This document shows, piece by piece, positions 1 through 64,000 of a stretch of 64,000 bases of DNA. Within the stretch, counting starts at the first letter, position 1. The number at the start of each line of letters is the position of its first letter. Position numbers and translations under genes: made by a program. Source of the DNA: Ramazzottius varieornatus (Eukaryota > Animalia > Tardigrada); the NCBI GenBank assembly GCA_001949185.1, contig BDGG01000001.1, forward strand, positions 4,949,624 through 5,013,623, in the 5' to 3' direction. Below the pieces are notes generated by a model. That model did no database searches and was not told where the DNA came from. It saw nothing but the letters and a program-made list of their open reading frames with translations.

Positions 1-274
1 TCTTGGGCGCTGCGCCCATGATGCGCTCTTCCAGGACAGACGATGTCTCCGCTGACGTGCCTGCAACGATTATTTTGCTCTAAGCTCATTGTAGATCACC
101 TACAGTTACAGATTGGTATTCAGACGTACTTTTGGCAGCCAGGAGCGACGATGTGGTGGAAAGGGAGCGAGCGCTGAAGGCCGAAGTTGCCGCACATCGT
201 GGCGCGATCTTGGTCGCCTTGCTGGCCAACTGCCTCGCCAACTGTCCTGAGATACGCACAGATGAAGCAGCCAT
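1..274 (-). CDS. ATP5F1A: Mitochondrial ATP synthase F1 subunit alpha, 5' part (exons 274-130 and 60-<1; continues off the window)
   Basis: Exon 1 encodes an Arg/Ser/Ala-rich transit peptide. Removing a GT-AG intron (129-61) gives ...AAK-STSAETSSVLEERIMGAAPK, matching the conserved mature N-terminus of F1-alpha (AExSxILEERILG). Confidence 0.9.
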
Positions 275-1170
275 CTTGCTTGTGTTGGGATGCGGAAGAT
301 GGAGGATGACTATACAGATCGGAGTAAAAGAGGAGGCTTCGGAAGATGGGCAAAGAAGCTGGAACTGCGTGTGTCTTTTCGCCGTGATCGCCCTGCAAAG
401 ATCTTACCGTATTCTGCTGAATGTAGGACCGGGCCACGTGGTATTTGTCCTTCTGTTCAGTAGGCGTTTAGGCACGTGGTACGGTGTGTAGGCAGCTAGA
501 TACTAAAGAACGTGGACAGAACGCAAGGAGCGATTTGGAACGCCCACATAGCCACTGATGGCAGGCTGAAAGGTGCCACAAACTCACGATCAAATTTCTT
601 GATTGAACAGTTCAACAATCAATCGTCCGCACTGGAAGTGGCGGGGGTTTCGAAGGGTTACCAAAACCAGTAAAAATTCAATCTGTATTCAACGACTTGC
701 TGGACCTCTAGCTTGTAAGGAACTCAGCGTCTTTTGACAGCTTCGTTTTGTTCTCTGTTCTTTAGTTTTCTCGAAAAGCTTCGAGACCTTGCCTCTTATA
801 CTCGAACTCTTTCATTTGTGTGGCCAATTTTCATTCTTCGACCTGCAACTGGTTAAGCGCTCATCCGCGCGTTTGCAGTCTTTGGCGGTCTCACCATCTT
901 CCGGGTATTCGGTATCGCAATGCGGAACAGATACGGTACATTACTTTGTGGAATCTGCAACCTCCGAACCTACAGATTTATTGCAAAGTCGATGCTGAAG
1001 GCAAAATGCGCAGTTTTCAAGCAGGCTCGACGGCGCAGCTCAATCAGCATTTTATTGTATTTCAGGCGAAGGCGATTTGAATTGGCACAGTAACGTCACT
1101 ACATCTCGAAATGGGTCGGCTCACGCCCATTTCCATCATTTCTAGGATGGCGATGGGGCATAGGACCAAC

Positions 1171-1658
1171 TTATCCGATGGCACTTCCGTGGCCCATGGC
1201 ATTTCCGGTCGAGTCCTGCCATGCCATGTTGTTGGTAATGGCTTTACCTTGTCCATGTGGACTCGCTACACGTGTATTGGCATCTCCTCCGCCGAAGACT
1301 CCACGACGGTTGGCACCTGCCGGTCGAACCCAGTCCACGTAAGTGTTAAGTCAAGTTTGATTCCCCAAAACTCCTGACTTACCTCCAACCGAGCTTCCGA
1401 ATGCTTTACCGTTTCCAATAGTATTCGAACTACCAATGGAGTTGGACTGCTTGATACCTGGAGCGCTCATACCGAATCCCATACTGACAGTGTCGGCGAA
1501 ATTGACGGGGTTCCTCAGGTTATGCGGATCATGAGCCACCGACATGGAAATTCCTCCACCTTGTGCTGTACTGTTTGCCGCCGTAGTCGGACTGATGTAC
1601 TTCGACAGATGGTAATGCAAACAGTTAAAACCAGGAGAGTAGATTTCAGGTTTTCCAT
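1171..1658 (-). pseudogene. Secreted Gly/Asn/Ser-rich protein, paralog of 5811-6338, frameshifted (pseudogene or assembly error)
   Basis: ATG 1658 gives MENLKSTLLVLTVCITICRSTSVRLRRQ. The homologous GGGISMSVAHDP...GNGKAFGSSVG lies in a different frame from ~1560. A phase-1 intron (1382-1317) sits at the same place as in the paralog; exon 2 reads GANRRGVFGGGDANT...GHGSAIG*. Confidence 0.75.
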
Positions 1659-1930
1659 TGCTAATTGTATCTTCTAGGAGAGGTAAACCAAGTAGGATGT
1701 CTGGACTTTTTGACGAAGAAACAAAACTACGGTACGGGCAATGAACGGATTCGAAGACTGGTGGTATAGAATATTGCTGATAAAGTACTGGTAACGTGCT
1801 GACTTCACTAGTTTTGGTCATCGAGAGCTATTTTGCCGGAAGATATTGGGTTCGTTCGATGGCAGTGCATGCACGATATGTCCTTGGGCTATACTCGGAG
1901 TCTGCGGAGACTCGAGTTAATATAGTGTTC

Positions 1931-2184
1931 AAGTTGCCACTCCCGTTCACTTTGCAACTGTAGCTACGGCCTTGCTCCGCCCCTTTCGCGACGTGTAACT
2001 ACATTTTGCTTTCCGGAGCTCCCCTTATTTTCGAAAAATAGCGTAATCGGAGTTACGGTTGGCTAGCAATTGGGAAGCATGGTGGCTGCCTAACTATTCA
2101 AAGTTCTGATCAGCTGCTGCGCTTATGAGTGACGTTGCAACTCATCTTAGCTACAGTGGGACTTTCATCTGGCAGTGGCAACTT
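1931..2184. mobile_element. Possible degenerate MITE (~250 bp)
   Basis: Imperfect inverted ends aagttgccact...actgtagcta (1931-1965) versus tagctacagt...agtggcaactt (2149-2184); no ORF; no clear TSD. Confidence 0.4.
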
Positions 2185-3232
2185 AATGTGTGTAATATCC
2201 ACGTGCAGTATCAGCAGTGATCTCCCAAAATCGCAAAAGAAATCGTTAGGCGTGTGCTAGTTTCATCGCCAATTTAATGCAAAATCATTGATCATCGTTT
2301 CGAGCCTGTGGTGGCTTCCGCACCGGCGCCGGTCGAAAGGAATGAAATACCGGAAGTGCACCGCGCCACCTGTAAGAGCACCCTGCGCCAGAGCAATTCT
2401 TTTGGAGCGCCTTTCTGCTTTATGGCGGCTTTTTTCCATTTTTCTAGAACAGCCTACTTTTGTGTCGCGGAGACGGAAAACATTGCACCACCGAGGCAAA
2501 ACAGTTGGAAACCCGGCAAACGGTTTGCAGATAGGCGCACAGGTAATTACAAGACCAAATTGACTTGAGCTCGGGTGGAGCCCAGATAGTATGTTAATAC
2601 AGTGAATATCGTAAGCGGTCATGGTGTTTTTGACGAGGTTGCCGGTTTCTATTCGATTGTCGATGAAGTTGCCTGATCACTCGATCGGATTACCGACAGA
2701 TTAGCAGCTCACCCAGCAAGCAGCCTCCACTTGTTCAGTGCCCGGCAAACAATCCCATTTTGTTGTACACGCTTGGCTTGCTGACGAAGCTGGTGAGAGC
2801 CGTAATCATTACTGAATGCCGTGTGGGTACCTTCTATCGACAATCCTTTTGCTGACGGCTGAGAGCAGCAAGAGAGACTACGGCAGCATTGCACACCTGT
2901 TGCAACAACCCATCCACTTATCATAATGACAAGGACACCTACCGCACACAGTCGAGAACTTTGATCCACACTGCTCATATTTGGTGCATGCTTGCTAGAG
3001 TCTGCAGCCTTATCGCTTTATCGTCAAGGTTTATACATTTATTGATATCCCTAATCACCGAAAGGGCAGCCATGTAACAAAGGCGCAACTCGAAACATCC
3101 GGTCCGCTGTATGGAGGACTCCTTCAAGATTATTCCATGTAATGGTGGAATTTGATTTCGAAGACTTTTCATCCTTGTTCTCATCCGGAATTGTGGATGA
3201 GGAAATCGTACGTCAAGAAATAATTTCTCAAA

Positions 3233-5065
3233 ATGAGCTCGAAGGCGGAATGGCACGAGAGGTTTCACCAAGCAGCGAAAGATGGTAATATGGAACTGCT
3301 GAGTAAAGCTAACCGGAAGGATGCCAATCTAAGAGATGAAGACGGTATGACACCAACGTTATGGGCCGCGTACTACGGAAACCTGGCTGCCTTACGGAAG
3401 GTGATCGAAAGAGGGTAAGTTTACACTCGTCTATTACAATAAACCCCACCAGATAATCAACGACGTTTGGTGCCACGGAAAATTCCAGAACTCAATCAGA
3501 TAATACTGACTTTCAAACTTCGTTCTGAAACCGAGGTTTTTTCAAAGCTCAGAGAAACCTGGCTTAAGCTTCAGCCGGTTAACATGCAATGCCTGCTGGC
3601 ACAGCGCCCTCTCTTGCACGCTGCATTCGAGTACTTTGACCGGTGAGCGACAGTCTATTCACTGTGACTGCGTTCAGTGGTTCTCAAAACATTGTAACAA
3701 TAAAATATTTACATTCGCTAATGAGTTTGCTCGACCTTATTGAACTGCTTTGTCCTTCAGTTCTTCTCAGGACCCATAGATTTATTTGTTATCTGTCTCT
3801 CGATACAATGGCTCTCTCAGAACGACAATGACAACTAGGCTAGTCAAGCTGAGTACACGTAGGTGTACAGAACTTGCTTTTGATCGGTGCTCTGATTGAT
3901 TGCAGTGGGAACCCAGACAAATGCGACCATCTGGGAAACACGGCTCTACACTGCGCGGCATCTCGCGGCCACTTCAACTGCGTATCGTATTTGATCAACT
4001 TTGGCTGCAACCTGTGGGCAATGGACAACAGCCACCGGTCCGCCATGGATCTGGCCAGCTTGCATGATCGACAGGATATTGTGAAGCTCCTCGATCAAGC
4101 ACGCGCCAACGAACGGCACAAAAACGCCAAAAATGCAAGGAAACTACAGGAAGCTGCCGTTCTAGACGCCGATGCTCGCATTAAAGAATTCGAGAAACGG
4201 CAGAGAAAACTTCACGATAAGATGCGAACCGGTTCTTCCAGCAATTACATGTCCCAGTCTGCACCAGCACCTCGTACAGGTAACTAAAACCTATCGACCA
4301 GCTCTATTTTTGTCCTGTTATTATGGGTGAATGACGCAACCTATCTGTTTTCCAACAGAGCCATCAACTTCAACGAGTGCTTCCGGCAAAACTGACCCAG
4401 TTTTTGCGCCACAAGTTCCGCCACGACCGGTCCTCTCCTCGACAGGTGGGCAAGCTCTGCTGCTACCAAGAGCTCAAAGTGCCACTCGGAAGACTCATCC
4501 AAGTGGGTGGCGACCCGATGACGCCATTAGTCTGGCGCCCTCCGACATGACGTTCCGTAGCGATTCGGGCTACGGGGACGACGACATACATTCACCCGGA
4601 CAGTTCCCTATCCGAAGCGGTCTGCCCGGTTTCACAAGGGCGTTCCTCCCAAAGATGCAACCACTACAAGCCGAGAACTTGTATTCATTATCTATGGACG
4701 GGACCACAAGACGCGTACTTTCTCAGGACCTCACGGAAGAGGACGATAGGTATCCAGGTCCTTCGAGCTCGTCGCGACAAGCGGCTTCCGGATGGCGACA
4801 GTACGACTTGACTGATGAAGAAAGCGAAGAAGAAGGCAACGACCAAGATTTGAAAATGTTCCTAACTGGTAACGGACTAGGGAAACTGTATCCGTTGTTT
4901 CAGAAGAAAGAGATTGACGACGTACAGACCTTGCTTTTGTTGTCCGAAACGGATTTGGAGAAAGTGGGGATAGAACTGGGTTCGAGGAAGAGACTAATGC
5001 AGGCTGTATTGAGATACCGAGTTGATTTGGATACAGTGGCGGAGATTACGGATTCCAGACTTTAG
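3233..5065 (+). CDS. USH1G: Ankyrin repeat and SAM domain scaffold, SANS/USH1G-ANKS4B family (exons 3233-3414, 3906-4279, 4359-5065)
   Basis: N-terminal ankyrin repeats (DEDGMTPTLWAAYYGN, GGNPDKCDHLGNTALHCAA), central region, C-terminal SAM domain (LGSRKRL) and class I PDZ-binding end DSRL*. Intron phases are compatible. Confidence 0.88.
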
Positions 5066-5810
5066 CCTAATCCGACAAGCCTACCTGATTGCAATGTACG
5101 GTTTCCTGCTGTTTTGATTGTTGATCGTACGTAAACCTCAAAGAGAAAGATTGAACATTGCATACATTACGCTTTGTCATAACCTTGTTCCGTTGTGACG
5201 GGTCCGACACACCCGGAACTGGTGGTAGAAATGATGTTAGGTACAGTAGGGTGGAAATACCCGACCACATCAATTGCGTCACCGTTGATTCAGGGTACAG
5301 TAGCTAACTTACTGTAGTAAGAAGGGCTTACTTATGACGTTGTTTTTGATGTGACGTTGGTACTTGCTTGAATCAAAATTTCTACGTGCGTCTACTTCCG
5401 TTTTGGGATATTCACGTACGAATCACTCTACGTAGTATTAATACATACTACCAAAAAGTAATATTAGTGAGGCAGGCAGCATGCTAAAAAACTTGCTGTG
5501 ATGGTACGATCGAAATACCTACATGAGGAACGTGACGCTGCCGGGCTTTTCTCTGAAAAGAACCGAACTTAATTTCCTGTCGGGCAAGAAAGTAATAGCT
5601 ATTCTTGTCGGCAAAACAGTAAGCAGCATAAATTATCTCACCTTCTTAATTCGAATGTACATAAAGAACTGCGGTAGTCGCAGGTTTTAGTCATTTTTTG
5701 TTTTCAAAATTCGTGGTTTTTGGACTGTCGTTTTGCCTCACGTGCTGCGACTTAGGTACGCTCTGTTGTTTTTCGGTTCCATCGATAGGCAAGCATTTTT
5801 CTTCGCGAAG

Positions 5811-6338
5811 ATGTCCACATCATTGTCGATTGTACTGTGCATGGCCTTAAGCATATCCTGCTGTTATGGAGCCAGTCTGACGCGAGTTCGCCGACAGAAT
5901 ATGGGATACGGAGGAGGTGTTTCCATGTCGGTCGCACTAGACCCGTACAACACAGTAAATCCGATCAACTATGCCAGCAACGTCCAGTACGGATACGGAG
6001 TTGAGGCACCAGGAGTAAAACAGTCCAATGCACTTGGGTGGTCTAACTCCTTGGGTAATGGAAAAGCCATTGGAAACTCTTTTGGTGGTAAGTGACGCAA
6101 AGAAGTGGACACACCAGAAAGCGCGTACCGCTCGCGGTGGCATTCCATCAGATTCATCTTGATTTTAGGAGCAAATGACAATTTCGCTTTTGGAGGAGGA
6201 AACGCCAACACGATCGTCGCTGGGTCGCCGGGCTGGGGCACCGCCCAAACCAATAATATGGGTTTCTCTGGATCGAGCGGTAACGGGTTCGGCCGTGGTG
6301 GCGCCTCTGGCATGGTGGTTCCTTTCGGAGGACGATAA
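5811..6338 (+). CDS. Small secreted Gly/Asn/Ser-rich protein with RVRR|Q processing site (exons 5811-6087, 6169-6338)
   Basis: Signal peptide MSTSLSIVLCMALSISCCYG, furin-type RVRR, Cys-free Gly-rich mature region; GT-AG phase-1 intron; clear paralog at 1171-1658. Confidence 0.85.
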
Positions 6339-6873
6339 TGAACTTTTCCGTTGGGTTCTTTCTGTTCTTTCCTACGTGTATGCGATACGATTGAAAACTT
6401 CTCATACTGTTGGTATACCTATCGCAAACTGCAATTGTTAAAGATGAGTAAACCTCTGTCTATTGTTTACTTTAAAGTGCCGATCAGTTGGTTCGGGCAA
6501 TCAAGAAGTGTCTCGCTTGATTTACGGTCACCTCATGCGTATTTTGATTGCCCGAACCAAATGATCAGGACTTTAACGTACACAATCTTGTTTCGGGTGA
6601 ACTAAATAGAATGCGCTCGTAGTTTTTCCAACACTCATCATCTGCTGCCTTCTGAAAATTAAAGAACGTTATTCTTAAAAGTAAAACTACAGAAAAGGAA
6701 TTTTACAAGAAGACGTTTGGCCCGCGATGGAACGAATGGTGTAAGACGGGCTTAACAAAAACTGGCTGTGAATCAAATAACAAAGGATTCGCCATGCCGT
6801 ACTGTAAAACCGACAGAAGATTAATCAAATTGGCAGGCAAAACATTGGGCCGCTTCTACACACAAATTTCAGT

Positions 6874-8650
6874 CTAAATTCCCCAGGTCTGCAAATTTCC
6901 CATTCCGAGTTCTTCCGGTAAACTGACGTCCGTGGCTGAGGAATGTCTGGCTATCACCGGTGCTACGAAGAAACCAGCCTTTAGATTCACCATATACCCA
7001 GTGGGTATAACTGAGTACCAACCAATATGCGTGGCACGGTCGGCCACAATGCTGATTTCCGTGTCGCGGACCGAACGTACTTCGAAGACGTAGAGGCCAG
7101 CTCGTTTGATCCGAATATCGGCGAAAGTCGCCACCGACGGCCTCTTGGGTCCTTGGGACCTCAGCGGGACGATAAGTTGTCCCGTGACCTGCGCTTGCCC
7201 CTCGCCGTTCGTATGGACTACCAGCTCCAGGTCTTCTGTCGCTTCCGGCTCCGAATAAACAGCTATAGGCGGCAGTTCGACGTCCTCGTCAGAGTGGGAC
7301 ACGGGACAGGTAAGCCAGCTTAACGACTTTATTTTCACATCTGCAACAAATTTCGAGAACCTTTTGAGCCGGCAGCGTTGTACTTCGGGCCTACTGCTTA
7401 CACAAGCGCTTTGTCTAAACTGTGCACAGGTAAGCCAGGGAGAATCTCACGCGCTTCAGATGCACTGACGAGTCTCCCATGGTTTACTGCACACAAGCTT
7501 ATCAAGAAGCACAATTGGCGATCAGAAAGTTGTCAGTGTAACGGTGTTTGTACCAATGTGTAACTTGGCGGACACTTGGCGGTAATGTTAAGGTTGGTGG
7601 TACCTGAAGGAGTTCTGAAGGCTGGTTTCAGGTCCGTCAGTTCAGTTTCAATCACGGGAAATCGGAGGGGGTTTATTGCCTGTGAATCGTTATTGTTGGT
7701 TAGGTATTTGGCAACAGACTGGATATCGTCACGCGCAGGCTTGTCCGTCGAATCCGACCATCCTGTTTCGTCCTCCAGGTGAGTTTTCGGCAGCAACGAC
7801 TATACACAACGATAAAATTTAACTGACGGCAGTGCACGAGCAATCAGACGACTCAATGTTCGCAGGCATCGTGACTGGCGGAAAAACTGGACCACTGTAA
7901 TGGTTTATATGTACAACTTATCGCTTACCTGGGTCGTTTCCGCAAAGTCTGCATCTTGAGGCGTTACCCTTTCTGACGTTCCTGTGGAGAATATAGAGTT
8001 TGAGAACATGGTACCTTCAAACTTCTGATGATAAGGATGAGCACAAACTGTAGAAAATGATCCATCAAGACAGTGCAGGACTGCAGGTTTGGTCAGCTGA
8101 TCCGTACAGTACGCGTACACGTGTGCGTATTGAGCAACTTGAGGCTGCGCCACTTTTAGCGTGCTAGTCAAATTCAACCGGGGTATACCCCGATAACAAA
8201 AGTTGTACCCATGGGTCGAATTTCCTGCATTTTGCAATTACACTGGGAACCGCTGCCGTTGACTACATGATTAGGTAAACAACAATTTGGACGCGAATTA
8301 TCGCATTTAGCGTCAGGCGGTTCGTCACATGTTGCCAGCGGTATCTGCGACAATATTGAACCATTGCAATGGTTCAATATTGCACTTCCGTATGAATTTT
8401 AATTGATAAACTGGTAAGTTCCCACGGTAAATCTATGCAAACATCGTGTGTCACTCGACAACTCCGGCAGTCCAAATTGGTACGCCATGTTTCTCTCAAC
8501 GGCAAATGTTTGCACGGTGTCATAAATCCACGACGCAATCTGCAGTGCAATTCCGTGGCTGTGGTGTACACTGGATCGCGTACAAGGAGCTGAGTTTCTG
8601 GTACGGTAGTCGAGAACCAGGAGGTTCGTGATCGACAGCACCGCGCAAGA
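6874..8650 (-). CDS. Unknown multi-exon protein-coding gene (exon structure and 5' end unresolved)
   Basis: Co-directional protein-like ORF segments (8641-8420, ~8170-7928, 7796-7550, 7340-6874) bounded by plausible splice sites (cag|gtaagc near 7928; ttgcag| near 7340). No family recognised and the middle exons could not be phased. Confidence 0.4.
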
Positions 8651-9262
8651 AGCATATATGCATCAGTTAAACGAGCAAACAGACATTGAATTATAGAGCA
8701 AGGAACATCCAGGGTGCGCTGATGGGGTGATAGGAGGAAAGAGCTCGGAGCGGCAGATCGGATATCCAGCTGCGGAGACAGGAGCCGACGGTGACTGGCT
8801 GTAAACCTGCGCTGTAGGATGCATCCTTTCTCCCTATTGAGCCAGGTCAGGATATTGATAGATGTATAGCGGATACGCGCCCACTTTTTTCTTCCTTGTC
8901 TGCTCTATCCGAACGCGATCGTTAGATTCCAGTGCTTCATGCAGACATGTCCATAAACATATGTTCGCTCAATATAACTCCTAATTTCCTTCGCAGATAC
9001 AGTTTGGTAACAGTACGTAAAGTGTCGCTCTAGAACTCGCTGCTTACGATATGCTCGGTTGAGTTTGGGGCATGATGAATTTATAGCTGCAAGTCGGAAG
9101 TTCTCATGTGGGCCATAACAGTATCCGCCCTGATTCTCTGTGACTATTATTGATACTTAACTTGTCACGCTGATGGTTTTCTGCTCGGAGATATTGCCCA
9201 ACGTAAAAATATCGAGTGTCGGAAGTGTTCGAGATTATGGCCGTACAACGATCATCGATATC

Positions 9263-11098
9263 ATGAGCGCGGGTTTTTCTGTTGGAATTTGCAGGATATT
9301 GTTACTGTTCTACCTGTTTGCACATCTGCCCAGTGAGTACCAATTTAATGTCCCACTGAGAACGTTAATCTCAAGTTTGAATACTTTTTCTGAAAGTCAG
9401 AACGCATACCATTCTGTTCAAGAAATGAAATTCTACCAGACTCAGGCAGATATTACTGTAATAAATTCAGCCGGGTCGTTCTTCAGGTGGCGCACGCTTT
9501 TACCCAGAAACAATGAATACGCGCGCTACTTGAGATAACAAGCTGGGTGAAATCACGCATCGCTCGAGCTTCGAAGTTTCGATCAAGCCTTCAATTTTGC
9601 TTCGTTGTCAAAACTAATCCTCCTTTATTCCAGATGACGTCGATGGGAAAAGTATTACGCCTCACCGATCAAAAGAAGCTGTTTTCACCAAATCGCACCC
9701 GGCAGCGAGATCTGTATCCAGCAATGAGTTCGACGAAGATCCGGAGGACTTCAGCGAGGACAACGCGGCAGCTTCAGACGATAACCTCTTCAGCACGACC
9801 TGGAATCCGACGACGGCGAAAGAAAACCTTTCAACCACCTTCGATACGTCAGCCGCCAGCTTCTCACCCTCTACACCGCGCCCAAGACTTCATTACCAGC
9901 CAGGTATTTCGTTTTTGCTGTGTGAAGCATTGCGATGTTAACATAAAGGCTTAACGAGGCATCTTTGTCGAAGCGGCCTCTGTCGAAACCAGGCATCTGC
10001 TAGTTGAATTGGCCTTAATTCCGACCGGAAATCGATTGGGTTTGTAATGGTATCAAAAGCAGCTTGAGTTATCTGCCATTCGGGTCGGATAGTGAGTGCA
10101 CTTTACTTGCTGCTTGTACAATATAAAGCGTCTCGAGTATGGGAAACAAATCAATTGGATGCTCTTCCGTTATTCAACGAAATTTACATTGGAGGGAGGA
10201 AAAGTTGAACAAGCAAGTTTGATTTTGATGGAAACCTCAGTGGCAGTCTCGTTACATATTTATAAGATGTGGTCGCGCTCTGACACTTGGGAGATGAGGC
10301 TGGTTTTACCCCTTCGAGTTTGGTTTGATGTAAGACATCCTCAAATGATCTAACCCCGATCGGCTTCTCAAGCGGCGCAGAATCTCTGCGGAAAACTATG
10401 GAAACGTGCGTCACCTGGCACAACGATCGGGGTGGAATCATTTGCCGACGTCGCGTATCATGAACAAGGAAAGATCGGAATAGACGAAAGTAACGATAGC
10501 GTCGGGTTACAACATGCCGCGCACTTTATTGATTTCGATTCAATTGACGACGTGGACTGTCATGGATGAGTGCGGAAGTACATATGAGGTTTAAGCACGA
10601 ACATGCGGTGGAGCCTCAATGAACAGAAAGGGAAAAGAGGGATAAAAAGGAAAATCGGCGAAAGGAAGGGAGAACTGGCAGTTAGCGCCTTTCGCTTCCG
10701 CCTTTGTTGACAAGTGTCAAGGCGAAAGGAGTTAAGGCATCAACCAAGATTGATGACTGAAGCCGTATACATTGTATGGCATTAACATTCTCCTCGACGA
10801 CAGAATACCAAGACTCCCTCGAGAAAAGATTTCCTATAGTCTGTAGTTAATTGCGCTCTGTCATTTTTTGCTTTTGTGTCATCTCATGCAGAGACATTTC
10901 GTATGGAATTCATTCGTATCATGCTGTGGGGAAATCTCGACTTTGTGATAATGGATTTTTTATTTTCTAGTGGTGCTGACGGAACTAAACTGGGAGATTA
11001 TAGTCGCTGTGATATTTGGCTCGATGGCCGGAAGCATGCTGCTGACTTTCATCGTTTATTGCATGTGTGGACGCCCGGAAGAAGGCCACCTGATCTGA
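9263..11098 (+). CDS. Small type I single-pass membrane glycoprotein, 155 aa (exons 9263-9332, 9634-9903, 10971-11098)
   Basis: Exon 1 is a signal peptide; exon 2 an acidic Ser/Thr-rich ectodomain (DEDPEDFSEDNAAASDD); exon 3 a TM helix (IIVAVIFGSMAGSMLLTFIVYCMC) plus short tail GRPEEGHLI*. Both introns are GT-AG phase 1 and the frame closes exactly. Confidence 0.75.
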
Positions 11099-11815
11099 AG
11101 GACCGCGTGTTGCACGCAGGTTCCAAGAACCATCGTTCGCCCAACTACTCCGATTGTGATAAATCTATATATATATATATACAAATGTGTTTGCATTGAT
11201 ATTTATGCGTAGTCCAGTAGTTGTCCAGAATTGTTAGTAATATTACACAGTACCTTTGATCTATGTTGAGGGACCCTGTTCAAGAAAAGCAATCACGGCA
11301 CTGGCTGGTGCTTGGGATCTGTAAACAAATCAAGCTTAGAGGGTTAGCTTCTCAAAGTCCTTGGCCTGCGCTAGAAAAAACGGAACAAGAGTGAGCAGTC
11401 AAAGTCTGTAACATGCACCGCCCCACGGTCAAGCGCTAAATTATTAGTCGCCCTCGCCAGAGTTACTGTATACGTACTGTCCCATTCCCGCGTACTTCCG
11501 GCGTTGCTTCCGGTTTCGGCTCTACTTGTTGCCTACGAACAGTGCACCCAGGTAGGCGGGCCGATACTCTTGTTCCTGTCACCTGATACTGCCTTTGTTT
11601 CTTCTGTCTAAGGGTGCCACCTGTGTCGTTACCCGCATATACCAATGGCCTGGGCAGCAGTGGATATCAATTGATCGCTCCATGTCCTTTCTTTCCGTGC
11701 ATTCCGTTTCCTGCAGTTATTCACGATGCATATCTCGTCATCGCGAATGCTTCTTTTTGGAGAAATGCCCATCTGATCTTTCGAGCCCATGCTGCGGTAC
11801 AGTTGACGGCAGATT

Positions 11816-14800
11816 ATGCCAATATCGCCTCCTCGCGAACGTCTTCTTGTCCTCCTCGTCGCGACTGCATACATCCTTTTCATAGTAGCAGCCAGGTCCG
11901 CAGGTCGAGCTGGCCATGCAGCCCGTCGTGCTGACTATCACGGAGGCCACACCCACGGACACCTGCTCTCGTCCTCATCCGATCACCACGTCCAGTACTT
12001 GGAAGTACAATCTACGCTATCTCCACACCTCAAGAACAGGGACGCCATCTTCCACAGACGACTTGCACGGCGCCGTCTGGAGCGCTTGCGTCCATCCTAT
12101 GCTTTGATTTACCCGCGAATTTTGAAGCTTGTCCATCGTTTCTCTCCTCTTTTCGACTTCCTCAACCAGTCCTCGTCGGTCTGGGACAGTCGGAAAAGAC
12201 TTGAGCAACCGAGCGGTTTCCGCGTTCGTCTCGATATGGAGCTAAACGATGCGCCACTGCGAGTCGTCCTGCGCAAGAGCGGAAGTCGGCTGACCAGTCT
12301 GCCCTCACACGAAACCAGCCCGCTGAAAAGAGGATCCACTCGCCACGACGACCGTGCTCAAATGGACAGCAGTAACGCTCGAGGTGATTCGGTTTTGACA
12401 TTGTATCGACCATCCTTGAAATGATCAAATCTCGAGAAAACAGTCAAACTGGTACCGCCGTTAGTTTGCCCGATGTAATAAGATAGTGCACAGTTTAGTA
12501 GAAAAGAAAGTGAAATGTTTGAAGTTGACAGAGTGGACCTGACGATGCTGGACGACGAATTACACGGAACACTGCAACTGAACGACCAGGAGCTCAAGAT
12601 TTCCCCTCTGACCAAGCCGTACCGTCGACGTCTCGGACTGCGCCTACCAGTCTCTGCTCATGTATTACGACATCACCAGAGAAAATCTACAGACGACGAG
12701 AACATGCAGTTCCAGAGCAGACAGTCTTCCCAACGAGACAGACCGCGATCGTCTGACAGAGAGCGCCCCGAAAGTCGGGACTCTCGGAACCGCGACAGAC
12801 CGCGTTCTTCCGACCGTGACAGACCACCAAGCTCTACAGGCAGGGATACCCCACGTGGTCCTCCCGACGAACGAAGAGATCGTGACCGCGACAGAGACAG
12901 GAGCTCTAGAGGTAGAGACACTGGTCGACGCCCACCTGACCGACAAAATAACCGTGACCGGGACCGTGACCGAGACAGGGGTTCGTCTGAACGAAGAAAC
13001 GATCGGCCCTCCTCCGACCGGGAAGATTCGCGACGCTCAGGACGGCGTGACGGACGAGAGCGTGAGCTGGCGCATCAAAACGATGATGGTGGCAGACGGG
13101 AAAGGGGTCCAAACCGGAACCGCGATCGAGGTCGTGAAGGAGGTAGAGTTTCGGCCGGACCAGCAAATCGGAGAAAAAACGACGACGAGCGTCCGTCGCG
13201 CTCGGGTGTAGACTCAAGCAGGAAAGGCGTTGGGAAGGGAAACAGTTCGCGGCGCAGAGCCAAAGACCGCGGCCGGAGTAGTAAAAGAAAATCCACGCGC
13301 CGCCCGTCTGATAGCAGGAACGCACCTCCACCTGGACAGGAGCCAAGGAGACAGGCCAAGCCGGTTCCCAGTCCGAAGCAGAGTTCACCACAATCTGCCC
13401 GTGGACAAGCCCCACCTGCCAAAGCAAGTGCACCCAAGACGCAAGCGTCGTCACAAGGCGGTGTCAATCCGGCACCGAAGCGTGTTAGGAAACCTGCGCC
13501 AAAAGCGGTAAAGAGGAAACCAAAAGCTGTAAGGAGGAAACCAAAAGCTGTGGTGAGAAAGAAAGTGCAACTCATCGCAGAACGGGCACCCCCAAGTAGT
13601 CTGGCATCTAATAAACCAGTTGAAACCGGACCAGTCATGCCATACCAGAGTAACCTCGCTGAAGGAAACTTTATTGTTATCAAGTTATTCTTTGCGTTTG
13701 ATATGTCAGAATGGTTCACCAGAGAAAATATCGAGGTGGGTTGACTTATGAGGTATCTTTGAAAAAACAACGGTTAGTAACAATGGTTTTCCAGACGACA
13801 ATCGGCGACAAAAAGACCACCCTGAGGACTCCGGAAGCAGTTTTCACCCACATGTATAATGTAGCGCAGACACTGATTGACGAGCTCTTCGCACCGGAGA
13901 AGGTCACGCTGGTTCTTTCGAACATCAACGTTGAGTACAAGGTATTTCCAGGTCTGAAACCTGGAGACAGCTTGAAGACCCCTCTTCCGGATGTTCTGAA
14001 AAATGTCTGCGCTTCCAAAACGGGAGTACCTGGTGAGAGTAACTACTTCAAGAGAAGAGATGGAAGTAACACGGATATGCACTTCCAAATTATTTTCGGT
14101 AAGATTGCACGTGGAGTGAAATCAATGTCGTCCAGAACGTGATTGGATCAGTTTCGCGTCTGTATTGCAGGCTCAAAAAATCCGCCACCGTTGAAAGGAG
14201 CATCAGTCATGAAAGAACTTCTCGATGTCAATCACAGGCACCTGTACAAGAATCACTCACTTGGGCCGTCTTTCGATAGCCATCGGCAAAAGATACGAAA
14301 CTCCCGTATACGGTATTACTTTAGACCCTTCCTCCGAAAACGAAAAGGCTGGAATGTCACTTATCGTACCCGACGACCTACAGCTGCCACTACGGCTTCC
14401 ACGTTGATCACAACCCAGAAAGAAATCTGGGAAGTTGTTCACACAGTGTAGGTCACGCAGTCTGTTTGCCGTTTGCAGTCGTGCTGAAACAGTTTGGCGA
14501 TCTGTATTGTGTTGTAGCCCAACAACCACGACGACAACCACTACGACTACCACCAAGCCGATTACAACCACCACAAAGAACACAACCACTACGACGAAAC
14601 CACCCACCTCCAAGCATATGAACACCACCACCAGGCCACCCCTAAAGCCCATGATGAAGCGAGTGCTGAAAAAGATAAAGAAGAAAGTCAAGCTTCCTGA
14701 CGGTACAGAAGGCGAAGAAACGGTGGAAGAATGGGTCGATGAACCTATTGAGACGACCACGACTTCCAAACCGACAACCAAGCCCACATCTCCGAAAACA

Positions 14801-17383
14801 ACCAAAAAACCAGCTCCTGCCCCTGTGAAAACCACGACTAAAGCCCGACCAACGACAAGAAAGACGGTGAGGACCACCCCGCCTCGCCCAACCACCCGCA
14901 GACCTGTGCCGGCGACTACCAAAAGATTGGTGAGGATGACAACGACAGCTCGTAAGCGGCAAAAACCAAGTACAACTACGGAAGAACCGGAAGAAGAAGG
15001 CGAGGAGGAGTCTAAGACAGGCAGAGACGCGTTCGGTAATCCATACAAGGCAGCCACCACCACTGCACTGACCACCGTTCCGAGGAAGGTCGTAACGAAG
15101 AAACCACAGCCTACCACCACGACCACCAAAGCACCAGAAAGCGAAGAAGGAGAGAAGGAAGATGAAGAGACCACCCCTACGCCGGAGCAAAAAGCGCCAC
15201 CGGCAAAGACGACACAGGCAGGAAAGACGTCGAACAAGCCACCTCACAGTAAATTCAAGAGTGCGGATGATGAGGAAGAAGCTTCAAATCCCTACGGTAT
15301 GCCATTTGGCAAGAAGAAGCGAAGGAAAACAACGAGAACAACTCCTCTCGTAAGCCCCCAACTCACCACAGCGAAACCAACTACTCCCACCACGACAACA
15401 AGCACCACGGAAGCAGCTGAAGAGCCCGAAGAAGAGGAAGAGGAGGGTGTTCCGTATGGAGGAAAAACAGTAACAACGACGACAAACAGACCTACTACGA
15501 CGACGAGGAAGACCACTCGGAAGCGCCGACCCAAAACAACTGCGACGACAATGAGCACAACGACGACGACCGAAGAGACAGAAGAGCCGGAAGAAGAGGA
15601 GGAAGAAACAGCAGAACCCACCACACCAACTACTACAAAGAAACCGACGACTAAGAGACGGAATCGTACGAGGCGAAGGAAACTGACAACACGAAAACTA
15701 ACCACGACCACAACCACGACCGAAGAGCCCGAGGAGGAGGAGGAAGAAGAGGAAACTGAACCAATTACACAGCCAACAACACCGAAGCCCAAACCAACTA
15801 GAAAGAAACCGAAACGACGAACAACTACTCGTACTACCCTAGCGAGAATAACGATGAAACAGTCTACTTCAACCACACCGCTACCTGAAGAAGAGACCGA
15901 GGAACCCGAGTACCCGGAGGAAGAGGCAACCGACTTGACCACAGCAACGACCACGATGAAACCTAAGTCAACTACAACAAAAGCGAAACCTGTAACGACT
16001 TTCAGTGCCACCATGCCACCAGCTGTAACCACGACAGGACCACTAACGGAATGGACAGAGGAATGGCCTGAGGAATGGCCTCAGGAATGGCCCGAACAGC
16101 CTCAACAGGAATGGACAACTCCACCTCCACCTACCGTGACCAAACCACCGGTCACACTAGCCCCCACGACAGCTCCTCCAACCAAGACCACAAAATTACC
16201 TTCCACCGCTATACCAACTCTACCTCCGATGATTATAGAAAGTACAGATTACCCGGACGAAGTCACAGATGAATGGGGACAACTAATCGGCGCGGAGGAC
16301 AGTTCATACAACTATCCAACAATTCCACCCATTCCTACGAAACCAACCGAGGCTATCAAACCTCCGACTGTACCAGGAACCGCACCACCACCCACAACTT
16401 TAGCTGCCGTGACGACAACGACAACACGTCCTACAACAAAACGGACCACGACTGCGACTACCACCACTACCACCACGACACCTACCACCACGACTACCAC
16501 CCCTACCACTACAACAACTACCACCCCTACCACCACCACCACCACCACCACCACCACCCCTACCACCACAACAACTACCACCCCTACCACCACCACCACC
16601 CCTACCACCACAACAACTACCACCCCTACCACCACCACCACCACCACCACCCCTACCACTACAACAACTACCACTACAACTACAACCACAAAGAAGCCAG
16701 AAACTACCTCAACGACACCTATCATAACCTCACCGACACCGAGTAGTACCACCAAGAAGCCTGAGGAACCAATCAGTTCCCACCTCCATGGCGCTACGTA
16801 TATTGGCGGTTATTGCAACAGTAATATAGCAGAGCGTTGCTCCATTCTGAATCTCAAATCACTCAGAGGCCTAGCAGGAGCCATTCAGCTTGTCCATGAA
16901 GTAGCCAACGCTATTGGCATCCGGGACGATGGTGACGGTAACGACTGCGCCCCAGCAGACGGTTTAATCATGTCCCACCAGACCATCGCCGGGCTGCACG
17001 ACGAGGTTACAAGGAAACCAACCTGGAGTAAGTGTTCGATGCAACAGGCGCAGCAGCTACTTCAGTCAAACCCGGACTGCTTCGATGCGGAGAAGGGCAT
17101 GGTGGACCGTACGGCAATGAGCCAGTATCAGAACCCGAATGACTACAAGTTTGGTACGGAACTGAGCAAGGTCTGTGAAGCCGAGTTTGTGGGAAGTGTG
17201 GCTGTGCTAGACACAGATGACTTAGTGGAATGCGACAGTCTCCAGTGTCGCTCTATATCTGGGTCGGTGATGGATTATGGGTATCCATTGCCATACTACA
17301 GTGCGTGCAGTATGAGGGATAAGAATGCGCATTGTGAGAACAATGTGTGTTACGTGCCGGACGAGTATCGAGCCATCACTTAA
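11816..17383 (+). CDS. ADAMTS/reprolysin (M12B)-like secreted protein with degenerate zinc motif and large mucin insertion (exons approx. 11816-~12390, ~12495-13735, 13795-14098, 14171-14446, 14518-17383)
   Basis: Signal peptide; prodomain-like segments (YALIYPRI; LHGTLQLNDQELKISPL...HVL); metalloprotease-like N-half (IVIKLFFAFD...HMYNVAQTL...VTLVLSNI); C-half GATYIGGYC...CSI...HEVANAIGIRDDGDGNDC...IMS...WSKCS; ADAMTS-like Cys-rich tail. First intron boundaries are uncertain. Confidence 0.8.
16441..16690 (+). repeat. Coding ACC/ACT/ACA tandem repeat encoding poly-Thr with interspersed Pro (PTTTTTT)n
   Basis: Directly visible cctaccacc... repeats within the mucin exon. Confidence 0.95.
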
Positions 17384-17751
17384 CCCTCTTGAGCTGCGAG
17401 TAGATCGTTCTCCATGTTTCTAATTTAAATCTTTGTCTGAATGCTCTGTCACTGTCAAAGTGAGTTACTGATACGCTTTTTCGTGCTCATTGGGAGCTCT
17501 CTTGCTGGTGAACTGTTTCTTGGGTGATATAATTCGTTTCATCCTACTTTTTTTCTGATTGAGTATTTTTTTCCATTTTACGCTGTTACCCTGAGCGGAA
17601 GCAGGAAGGAATTTCATTAGTGCCGTGTTTGGTCAAAACGAATACAGAAATGCTTGTCAATTGTATTAAGTTAAACGAGCAAGCTTCTACAAACTTGCTG
17701 GCGGTAGTGAGTTGAAGCTTGCTTGCGTGACGTAATATACTGTGAGAAGCA

Positions 17752-18543
17752 TCACTGTATCAATGCAAGAATGATCGCGGACGTCCAAACGAAGAGTGAC
17801 ATTTCAGTAAACTTCGTAACTTTTTTGCCGGAAGCAGCGTATTCACGGACGATGGTACAGTTTGAGCACGGTGTGATCATTGGCGGAACAGTTGCCGTCG
17901 TACGACATCTGCCATCATGAAAGGCACAGTGCAACGCCTCATTTCCAGTTATGTTGTACAGCTCGCGGAAAGGAACGAACGGACCGTAGTTACATCCGGC
18001 CATCTGGCACACGTGTTTCATAACAGGATAGAATGTCCTTGGAGAAACTCGGAGACGATTTCCCGGTTGCCCGGTAAGGATTCATACCGGGTTCGTGATC
18101 GTCATAAACTTCGTCCTCGTGATTTATACACCGTCTTGCCACTGTCCCTAACAAAAGCCGGTTGTTCATGTGCTCCGAGCCATGGGTTACCCCTCGTCAC
18201 AGGGCTTACCGTAATCTGGATGGGTTTTGTTGTAGTACACCGTGACACAAGACTGACTCTCGGGCGGTCTGTCTTCCGCGACGGTTTTGTTCCCACATGG
18301 ACCTAAAAAGCACTCATTTGCGCCCTGCTCGAACATACAGTCTGCTCTCGATACTTTCTCATTGCACTGGTAGCACTTCGGGTTCGCCAACCATTCCGGA
18401 GACGCTTTGTGTGGTTCGTGGACAATGACAACAGCCTGCCGTAGAGCGCTGTTGCTTGGTACAGTGGAGGATGCTGCTGTGAGAAACACAGCACTACAGA
18501 ACGAAAAGGGTCCTGCGGCTGCTGGATGGGCACGAAGACTCAT
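17752..18543 (-). CDS. Possible Ly6/three-finger-like, GPI-anchored Cys-rich protein
   Basis: KCYQC...DC...C...C...SC exon; spliced exon GTVARRCIN; final segment with CQMAGCN and hydrophobic C-terminus SLFVWTSAIILALIQ*. The last junction needs a weak 40-nt intron or a frameshift. Confidence 0.45.
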
Positions 18544-20782
18544 CGTAGCTCATCGCTCTTCAAGCAGACTAATCAGATTAAGCAACACCATACGTTGAAA
18601 TCGAATTCCGATGAAGCAACAGTTAGCCAACCCTACTAGAGCTCATATTTTTATTAGAGGCTTTGAAGTCTGAGCGCTCTCGTGAATCAATTTCAGCCTC
18701 AACTAACGGGGTAAACACGGGTGCATGTTTCTATAGTATCTGGTGCGGAAGTATGGCTTGTTACTCCTCCGACGATAGTTTTAAAAAGATTGTCCTGACT
18801 TTGAACTTTGGGAATTTGATCGGGTTATCCTCCCATAGTAGCAAAGTACCACAGTCATTTGTTTTCGGGCAGCGAGCTCATGCCCTTTCCGTCGGAGCAC
18901 GGGAGAAGAGAAAAGATAAAATCTCCTGAGCGGTTTTTTGCAGCCTCTTTGGGGCAAATTGTTCTTTTTCGACGGGGGTGTCTAACTTTTCGACAGGGAG
19001 ATAATCCTTCGGTTTCAGATCACTTTCTGCTTTGCGGAAGAGAGTTTCCAGTTCCACCTCCTGCACTTTTGTGGAAGTGTTTTGTTAAATGTACACTCTA
19101 GAGCTGACTTGCAACAGGAGTCCTTTGAGAAGACTGAATAGTATCGTTTAGTAAACGGCAAGTTTTTTTATCATTTTTCCCCGTTCCAGAGAGGTCTAGT
19201 CTATAGCTATCGTTATGCTGCGGAGAAGGATTTTACCGCGGTCTAGACTGTAAGATACAGTACTGTAGCAACCAGACAGTAATCATAATGTTCCTTGGGT
19301 GTCGCTCGCGATTTGATATTTTCTGTGGTACTTCCGCTCTTTCGAAACATTCCAGTTTTCGCTTCAGAAAATTCTACAAAGTCCATTCTCCGTCACTGAC
19401 AACAATGAGATGTAAGGATCGGTTCGCTCATTCAGGAATGGGAAGCTACGGAAAGACCAATTCTGCGTTCATCGTTAAATCCGCGAGGTAAACGGGGCAC
19501 CCGATTCCCTAATTGTTTTGCCTTCCCGTTTTGTCAAAGTGTTCAGCAAGGATTACATAAGGCACCTTAAAGTCTTTTAGGGATTGCACAAGAGTTGGGG
19601 CAGAATCTGGTTCAACAAACTCCCTGCGGACGTTGTTGTCCAACTTCAGTTTCGGTCTTACCGTTGGGGTGAATTCCACCCAAGAGAACTCCAGAGCGGA
19701 GAAGATCCACCCAGTCTCCTACGGTTCATTTATTACCTGCCTTTCTACGAGACACGAGCATATCTTTGCGCCTGTGTGTTGATACCTTGAGAAAATTCAA
19801 ACACTTGAATTGTACAAATTTTCTGTCTGCCATGTTACTCTTTGGTACGAATCGGGAAAATGAATGATATCAGGCTTCCGTTTTGCCTGTGGCACGGCCG
19901 GCTGTATTTCAGTACATGAACGCTCTGGCTGGGTATGGTCCGCAGTGACGTAGTTCGTCCGCAATGACGTGGAACATCAGAAGAAATAAGTGAAATAGCT
20001 AGACAAAGAACGAAGCATGAACCGCTACAACGCAAAAGTGTGCGGTGCAGTCATAAAGTGCGGTTCTTTCGCCAGGTTTCTGAGACAAAGTTTTCTCGCA
20101 GGGAGCTGCCGACGTCCCAGAATCGTACAAACTTCTGTTGTTCCTTTTAACGTAATTTTGTCGTCGATGTGAGAAAGCATAGTCTTCAGCATGACTTTTC
20201 TGACAAATCTAGACCATCATGGCCGCCTGTATGCCGACGTGTTGCGCGAGCTACTCGTACTGTTCTTTGTTGTCGTCCGGCCTACATTCACACCACTCAG
20301 GCCCATCCAACAGTCAAGTTTTACCGTTACTACCTGAAAGACCCACCTCTCGCGCACTCTTGCCACTCTTTCAAGATCAGTAGCTATTACGACTTCATGC
20401 AAGAACGCTTCTTTCCGTCTTCGCGCGTACTTGTAGATGCTGTGGGGTGTGCAAAAGCCCTAACAGTTCTGTGTACCTGTACTGAGCACCGCACCTTCTG
20501 AGCAGCAGCTTCATAGGCTTAGCTCGACTGGTCAGCTGGTGTGACAGTTGTGCGTCATTGCAACTGTAACCAGCTCACATCCGCTTCCGATCAACCTCGA
20601 ACGCTTCATGATCAGACGTCTCTTCTTTCTTTGGCCTGACTTTGTAACCAAGAATCGTGCTTCGTTTACCGCGTGCTCCAATTAACTTTCCATGATTCAC
20701 TTTTCATTTCAAAACTCCACTTCTTGAACCTTGACTTTATTGGAGTCGACAGCTTTCCGATGGACTTTCTTCGGACATTTCT

Positions 20783-23700
20783 ATGATGGATCCTGAGATC
20801 TGGAACATCTACTGCCAGATATCGTCTGAGCCTACATCTAGGTGTTGTGGACATGGTGTGCGGGGTACTTCGCGCGAACACCATCACGACATTTCCCGTC
20901 CTCGAAAATACGAGCGGAGAAAACGTTTGTTTCCAAACGTTCGATTACAGCCAAGGTTGTGGCCCTCACTTCTGTCGTTTCCTTACTGGATTCTATGGAT
21001 TATGCTTTTAACAGTATCGGGTGAGTCGACCTCGAGGTTTCAGATATTATTCGACGGGTAAGCAATTGCAAAGTTTCTCCGGTCATGGTATTCCGCTGTT
21101 GCCGCGGATAATGAGGACAATGAGTGAACTTCTCGGTTGAATACCGTTTTGCAGCATTGCTGCTTACGAGCGCTGAGTTAGTTCTGCTCTATAGGCGCCA
21201 CTTGCCGTAAATCACGGTATACAGCTCGTGCCTTCTAAGTCCCGTCATTATCATTGACTGTTTCAGAAAGCTCGCACTGAGTTCCAGCGCATTTATCACG
21301 TCAGGCCAGGTGTAAACTATCCTGGCTTATAGTGAATGGAACTTCGGACTGTTCGATTTGTCCATTTCGACCTATAATACGTACAAATCGGGGAAACCGC
21401 GTTTAGTGGTTTCTCGTTACTCCTTTTTTCGCCCATATGAAACATTTGCGCTTCGTGTACTACCGGCACTTCTAGGAAGCAATCCGATAAGTAGACCGAA
21501 CAAGTTCACATGATTACCGCGTTGGTGATCGATCTCTGACATTAAGGCCAACAAAGACCCTGAAGGCCGGCACGCCGGTGTGCTCGCTACTCTTGACAGA
21601 AAGAGACAAAATTCACGAAGTTGGGCGAGAAGAGGCACAACGAACTTCTAGATCTGTTTATGGCACAACGTTTGCCGTCAGCACTCGGAATGTCTCATCA
21701 CCGGTGCACTATCACCCACATTTAGAAGACAGCTCAACTCATCACGAAAAAATCGAGTCTCGGAAACGTTACGATCGCAGCAAGCTGTATAGAAATCAGC
21801 CCCATTAGCTTTAACCCAGTGCTCTCGCTTTAAAAATGAGTGATTCGACAGAGCAACAGATATATTGAACTTTCTAGCTTTTTTAGGTGTTCTCCGCCCA
21901 GTTTCCTGTCAGATAGTGCCACGCTCGACACGACACAGTCCCCTAATCGTAATAAACTCGACGTCTGATATCGGCGACCCTCCCGACGATGCCGGTATTA
22001 CTCCCGGCACTCTTGCTTTCCTCAAAGACCTGTTCGATCGTGATGATCGCCAAAAGCGCCAAGAGCTCCCCGTGGACAACGATACCCTCAGCACAAGCAG
22101 TTGGTCGACCAGTAGTACTGCAGCTGCAAACCTACCAAAGAATGCTGTCCTACTCGACAGCCTCTTGCTCAAAACACGGCCACGGCCCGCTTTCTCACCT
22201 TCAACATCCACCGATCCCACAACTGCTGCTACTCCTACCACCACAATGGTTACGACGAGCAGTATAGTCAACACAACGCACAATAGTGCAGAAGATAGAC
22301 AAGCTAAACGTCAACAAACCGGACGACCCAACTTTTTCTACCTGGGCTCTGGTGTGAACGGCGATATTTCTTGGTCCGACTTTGATACCGAAGCCGAACA
22401 AGAAGCCCGTAGAAGCCTTACTACCACCACCAGTACCATGAACCCTATCCCTACCCGGCTTCCCTTCCCCTTCATGTCAATTACGAATGTCACGTCTACC
22501 ATTCCACCTACCAGACGAACTTATCCTCCTAGTTCACCCGAGTCACCCGTAATAGTGCCGCGAACCAGCAACAATGGCAACGGTCCTTCCATAATGAGCA
22601 GTCGCTTTACCGTCAGGGACCCTTCCGACATTCCTCCGCCGTTCGCTCGACTACCTGCTTCTAATGGTCTCAATTCAGATAGGACCTCTGTGAATGGTAG
22701 AGAAAACCTAGCGGCTTCTTTCTATGGCTCTGCAGCGAGCGATAACGAGGCAAAGCTGAGACCAAGCGGTAACGCCGAAGATGCGTCGGAAGATGCCAAG
22801 GCCAGAAGAAGACAAGGATCGGTATTTGCGGCGCCTAGTCCCGTACAGCCTGTACCTGGCCAGGACGACAACGCGGTAAGGATACGAGGCCGACCTAACT
22901 ACGGTTCGAGTAATTCACTTGGCGGTCAAGGTGGTAGACCAGGTTCGCGACCGGCTGCAGGTGGGGATCCCAGGACGAAGATACCGTTCGATCTGGATGC
23001 TTCCCCGTCGGTACCAACGGATGCCCATGATGACGGGATTAAGCTGGAGACCTGCAGCCTGGGAGATGATTCGACGTGTAACCAGGCGGCATATGAAGTG
23101 TGCAGAAATGAAGATGGAGCGACAACGTGTAGCTGTAAACTGGGAACGGGTCGCCAACATCTGCGGGACGTCTGTCAGGGTAATACGGAGAACCTCACTG
23201 ATTATATTTGGAAATACAGTAAGTTAATTGACTAAAGGCTGGATTGCTCTTTTTTAGGCGTCTTCTCGTTCTACGTATATTTGCGATGTAACCGACTGTA
23301 TGATCGACAGCTGTCCTTCGGCCCAGCATTTGCCAATCGGAAGTCGTACCCGTATACAGTTCTGGAACGGGAAATACAGCTGGGCGTAGGTACCTCTCTT
23401 AGAGTACTGAAATATATGATACTCCACGAGATTTCTCTTATTCCAGGTCGACAGTATCATGCGAGCCACTTCATTTGCTCCTCAATACGTCGGAAGTCAC
23501 GTCAACTCCTTCTCCGCCTTCGCTGAGGATCTCCTAGCCAACGTGACCGTCACATTCTTCCCACCATCTAACCTCCTCTCCGACACTAATAGCCTCGCCC
23601 TGACCACGCGACTTCAAGAAGCCATCCTAGACAAACTCCGTGAATCCGAACGCCGACTTGGTATAAGTAACGTCTACGTCAGCAGTCTCCTCACCGCCGT

Positions 23701-24841
23701 GGCCGGTGTCCAAGACATCAACGAGTGCGCCTTCCGCGACCTGAACGACTGTGCCGCCAACAACTCCATCTGCACAAACACGCCGGGAACCTTCCTATGT
23801 ACATGTAGGGCCGGGTATGGAGATCGGTACGCCAGTGATCCATTGCGGAGCGGGCGAGTGTGCGAAACCTGTGAGGATGCCTTCTGTAACCAGCACGGGA
23901 TCTGCTTACTGAGTGATGCAGGGAAGAAGACGTGTCAGTGTAACGGCTGGTACATCGGGACTCATTGTGAAACCGATGGGCAGGTGGTGGCGGTGGCGTG
24001 TGGGTCTTCGGCCATCGCCCTGATTTTGATCGCGGTTACCCTGGTCTTCCTTCTTCGTTGGAGGTAAGTGGGACTTGGGCAGACAAATCCGCCCAAATCG
24101 CCATCAGCAAGTGGCGCGTGATCATTTATATTGGCTGAGAGGGTGCGCCACTTGGAAAAACGATCTGGGTTAAGCCATTCGCCGACGTCCCGAATGTTAT
24201 TACGCTTGATTTCCAAATGGGCGTATTTTTCGATTAGATATTCAGAAAACATTTGTGAATGCTTACATGGCTCATTAACCTACCTTTTCAGCCGGAGCAG
24301 CGGCCACTCGACAGGAACGAGTGATCAGCCAGCTTCGACGTTAGCGCGTTCGGAAATAAGTGGCGGAACGTTCACATACGTCAAGACGGGCGGCGGGACG
24401 CGGCGTTTACCTACTGTAGCGGCCACGCAGTCATTAGAACGACGATTGCGAATGGCCTATCTCGTTCATCCTTCATTGCTCAGCGAGGTCAGCACTTTCT
24501 TTCTGACGTTTATGCACCTTTCACTAGCCCCAATTCTGTTTGATTGATAGATGGCGGGCCATCTCGAGCAGGACGGCGCGGTGCATGACAACAACTTCTA
24601 CGAGGTCCGACCTCCACCTGGCCGCCTGGGACCGACAACGGTCAATCAAGGCGGCAACACTGTCGCTGAACGAGCAGCTAATTATACCCAAGCGAGAGTC
24701 AACGAGGAAGGAGAGGCGCGGCCAAGAGTGGGTAGTGATCCCGAGAGCTATCAGTCGGAGGAATCTGGAGCAGCCAGCGATAAGCAGCTGCAGAAGAAAG
24801 CTATCCGACCTGGAATCAGGCCTTCTGCTGGCTTGAAGTGA
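20783..24841 (+). CDS. Transmembrane mucin-like protein with EGF, SEA-like, Ca-binding EGF, EGF and TM domains (resembles pawn / 63 kDa sperm flagellar membrane protein architecture); 6 exons
   Basis: Hydrophobic leader ending exon 1 (21020); S/T/P-rich exon 21887-23179 ending in an EGF repeat; SEA-like segment; DINEC..LNDC..CTNTPGTFLCTC cbEGF; CQCNGWYIGTHCE; TM AVACGSSAIALILIAVTLVFLL; cytoplasmic exons to stop 24841. Start codon uncertain. Confidence 0.8.
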
Positions 24842-25200
24842 CGATGGTTTCTTGGGGGCTTGTCTGAAACAAGCCATTAACAAGTCCAATATTTTTAATT
24901 ATGCCTGTGATACTTGAACGTAATCTTGCAAGTCCGATTTTTATTGCAGTTAATGATACTATTGTAATAATACGTATTATCTATCTGTTTCGTGTAGTAA
25001 CTGTGGAATGCCGAACGTAATAAAGTATTTGCTTTTTCTTATCAAAACGATTGGTAATATCGAGAACTGAAAAGTGCGAAGAACCAGGACCCTACCGGGT
25101 CTTTGAAACGCGGCTTACGGTGACGTCATCGGAGAAAACTCAGCCGGCTCAGTTATGAGAAAGAAAACCGCGACCACACTGTAACGGGGAGCGTTTTGCC

Positions 25201-26219
25201 TCATCCATTCATAACGTGCCGTACAAAAGCTGAAAAAACCAGAACGAAATTTACGTACTATAGAGTATTACCGAATGAAGCGATTGTGTACCTTCGTAGT
25301 TTATCATGCCTTGCCCGTCTTCCATTCCACCAACGACCTGTTCGAACTCATCATCGGATAATCGCTCTCCTGTCAAACAGACATCGGATTTCCTCATTTC
25401 CATGTTTGCATGGTCCGTTTTTCATTGCTACTCATATCAGTTTATAGAGGCTTATAAAACGCTGATTTGTAATTTTATTACTAACCTAGTGTGGTAAGCA
25501 TGTGGCGAAGCTCGGCAGAATTGATATTGCCACTCTGGTCTTTGTCAAAGTGCCGAAAGCCTTCGATGAACTCTTCAGGTCGATAGGTACTTCGCACTTT
25601 GGCCACTTCATGCAGGATCGGCACGAACGTCTCCACGCTGATCCGCTCATCTACAAAAGACAGTAGACTTCGTGTGAAAAATTGTCAGAAAAAACTCCAC
25701 ATATGTAGGCCCGTAGTAGAAGTCAGGCAGAATCCTGGTGGTCGCCCTTTACTTGGGCCTCAGTCTTTATACAAGATAGCGGTACTGTACACGCACGATC
25801 GTTTATCAATTACGGGACAGTAAAAATCATGGGACAGGCGGAAATGACGGCAAAATGGAAATTCAAACGTAGAAAAGTGTCGAAAAGTACATTAGCGTGA
25901 TTCGGTCGCGTCCGTACGTGCTTCCGTACCGCCATACCGAAAAGGCCTGTCCCAAAATTGTTACTGTCCCATATCTACCCATCGTGCGTGTACGTCTTCC
26001 AGAATACCAGACGAAAGAGAGTACGAGTATGCCAGTATCTGATGACAAGACAGTCTTACCGTGTTTCTTTGCAAAACCGAACTTGTTTACATCCGCCTCG
26101 GTCGGATTCTGTCCAAGTGCTCTCAGAACGTCACCCAGCTGCGCAGCTGCAATCTTTCCGTCCCCCTTCGTATCGAACAAGATAAACGCTTCATGAATTT
26201 CCGACTGTGAAACGTCCAT
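25201..26219 (-). CDS. Mlc-c: Myosin essential (alkali) light chain, non-muscle type; 4 exons
   Basis: [14 protein letters not shown]...[16 protein letters not shown]; [11 protein letters not shown]...[27 protein letters not shown]; [11 protein letters not shown]...GMINYE; AFVRHVMNG*. Confidence 0.93.
25790..25990. mobile_element. MITE family A, copy 1 (TA-flanked), in myosin light chain intron 1
   Basis: TA|cacgcacgat...atcgtgcgtg|TA perfect ends; internal gggacag/ctgtccc inverted motifs; aligns along its length with the reverse complement of 47601-47779. Confidence 0.8.
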
Positions 26220-27191
26220 CGCGAGTTTCCTTGTCCGGAAATCCCTATCGCTCGAATCGAAAACTCTTGATACCCACGATCCACTGGCACAGGGAGCAAT
26301 CAACCGGATCAAGTCAATTCACCGAAGAGAGTCTTCGATTCAGAACCGGTGGGAAATTTCGAAATTTTAACGATCGCGATCGACGCAGGAACGGTAGACA
26401 AAACACGGATATCGTTCTCTATGGTACGATAAGATTGTTCAGCTGATGTGTCGGACGATGAACATCGCTCTATAAGAGTATAACCGTAAGCTGTGATTGT
26501 TCATGACAATTTGCAGCTTTCCGGCCATTTGACAGTCGACTTTACGCCCGATGACGGTGCTTAATATTTTCTGCATTGTAAGAAAAAACAATGATGGCCT
26601 GAATATCAAACATCAACACAGAGATGCGCCATTGCATTTTCGTACGATGGTTGTGACTTGTGCAAGAAACGCCTGCAACTCTGACCTACAACATTGTCAA
26701 CACGCTGACAACGCCCACCCAACGAAAAGGTGGGAAAAAGCAAGCCTTGACTGTCGTAAAGTGATCGTTCTTCATCACACGGAATTTAGATTCTACAGAA
26801 TCAATTCTTTCGCGACATACGGTGATTGATCAAGATCAAACGGGACGCCGGCGAATGACTCCAACCAAATCTTTATCGCAAGCGGCGCGAACTTTCATTG
26901 TTGTCCGTAGAGTACGTGCGCAACTTGCGAGAACGCTCTACGTGAATGACGTTTACCGACGTCCCAAATGTCAACCAAAATGCCAATGAGATGATAAGAA
27001 AGCAGAAAGTTTAGAAACAGAATGCAGAAAGCGGAACAAAACATTTCTTCTGTTTTACTATAATTTTTGGACTAGGATCAAACAAAAACAGTCATCCGAG
27101 AAATCAATCTACCGGGAAAACTCGCTGCTGAACGATGCAAGAAATATTTAGGAAAAGAAAGGTCTAAAGAAAAGATGACAAAGTTCGATAT

Positions 27192-29307
27192 CTACCGTTG
27201 CTGGACGAGCGTTTGAAAGTTAGGAGGAGGGAGCGTCTTCGTGCGTGCCCGTTGAGCAGCCATTTCCGCCATGTACCTTTCACCATCCGTCCTGCGTTCG
27301 GCCTTCTTCCTCATGATGAAGTCGAAAAGATGGCATACGTTCTGTAGCAAGAGACTGTTGGAAGGCTCCCTCCTTTGCGCATAATGTCCTACGCAAGATG
27401 AAAAGCCACACATTAAGTCTTTGTTCGTCAACATAAGACAGAGGAAGAGCACTTAATGTGGCAATCTGGAATCTGCCTTACCGCCTTTTCTGAAGACTAT
27501 GCCTCTCAGATATTTGTCGTCCTCTAATGTAACCATCTTCCCACGCTGGTAGATTTGTCCGCCTTCGTCGTAGATAGTCAAGTCGTCTTTGGGAATGCCA
27601 ACCATTTCAGCGTACTCTTGCGAGATGTGAGCGTCCATGAATTTGTCGTCTTGGCTGTAACTCAGCAGGAGCGGAATCCGGTGGAAGGGCAGCTCTTTGG
27701 AAACCTTTTGATACTGAAATAGAACACCCGAAATAAGGTAAAAATTCAAACGCAACCGAGGCCTTCTTGAAGGACTTACCGAATCGAAAGGAACACCCGT
27801 GGTTACGAGTCCCATAATGTAGGGAGTATCGATGCCGGAAATGTGTCTCCAGCCTGTCATCTTCATGATGACTAAAGAGACCGGGTTCAGAATCTTCCGG
27901 ACAATGGGTACCTTCATGGCCCCGACTACTGTTTTCAGCACCCAGTACGGCTTCAACGCCCTGTCGAAAAACTTCCGTCATCTGACCGTTATTAAGCAAA
28001 CAAGCTCGTTAATGAAGCCTTCCCCCAAGTAACGCACGCATTCTGCCCATATCACCGACATTGTGCGCCACTTGGGAAAACAGTCTTGTCGAGTTTGCTT
28101 AGCGAGCTCCAGTCGTAGAAGTTGTTGGGGCTTACTTGTATACGCGATGTCCGGCAATCTGCAGCATGGCCAGTCCACCGATAGGAAACCTAGTGGATAC
28201 CGCGAGAGGAACCGCTGTGTAGCAACCACAGCTGAAAGAGACCACCAGATCAACGTGTCGAACACCCAAAGCTGAAAGGAAGTCTAACGTAAAGTAGTTG
28301 TTCTCGATGGTCGTATGCTTGTAGACGTAATCCTCATCCATCGGAGTTTCCCCCACACCTAAAAACGAAGAGCACAACGATAAGAATGACGAGAATACAT
28401 TGCCGTGTGAATTTGCAAGCTCAACAAACAACCTCGACAAGATCGTTCCCAACTGGCGCACCTTTCCGCTATTATTGACTGAAGTGTGCGCCACTTGGTT
28501 AACCGTTTTTTCCGATTTTGTCTCGCGTTGTTTGTTTCGATTAACAAACCAGCTGAGAAAGTCAGAAACGTCTGAACGTGTAAAAACGCAATACGGAATG
28601 TACCTGGGAAGTTTGGACAGAGGACACGAGCGCCTCTGGCAGCCAAGACTCGGATGACATCGGCCATATCTTTGTGACTTCCGGCGGCGCCATGAAGGCA
28701 TAACACCGTCGGGAAAAGTCCTGCATAATTCGAGGTGCCGTAGTTATCCGGAAAGCCGGTATCAATATACCCTACGTCCACTTCGATACCGTCAACAGGT
28801 TTGCGGAGCTCGCCTGTCTGGATCTGCGCTTGGTACACCTCCTTACAAGTCTTGAACTTCACTCGTTTCACCGGAAACGGGAAATCGTCTGCAGCCGTCG
28901 AGCTTTTAGATTTGCTCGTGCTTGCTGACACATTTTTGTCAAGCAGAGTTGCTGCAGACGAAGACTGGTATCGAATGTTGAGAAGTCCGGCTGGCTGAGT
29001 GAGAAGGCCAGCATAATGAAGAGAAGATAGGTTGCCCGCTAGAAATACGATAATTATAACGTTCAGACACTCATCCGTACAAAGGACGCAAGAAACCACG
29101 TGACAACTAGTAAAGACACAGCAATCAGGTGATTAGACATTCCACAAATGTACCATATGGGAATACGATTCAAGTCGAAAACGAGCTCGTTTACTCACAT
29201 GTTCTTGCCGAAGATAATAGGCAGAATCCTCGTGGGAGAACAGACGAAGAAGGCTGCAAGCTGGAGGTGATGGTGCGCAAAAGCAGACGGGATGAGCTGC
29301 GACTCAT
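27192..29307 (-). CDS. Alpha/beta-hydrolase fold protein (DUF1057-like) with probable mitochondrial transit peptide; multi-exon
   Basis: First exon MSRSSSRLLLRTITSS...; VLCLHGAAGSHKDM...RVLCPNFPG; nucleophile elbow VVSFSCG; YSQDDKFM (acid) and FRKGG|H (His) segments. Confidence 0.75.
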
Positions 29308-30215
29308 GCTGTAGGGATAACGCGCCGGTCGTCGCTACAGTACTAATGGCTGGTTCGAAAGAAGAGCGAAGGCGCGACGGTTTGCAAAAGCTAGCGTCAA
29401 CGTCCGCACACCACACAGAAGAGGCAGATTCTTAGATCCTTACGCGATGCTGGATCTTAGTTGAGATTAACGTCCAGAAAGCACCCAAAGCAGCCGACCA
29501 GATGAAAGTCAAGATTTATGACTGATGCAGAGTGACTGGTAAAACCATAAATCCCTTTTTGTATCTACGGCAAATCGGGAGCAAAGCGTGTTTCGGTAAC
29601 CCCTCAAACCCTCCTGTTGGTTCAGTTCGTTCCACTGATTGTTGATCAGCCGAAAAGCCATTGGAAAATCAACAATCATCCGAAAGTACTGAAGGACAAG
29701 GGGGGTTGGAGGGGTTTGAAGTCCCAGCTCAGTCCGGTTGATTCTGTTGAATCACTCAGAATCAGCGACTCTGGCCAACAGATGGAGCCATCAACCATCA
29801 TATCGAGCCATGGATAGATTTATGTCGTCGTCAGAAATTTGCCGGGGGTTGTGCGTATGACTTATTCGCTCCTGGTGTACCAGCAGGGGCTGTCCGGGAA
29901 GCTAATTTGGTACGGAATTTGACCGATATCGATATTTTTTTGTCACATCCGTACCAGACGGTGAGAGACATCTTCGTGAGCGGAAATTAAGGAAGTGACA
30001 TGTGGATGTTACATCATACAAAGCCTCTTGATAAACCCGCCAGCATGTCGATTGTGACAAGGTTCCTATTGTACGTCCGTCCATGGTTCTCCACAGTATC
30101 AAGAATTTGGTTATCAGTCACGATGAACGAATACGAAAAAGCTAAGTAGGCTACTTAAGCATGGTTACGACAACTCTGAAGGCACCAGTCGTCCTCCCTC
30201 ACTCCCTTACTAAAG

Positions 30216-31677
30216 ATGGCCATCCACGGAATCGCCTGCTTCGTTGCGGTCGCATGCGTCCTGGCAGCAGTGAGCGCTCAGCAATGCGGGCAACCGGCAA
30301 TTCAGCCCGACATATCACTCGGAGGAGCCAGCAACAGGATCATCGGTGGAAAGGACGTAAGAAAACATGCTCTAACTTACTGGAATGTATTTTCGAAAAT
30401 GTTTGGTGAGAAATATGAAAATGCTTCGTATTTTGTAGGCAGTACCCCACAGCTGGCCATGGTACGTACAAGTGTACAGTCAATCGTTGAAAGTCAAATC
30501 TTAGATATTCTCTCTTGATTTTTCCTATGTATTTTAGGCAGGTGATGTACATGCACCAGCGCAAAGGGCAGAGCAGTGAGTGATTCGACACTATCAACAT
30601 TCTGAAGAGTTGATGTAAGAATAGTATTTTCCAGGTCATTACTTTCATTGTGGAGGCTCAGTGGTGGGTGTATCGAGTAGATCATCGTTCTTACTGAAAC
30701 TTCTTCACGGGTTACATGGCTTGCGATGTTCAGATCGACAGATGGTGGGTTCTGACCGCCGCCCATTGCTGCGACCTCCCTGCTTCCATGAACGTGACCG
30801 GGACTTCCGTCGTTATGGGTCAGCACAACGCAAGCAGTGCTACAAACGAACCCTTTAAAGTGCGACACTTCATCCAGAAGACCATTATCCACGAAGGGTA
30901 CAACAAGCCAACGCCCATCAACAACGATATTTGTCTGCTGAAAATGGAAAAGGTAGCCAGTTAGGCGTACCGTTATTCGTGTACCCCAAACCTTGGGAGA
31001 ATCTAAAATATCCTTCACAAATGATCTTCTTCAGCCCATCCAATTCAGTGATCATGTATCGCCCGTTTGCCTACCGGAGACTAGCCAGGAACTACCTGTA
31101 GGAACCGAATGCTGGATTACAGGTACTGTGAAAAACGTCTCACTTCCGTTTCAGCGATGCCTTCATTTACGGAACTTTCATCCGGGTCTAGGATGGGGTA
31201 ACATCCAGCCGAACTCGAGCGTAGCCGGCACATATCCGGCGACCTTGAAACAAGTCGACGTGAAAGTCGTCAAGCGATCGACTTGCAACGTTGCATTCTT
31301 TGGTATCGTCACCGATAAGATGGTTTGCGTACAGAACCCCGGAAAAGGAGCGTAAGTACCAATTTTCGTCTAACCAAGAAGATTTCCAAGGGCCTTGATA
31401 CCCTTCTCGATAACACAAAAATTACGTCACTTCCGGCTAATACTTAAACGAAGACTTAGACCTACATCGGACGAATACTAAACCCGCCTTTGGTTTTAGT
31501 TGTGACGGGGATTCTGGTGGTCCTTTGGTCTGCAAGCAAAACGGCAAATGGATCCTTCACGGAGACACTTCATTTGGTAGCGCCAGACAATGTGGTGGTC
31601 GCCAACCATCGGTCTACTGCTCCGTTCCTGCTGAACTATCCTGGATACGGGAAAAGATGAGCGAGTACTCCGAATAA
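30216..31677 (+). CDS. Secreted S1A serine protease zymogen (chymotrypsin/elastase-like pocket); about 8 short exons
   Basis: Signal peptide, QQCGQP propeptide, R|IIGG, PHSWPWQ, HCGGS, LTAAHC, NDICLL, GDSGGPL; complete catalytic triad; stop at 31675-31677. Confidence 0.93.
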
Positions 31678-31749
31678 GAATTACAATTTCACTGCTAATT
31701 GTATTTAGCTTGATATTATCATACAAAATCAGATCGTATCTACTATATA

Positions 31750-32982
31750 CAGTGCGTTCACGCAAAATGGTGCCAACTCCAAACTCGACTGTAAAAAAAA
31801 TCCCTGTACTCGCTTCCCTTCCATCTCAGGTGATTTCACACTCCATTTTCAATCCCGCGTTTCATAAAGAAACACTTTCTGAGTTAACTTTCGAGATGGC
31901 TCCAGAAACTAGCTCTGAAACGAAGGCTATGGTAGTGGCTTGGGGTTCGGAACGTTTATCCCATCAGAAAATTTCAGATCGACTTTTGGAGCACGGGATT
32001 TTGCTGCATAGGAAGACGGTCAGCAAGATACTCAAAGAAGAAGAAATGAAGCGAAACGGATGGACGAAGCCTCCAAAGCGACTGCCGGCGCAATGTCTTC
32101 CGTCGGTGCGCACCAAAGCCAACATCCGGAAAGTGAAGAAGGCCGTCCTTGAGAAGATCCCAGACTCTCAGCGGAAACTAGCCCGTAAACTAGGATGTTC
32201 GGTGGGTAGTGTAAGCAAGATTGTCCATGAGAATCTAGGTGTGAAGGTGCGCAAGAAGACAAAGGTTCACCACCTGACCGACGTGCAGAAAAAGCAAAGG
32301 TACGAGCGCGGAAAGCTCTTTATCCAGTACCTGGGGCCTCAAAAGATTAAGAAAATCCTTACCATGGACGAAACGTGGATCACTCTAGACGATTGCAATA
32401 GCGAAAAGGAGTATTACTACACCGACAATTTTCTGGAAATCCCCAAAGAGTGGCGCAAAAAACCCACGAAACACTGGCCGAAAGCGTACGTAGTTGACGG
32501 TAAGGCTAAAGTGACAGCCAAGTATTTCGTCGACAAGATTCTGTCGAGAATGGTTAAAGATCTACCTTGTTGTACGGTAGATCTGCGAAAGAAGTCACCG
32601 TCCATTTTGACAGCGCCAAGTCCCATGCCGCCAAGTACACCCAGAACTGGATGGAAGTGAACCATCGGAGGTTTGGTACCACTGGATGGCCAATTCACCG
32701 GACCTAGCACCGCTGGACTACGCGATCAATGGAATTTTGAAGAAATATTTGGCTGATCGCAAGGCTACCACCATTCCTGGATTGAGCAAGGTTATCCAAG
32801 ATGTGTGCACCAACTTCGACCTCCGGATCATCCGCAAGTCACTTTCTTCCTGGCAAGGCCGTGTTCAAAAGATGCTCGACAGAAAGGGGGATCATGTAGA
32901 AATAGATTGAGAATTCAGGTTTCGTTCTGTGATGTAAGAGAATTTTTCGAAAAAGCTGGCACCATTTTGCGTGAAGGCACTG
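31750..32982 (+). mobile_element. Degenerate Tc1/mariner-superfamily transposon (DDxD, maT/mariner-like)
   Basis: TA-flanked ~28-bp TIRs cagtgc(g/c)ttcacgcaaaatggtgcca. Transposase from ~31896 with TMDETW, HFDSAKSH and NSPDLAPLDY motifs split by frameshifts and an internal deletion. Confidence 0.92.
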
Positions 32983-33695
32983 TATATGCAATCTCCAAAT
33001 GAATGCTTAGAATCCCCGAGGAATGCTGAGCAAGAGGTGAAAATGGATTCACGTTGGTTCAGCAGTTCTCAGGGATTGAGCATCTATTCTTGCAGGATTT
33101 TTCGTTTCAGCATTTGAAGAGGTTTGTTTAGTGATTGCTATCAGTCACGTGAAATATGTGACGTCATCACGGAATATTTGTTCGCCTGGCGGCACAGGGT
33201 TCACCACTAAAGCACCCAATCAGCATTCAGCCTTGCATTCTCAGTCACGCCCCACCGCAATGACGTATCAATGTACCACGACGTATCGGCTTACGTCAGG
33301 TATCCGTCAGTTGGCCTTCGTTTGATTGTCTTTTGCTATTATCGGGTTGGTTGGTTAAGCCGCACGCTTACGTTTGATTGATACTCCTGTTTGTAGCCTT
33401 CATTAGGTGAACTACCTTCGCTTTAAACTGCTTCCTTTTTCTCCCTCAGATTATCTGTGCGAAGATGACACCCAAAAGATTCACCGTTGTCGATGATCCG
33501 AAACCAGTTACTGTGAGGAAGAGGCTGAAGAGAGCGGCCGAGAAAGGACCACGAGAGGTTGGGAGCGTCGACGCCAGCGTGTCACGCGTGATCTGGAAGT
33601 TATTCCTCTGGAAGAGTCAGTTGACGAGGTGGTCATCCCAGCTGATCAACCTGCACAGGACCCAACTCATCGAAACGATGTTGAAGGTGGGAAAC

Positions 33696-33836
33696 GGAGA
33701 GAAGGCTTAGGTGAAAGACAGTGGCCAGCAGATGGAAAGTAATGCACACACCTACCAGCCAGGCACTTCCGGTCAGGCCAACTCGACCCACTTCCCATCT
33801 GCTGGCCATTGTCTTTCACCAAGGTCTTTCTCTTCC
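33696..33836. repeat. Imperfect inverted repeat (~45-bp arms, ~50-bp spacer)
   Basis: ggtgaaagacagtggccagcagatggaaagt pairs with acttcccatctgctggccattgtctttcacc. Confidence 0.85.
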
Positions 33837-34261
33837 TGATAGACAATGAAAGCCTTACAATCTCTCACCTTGCTGTTCGCTTTCCAGTTTTCCTGGCAGA
33901 CGAGTTCCTCATGGACCGGGGAGCTATTCCCAAGAAAGACTTCGTCAACTACGTCAATACGGCCATGACGAACCTCATGACCGGCCAGCAGCGGTATGGT
34001 TACCCAGAACTGCCCGAAGAGCGGAGGGATCTTCTGGTCAAGCACCTGGAGAACTGTTTCGAGGCAGAAGCCACGGCGTTGGACGAATATGATGTCCCAC
34101 CCCTGGATGGCGAAGAGTGCGAAAACCACGAACTCCGACTACCAGCAAAGAAAACCAAGAAGTTCCTCATCAAGGCAGAAGCAGGCAGGAGCGGCAGTCG
34201 AGCAAAGGTCATAGCATTCGTCCGGACGTACTCTAAGAAAGCCGCGTGGAAAGATAAGTAA
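33743..34261 (+). CDS. Protein-like ORF fragment of unknown family, possibly transposon-derived (weak BEN-domain-like pattern)
   Basis: Stop-free frame of ~170 codons with helical, protein-like composition. No proper start; 5' part disturbed by the inverted repeat. Confidence 0.35.
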   Translation, partial: CTHLPARHFRSGQLDPLPICWPLSFTKVFLFLIDNESLTISHLAVRFPVFLADEFLMDRGAIPKKDFVNYVNTAMTNLMTGQQRYGYPELPEERRDLLVKHLENCFEAEATALDEYDVPPLDGEECENHELRLPAKKTKKFLIKAEAGRSGSRAKVIAFVRTYSKKAAWKDK

Positions 34262-36089
34262 TGGTATCTAAAGATAACTATGGGAAATCCTGAACCGGAA
34301 ACGAGTACAGACTGAATCAAAGAACCAAGCCGGAATTCAGCCAAATTTGTTTTTATTTCGTTTCAACTGTCTTACCTCTCTTGAACCTATTGTCACTCGA
34401 GCTCTTGATTCAAGATTCCTCGCTATTTTTGCATTTTCCTCAGTTTAAATAATTTGAACCGTCTTTGCGGTCTCGGTGGCCGACTACCAGTTGTTTTTAT
34501 TGTAATCTTATTGCTCCTTTTCTGGAGCTTTTGTTGTTGGTAATTGTTATCTCCTTAATTTTGTCTCGCCTTTTCTAGCCCTGTGCTGTTGGCATTTTGT
34601 AGCCTTAGTTTTTCAGATCGTCCTGCACTCTGTCCGAAGTATTTCCCAGATTTTCATAAATTATTACTGTTGACAGGCTTGTGGCTACCAAATCAAATTT
34701 CCGCCGCTTAAAACCACGAACAGGACTGTGAAGGCAATGCTAAATGCGTGAATGCTGTAAAAATCAACCATAAGCGAGAATCAAACGATAAACTCACTCG
34801 GATAACATTCTGACCGTTCTGCAAATCCTACTTCCGGCAATGCTCAGATAGCATTGCGTGTCCGAATCAACAACGAATCACATTGGCAATGCTGAACAAA
34901 TCTTTTGTCCTTCAGCATTCAGCTTCGGGGTTCCTTCCGGGGTTCAGCTGACCGTCAAGTCAGAGCGATACTGCAATCCTGCCCGACCCCATCTCGCAAC
35001 CCAACACTTTTCTTCTGGATATCTACTGCATTTGCCTGCGTGTTTACAAACCCGAATGGATGATTGAGCGTCTTTGACAAGCGAAACTGGCCTTCGCGAT
35101 ATCTGTCAACAGAAGGCCCGCCAAGTGGTCCAGGATACCTGGCGATCGCGTCGTAATGGAAGGTGCGGTGTTCATAATCCGGACCGTGAGCATTTATCCG
35201 CTTTCGCAACCGCGATCGAACCGGCGATCATGCTGTAGACTCTGGAGCTAGTCGGCGTAAAGGTCGTCAAGCGATCAGCCTAGCTGCAGCACCGCCTTTT
35301 CGGTTTCGTCCATCGATAAGATTGCCTGTGTACTGTGTACAGAGCCCACCGAAAAGAGAGCGTATGTTCCTCTTTTTCTTCAAGCCAAGATAGCATTCAT
35401 GAAGTACACGAACTTGGCTAACATCACGGCGTTTACAGCTGTCCCTTTTGTGTGTGGCTGCTACAAAGATTCCGACGTTTATTCCTCGTGCAAATTGGAA
35501 AGGCTAGTAGTTTCTTCATGTAGATCCCTCACTCGCTGCGTCAAGGAATGTGGCAGTAGTTGCCAACCATCGGTCTACTGCTCTACTCCCGCGCTGTACC
35601 ACCGGGGATTCAGAGGAAACTGATCAATTACCACGAATAAAGATTCAAAACTGGAGCTTATTACTGTTCTGGCTATTGCTGTTCATCTAAGCTTTCTGAC
35701 TGAATTTAGAAACTGATTGAGCCAAAGATTGGGCGTTCTTGGCAAATGATGCAGCCTTCGAGATACTGGTACCTCGTACCGGTGGTTGTTCAGCAAAAGA
35801 CGTCGATCAGCGGACGAGGATCACCCGGTAAAGCAGAAGTATTTCGCTATTTTTGTATCTGGCTGGGCTGATAGACGCTTTCAGATCGAAGAAGATTACG
35901 GGCATCAAACGCCGCCTGTAGTTACAATGGTGAAACAATAGGCTACTGCCATGTTCAGACATTTTACGGTGTTTGATTGTACTCTTGCGCTTTCTTTCTC
36001 GGATCAGGCAGTCGAATGGACACCTTTCATACCCTTTACTGCTGCAGTGCAGACTAAAAAATACGTCCCGTAAATCCCAACGAAGAAAC

Positions 36090-39000
36090 CTAGAATGGGC
36101 ACAAAGCATGCCAGTCTTTCTGGACATTGTTCTTCACGCCTATCAGTTTTTCGGTTTGCTCCAGGAGATGCTGGATATGATCGGCTAGCGGACTGTCTTT
36201 TAATCCTTGTGCATTGAGCATCAACTGTTCTGCCAAGCTGGATAGTTCTCCGTAACCCCTAAGCTTTTCTGTGCTGATCTCACGGCACTCGGCTGAGGCT
36301 TCCGGGTTTGCTCCTGTAAACACCAAATAAGTCAGCATATGCGCAGTACTCAACATTGTTCCTTTTGTCTATAGTTGAAAACTGAAACACCATACGTTTG
36401 AGGTAGTTGCCGATGAAAACCATCGCAGAGTCCTTGTAGCCAATATGAGGGTACTTCGGTCGTAGCTCGGCGGCTTCCATGATAGCCTGAACCAACACAG
36501 GCCCCAGCGAGGTCTCCAGGTAGGGCACGACCGACACCGGTCCTTCCAGTTCAACTGGGTGCTCAGGCTGAGGCGGGCGCTTACTAGGAAGAGGGGTGTT
36601 GACGAAATTCCACGGTTGACTACAAAACAGCCCACTGTTGTAACCTTGATTTCTAAGTAGACAAAGGAGTTCAAAGAATCAAAATGTATTTACCTCAAGA
36701 ATTTGTTCATACACTCGACCGAACAGAACTGCCACAGCTTTTCGTTGTACTTCACCACAAAGTTGGCTTGTCCATATTTCAGTCCAGAAGGCCTGAAAGT
36801 AGGAACACGAGAAGTAGTTTACTGTAGATGAGGCGGCTCAAAAGTAAAGTTCTGAAACGTTCATATGCTTACTTTGTGTCGTGGTCGACGTAAGTGACGA
36901 CACACATGCCAGCAAACGCGAGTTTTTCCGCCCACTGATCGTCCAATTCCTCCACTTGGACAACCTTAGGAAGTTGATCACGTGGTGGCATGGTTCGGTA
37001 AGCTATCGGAGGAAGCCATCGGTCTGGACTGTCCAGGAAGGCTTCCATTTTCTCCTTCGACGCAAAGAGGTAGTACTTCTCGCGGTACTCCGCAATGAAC
37101 TCGCCATTTGCCCGTGCCAGACAGTCGAAGAGCTGGTACTGGGTGTTAAAAGTAACTGGACAGTAGACTCCGTAGGCTGTGGACAACCGTGTCTAAAAAT
37201 ACAAGGAAAACTTCGTACTCTGCTCGAAAGATTTTTCAATTTAACTGCCTATCATGCATTACCTTCAGTTGGTTGGGTGTTACGCAGAGTCCGGTAAGTG
37301 GTGCCGCCGTTTCTGTAATGATACACGTACAAAAGCGTTGAATTTTTCAGTCCTCCAAAATATATGCAGATAACTGAGGGAGGGGGTGAACGGCTTACGC
37401 TTCTCTCGTTTGTCAACATAGCCTTGGATGTCCACTGTTCGCTGGGCAATTATTTCTAGGGCCGTGAACCACATCTTCCACTTGGAAGCCGTTGTGTCGA
37501 TCTGGTGTAGGTTCTTCGTGTACTTTTTCAAGTAATTCTGTACCGGAGGGATGTTCGTCTTGTAGTGGGCGAGACGGGTAGCGACAACTTGCGAGTTATT
37601 GAGCGGCGGTAGCTTCCTGAAAGAAATTACAGTGCGAACGTCTCCTACACGGTACAGTCCCTGTATATCGTGATTGTTCATACAATCGCGATTTGAGAAT
37701 TACAATGCGTCAAAAAGTGGATTCAAATGTCTTTACATAATAACAATTATAGAAACTGAGGATTGTGTATAATGATTTTAATATGTTCTTCCGATATGAG
37801 TTTGTTGATTCGCCCTGGACCAAGGATTTTTTCTACGGTATTTTAGCGTTTTCCCACTTACTGTTTTTTGGAAAGCATGATTTCGATGACGGATCGTAGC
37901 ATGCATGTCTTGTTACTGGCCACCAACTCGAACACCAGCGTTGGTACGATCAGACGCTGCATCATGACGTTTAGCTTCCCAAACGTGGATGGATAGCCAT
38001 CCAAGATCCACCCTCGCGTTTGACAGTCAGCGGTCCTCAACAAGGCTTCCAGACACAATATCTCCAGAGCGTCAGGAATGTCGCAGCCCGAAGCCAGGTA
38101 GGTTTTCAACAGCCGACACAGCTCGGCATCCGCAAGCTTTATCAGGACGTGCCGAATGGCATCACCGATGGAGATCCTTTGGATACCGATCTCTTCTGCC
38201 AACCTCTTCGCAACTAGAAAAATAATTTTCTTCGGTATCATTTTGTTCAAAACACAGCATCAAAGTTCAGATTATTTACACGTGGATTTGCCGCTTTTCG
38301 GTGGACCGATGACGGCTATCCGAACCGGCAACGTTAGTTTTGGCGGTTGCTGACGGACGTAATACTCCGGTCGAGACAGAAACTCTTGCCGCGCTCCCTC
38401 GGTGGAACAAAGGTAGATGTACTGCCGGTAGATTACAGGAAAGAGATCAATCAGTTTGGTGGACGCTGGAGGAAACAAGTGACCATTCCGAATCTAGATG
38501 GTGCAGTGCCACAAAGTCAATACGCGATATGCAAATCAGCCAGGAAGAAGATACGGTAGCAAACAGTCGATCAGCGGTGGCCCTTACCTTCACGGGACAC
38601 CACGTTCCAAACTTGCCCAGTCTCTTATAATGACGGTCCAGCATTTCCTTCGCCATGATGCCGGACACCGGATGGGCCAGCTGGAAAAGACTCTCCCGTT
38701 TCTTCAACAACGGACCGAGTTGCGCTTGCCATTTCCGCAGGCTTATTTTTTCCGGTCGCAAAGCATTAATGTCGTAGATTTTAATTTTCTGTTCCTCAAA
38801 AACTTCCTGCAAAAACATCAATTTTCAGATGAAGTTCGAATTCTAACTAGAAAATTTGCTCGGTTTCTCTACAGCGTACTTTTATGCCATCGATGTTGCC
38901 TTGGTCTTTGTCCAGTCTGTCCCTCAGCTCATCATTCAATCGGTCATTCGCCGTTTCTTCGTCCTCCGATCCTTCCTCGCCTTGCTCATCTTCCAACTTC

Positions 39001-42000
39001 GGTTCGGGGTACTCTTCATCCAGCTGAGCTTCCATCGTCTCTAACGCCTCTTCCTCGTCATCTTCCTCTTCTTCATCGGGCGGCTCTTCATTACCAGCAG
39101 CTTTCGCTTCCGCACGTCGCTGTGCAGCTTCCTGCTCTTTTTCTCGTTTAGCATCAGCCCGATCCCGCAATAGCTCTTTCTTCTTCTTAGATCTGCTCTT
39201 GACCCACTCTTTGTGTTTGACAAAGAAGGCTTGAAACCGCTTTTCTCCTCGTTTCTTCTTTTCTTGGAGCCAGTGAGCTTTCCGCTTAGGCAGGATACGG
39301 TCAACTACCGTATCTTCCTCCAGACTAGTGATGAAGATCGCGTCGGGAAAAATACCTTTTTCGATGAGGAAACGAGCATCCTCGGCATACTGCGGGAATC
39401 CATCAAAGACCAAGTTCCTTCCACTGAACAAAAAACTGACTGAATTAGTCTGACTTCTACCCATATACAGTAGAACTGTAATACACTAATACTCATGATA
39501 TAACATTGCAAATCGCAGAGTGCCTGTTATGAATGCCTACGCATTGCAGATTTCGATATCATCGGCCTTCACAGCGCAACAACTCTTTGCTACAGTTATT
39601 CTACACATAGTTGTTCCACCTGGTACAGAGCACTGTCTTACGCATAAGGGGCTCGCTTCGTCCACTTATCAAACAGCTCTGTAAGAACTTCCGTCGGTAA
39701 AGCAGATTCGGAAGTCAGGGCGTCTTGACAAGCTTGTTCCAGTGGAGTCAAGGCTGGCGGTTCATCGGGTTTTATAGGGTCCACCTCCAAAAACACAATA
39801 ATCAGCATTAAGGGTGATAATCCACCAAACCGTTCAAGAAAGACTTGAAGAGTTCTCAGGCGGAGACTAAGTACCGGTAGGAAGGGAAGTTTGACCGGGA
39901 GTAGCCCCTCAGGTAACTTTTTTTCCGTCACAAGAAGGTTCTCCGAAGCCGGTGAGGGTTCTTTGGGTAAACGCCAGTATGGCGGCGGTCGATCCAGCGT
40001 GAACGTCTCGACAGGTGGATTCTGCAGCTTCGGTAGGGCCACTTCATTCATGAAGGTCTTCAGATTGATCAAGTAAGCGTCGCATTGTTCCGCCATGATC
40101 TTTGCGTGTGTTGTACGGCCTGAACCTGTTGGTCCGGTCACGAAAATCCTCAGCGGTGGCGGCTATATCGTAGGAAAGTACCCTACTGCGGCTGTCATCA
40201 GCTGGTCAAGATGGCAGAAACTACGGAACTATCGTTTCTTACTTCAGCAGGCCGTTCCTTGGGCAGATACGTCTCCGGATCTTTCCTGAATTTTTCTTTG
40301 GCTTCCGTCGAACTGAAGGAGTATATTTTGTCTTTGTAAGTGACCAACCCATGCTCTGGATTTCCCAGTCGAAGGCCGTTAGTTTCTTTCAGTGCCACCG
40401 GACAATAGTCACCTGTGTCACCCAATGGTTTCGTTTTCTCCGAGTTCTCGTCCACCTTCTGTAAACGAAGAATTAGCCAACAACGCTAATCCGTAGATAC
40501 TCATTGATTTATTTTTGGTAATCGCAATACCCATACACCTTTTCTACTCAAGAAACCATCCTTAGATAGCTCTTTGAGTTTATGAGGCTCACCTTTGGCT
40601 TTGTGAACATGGTCCCGTCCTCGTGCTCCTCGTCTTCTTGGTCACTTTCTTCTTCTGCGCCTTCAGGTTCGACGTAGTCCTGGACGGTGGGTTTGTATTC
40701 TCCTAGAGCTGCGCTACCGATTTCCACCATGACATCCTCCAGTGTCTTTTCACTCAAATTCACTGTGTGTACTCGGAGAGTGGCACCGCTGACGGCAGCA
40801 TGGACTTTGTCAATCTCGGCCAGCTGTCGGCTGATGCTGGCGATCTGTAGGTCCCATGCCTCATCCGATAGCGCGAAAGACGTTGTCCTGGAACATTCGA
40901 AATCCAATATTGATAGGCGAAAACGATATTAGGCTCAAAAATTTGGAAATAATCATACTCTCTGAGTATTTCCGTGCGGTGGAAATTGGTATGCAATGCG
41001 TCCATCTTCTCGCTGCTGTCTTTCATAAACACAAAGTCCGTAGGTCGCCATTTCTCTTCAAAGGCCAGCAGGGCGGCACCGATCTCCTCACTGGCGAGCA
41101 CGTTATCCAAAACATACTGGGCACTGAAGCAAAAAAAACCGTTGAAGATGTCAGATAAACAAATTTCGAGTTTTGGTCTTGAATATCCATCCATTTCAAA
41201 AAATGAAAAGGCACCTGTCTATTCTGCCATTTCTGGTTTCAGCTCCGCCGCTGAACGCCGCGGCTAAAGTATCCTTCATCAAGACGACAAAGCGGGCATT
41301 GTCGAACCTAATCGCATCAAAGTTCACCAGGGAGAGAACACGGTCAACTTCAGCCACCACGGCAGGCGTGGTCTCCTTTAGCTCCTCCACCTCAGTCTTC
41401 AAAGCCAGGTATATAATACGAAGCTCTGGCAGCTTCGTTTCCAGCTCGTCGATCCTCGCCAACTCTTCTTCTGTATAGACCTTAGGCGGCACTTCCGGTT
41501 CGGCAGACACTGCGGGTGGCGCCACCTCTTCAATAATCAGAACTGGCTCCTCGGGGGCTGCTTCTTCGGGGATGGTTTCCAAACCTTCTCCTCCTCCTTC
41601 AGGGGCTACTACTGCAGCAACTTCCGCGGGAATCTGCAAGGGGTGAAACGTTGCGCACCCGAACACATTGTGGTTATTCAAATCTTACAGAACCGTACGT
41701 TTTCAAGTGCCAGAGGGGCTCCGGCCAGTGATGTTCTTAGTCGGTTTTGCGGGATGGGTGGCAGGGGGATGTTTATGGAAGGAAGTGACTCTTCGCGGGT
41801 TGGCTTCCGTGTTGGTGCTGCCTCTTGTCCGTAGCTCCCAGCAGGCGAGTCCGGTTCGCCGGAATTTTTCACATCTTCCGCAAATCGGACGGTGGGCATT
41901 GCCACTGTAGGATTGAGGGGCGGCTCTGATGCCTTTCTCACTACAAAGAAGGGCATGGCTAACACACCGTCTCTCGATTACCACTTTTATTCTGCATAAT

Positions 42001-44720
42001 GCAAAGTTCACGAGCAGAAATAGCGTACCGGGCTCGAGGACATCTCTTAAAATGTCGAAGAATGGACTGTCGGACTTCAGCGCGCGTAGTTCAGCACCTG
42101 AAAAAAAGTTTTGAATTTCGCAAAGAGTCACTACAGAATACTTCGCCATATTTTGGTCGGTGCCAGGATCCTCCACATACCTGCAGCTTCTAGCTCACTC
42201 TTTGCTGGGGTGAGCTTTTCGGTGAGCGATGCTCTAACCATCGCCATCGCCTGTGGTATCGCTCTGGCACGTGTTGATAATGTGAGTTCTTCGGTTTGTT
42301 CTCGTTTAACTTGGTTGAATACCTCTTGCAGATCAACTATCTATGAACACATGCCATGGCCTGACTAGTTCAAGTTTTCGGATTTTTCTTGGAAGGGCGA
42401 GAAACGTTGAGTCCTACCCGGCTTCCGAATGTTTCGGCTAACTTCTTCGCCATGGTACTTCTTGCCGACCCTGATGGTCCCATCACCACGAATCGAGTGG
42501 GCGTCTTAGGGTTTGGTGGCAAGATGTACAATCGGGGGTTTTGAATGAACTTCTCCTGTTGCACTTTGTCAGCCAGCAGGTAGAGCCGATCTAGAAACCT
42601 GAAGATCAATCAACCGACAGAGGTCACGGGTGAAATCGTCCATTTCAATTTCCCTGTATACCGAAGAGATTGTGCGTGAAACTTACACAGTGGCAAAGAA
42701 GATTTTTCCTGGTACGGTAAGACCTTCCGCCAGCGAAACAGGACAGAGTGTTCCAAAGATCGACTTGCGCCACTTCCAGCGGGGCGAAGGTGCGCCCACA
42801 AGCAGCGCCTGTTCCAGCTGCTTGTCGACTTCGGCGGTCTCTTCGGGAATCTTCTGCAGGGCGATCATGTCGGTCAGCGGGTGAGGAATGGGTGGCGGCT
42901 GCAACCTCATGCACTCCAGTCTGGACATTACCAACTAGAAGAAATGTGCATGGGTCTGCGTGCTCGAGAAGGTTCCCAGGCACACTTGCGCATGGATCAA
43001 AAGCAGGTTTTACCTGAGGGATTTGACGAAGTGGAGTATGACCATCAATCTCGATTACTCGCAGTGGATAATACGCCGCCATGAAATTCTGCAAGGCAAA
43101 ATGAAACTGGTTCTTGCGGTTCAGCGTAGGAAGAATCAACTCTTGTAAGAACAAACTCACTTCGATGTGGACCAGCGAGGTCTTCTTGTAGTCCAGGTAA
43201 TCATCCTGCACCCATTCGGCGGAGTTCTCCACACATAAATGCAGCGACTCGTTGGGGAACTGCATCTTGTTGTCAACAATCGGCTGAAATCACGGAGGGG
43301 TTAAAAGCAGACACTATATAAAATCAATCAAAGAACCTGCCGTACAATGTTTGGGAAGAAGAGATTCCTGAAGAAAGCCACATCGGTGTCCGCTTCGACT
43401 TCCACCGGCTTCTGTACGACAGCTGGGTTTTCCTCACCTTCTTCCTCCTCTCCATCTTCCTTGTCCTCCTCTGGTGTTTCTGGTAATAAAATTGGGGCTT
43501 CCAATCTTGCTTTCGCTTCGTCGATCGGCTCAGCTAACCGTCTTCTAACATGCCCAAAAGTCGTTCGCGAACCATTCCTCAGCGTCGTAGTCTGTCTCTC
43601 ATCCAATACAACTGCCGGTTGGCCACTGTTTCCCGACAGAGCCTTTGCATGTTCAGCTTTGATGGCTTCGCGTTCCTTGTCACGCTTGTTAGACTTCTTC
43701 GTGGCTGGTTTGGTGTCCTTCGATGCTTCGCCTTCGGCTTCGTCGTCTGTAGGCTCTTCCGCTTTACCTTCCGTTTTCTCCGCCCCCTCACCTTCTTCGT
43801 CGCCTTCGACCACGACAGATGGCGCTGGCGCTGGCGCTGCTCTAGCGTCTCGCAGAGTGTCTTCTACCAAACCTGATTCTGTTGTGTCCTCCTGTTCAAA
43901 ATGATGGTACAAAATCTAAGATTTATCCCCACTGTGATTGTTTTCTTACGTAGTGCGCAGCTTCGGCAATGTACGATTCGGCAATCCGAATGCCGGTAGG
44001 TGCATGCAGATACAGCTTCTCTTTACGACGTACGGCATCTTCCAGTGGAAACTACAACGAAGTAGACTTGTCATGGTGTTGTGTCCTGTAACGATAATAC
44101 GTGGCAGCGCGAGCAGAAGGACTGGGAGCATGATTGCTTACCCGAACGACGATGACAAAGTCGACTTTCAGATCGAGAGAGCGCAGAAGGTCGAACTGTT
44201 CCTCGAGAGACAGAACATTCAGTTCAGGAGTCGGGAAATCATCCAAGATGTAGCCTGAGGAATAACCACTTATGAACAGTTTGAAACGAGCAGCATTAGC
44301 TGTCGATACCGTAATGCCTTGCTTCGTTGGACTGAAGCTTCTTCCGTATCAAGTCCAACGTAAAGAATTGAGGAATTCCATCGCTTGATGCAAACAGCGT
44401 GTTCAGCTGTGCATCAGATTTTGCGCTTCTTAAGGCTTCAGCTACCACGGTTTCCGCTACATAACATGATGCGTATGCATTATTAAATCGGCGCACGCCG
44501 TTAGTCCCGCTCAAAAGAACCTAGCTTTCCTGAAATAACACGTACGGGTCACCAGCAAGCACTTCCAGTAGTGGGCGATAATCCGCGCGACAATGGATTT
44601 ACCAGATCCTGGAGGCCCAAACACGGCAAAACAACCTGGCTTAGACTGCAGGAAGGACAAATCACTCCGATCTTCGTCAAAGAGGTCGAGGTGCAGATCA
44701 TGTGAGTGGCCGCCGGACAT
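36090..44720 (-). CDS. AK9: Adenylate kinase 9 (multi-domain AK with YHS-like inserts); many exons
   Basis: N-terminus DLFDEDRSDLSFLQSKPGCFAVFGPPGSGKS matches AK9. Repeated xCPV...YxF.S....KF..P..Y motifs; GWILDGYP; RLAHYK; C-terminal YLETSLG...RPKYP...SAMVFIGNYLK|ANP. Confidence 0.92.
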
Positions 44721-45906
44721 TATGTCCCACGCACGGTTAGAGATTTTATTTATTCACATTTTATCAAATGCTACTGCAAGCCCCAGAGTCGAGAGGCTTC
44801 AAAGAACTCCCATAGGTCGTCCGTTAAGTGGTACTTGCTACCGAGTTCCGACTAAAGTAGCGTGGCAACGTTTGGTGCATAGCCGGCTTGGTCTACCAGC
44901 GTTCGGCCTGATATACTCCACCTGAACGTTAGTTTACTATCACGTTAATGTAGCTGTACAAGAATTTGAAATCTATGTTTCTTTAGCCAAGGTTTTGATT
45001 TGTGCTAATCGTTGAGCTCCCATAAACACATACGGGTTTCGGCGGCTCAATTTGGGGACAAACTTGTTTCCCTCCGATCGTGCCTCTTCTGATACCAACT
45101 TATAAAGAATATAAAAGAGCATCGTGTGGTGAGTTCACGTTACCTCGCCGTGGCTCAAAGTCTCAAATAATCGTTCGCCCTTCTGGGAAGAGTTTCTCGA
45201 AAATTCTGGGGGTGATTACTAGCTGAGATAACCCAACATGAGGGGTTTGCGTCTCAACAGATGCAAGCGAATTCTTGTGCTATGTGATGTCGTTCTGACG
45301 TCAAAACATTTTCGCTCAAAGTTTCGAGTACCTTCAGAATTTTTTTAACGTAGAATTTTTCAACGCCGATATACTACTTTCTTGTGCTTTACACAGCTAC
45401 CTCTTTAATTTATATTCTTCGACAAATTGTCGTAGTTCAGAATGGAATCGAATGCCCCCGATCACGGTGATCGCTGTCGCCAAAATTAACTTCCGTAAAC
45501 GGGCGGGTTGTCTTGTATACGAGTAACCAATTATAGTTTCCGTCAGTCAGATTTTCAAATTTGATTAGCCAAAGTCACTTGGTACCATCCAGCGCCCATT
45601 TTCGCAAGTTATTTTTGGCGTGCACTGCACCAATATTCTTTGCCGGAAGTGGCCAAAACCGCGAAACGGTTTCTGCACCGGAACTGGCGCAGTATAAAAT
45701 TATGGGATTTTCTTCTATTCAGGGCCAAAACATCACTTGCGAAACAGGTCCACTGTCTTGTCGAAAAGGGAAGGACAAAAATTCGTGTAGAAAACTAGAA
45801 GCGTTGTGAGTAGTCAATCAAGCTGGATAGACTATACTAATGGGGAAAAGCGTTGCGTTATTAACCAGAACGAAGAATACTAGTGACGATGGTTCTGCGT
45901 ATGTTG

Positions 45907-48508
45907 TTAACCGAATCGCAGAGTGGGCGGTCCGCTGCGTCCGAACCGGAGGCGGACGCCACTTCGACCGAAACGCAGACGCAGCGAGCTATCTTCTCCG
46001 CGCTTGTGGTGCGTCTTGTAGTAGGTATGAAGATGCGAACCCCATGGGTTGTAGTTGGACGTGTCGTCTTCGTTGGCCATATTAGCACCTGACCACATGT
46101 CGTTACCTCCTTGCTGGTTCTGTGCCACCCAATCCGAATACTCGGGATTCCAGGAAGATCGAGCAGAAGGGAAGTACGTCTGTGCTGTCCAGAAGGCGCC
46201 ATCTAGAGGCTTCCCGTTATTATCGCTGTTGCTGACGGCAGAGTTGGATAAGTCGCTCGGGTCAGGCATTCCTGGAATCGAAGGAAGAGGCAATCAGGCC
46301 AACTTGTCAAGGAAACCCATCAACGCAAGTAACTGCGTACTAGGGGAGGTAACGACTTAATGTCAAGCAGGATGCCGAATTGTTATTGATACTATACCCG
46401 GGAGAAAATGGGTTGGGTTAAGTAATGGACTTTGCGGTTTTCGGAGAAAGTGTCTAAACGAATCTTGATTAGTCTCTGTTACATGAGCGTGATGTGTCAA
46501 AGGGACTGAAGCAGTTAGCGTGAAACAAGAGCTGAGATCGAGCCACTCGCATAATTACTCACTTAGTTGGGTACTTCCGTTTTCTATTAGGTCGCACAGA
46601 TGAGAGGGATTTCACAGAGTTTCCCTGACTAATTGTGACGTATGCAGTAGAAGAGTAAAAAAATCTGATATCCGCTTCTGCCACACTCAACGGCATCTGA
46701 CTGCCCTTCCGGACATGAGACTCAGAGACGATTCAGCACGGAAAACTGAAGCGGACATGAGACTTTTTCATTGGGGAGGGAATTTGTGTATAATATGGAA
46801 CTCCTTCGTTAATTCCTAACCGAATTTCCCCCTTTTTTACAGTTCTCTTGGACTGTATACAAAGAAATGGGTCTGCTCAGAGCGATGGTTCAATTAGAAA
46901 ACGTCTTTTACCCGAAATCGAAGACGGAACGGCATCGGTTATGCAGTAGTGAATTTTGGCCCGCACGCTCTGGCATGAATCTGGTGCATAATGAAAGGAA
47001 AACCGCACGCCGAAATGGGGAAGGGCAAGCTATCTGCTTCCGGTACCCAGTGTCAATAGTATTTTGTTTGGCCAGACAAGGGAGGTCCGTGAGGTTTGAA
47101 TTTCTCATCGTTAGTGACTAAAGGGTGGGATTACGACGTGCTAATCAGCTCTTGCGGCTGCACCAGACGATAACAAACCTCCTTTGTACAGAGTGTTTGG
47201 CAACGGGACAAAGGAAGGTGCTCCTGTCATCCAGCGGCTAAATGAGTTGGTAGGTGGAAATATGACCGGCAGGAATTGGCAATTGTAGCCGATTCACCGA
47301 AATCAAAACTTGACTTCGGGCGATAAGGAGCGTCTAGAGGATTTAAGCGAGGATCAACAGTACTACATAGTATTATTGGGAGTTCACATTTGGTGTGGGT
47401 TCACTCTAATCACTCGTGACTCGTAAGTCCACGACTGGTACTTGGCGTTCGACATCTTTGTTCCACCGAACACCAAACGTCACGGTTTCGTTTACCGGAG
47501 CTGCTTGGTCTTTCGGTCAAACACGAATGACCACAAACACTGATATAAATATCCCTGGAAAACACGTTTATAAGACTTCAGGCCCACAAGCTGGACAGTA
47601 CAAGCGCGACGAAAAATTATGGGACAGGCCTTCTCGCTACAGCGTTACGGAAGCATGTACGTACGGACCAATTCACAATAATACACTTTTAGACACTGTT
47701 CTACGGCCGAATTCCCATTTTTCGGTCTTTTCCGCCTGTCCCATAAATTTTAATGTTCCATAATTTCTCGTCGTACGTGTACTTTTTTGGAAAACCGGCA
47801 TGTGTTACTCGTCACTGCAGCCAACCGATCAATTAGGTGAACCAGCACGCACCCGAGAGGAAATTTCATGAGCTCGCGAACTATTCTCGACTGAACAACA
47901 CCTTGACTTGGTACTGTAGTTCGCTTAAAAAAAAACAGATGTTAGTTCAAACATCCGTTTCGGTTTCAGTGTTTACCGTCGTGTCAAAAAAAACTGATGA
48001 GCTGCGAGAAAAAGTCCTCCATAAAATCATCACCGGCTTTCTCGTGAGGATATGCCACTTCCTTAATCAATGAACATCAGTACTGTTTCAGCTATCCAAC
48101 ACTTTCCGGCGGAAGCACTCTTGCAAGTCGTATGACCTTTCAACAATCCCCCGATGATCTGGGCTCACTAATACTTTGCCCTCAAAAACTTAACCCCGTA
48201 GTCTAGTCCGCTACCGTTGGGTCGCTTTTCAGCGATCTCTCGCAGCTCGCCGTGCAGAACTTGTCGCGAGTAGATATCTGTTTTCTTTTTAAATGAAGTC
48301 AAGTAAATGCACCTGATAAAGATGGGGAGTCCGTCAACGCAGCACCAAAGTTGTCCCGCTCACCAGTTGAATCCACATTCTCAGTAAGAGCCATCATACT
48401 GTCAGAGAACATGTTCCGAAGAGGGTCGGCTCCTTGTGCAGGGCTTAAGGAGTATAGCACGAAGCAGACAAATGTAACGGAAGGACCAAAGCTCCATCTC
48501 AAATTCAT
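45907..48508 (-). CDS. sNPF: Short neuropeptide F-type (RLRF-amide) precursor (exons 48508-48313, 46271-45907)
   Basis: Signal peptide MNLRWSFGPSVTFVCFVLYSLSPAQG; phase-1 GT-AG intron; C-terminus KR-GEDSSLRLRFG-R-SGVRLRFG-R-SGPPTLRFG*. Confidence 0.88.
47601..47779. mobile_element. MITE family A, copy 2 (TA-flanked), in sNPF intron
   Basis: TA-flanked imperfect TIRs; homologous to 25790-25990 in opposite orientation. Confidence 0.78.
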
Positions 48509-51161
48509 TTTGCCCACCACCAGCAAAATGGAAAACGGAGAGTTAAGCGAAGGAACGAGCCGAGGGAGGTCGCGTGGAAGGTGTAGCGACAAGAGCAAGC
48601 TGTCAACAGGATTTTCGGGAAGGACAGCAAAGCCACGTCGATTACGAAATCCTCGAGTCAAGTCAAGGACCCTAGAAATATTTGGCCGTGTGAAACTGGA
48701 GACACTCGAACTAGCTGGAGCGCATGAATTACATCATGGAACGATCGACAGCTGCTCTATATACTATCGAGAGCGGGAGCGAAGGAACGGCCCGCGGATA
48801 TGTAAACCAGGTTTTCCTGGATATCAAAGCTTCTTTGTCGGATTTCCACTAGTCACGTACGACCCACCCCACCCACCTACCCACAGCTTTGCCATCTGAA
48901 TCTATCGCACGTATCAACGAGTGGACTCGCTTCGTTCCTCAGGCTTCGACAACGTCATGCCACATCTCGTAGTCCATGTTCTTGCACCTCATTACCATGC
49001 ACCTTTCAAATATTAAGTACTTCACCGGCACCCTACGTACCGATCGACTTTGGTTTCACGGTACACACTGTGAAGAATGTACTGTATGCGCGTGACATTT
49101 GCGGAGTGACGAGAGGCAGTGTCCGACAAACCAGACCTTCGAAAATGGGCGTTGGTGGAAACCAGGTACCGGTAGCTTCGTCCAACCGAATTGGGAGATT
49201 TCGTCAACCTCAAACAGAACTCGCTAGCTATGTTTAAGAGGCCCCACCCATTTTCGAAGGTCTGTTTTTCGGACACGGTGCTGTACTGCGTTCAGCAAAA
49301 TGGGATCAACTTTATCTAGTACGCGGGCATCATGTTGGTGCGATGGTTTCACTGGAAAGGATTAGATTGTCTGGAGAGTGCAATAACTTGTTAATGCTCT
49401 TCCAGGATCAGAGTTATCGTCTCGGTGTTATAGTATCGGTCACCGACTCCCATCCATAAGAGCCCGTATTTTCTCCAGCTCTACACGGAAAAGTACTTAC
49501 CTAAGCTATCAATTTTTAATAGAGCAACGAGAATTACTTTCGGTGTACCCGTCACATCTTGCAAGTTGCACTATGGTGCGCATAATATCCTGTCTTCGTG
49601 ACACGGTCAGCCTTCTGTTAATGTACACGGAAGTGTGTAAGCAAGTGGACCAACAAAAGCGACATGCGCGTCAAAGGACTTCCTCTTGACACAGACGGAT
49701 CGACCAGAAGTCCGGCCTACATTAAATAAACAACTTAGATCCTCTACTGTGCCTTTCCCTATGGGATAATTTTCTGACAGCATCCCAGTGAGGAAAGGCT
49801 CTTTGGTGACGGTATTCTTCTTGGCGCCGATAGAGTAACCTCCCTGTATTTCTTAAGTAACAATGGTAAAGCGTAATATTTTTGCGATCTACGCATGCGA
49901 GCGCCGATCGAAACTTTATTGGTTGTAGCGACGAGCTGAAGCAGAAGCGTATGCCCGAGCGCACTCCGAAAATGAGACGCAGAAACCGCTGAACAATATG
50001 GTCCAAACGCGCGACCTTTGTTAGGTGTTTACCGTGTTTTTTTTTCTCTCGTGGGTTACGCCTTAAACTACCTCAAATAATTTCCCGCATGTATGATTTC
50101 CAAATACATGGAGAGAGTCTGAATTTTAAAACCACGCCTATTTGTATGCTTACATTAGGATAACAAGAGCAATATTTTCGTAGGAATCGAAGGGGTCGAT
50201 CGAGTTACGAAAACTGGGTAAGGCCCAATTGAAAAAACCCGAGGGTTGGGCTCAGCGCTTAGATGTCTTCCTGTAGTTGAAGAGAATACTGTACCAATTG
50301 GTTTGCACCTCAGGGAAATCCGTGGAGTAAGCGCAACATACTGCAGTAGCGTGCCTCACGGGCATGTGCTCAAAATACTGTATCGTTTGACCCTAGTGCC
50401 GGCCATGGATATCGCGTGGCGAAAATACTAACTGACTTTTATATTAACCAGCCATGCGACTAACTGATGCAATAAAAGAATCGTTTGCACACATTCCGGA
50501 CGGGTGCAGAACGTCGATTACTTATTGCGTCAAGTCCGTATGTTTCAAAGCGTTTTACTTGCTTCACGCTTTTAAATGATGCTACCCTAAAGTAAATCTA
50601 ATTTCGAAGATTCCGAAAGTGTTAGCAAGTGCCGTTGGATGTCTTGATGAACTTAGCAGAGCGATGTTCCGGTCGGTCGATATTATGGGATTTTGGGCAG
50701 AAAGTTTTATGCTTAGTTGATTTATGCAAAGTGTCAGTTAATATTTTTTCCCATACGATATTCCGATATAGTGCCAGCGTGTGGCACCAGCATCGCGGTG
50801 GAAGGGACTGGTCAAGCTTACTGCATAGCAGAATACAAGACACCGGTAATGAGAGTCAACAAACCGGATAAAGTTCGGTAACGTCCGTGGTTAACTATTT
50901 ACGTCATGACATTAATTCAGCCGCTGATGAAAGTCATGATCGCCGGCAGGAGTAGACCACAACTGCGTACGGATTTGGTGCGCTAATACCCACTCATTTA
51001 TAAACTAATCTACCTCAATACATCCTGTCTTCCGTTTCCGGGAAAACAGATCTCATGCTTGCAGCACAATAAAATACTAAGCTGTTGCATGGAGTACGTA
51101 CCCACAGAGAGACAGAGAGACAGAAAGAGGGAAAATCCGACCTGCCTGCACTATGGCCGAA

Positions 51162-52664
51162 TATTGGCCGCCCCAACAGCAAAAATGAGGTGGTAGTCTT
51201 CCTGCCTGTTTAAAGCTTGCTTATTTCTAAACTGGGGAACTTGGTCAATGTTACATCGATAAAATTTGCCAGCCTGAAAATAAGCAAGCTCTGGACAAGT
51301 CGCAGACAGGCCTCCATATGGAACTTCACTAGTCCATGACTAGTGAAATCTACCAGTCGGAAAAAATACAGGCTCTTAGCAGGCTCGACAAGTAGTTTTG
51401 TAAATTTGACCGAAATGCAAAACTGCACGTCGAGCCTGTTTACAATATTGCGCAAGTGTGTGACGTGCAGGTGCACGCGCAAAACAGTATGCATAAGCAA
51501 GTCGCTAAATTGCGCACCAGCAGTCTACGAACTTGGCACGCACACGTGAGAGACACGCACCTGTGTACTGTGTTGTGACACGCACCAGCAAGTCATACAC
51601 TTGTGTGATATCGTAAGCAGGCTCGACATGCAGTTTTTAATTTGGTCCAAATCACAGAAAATGCTTGTCGAGTCTGTTTAGAGCCTCTATTTTTTAGACT
51701 AATACTCGGTGTTTCAGGATGAAACTGCCGTTCTACGAAAACCTGTTTCGAAAATTTCTATCTCTGAACAGAAGCAATTGTATGATTCCCTTGCTTTGCC
51801 GAACATTTTGGACAGTCTGTTCTTTCGTCTGAGCATGAGGAAACTCCCCTTCAGCCTCATAATTAAATCCTGGAGCCATTTTAGTCTGTGGCACAATTCT
51901 GAACATTGAGACCTCCTCGTTAAAAGAATTGCTGTCGACACCAGCGTTCTCAAAAATTCGTGCCCTGTGTCGAGAGGTGCTACGGTGTTACCAGCTCCTG
52001 CAATAGTGGTCAAGATTTAAGACTTTATCGCATCCACCAAAAGTGTCGTTAATTGTATCCGCCCAGAATATGGCCGACGAGAACGAAAACCTTCCTACTT
52101 CACTAAGGTGGCGCATGTCCTTGTCGGCAAAAGACCACCCCGTTTGTCTCAACTTCTTGTTTTGCGAAATCCCAAAGGCCTTTTTCCTAGATTTATTTTC
52201 TGTTACTAGTAGCTACTGCGGTGGTGTAGCTGGCGGTGCAAGAAAAAATTCGGGAAAAGACCCTAGTTTGAAATAAATCATTGTCATTCTGAAATTTTTC
52301 TCTATTGTCCGCCTTTCATCGCTGTGAGAACAATTTGGTGGCAAAAACAAGGAGACTTTGTTGTTGAAGTTGGACATCAGCCGAATTTCAAAAGCCGTAT
52401 TACAACGCAGAAACGACGTTTTGAACTGCGATCCCAAAAAACGGCGAGTTTATACTGAAAGACCTAATAGATTTTACTAGTCATGGACTAGTGAAATTCC
52501 ATATGGAAGCCTGTCTGCGACATATTCAGAGTGCTTGTTTTCAGACTGGCAGATTTTGTCGATGTATTGATAACATTAAATGAATTCCCTAGTCTAAAAA
52601 TAAGCAAGCTCTAAACAGGCACGAAGACTACCAGCCTGGATTTTTGCCGTTGGGACCGCCCATA
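51162..52664. mobile_element. Non-autonomous foldback-type element with ~200-bp imperfect TIRs
   Basis: 51162-51358 is the diverged reverse complement of ~52461-52664 (shared actagtccatgactagt, ggtagtcttc, agcttgcttattt). No transposase ORF recognised. Confidence 0.8.
51355..51700. repeat. Nested long palindrome / MITE (~130-bp arms) inside the foldback element
   Basis: aaaaaatacaggctcttagcaggctcgacaag...gtcgagcctgtttac pairs with gtaagcaggctcgac...cttgtcgagtctgttagagcctctattttt. Confidence 0.8.
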
Positions 52665-52860
52665 GCCGAACGAACGCAGTTGTCATGCCGATTAATCTTT
52701 TGATAGCGCCATCAGCGGTGCGTGTTTTGTGGGATAAAGACTGCAGTCTGTGAAATATGGACGATTCCGAAAAAAGCTTGGACCAACAAGTTTCACAATC
52801 CGACGCGACCAGCTCCTGTTATGGTGCTTCGGATGTGCGCCTGGGCTTAACGTAGTAGAT

Positions 52861-54830
52861 TCATTCATGTAGTGTCTCGTTTAAGTAACCCGTCTGGTTT
52901 TGTATGATCCCAAGAATCAACCTGGCCAGGTGCGGGAAATCCGTTTTTTTAGCGTATTGCCGGTCATCACCGACCATGGCATCGCGTGTCTGGTGGATCA
53001 GAATTGCATATCCGACCAGCAAACCCATTACCTACAACACAAGATAGCGAAAAGTGCTATTATTGAAAGATGGCGTAAGGTCGTAGTGGTCGACAAGTCG
53101 ATCAACTTACACCTGTAAGAACTCTTCGGTAATTGAATTCCCGCAGCAGAGATGGCGCCACTGTTGTAGTCTATTCCACTCAGTATTCGCTTGTATTCGT
53201 CACGTGTTGCTTGGGACCTGGCGGCAGATTCATATTCTTGGAGAGTTTTTGCAATCGTTTGCACCAGTACAATGGGGTACAGGCTGTCAACTTGCTTGCA
53301 ACAGCGGGAACGTCCTTTACAGTCGAGTCTTTACCCTCTTCATCCAGTACCTTTCCATGACAGCGCAAGCAAAGAAACGTCCGTACGACCGAGTTGGCAA
53401 TGCCAATACACCCGACCGCTACGTCGAAATCGTCGGCTATCTTAGGTACCTTGTGCGCCAGACAGAATCTCACGACGAACGTTCAAATTTCACGTTGAAC
53501 GGTGAGTCATCTTCGAGCGCGACGTAAGTTACGTTGAGCGCGCTTCGTGACGGTGGCAAAATAACGATGAAGGCCCTGTTCGTTCGTGACGGTCAAATTT
53601 CACGACGCCGACTGCTCCGCGAATATTCAACTGTCTAAATTTCTCTCGTTCAGCAGTACAGCTCCGTGTACATACAGCACTCACGACCCGGGGCAAAGCC
53701 GAACGTTGCCCCAACTTATTTAATTTCTTGATCGGTTATTTTGCACCGTTCGTCGTGTTTTTCTCGCAAAAGCCAAATTTAAATTTTACGTCGGGGAGAA
53801 CCGTGAATTTCTCCAACGTGAAATTCCGCCGCTCGTAGCGAAATTCTGGCTGGCGCGTAAGGTCCCTCTTGTATCCATACTGACGCCAGTTGTGTGCGGT
53901 GGAGGTCTCGTCTGGTCCTGGAGGGTTATATACTCGCAACAATAGCGCCACGACAACCACATTGGAACAGAATTCCCGGAGAAAACTAGCCAAGACCAAC
54001 AAGTCAAAGCAGTCGTTAAACTTAGTGGCTAAGGTCCTCAACCAAGGTGATGTAGCTCGAGTTTCGTCAAAGTTTCCCCTTGGGAATCATGGTCGATTTG
54101 TTAGACCTTCTGTATGTGCTGATTAATCTCATGGAATCCAGCGGTCAACAAAGAGATGAGTATGAAATAGAAGCATGGCTCGGCCATCTCTGTATTCAAG
54201 TTCAGCATCTTGCTGACGCCGCCCACGATGTCGTCTAGGTACATCGGTACACTCGGCCCGACCAAGGTGAGAAATGTGATGGGTTTGGTGAAGCTCTCCC
54301 ATGTCTGCAAGTCATCCCAGATCAGCACCAAGAAACCGGCCAAATGCACAATTAAACAGATGGCAGTCCATCCAAAAGCTAAGACCGCATTCCGATGGAT
54401 CTGCTTAACCAAGTCCCGGGAAGGGATGAGGTCACCCAACACGACGGACATTTCAGGAAGGAACTTTGAAATCTGCGTGCTTTTCCATAACATGATGGTG
54501 AAGATCGCCACGGTTTGCACAGCCAGATCGAATCGGGCGAAGTGAGTGACCAGTCTGAAGAACTCGAACGAGCTCAGATCCTTTAGGTACAACCTGTAAC
54601 ACACAGCACGCGTCTTATCATAGACATCCACAGAAACAGAATTTTCCTGTCGCTTACATTGTGTAGTCCGCCAAATTTACGAGGGAGAGTACGAAAATGA
54701 GGAATGCAATGCAGTAGCTCCACCATAGAATCCATTTCTCTCGGCCTTGTCTCGGTTTGACGCCTGTGCTTTCTGTTAAAGGGTAGAGGCCATAGCGTCG
54801 AAGGTACTTAAGGGGAGGTTATCGTGTACT
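52861..54830 (-). pseudogene. Gustatory-receptor-like pseudogene, paralog of 62185-63736
   Basis: Exon-by-exon similarity to the downstream copy (YLRRYGLYP, ARFDLAVQT, LNTEMAEPCFYF, KFNDCF, VGCIGIAN, GAISAAGI, GYAILIHQTRD). In-frame TAA at 54103-54101, frameshift near 54045, MITE in exon 2, eroded start. Confidence 0.85.
53444..53867. mobile_element. MITE with ~85-bp imperfect TIRs and 3-bp TSD (CTT), PIF/Harbinger-like, inserted in a coding exon
   Basis: ctt|aggtaccttgtgcgccagacagaat...attctggctggcgcgtaaggtccct|ctt. Removing it plus one TSD restores YGYK-IADDFDVAVG, collinear with the paralog. Confidence 0.88.
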
Positions 54831-54866
54831 CTGGCCCTTCTGGGAAACGATTAGGTACGGGAGATA

Positions 54867-56521
54867 CAGTCACGGTCATGGGTCATGGGCACCCTCGTAA
54901 ACTTTCCCTTTTTCTGGTAAAGCTCGTCAACGGTCACTCCGATTCGTTTCCAATTTTATGTACATCTGGTTCGAAGCTTTACCCATCTACTAATGATAAT
55001 TCACATCAGAAAGGATAACTTAGAAAAGCGAGGAAAATATTTTTCCCAATTGTGCCCAAAGTTCCCCAGCTAAAAAATATCGCATCACCTTCAGACGAAA
55101 ATTTTTTTCTCACGTTTTCCTCGTTACGCGCTGGCTTCTTAGTATTTCGCTGGGTAGCCACGGTTCTTCTTTACCTTTCGAAGCCGGTTAGGAATGGAAC
55201 GAACTAACTTTGCGCATATTTCGGGGTCCATTCCGTACCAGATTTCCTTGACGGTTTCCTCCAGTTCTTCCAGGTTCGAAGGATGCCTTCCTTTCAGCTG
55301 GCGTTCGACTTCCGGCCATAAGTGCTCTATTGGGTTAAGGTCTGGTGAGTAGGGTACCCACTGCAAGACTTCTACTTTTCGATGATCCAGTCCCGAGAAA
55401 CGATTGAAGTATGCTTCGGATCGTTGTGCTGGTAGTGCCACCCCTTCTTCAACTTCAATTTCTTCGCCGACTGAAGGACGTTCTGGTCCATAATGTTTCG
55501 ATACATGAGGCCATCCATATTTCCTTTTATCACAACGAGATTTTCCACTCCTCTAGCGCTGAAACATCCCCAGAACATCAGCCGACCACCACCATGCTTC
55601 ACAGTCGGTACCGTGCAAACTGGCGCATATTCCTCACCCGGCTTTCTCCAAACTCGAACCATTCCATCTGAACCAAAGAGGTTTATTCTGGTCTCATCTG
55701 ACCACAAGACGTTATTCCAAAACGACTGCGGTTCCTTTGCGTACATCTTGACAAAGTTTAGACACTTCATTCTGCTAGCGTAGTTGACGAACGGTTTTTT
55801 ACGGGCCACCCTTCCAAACATACCTTGCTCCGCCGTTTGACTGTGGACTCCGAGATGTCAACTTGATGTTCGGTCTTGATTTGGGCTTAGATTTTAACAG
55901 CAGAAATACGCCAATCTTTCTTTGCCTTGCGCACGATAATCCGATCCATGAGGGCAGTGGTCTTCCGAGTTGGTCCCGGTCGTCGCTTCACTTCTGCTGA
56001 TCCCGTCATCTCGAGCTTCTTGATCATATTCTGGACTGTAGTCCGTGGAAGACATACCGGGCGAGCTATTTCACTCGCTCCGACGCGATTTGAATGATGT
56101 TTGATGACAAGTTCTCGAATTTGAAGGGAGTGCTCAGATCTGCAGGAAGACATTTTCGAAACGTTTTTTTCTAAGATCTAGAACAGAAGAATTTGTTGGT
56201 TCAAACACGTGAGAACACGTAACAAAACCTGTGGTTTATGTGGAAAAAGATTTACATTGAACGGTCTTGTGGACACCAAGTTATTAATTTTTGAATCCAG
56301 GATTACCGTATCGGTGGACATTAGGAATTCCGGTCTTTTGGGTCGCCGAAATACAACGTTTGTTTTACTTTGAGATTTACTTTCATTGTCTTTACAGTTT
56401 GAAAAGTAGTGTTTTGCCGGTTAGGAGAAGAAACAATAATGTGATTCCGTCCAGAGGATCGCGGTGTATACCGAAAAAAGTGAAAATTTGCAAGGGTGCC
56501 CGTGACCCATGACCGTGACTG
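54867..56521 (-). mobile_element. Degenerate Tc1-family (DDE) transposon
   Basis: TA-flanked ~50-bp TIRs cagtcacggtcatgggtca(t/c)gggcaccct. Transposase 56153-55139 in three frames: HTH, ARKKP, WSDETRI, TVKHGGG, WGCF, QH-NDPKH (second catalytic Asp codon missing), SPDLNPIEHLW. Confidence 0.95.
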
Positions 56522-57034
56522 TAGGAGAACGTTTTCCGTGTGAAGACCGTTCCGTATGTTACAGCAATTTACTGGTACGCACAACGCACAAAGACGCTGA
56601 TGTGCGCTTCTGTAGACCCAAACACAAACACAATTTTGGCTTTGCAGCGTTCTACCTCGACTCGTACGTCTGGTCAAGAGCCAACCAGTACTAGAGTTGT
56701 AGACAACAACCTCGGCTACAAAGTGATAGTTTTTTCAAACGGCGACCTGCAACGCCGATCGAGCAATTTTGAGAAATGGCAGAGCAACTCACTTCGGAGG
56801 CCGATTTCCCAAGAACCGCAGACGGTCGCGGTCTCCAAAACTAACACTCTGTGGACACAACTGTGACTAAATTGTTTCTGATAATTGTTCTGATTATTCG
56901 TCTATTTTTGGTAAAATTTTAATTGTGATCGGGTCGACTGTTCCGCGCGACCGGCCACAATGTACCCAGTCGCTCTGTCCGAAAGATAAAAGAAGGGCTG
57001 CTTCCGGGTTGACCCAACTAGCTTCATAACTGTA

Positions 57035-59804
57035 CGAGGAAGACTCCATAATTATGTCAGGGTGAGATTCACACTGTAATTCGGTCAGGCTTTTTTCTCG
57101 ATGCCCACTGGACCGAATCTTCCACTGCTTGTTTATACGTTGTAACGACAACTTTGCCGAGTCTTCTATTAAGTTTGAAGAGATTCACGAGATAAAATGA
57201 GGAGATATAGGCTCTGGAAGTCAGGAGCATCCCGCTAATGTCAAAAAGCCTGCGAAATAAATCAAGACAAGGCCGCTAGGGGGCACGTTCGTCGTTTTTT
57301 GCAGAAATGCTTGCAAACAGGAACACCACGTCATGTCGTCGGTTTCTGCCTTTACAGCACGATCATGAACGTTGCATTGGCTCAGCATGGAATCCATGAC
57401 GTATAGCTCTCCCGATACGTGCAGTGATGCCGTACTGCATTGCCAGTTTTCACAAAAGGATATTTCCTGCAGATTTTCTGGTCTTTCATACTGCGATATT
57501 TCTCTCTCACGATGGCTGTCCGTTCTCAGCTGAAAACAGCGTTTCAGGTGCACCAAGAGTTGTCGTTGGAAGCAGCTATTCACGAGGTAAAGAACGGCCA
57601 GAGTCAAGCCTCTGCAGCAAAGATATACAGGATCAGCCGTACAACCTTGCGTAATCGCCTGCAGAACTCGACTCCGTCTTCCGTTGGTGCTCCAACAAAA
57701 TTCGCATCCCACGAAGAAGACCGTCTTGCCGAGTTTTTCTTAGCCTGCAGTGATCAGGGAGTCCCTCTTAACCGATATCATTGCCTGCAGATCTTTTCGG
57801 AAGTGGCGATAGAACTTGGTAAGTTCACCTCAATAAACAACAGACAAAAGTAATTACCATTTTTATTACGATTTATCACAAAATGTTTGAATTGTAGGGA
57901 TGCAGTCTACCACTTTCAACGACGCATTTTTTAACCGCTTCATCTCCCGCCATCCTGACGTTTCCTTGCGCATTACTCACGCTTCCAACCGGAAGAAAGA
58001 TCGAGAATGGACCACCGAACTTTGTGAGGAGTACATCTCTAGGTTGCGAAGCTTGTTTGACAGAGGATTCCTCGAAAGACCGGAGCAAGTATGGAACTTG
58101 GACGAGACGGCTTTTGATACATCTGAAATGTACGATCGCGTGGTTGCCAGAAAGGGAGTCAATCAGATCCCTTCACAATTTGACGGGAACGAGAAAGAGT
58201 GTGTCACCATTTTACCATGCGGTAATGCTGCTGGAGTCCAGCTTAAATTTATGGCTCTGTACGCAGGAAAAGTTCATGTGCAGTCCCGTCTAGATGACAC
58301 CTTCGGTCTCTGCTACCATGCGGTCAACTCTTCCGGCTACATGGACACTGTACACTTCGCGAACTACATAAGAAAGGAGGTCTTTCCTGCTATGAACGAG
58401 CTCAAGGTAAGCTGAATTTGAGCATGACGTCACAAAAATTTCGATTTTTTAGTAACTTGCGAGCATGCATCACTATGAATATTATGACGTCATCTGGTTG
58501 CGACATTGCGAGGAATCCTCTTTTATTCTATTTTAATTGTAGTCTGTAATCTTTCTGGATGGCCATTATTCCCACGTCAACAATTTGCGGCTGATACGGT
58601 ACTGCAAGCAGTTCTTTGAAGAATCGGGAAAGCAGGTCGAGATATTCTGTCTTCCATCTGGTCAGACTAGTCATCTCCAACCGTTCGATGTGTCTGCGTT
58701 TGGAGGTGTCAAAAAGAAGTGGAAGATGTATCTCCGTGACCGAAAGCTCGTCAAAGGAGGACGAGTAAGCAGTGTTTTGCTGAGCAAGAATGCTTTTCAG
58801 TTTTTGTATATTCGCTGTGTTCATAGGGATTCCCTTTTAACTGTCATACTTTTAGGTGACGAAGGACAATCTACTGTCGCACGTGGTGAAACTTTGGTAC
58901 CGAACCGAAGGATGCACGGAAAGGTACGCGTTCAATGTTGGACAGAGTTTACAGTCTGGGTTTGCCAAGACGGGATTGTTCCCGTTTTCACCGGAAGTGA
59001 TACGACAAACGGTGAAGCTTCACCACGATCCCCAAATAATCGAGCGCGGAATCCGCCGAGAAATACAGCAGGACTTCGGTCCTTTGATTAATATACTGAA
59101 AGACCAGTACAACATCTCCGCCGAAAAGGACCTCGAAGATATCAAGGAGTTCATTCAGCTTAAACAGAAGGGTATTACCCCCGGGGCCGTGTTGGCCAAT
59201 GTGATGCAGAAGGACTTGTTTGGAGAAGCACCGAAAAAGCAACGACGACAGGTAAACAGGCAGCTGAATACCGAACCAGGTGCGCTGATCACCGGTCCCG
59301 AATTTGTTGCCGAGTTGGAGAAAGAAGATGAGAAGAAGAAGGCAGAGAAAGCTGCTGTTGAAGCAAAACGAAAGGCTGCAGCTGAAAAGAAAAAGGAAAA
59401 TGCCACGAAAGAAAAAGATGAGAGTCCCACAGCATCGAAGCGCAAGGCATCAAATGTGAAGTCTCTGACAAGCAAGAAAGCACGAGTTTAGTTTATCTTG
59501 GCGGAATGCGCCGTTGTACGATATTTGAGACGCATTCCGCTTTTTGAAGACTTAAAAATGTTGTACTTTGCTGATGATTTGCTCAGGTGATCAGAGAATT
59601 TAGGGATCAGAAAGGTAGAATTAAATCGAAATAGTGCAGTTCAAATTCTCCCAGAGTTTTCCCGTCCAACAGCACATAAACGTAGTACGGTATCAGGCTC
59701 AGCACGGATCGCTAATGCTTGCGACACTGCTGCCCCCGCACACCACTGTCCTGACCGAATTATGGTGTAAATTTTACCCTGACATAATTATGGAGTCTAC
59801 CTCG
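57035..59804 (+). mobile_element. pogo/Fot-like DNA transposon, ~2.8 kb, TA-flanked
   Basis: ~55-bp imperfect TIRs cgagg(a/t)agactccataattatgtcagggt...aattcggtcagg at both ends, each flanked by TA, enclosing a transposase gene. Confidence 0.9.
57512..59491 (+). CDS. pogo-family transposase (psq-type HTH, CENP-B HTH, DDE_1), 557 aa, exons 57512-57818, 57898-58406, 58543-58764, 58856-59491
   Basis: Three GT-AG introns splice in frame without stops; catalytic motifs WNLDET, FLDGHYSH, HLQPFD; GFAKTGLFPF; Lys-rich tail. Confidence 0.9.
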
Positions 59805-60204
59805 TATATCTTGAAAACTATAAAAGTCGTCAAGTCAATTTTGCTAGCCAGCATGGGACACATAGGGGACACATTGAATTATATCACTAGACGGTTTTGA
59901 TTTTGCGGTTGTCGACCCTTTCTGGAACAATACCCTTCCCTTACGGTATCTGACGCTTGCAACCGAGATATTTGTTGAGTCTTCCATTATGCTCGCTTCC
60001 GTGCCGGATAAATAACTTCGAGACCACGAGCGTTTATTCGACGGAAAATATATCGCAGAAAAGCTTCGCAAACTAAGGGCCCAAGAATAAAAAATCGTAG
60101 ATTTAGAGTACGCCGCACTAGGGGATCCTCGCTGTTAGTAGCAATATGCACTATGAGTTTACTAAACTGCACATGTGTGCGCATCATATGTGCATTTCAT
60201 TTCA

Positions 60205-60428
60205 GTCAATCAATCGATCAATCGAGAACAGTATTTGGTTGTTTGATTGATGAAATCGGCGATGAGTTTCCTCGCCGATTGATTGCTTGAATTTTCCGAC
60301 TGTCCCTGGGATTTTGTTTGACTGATTTGTTGATTGACCTTCACTGGTTTTTGATGATCCGATCCACCCGGATTGTTGGGTTGATGGATCCGCATTGATG
60401 ATCCGGTCTAACCGGATTGATGATTGGG
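60205..60428. repeat. Degenerate TTGAT/ATCAA short-motif array
   Basis: Many ttgat(t/g)gat(cc) units, the first few in inverted orientation (tcaatcaatcgatcaatcg). Confidence 0.55.
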
Positions 60429-62184
60429 AATGCCGACCCGGTTTGGTTCTCCCTGGAGCCGAGTCGTTCAGAAGTCCGGCCCGGACCTACTGGACGGATC
60501 GGTCAAATGAAAGATCGAACTAAATCGCCAGCCGAGTGACAGGCTGTAATGTCAGATGGAGATCCGCCATGACAGTCTGACAGTCCACCGCGTCATGTTA
60601 AAGACACTTTTTGGAATGTCTTACGTTCACTGCGGCGGCTGTTCAGTCTTCCCATTTAGCCCTGACTTCCGGCCACCCTTCCCAGCACCACAACCTTTAG
60701 CGCTGCCTTCTCCCGAACCCATTCCGTTCGTCCGGATTGTGGCTTCTTTGTGACGTCAGCACCTCTCTGAAAACAAACGCAATGACCGTCAGCCGTTCAC
60801 GTAAATATTCATATTCTGTGTTCGACGCAGAGCTCTAGGGCCGAAGAAGAATCTTGTGTTTGTTTTTCGTTCAGAAATCCGAAATGGCTGGAAGAAACGG
60901 CTATATGGGGTCTCTTCTTCCAGTTTTGATCAGATAAAAGAGAAGCGGAAATTTCGGAAATTCGAAGAGCATCCAAAGATCGGACATCATCCTTCCCAAA
61001 TTTCGACGGGGACATCTTGTTGGGTGCCTCTTGTTAACTTGTGCACACAGCTGATAGTTCGAAAAGCTGTCGAAGCCTTCCTTACCGTCAAGGGCAAACT
61101 GCAGCATCCCAGCAGCGTAAATGCCATGACAAACGGAAGCAGTTTCAGGGACAGTAAAATCCGTGTTTCTGTCAGTCGATCGACTGTTCCCAAGTGCTCC
61201 TTCAAAGCCTCACAATAGTTGTAGGATAACACGAATGAACGAGAGCCGGAATCGAGATCGGGGTGATCGAGGAAAGGTGGAGGAAGGCGATGGATTGCTG
61301 GAACCGACGGGAGCAGTTAATAGCGACGAAATTTTGTCGTCTGAAAATTCACAAGTCCAAAATTTTTCGTGTGCATCAGCCACCTGCTCACAGACGCACA
61401 GCATGCGCTCGACCACGTATGCGCCGGTTGAGAAAAGTGTACGCTAGGTACCCGTCCGGCCCAAACGAAAGTACGGAACACACTTCATTACTTTGCTAGG
61501 TACTCTTTTTTTCTTGGGGGGAGATGTGTTGATGGGAACGGTTGGTTTGCCAAATACTGGGTAATGTAGACTTTTCAACCTTGAACTTTCCGTCGGTTTG
61601 CTAGGCCAATGTGGACCGCCGAGCGGACTCGCGATTTCTGGGATAGCTTTCGAGTCCTCATTAGCATTCCATTAAAAGCTAGCTTGCGATTGGATCAAAT
61701 TTGCTATACCAATGGGATACGCTCAATATTTGGCTCCCTCAGCTCCAAAGCATTTAACACTGGAACAGGATCGGAACAAGATCACTCTGGATCGCAGCCC
61801 ACTCTCCTAAATAAACAGTCAGCGTCGTCCATTTCCTGGTACCTTCTTCGCCCAGCATGGCTTATTGTGCACGAAGCATACTAGAAAATAAGCAAAACTT
61901 ATTTGCGGTCAACTATGGAGCGACTTCCTCCTCCTTCCCCGAGTTTCCTTCTCATATTTCTCCTCGTACGCACTCGATGTGAACGTTCGAGCTAACCTTT
62001 CTTGACCATGACCATCGATGACCAAGTCATCTATGGATTCATTCTTCATTCTGCGAGCTCCTCGCATTTTGTCCGCCCACCCTCCCTTCATGTTCTGTGG
62101 TTCTTCGTTATCAAATGGCTCGCTAAAATAGCCGCGTATTATTGTAGATCGTCTCTGTTTATGATCAGCGTAATTAGGGAGGTG

Positions 62185-63736
62185 TCATTTTAGGTCGCAT
62201 TGGTCGTAGTATAAGAAGTCTGTCTTGTTTTGAATGATCCCCAGAATGTCTCTGGCTAGTTGCGGAAGGTCGGTCTTTTTCGCGTACTGTTGATCTCCAA
62301 CCATAGAGTCTCGCGTCTGGTAGATCAGGATTCCGTACCCGGCCAGCAAGCCCATAACCTGCAAATCACAGAGCGTGTCGTGAAACTGCTCACTAATGGC
62401 ACATGTACAGGCCCCAAGGCCCCCAACTATGGGAGCTGATATTTACGCCGGTGGATGACTCTTTTGTGATGTAGATGCCCGCAATGGAGATTGCGCCACT
62501 GTCGCAGTCGATGCCGTTCATTACTCGTCTGCATTCATCGCGCGTTGCGGTAGAAGAGGAGATGGATTCGAGCTCTTGCAAGGTTTTCGCAATCGCCCGC
62601 ACCTGTATGAAACAAAAGCAAATGGATGTAAATGACACGACTCGAGCGGATGATGTTTCGCACCTTTCCGTGACAGCGAAGACAAAGGAGGTTTCGCACA
62701 ATACAGTTAGCAATACCAATGCATCCGACAGACACATCATAATAGTCAGTATTTTTGTCCTCGTACACACGATCGGTATAGGCTGCAAGAGATTCGTCTG
62801 GCCTGTGAGGCTCGTGTACGCGCAACAGTAGTGCCACAACCGCAACTGCGGAATAGCATTCCCTCAGAAAACTCATCAAAACCAGCAAGTGGAAGCAGTC
62901 GTTAAATTTATTGGTCAGCGTACGGAGATGAAGGTACACCTGTTCGACTTTCCGCAGTGGTTCAATGCGCAAAGGATCATCCAAATCTTGGATCTTCCGC
63001 AAGCCCTGATTGACCTCATCGAAACCAGCAGTCAGCACGGCAATCAACATGAAGTAAAAGCATTGTTCAGCCATCTCAATGTTCAGGTTCATCATCTTGC
63101 TGCATGCCAGGATCAAGTCGTTCAGGTACGTGGGTATGTCAAAGGTTAAGAACGCGATAGACTCACTCAACTTCTCGGTGTTTCGAAGGTCACCCCTGAT
63201 TGCTGCGACATAGCTGGACAGTTGCACGGCCAAGCATAGCACAATCCATCCGAACGCAAATACAGCATTTCGATCGCACATTTTCGTTAAGACTTCCGAA
63301 GAGAACATTTCCTTGAGTACCTCCGCCATAGTCTCCAGAAGCCGATGGATTTGCCCGCTCTTCCATATCATTATGCCGAAAATGATCGGTGTCTGTACTG
63401 CAAGGTTGAATCTTGCAGAATACGTCATTATCTTGAAGAACTCCAAGGATTCCAGAACTTGAAGGTAGAACCTGTTACAGAACAGTCAGTATATGAGACA
63501 AGGAAACATGTGCCGGCTAAATTGCAAGACATTATTTACATGGTATAATCGAGCAGGCAGGCCAACGACAGAACTGAGATAGAGACAGCGGTAAAGTAGC
63601 TCCACCTTTGTAGCCATGCTTTTGACTTGATGTTTCCGGGCCTTAAGATAGTTTGGCTCTTAGCTACCGGATACAGGCCGCAAAACCGAAGGTATCTCAT
63701 ATACGAGGAACTGGCAATCGAAACCGAAGATTTCAT
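62185..63736 (-). CDS. Gustatory-receptor-like (7TM chemoreceptor/ion channel family) protein, apparently intact, 4 exons
   Basis: N-terminal YLRFCGLYP motif; multiple TM segments; C-terminal ISIAGIYITKE and GYGILIYQT (variant of the GR TYhhhhhQF motif); late phase-0 introns typical of GRs; stop at 62185-62187. Confidence 0.8.
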
Positions 63737-64000
63737 TTTGGCAGTTCCGGCCGATGGTGTCTTTTCAGAAAAGACTCTATGACACGAAGAAGACAAGTTG
63801 ATGTTCACCATCACATTGACTAAGGTGGAGAAACAAACGAATGGAACGGGCTAAATGGCGGAGTTTTCGTTGGGCCCTTCGCATCAGGGAAGAATCTGAT
63901 ACCTTCTGCTCTGCTTGAGTGTGCGGTCTGCACTACTGACATTATGGCTTCCTAAAACCCGGAGATTCGAGCTGCACCTCATTTCAAATTTGATCAGTCT

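Follow-up and report, generated by a model that had tools for sequence, protein, structure and literature searches.

A predicted non-catalytic M12B (ADAMTS-type) homolog of the tardigrade Ramazzottius varieornatus with a putative mucin-like expansion of the beta3–beta4 loop

Introduction

That a surface loop of a metzincin catalytic fold can take up a sizeable insert has precedents: MMP-2 and MMP-9 carry three fibronectin type II modules within the catalytic domain, and leishmanolysin has an insert between its zinc ligands. In ADAMTS7 and ADAMTS12, which have a mucin domain, and in secreted mucins, the PTS segment sits between folded domains and not inside one; it is thus a linker with free ends, not a closed loop. 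Loss of catalysis is documented within the M12B family, where ADAM2, 7, 11, 18, 22, 23, 29 and 32 and Caenorhabditis elegans UNC-71 keep the fold and a conserved Met-turn, have substituted zinc-binding residues and are thought to bind, not cleave (PMC11266112). The non-catalytic ADAMs are membrane-bound with their compact domains intact, most of them lack the first His and/or the Glu, and for no non-catalytic M12B member is a large intradomain insert reported (PMC11266112).

On balance, we favor reading positions 11816–17383 (+ strand) of a 64,000-nt window of R. varieornatus DNA (the whole stretch analysed) as one five-exon gene, whose product of ~1,702 aa would be secreted and non-catalytic, would belong to a branch of M12B (ADAMTS-type) homologs specific to tardigrades, and would have a hyper-expanded beta3–beta4 loop. 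Compared with ADAMTS and reprolysin domains, the short beta3–beta4 loop would be replaced by ~800 residues, two His are missing from the zinc motif, neither a cysteine switch (the pro-region being Cys-free) nor a thrombospondin repeat is present, and the N-half is unrecognizable by sequence. The tardigrade family resembles the non-catalytic M12B members in its substituted zinc ligands and conserved Met-turn; unlike most of the ADAMs, it keeps the H and E, with Asn and Asp in place of the remaining two ligands. Like ADAMTS7 and ADAMTS12, it would combine secretion and M12B ancestry with an extended Thr/Pro-rich stretch that is presumably O-glycosylated. The gelatinase and leishmanolysin inserts are folded, span ~60–175 residues, occupy other loops and belong to active enzymes, whereas the segment described here would comprise ~800 disordered, mucin-like residues.

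Results

Gene model and transcript evidence

The features of the locus are as follows.

11816–12383, + strand: predicted exon 1, with ATG, signal-peptide-like N-terminus and Cys-free pro-like region (ORF; borders by reading of the sequence)
12507–13735, + strand: predicted exon 2, with the last of the pro-like region, ~330 disordered residues, then candidate beta1 (409-aa ORF, 12515–13744)
13795–14098, + strand: exon 3, candidate M12B N-half (helix A, beta2, helix B, beta3 DMHFQIIF)
14171–14312, + strand: predicted exon 4, 142-nt, 47-codon basic exon (frame arithmetic on the sequence)
14518–16783, + strand: opening portion of exon 5, a mucin-like insert of 755 aa
16784–17083, + strand: remainder of the exon 5 coding sequence up to the tail, M12B catalytic C-half (Pfam Reprolysin)
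16895–16930, + strand: degenerate zinc-binding motif HEVANAIGIRDD, read from the sequence and lying opposite HELGHNLGMRHD in the 4q1l alignment
17084–17383, + strand: Cys-rich tail with 6 Cys (stop codon 17381–17383)

The exon 1 donor (GT at 12384, phase 1) was placed by reading of the sequence and the signal peptide was judged by eye. The disordered ~330 residues of exon 2 are Arg/Asp/Ser- and Lys/Pro-rich, and the exon closes with the candidate beta1 strand (NFIVIKLFFAFD...) ahead of a phase 0 donor, GAG/GTGGGT, at 13736. Exon 3 ends with ...DMHFQIIFG at 14098, followed by the donor G/GTAAG (phase 1), 420 nt upstream of the start of exon 5. Comparison with a related species supports its borders: identity to P0007 is ~79% inside them, and just outside it amounts to 3 of 18 and 1 of 6 residues. 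Joining 14098 directly to 14518 or 14479 breaks the reading frame, and the alternative in-frame join to 14493 has a weak acceptor; predicted exon 4 (acceptor TTGCAG/G, donor ACG/GTATTA, phase 2) restores the frame between exons 3 and 5. The sequence-only reading had proposed a short basic exon between the halves, and the 142-nt exon supplies an in-frame path of that kind. None of the contigs of the public runs (62–729 nt, depth 2–5) contains a splice joint. Downstream, insert and C-half share one uninterrupted 955-codon frame (open frame 14435–17383, exon start 14518).

The kinds of the public runs (RNA or DNA) are guesses. X4 contigs cover 11995–12257 in exon 1 and 12990–13143 and 13269–13476 in exon 2, X1 and X3 contigs fall within the insert, and X1, X3 and X4 contigs cover 16927–17394; 14940–15925 and 16473–16927 are uncovered. 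An independent X7 contig (13983–14528) places exon 3 next to the beginning of the insert in DNA; it is the sole contig across the proposed introns, is unspliced and is probably low-coverage DNA, its kind not being on record. Apparent expression of the gene is very low. We infer that the five exons are spliced as modeled into a single transcript spanning 11816–17383. Searches and reference comparisons were run exon by exon.

An alternative is a locus with two products. If the intron after exon 3 or exon 4 were usually retained, translation would stop at 14140–14142 or 14449–14451 and give a truncated pro–linker–N-half protein, with the insert and C-half made separately or untranslated. X7, the only contig over 14099–14517, fits such retention, as do the Logan-derived P0008, which also reads past the exon 3 donor, the missing splice joints and the weak GTATTA donor of exon 4. 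However, the sources of X7 and P0008, whose kind is not on record, are probably genomic DNA, given their low depth and limited total size. A signal peptide is available only from exon 1; exon 5 has no plausible start, its first in-frame ATG is not followed by a signal sequence, and yet it encodes a mucin-like region together with 11 Cys of extracellular type. The insert–C-half unit is moreover conserved in three other lineages, and products with half a domain apiece would probably be unstable. We regard two products as quite unlikely.

The mucin-like insert

The claim of ~750 Thr/Pro/Lys/Glu-rich residues in one open frame with the C-half was borne out: the insert measures 755 aa and contains 35% Thr (39% Thr+Ser), 14% Pro, 11% Glu and 9% Lys, with no Cys. 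The ~850-residue insertion first suggested was too long, the gap between the N-half and C-half being ~803 aa. Basic and poly-Glu blocks alternate along the insert, which also carries three NPY/VPY motifs, a EWPEEWPQEWPE repeat, two RxKR motifs and a poly-Thr/Pro array at 16445–16691. As a long, Ser/Thr/Pro-rich, Cys-free segment of a secreted protein, it has the character of a mucin-type PTS region and is probably O-glycosylated.

Removal of this stretch by splicing, wholly or in alternative transcripts, would leave a main protein with an ordinary short loop. The arguments for it are indirect: cryptic splice sites can occur in exonic low-complexity sequence, and contig coverage is missing at 14940–15925 and 16473–16927. 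Contigs of two runs guessed to be RNA nonetheless lie inside the insert at a depth like that of the C-half, all 755 codons are open and in frame with the C-half, and homologous FGNPY/NPYG inserts stay open in other species. Splicing-out is accordingly very unlikely in our estimation.

The C-half and its zinc-binding motif

The proposal that the sequence from HGATYIGGYC (nt 16787) onward is reprolysin-like was confirmed. The C-half matched the Pfam Reprolysin profile PF01421 over positions 99–195 of 200 (28.1 bits against a cut-off of 20.8; E 2.4e-6) and aligned with residues 109–198 of the P-I snake venom metalloproteinase 4Q1L (E 0.004), LIMS lying opposite the CIMA Met-turn; further PDB matches were 3gbo and ADAMTS-1 (2JIH, 3Q2G). 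The alignment to these enzymes runs from beta4 to the C-terminal helix and takes in beta4 (GATYIGGYC), beta5 (RCSIL), the active-site helix, the Met-turn LIMS and the C-terminal helix, with five Cys. An AF2 model of the C-half alone (pLDDT 44.2) was too poor for a fold search.

Likeness to ADAMTS-1 is seen in the GxxYxGxxC...RCS pattern, in the Cys positions and at the start of the tail, which weakly resembles the beginning of the ADAMTS-1 disintegrin-like domain (residues ~210–265; alignment to query residue 167; whole-hit E 0.05). Pfam gave no further domain in the tail, the ADAM_CR type included, and no TSP_1 match in the last 227 aa; the frame stops ~100 aa past the catalytic domain. The label 'ADAMTS-like' has to be limited to the catalytic part and the candidate disintegrin-like part, because the thrombospondin repeat is absent.

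At 16895–16930 the sequence departs from the zinc consensus HExxHxxGxxHD: the second His is replaced by Asn and the third by Asp, while the Glu is kept. In the resulting HE-x-x-N-x-x-G-x-R-D-D, the residues H, E, N, G, R, D and D are invariant in all tardigrade homologs (P0001, P0002, P0003 and P0006). Since every homolog keeps the degenerate motif, the R. varieornatus protein is probably a pseudo-protease, which supports the earlier suggestion that it is not an enzyme.

The candidate N-half

The N-half had been placed at ~13660–14098. The exon ending in DMHFQIIFG with its GTAAG donor stood, whereas a family assignment was not recovered from Pfam, PDB or the Atlas. The exon-wise Pfam search matched in the C-half alone, and the N-halves of the nearest paralogs were likewise without a match. 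PDB phmmer hits of the N-half (pseudoazurin and an oxidoreductase) were rejected as chance. The best ESM Atlas score for exon 3 was 0.89, to unnamed clusters, with recognition under the useful range. Comparisons of exon 3 and the beta1 exon with paralogs L004, L006, L007 and L011 by BLASTP and Smith-Waterman all fell within shuffle noise, and hhalign of the N-half against the canonical paralogs was in register at P=0.059. AF2 predicted for exon 3 alone the elements H13–32, E38–41, H64–73, E82–85 and E95–100 (pLDDT 44.7, too poor for a fold search), an order that, at this low pLDDT, fits a reprolysin N-half. A mixed paralog alignment misaligned the N-half fragments and was left out of folding.

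When the beta1 exon, exon 3 and the C-half were co-folded with ESMFold2, ipSAE reached 0.70, against 0.05 for the best control; of 78 solved complexes 51 reached this mark, as did 2 of 108 mismatched pairs. Substituting an unrelated protein for exon 3 lowered the score to 0.01. Runs shared at least 44% of contacts, with partner pLDDT of at least 61 and N-half chains at 34–42. The predicted contacts join helix A (exon 3 residues 16–35) to the active-site helix (C-half residues 32–47), and residues 71–72 to residues 22–24.

Cysteines are distributed unevenly: exon 3 has one (VLKNVC, in helix B), the C-half and tail together have 11, and the other ~1,400 residues have none, so that the total is even only with both halves counted. 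The exon 3 Cys and that of ERCSIL in the C-half both lie within the predicted co-fold interface. In ADAMTS-1, the helix B Cys of the N-half pairs with the Cys before beta5. Our search of the literature on the ADAMTS M-domain found no explicit disulfide pairing.

Exon 3 might instead be an unrelated small alpha/beta module of the same protein, followed by a long disordered region and an M12B C-terminal remnant. Its lack of Pfam, PDB or Atlas similarity, the absence of significant pairwise similarity to paralog N-halves and the low-confidence AF2 model all agree with such an origin. Against it stand the loss of the co-fold score when exon 3 is swapped and the predicted contacts, which are those expected of a backing helix against the active-site helix. 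The C-half has an odd number of Cys, and the single one of exon 3 completes the pair. The helix/strand order and in-register hhalign fit a reprolysin N-half, and a beta4–beta5–helix remnant is unlikely to fold alone. An unrelated module is thus unlikely, though it deserves some weight, and exon 3 would, on the models, be a reprolysin N-half that folds with the C-half.

Tardigrade homologs and paralogs

Hypsibius exemplaris (OQV13937.1) is one of three further tardigrade lineages in which a low-complexity/poly-Thr region abuts the same C-half junction, PIS-H-x-GA[TS]Y[LI]GGYC. OQV13937.1 and the ENA proteins P0003 and P0006 run from NPY(G)-repeat low complexity through poly-Thr into the junction, PY motifs are enriched in the homologs' inserts (P<0.0005 and P=0.0065), and FGNPY/NPYG motifs are common to these inserts. 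C-half orthologs P0001 and P0002 are 72% and 40% identical. At the level of sequence, both the insert/C-half junction and the degenerate motif are conserved among the tardigrade homologs. As to the same insertion site in orthologs, the junction recurs in three other lineages, but no ortholog protein model holds both halves. The N-terminal 70 residues of P0006, tried as an N-half in the same ORF, scored at the shuffle mean and are probably intron read-through. A homologous-protein search for the C-half within the long ORF (540–1718 aa range) and for the L007 domain gave no match, and the ZSWIM2-like part of OQV13937.1 had no match in the 64,000-nt window (synteny check).

The conservation bears on whether the gene is simply decaying, an ex-protease broken by runaway low-complexity expansion and now functionless. 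A degenerate zinc motif, very low apparent expression and strain differences in the insert (four of seven non-synonymous) would be expected of such a relic. Set against these, species that are 40–72% identical share the open frame, the Cys pattern, the junction and the substituted motif, and exon 3 is much better conserved than the sequence flanking it; we consider decay highly improbable.

The nearest relatives of the C-half in the same genome are L007 (C5), L004 and L011 (C9) and L006 (C2). Their beta3–beta4 region is also enlarged, by ~20–55 residues at the same site, and L007 has the whole domain in a single ORF with ~55 extra residues and an intact HELAHALGMQHE. They differ in being only 26–37% identical and in having loops of tens of residues, versus hundreds in the split gene; L007, L004 and L011 also have an intact zinc motif (HExxHxxGxxH), unlike the degenerate motif of the split gene.

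Discussion

One M12B fold with a giant mucin-like segment in its beta3–beta4 loop is the best-supported model of the topology, based on the co-fold scores (0.70 versus 0.05), Cys parity and the junction conserved in other tardigrades. The protein would consist, in order, of a signal peptide, a Cys-free pro-like region, a ~330-aa basic/RD-rich linker, a catalytic-type domain and an ADAMTS-like Cys-rich tail. Within the domain, the N-half (beta1, helix A, beta2, helix B, beta3) and the C-half may form one sheet-plus-helices unit, in which the surface loop from beta3 to the edge strand beta4 would have grown to ~800 residues of Thr/Pro-rich, probably O-glycosylated polyampholyte. The lone N-half Cys is probably bonded to the Cys before beta5; such a bond would make the mucin segment a closed loop, both ends anchored on a compact knob. 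The 'clasp' topology envisaged at the outset is plausible. Because Asn and Asp replace two zinc-binding His, the knob most likely serves for binding or anchoring and not for proteolysis. The protein may have an extracellular structural role; cuticle, egg coat, glue and mucus were the settings first proposed.

More tentatively, and with somewhat less than even confidence, we propose that eutardigrades conserve 'looped mucins', in which a disulfide-locked, dead ADAMTS-type domain holds both ends of an O-glycosylated NPYG-repeat segment of several hundred residues. A looped mucin of this kind could provide the cuticle, egg shell or gut lining with a hydrated brush that is anchored. To our knowledge, no such topology has been described for mucins or metzincins.

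If the single-protein model is true, a metzincin fold can accommodate, in the loop that precedes its substrate-binding edge strand, an insertion four times as large as itself, and tardigrade lineages have retained the split-domain design after the zinc site was lost. It would also present a natural mucin segment held as a closed loop, with bearing on protein topology and on tardigrade extracellular-matrix biology. The split gene is lineage-restricted and lowly expressed, and any role given to it here is a prediction from sequence. Automated annotation pipelines split or mis-fuse the gene, as seen in the H. exemplaris homolog, which carries the label 'Zswim2'.

Gene Model and Exon Boundaries

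Four open frames lie in line on the + strand:

11816-12424, + strand: signal-peptide-like start, then a Cys-free region
12515-13744, + strand: low-complexity sequence of ~330 aa, rich in Arg/Asp/Ser and in Lys/Pro, terminating in 'NFIVIKLFFAFDMSEWFTRENIE'
13711-14142, + strand: holds '...DMHFQIIFG'
14435-17383, + strand: 982 codons

Using GT..AG sites, a five-exon, in-frame model of ~1,702 aa was predicted, its boundaries being our reading of the sequence:

11816-12383, + strand: predicted exon 1, phase 1
12507-13735, + strand: predicted exon 2, phase 0
13795-14098, + strand: predicted exon 3, phase 1
14171-14312, + strand: predicted exon 4, phase 2
14518-17383, + strand: predicted exon 5, terminating at the stop

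Direct joins of 14098 to 14518 or 14479 would be out of frame; an alternative join to 14493 is in frame and has a weak acceptor, and the acceptor at 14479 also fits the donor at 14312. All searches and folds were run exon by exon, on separate sequences.

The segment of ~330 aa that links the pro-like region to the catalytic domain (12700-13600, + strand) is Arg/Asp/Ser-rich (RDRDRDR, RSSDR) and then Lys/Pro/Ala-rich, and contains a tandem repeat (13499-13551, + strand) whose 21-nt unit encodes KPKAV(K/R)RK. The RS/RD-like composition of this segment is uncommon for a secreted protein.

The C-half and Its Zinc Motif

The sequence-only reading had recognized a reprolysin-like C-half beginning at HGATYIGGYC, and this was borne out. 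From that point (nt 16787) the protein matched positions 99-195 of the 200 in Pfam Reprolysin with 28.1 bits (cut-off 20.8), and a PDB search aligned it with residues 109-198 of the snake-venom metalloproteinase 4q1l. A weak match to ADAMTS-1 was also obtained, running on into the start of the ADAMTS-1 disintegrin-like domain. The Met-turn is present as LIMS. The zinc motif at 16895-16930 reads HEVANAIGIRDD, in which the second His is replaced by Asn and the third by Asp.

An exhaustive HMMER search that took the C-half as query revealed four clusters only:

P0001: 72% identity, C-half only
P0002 (OQV13937.1 of the tardigrade Hypsibius exemplaris, the nearest homologue that bears a name): 40% identity, annotated 'Zswim2'
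P0003/P0006: ENA proteins
P0004: cnidarian ADAMTS-like protein

Loss of two His residues could be read as a sign that the gene is decaying; with HE-x-x-N-x-x-G-x-R-D-D and the RCSI strand kept in all homologues, we regard decay as scarcely credible. The conserved Asn and Asp substitutions point to a domain that binds or anchors and does not catalyse, by analogy with known inactive ADAMs (PMC11266112).

The N-half

The N-half, comprising the beta1 segment at the end of exon 2 and exon 3, is the weak point of the model, and its support as a reprolysin N-half is indirect. The exon bearing '...DMHFQIIFG' is present as had been claimed; the metzincin similarity attributed to it did not emerge, since exon 3 and the beta1 segment had no match in Pfam, PDB or Atlas, nor any significant pairwise similarity to the N-halves of the paralogues. 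P0007, a 126-aa ENA protein, is ~79% identical over exactly 13795-14098, while identity to the read-through flanks of exon 3 falls to 3/18 and 1/6, indicating constraint on the exon as well as on its borders.

Alignment of the N-half by hhalign with canonical ADAM/ADAMTS exons of the same genome gave P=0.059 in the expected register, placing 'LFAPEKVTLVLSNINV' on 'LYAPLNIFVALTGVEIW' and 'VLKNVC' on 'TLKNFL'. The AF2 model of exon 3 alone (low pLDDT, 44.7) contained a helix at residues 13-32, a strand at 38-41, a helix at 64-73 and a strand at 95-100, with an extra short strand at 82-85; this modeled order is the one expected after beta1 in the adamalysin fold.

Co-folding of the beta1 exon, exon 3 and the C-half as three separate chains in ESMFold2 gave an ipSAE of 0.70 (runs 0.63, 0.71 and 0.70), passing a mark that 51 of 78 solved complexes reach, as do 2 of 108 mismatched pairs. 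A pass may stem from resemblance to solved folds, which is itself the question here. The controls, one of which had exon 3 swapped for an unrelated protein, scored 0.00, 0.05 and 0.01. Contact agreement among runs was at least 44% and partner pLDDT at least 61, the remaining chains reaching only 34-42. Confident contacts ran from helix A and beta2 (residues 16-41 of exon 3) and helix B (67-72) to C-half residues 7-9 (beta4), 19-24 (beta5), 32-47 (active-site helix) and 82-96. In adamalysin II, helix A and the active-site helix sit next to each other on the concave side of the sheet, an arrangement that the co-fold model reproduces.

The whole predicted protein has 12 Cys residues: one in exon 3 (VLKNVC), five in the C-half and six in the tail; exons 1, 2 and 4 and the insert (~1,400 residues) have none. 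By count, the five in the C-half would require a sixth partner. The predicted interface includes exon 3 residues 71-72 and C-half residues 22-24 (the Cys of ERC), and in ADAMTS-1 the helix-B Cys (FCNWQ) probably pairs with the Cys before beta5 (SRSC). That exon 3 is instead an unrelated module would agree with the empty database searches; set beside the hhalign register, the co-fold and the lone Cys, we consider it doubtful.

The Insert and Its Relatives

The stretch from the exon 5 acceptor to the C-half is 755 residues long and contains 35% Thr, 14% Pro, 11% Glu and 9% Lys (Thr plus Ser 39%, no Cys). In it, blocks of basic Thr-rich sequence alternate with poly-Glu blocks, and a poly-Thr/Pro array occupies 16445-16691 (+ strand). 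The large Thr/Pro/Lys/Glu-rich insert reported earlier is thus real, and its stated size of ~850 residues is revised, the gap from 'QIIFG' to 'HGATY' being ~803 residues including exon 4. Two RxKR motifs occur within the insert; later cleavage there might yield two chains that stay associated. A 12-nt tandem repeat (16048-16092, + strand) encodes EWPEEWPQEWPE, a Trp/Glu/Pro island amid Thr-rich sequence.

The same insertion site had been proposed as a check in orthologues, and the insert-to-C-half junction was found in P0002, P0003 and P0006, where, as in the window, a low-complexity region continues directly into 'PIS-H-x-GA[TS]Y[LI]GGYC' within one frame. These regions end in poly-Thr and carry repeated [FG][GN][ND]PY[GE] motifs; in the homologues, PY dipeptides are far more frequent than expected (12 observed vs 1.9 expected; 7 vs 2.7). 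The window insert has three PY, one within an exact FGNPY also present in H. exemplaris. The insert is therefore homologous, predates the split of these lineages and is no assembly artefact.

OQV13937.1 itself, which bears the name 'putative E3 ubiquitin-protein ligase Zswim2', is evidently a chimera. The NPY-repeat/poly-Thr insert and the reprolysin-like C-half make up residues 1-~500, to which a SWIM/RING protein is fused. Sequence comparison across the whole window found no ZSWIM2-like sequence.

Paralogues

The 55.8-Mb, 200-contig assembly contains 12 Reprolysin matches, those nearest to the C-half being L004/L011 (contig C9), L007 (C5) and L006 (C2). Three of these lie at the following positions:

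G000:C5:1051054-1054362, ORF 1369-3015, - strand: L007
G000:C9:704927-710540: L004 and L011, tandem reprolysin-like paralogues ~2.3 kb apart

In L007 a single ORF spans the complete domain; its HELAHALGMQHE is intact, and '...ALTMLDLF' and 'VGLALLGSTC' are separated by ~55 additional residues. L004 and L011 have ~20-30 additional ones at that site. Enlargement of the beta3-beta4 loop is therefore already present in this tardigrade subfamily, the gene under study being the extreme case. HExxHxxGxxH is intact in both L004 and L011, whose beta3-beta4 regions are enlarged and whose N-halves likewise lack a Pfam match. The L007 ORF has a long poly-Pro/basic N-terminal region and a short Thr-rich stretch before its complete reprolysin-like domain; a word-indexed protein search found no L007 homologues.

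Transcription and Interpretation

None of the public sequencing runs is recorded as RNA, and 'RNA' for three of them is a guess. Every piece from these three fell within predicted exon 1, 2 or 5, with the insert and the C-half among the parts covered, and none in an intron; no splice joint was seen among the aligned contigs (62-729 nt, depth 2-5). Removal of the insert by splicing is, alongside these pieces, very unlikely. A contig of run X7 (kind not recorded) crosses 13983-14528 unspliced; the size and depth of X7 suggest low-coverage DNA, and, DNA or RNA alike, it provides independent confirmation that exon 3 lies next to the start of the insert. An unspliced contig is also what separate products through intron retention would leave. 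Within the gene, a putative signal peptide occurs in exon 1 only, and exon 5 has no start with a signal sequence after it, yet contains many Cys of extracellular type and much mucin-like sequence; as neither half is expected to fold alone, one transcript is indicated and separate products are unlikely. The case for one transcript is a logical one, its splicing predicted.

We favor, as the probable model, a secreted pseudo-protease in which the M12B fold closes a loop of 800 residues that is probably O-glycosylated; a disulfide may lock the two ends of the loop. That the protein serves a structural purpose in an extracellular matrix, as a hydrated brush, is a reasonable guess. The original observation was largely real and its interpretation supported in part; within a known family, the architecture would be a new one.

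Over 14713-17250, ~1 kb of contigs from run X3 carried 10 differences from the assembly (five synonymous, five non-synonymous), and runs X1, X4 and X7 had none; X3 probably derives from another strain or population. Just downstream of the gene, a convergent ORF (18187-18543, - strand), whose start resembles a signal peptide and which has several Cys, might encode a small secreted Cys-rich protein.
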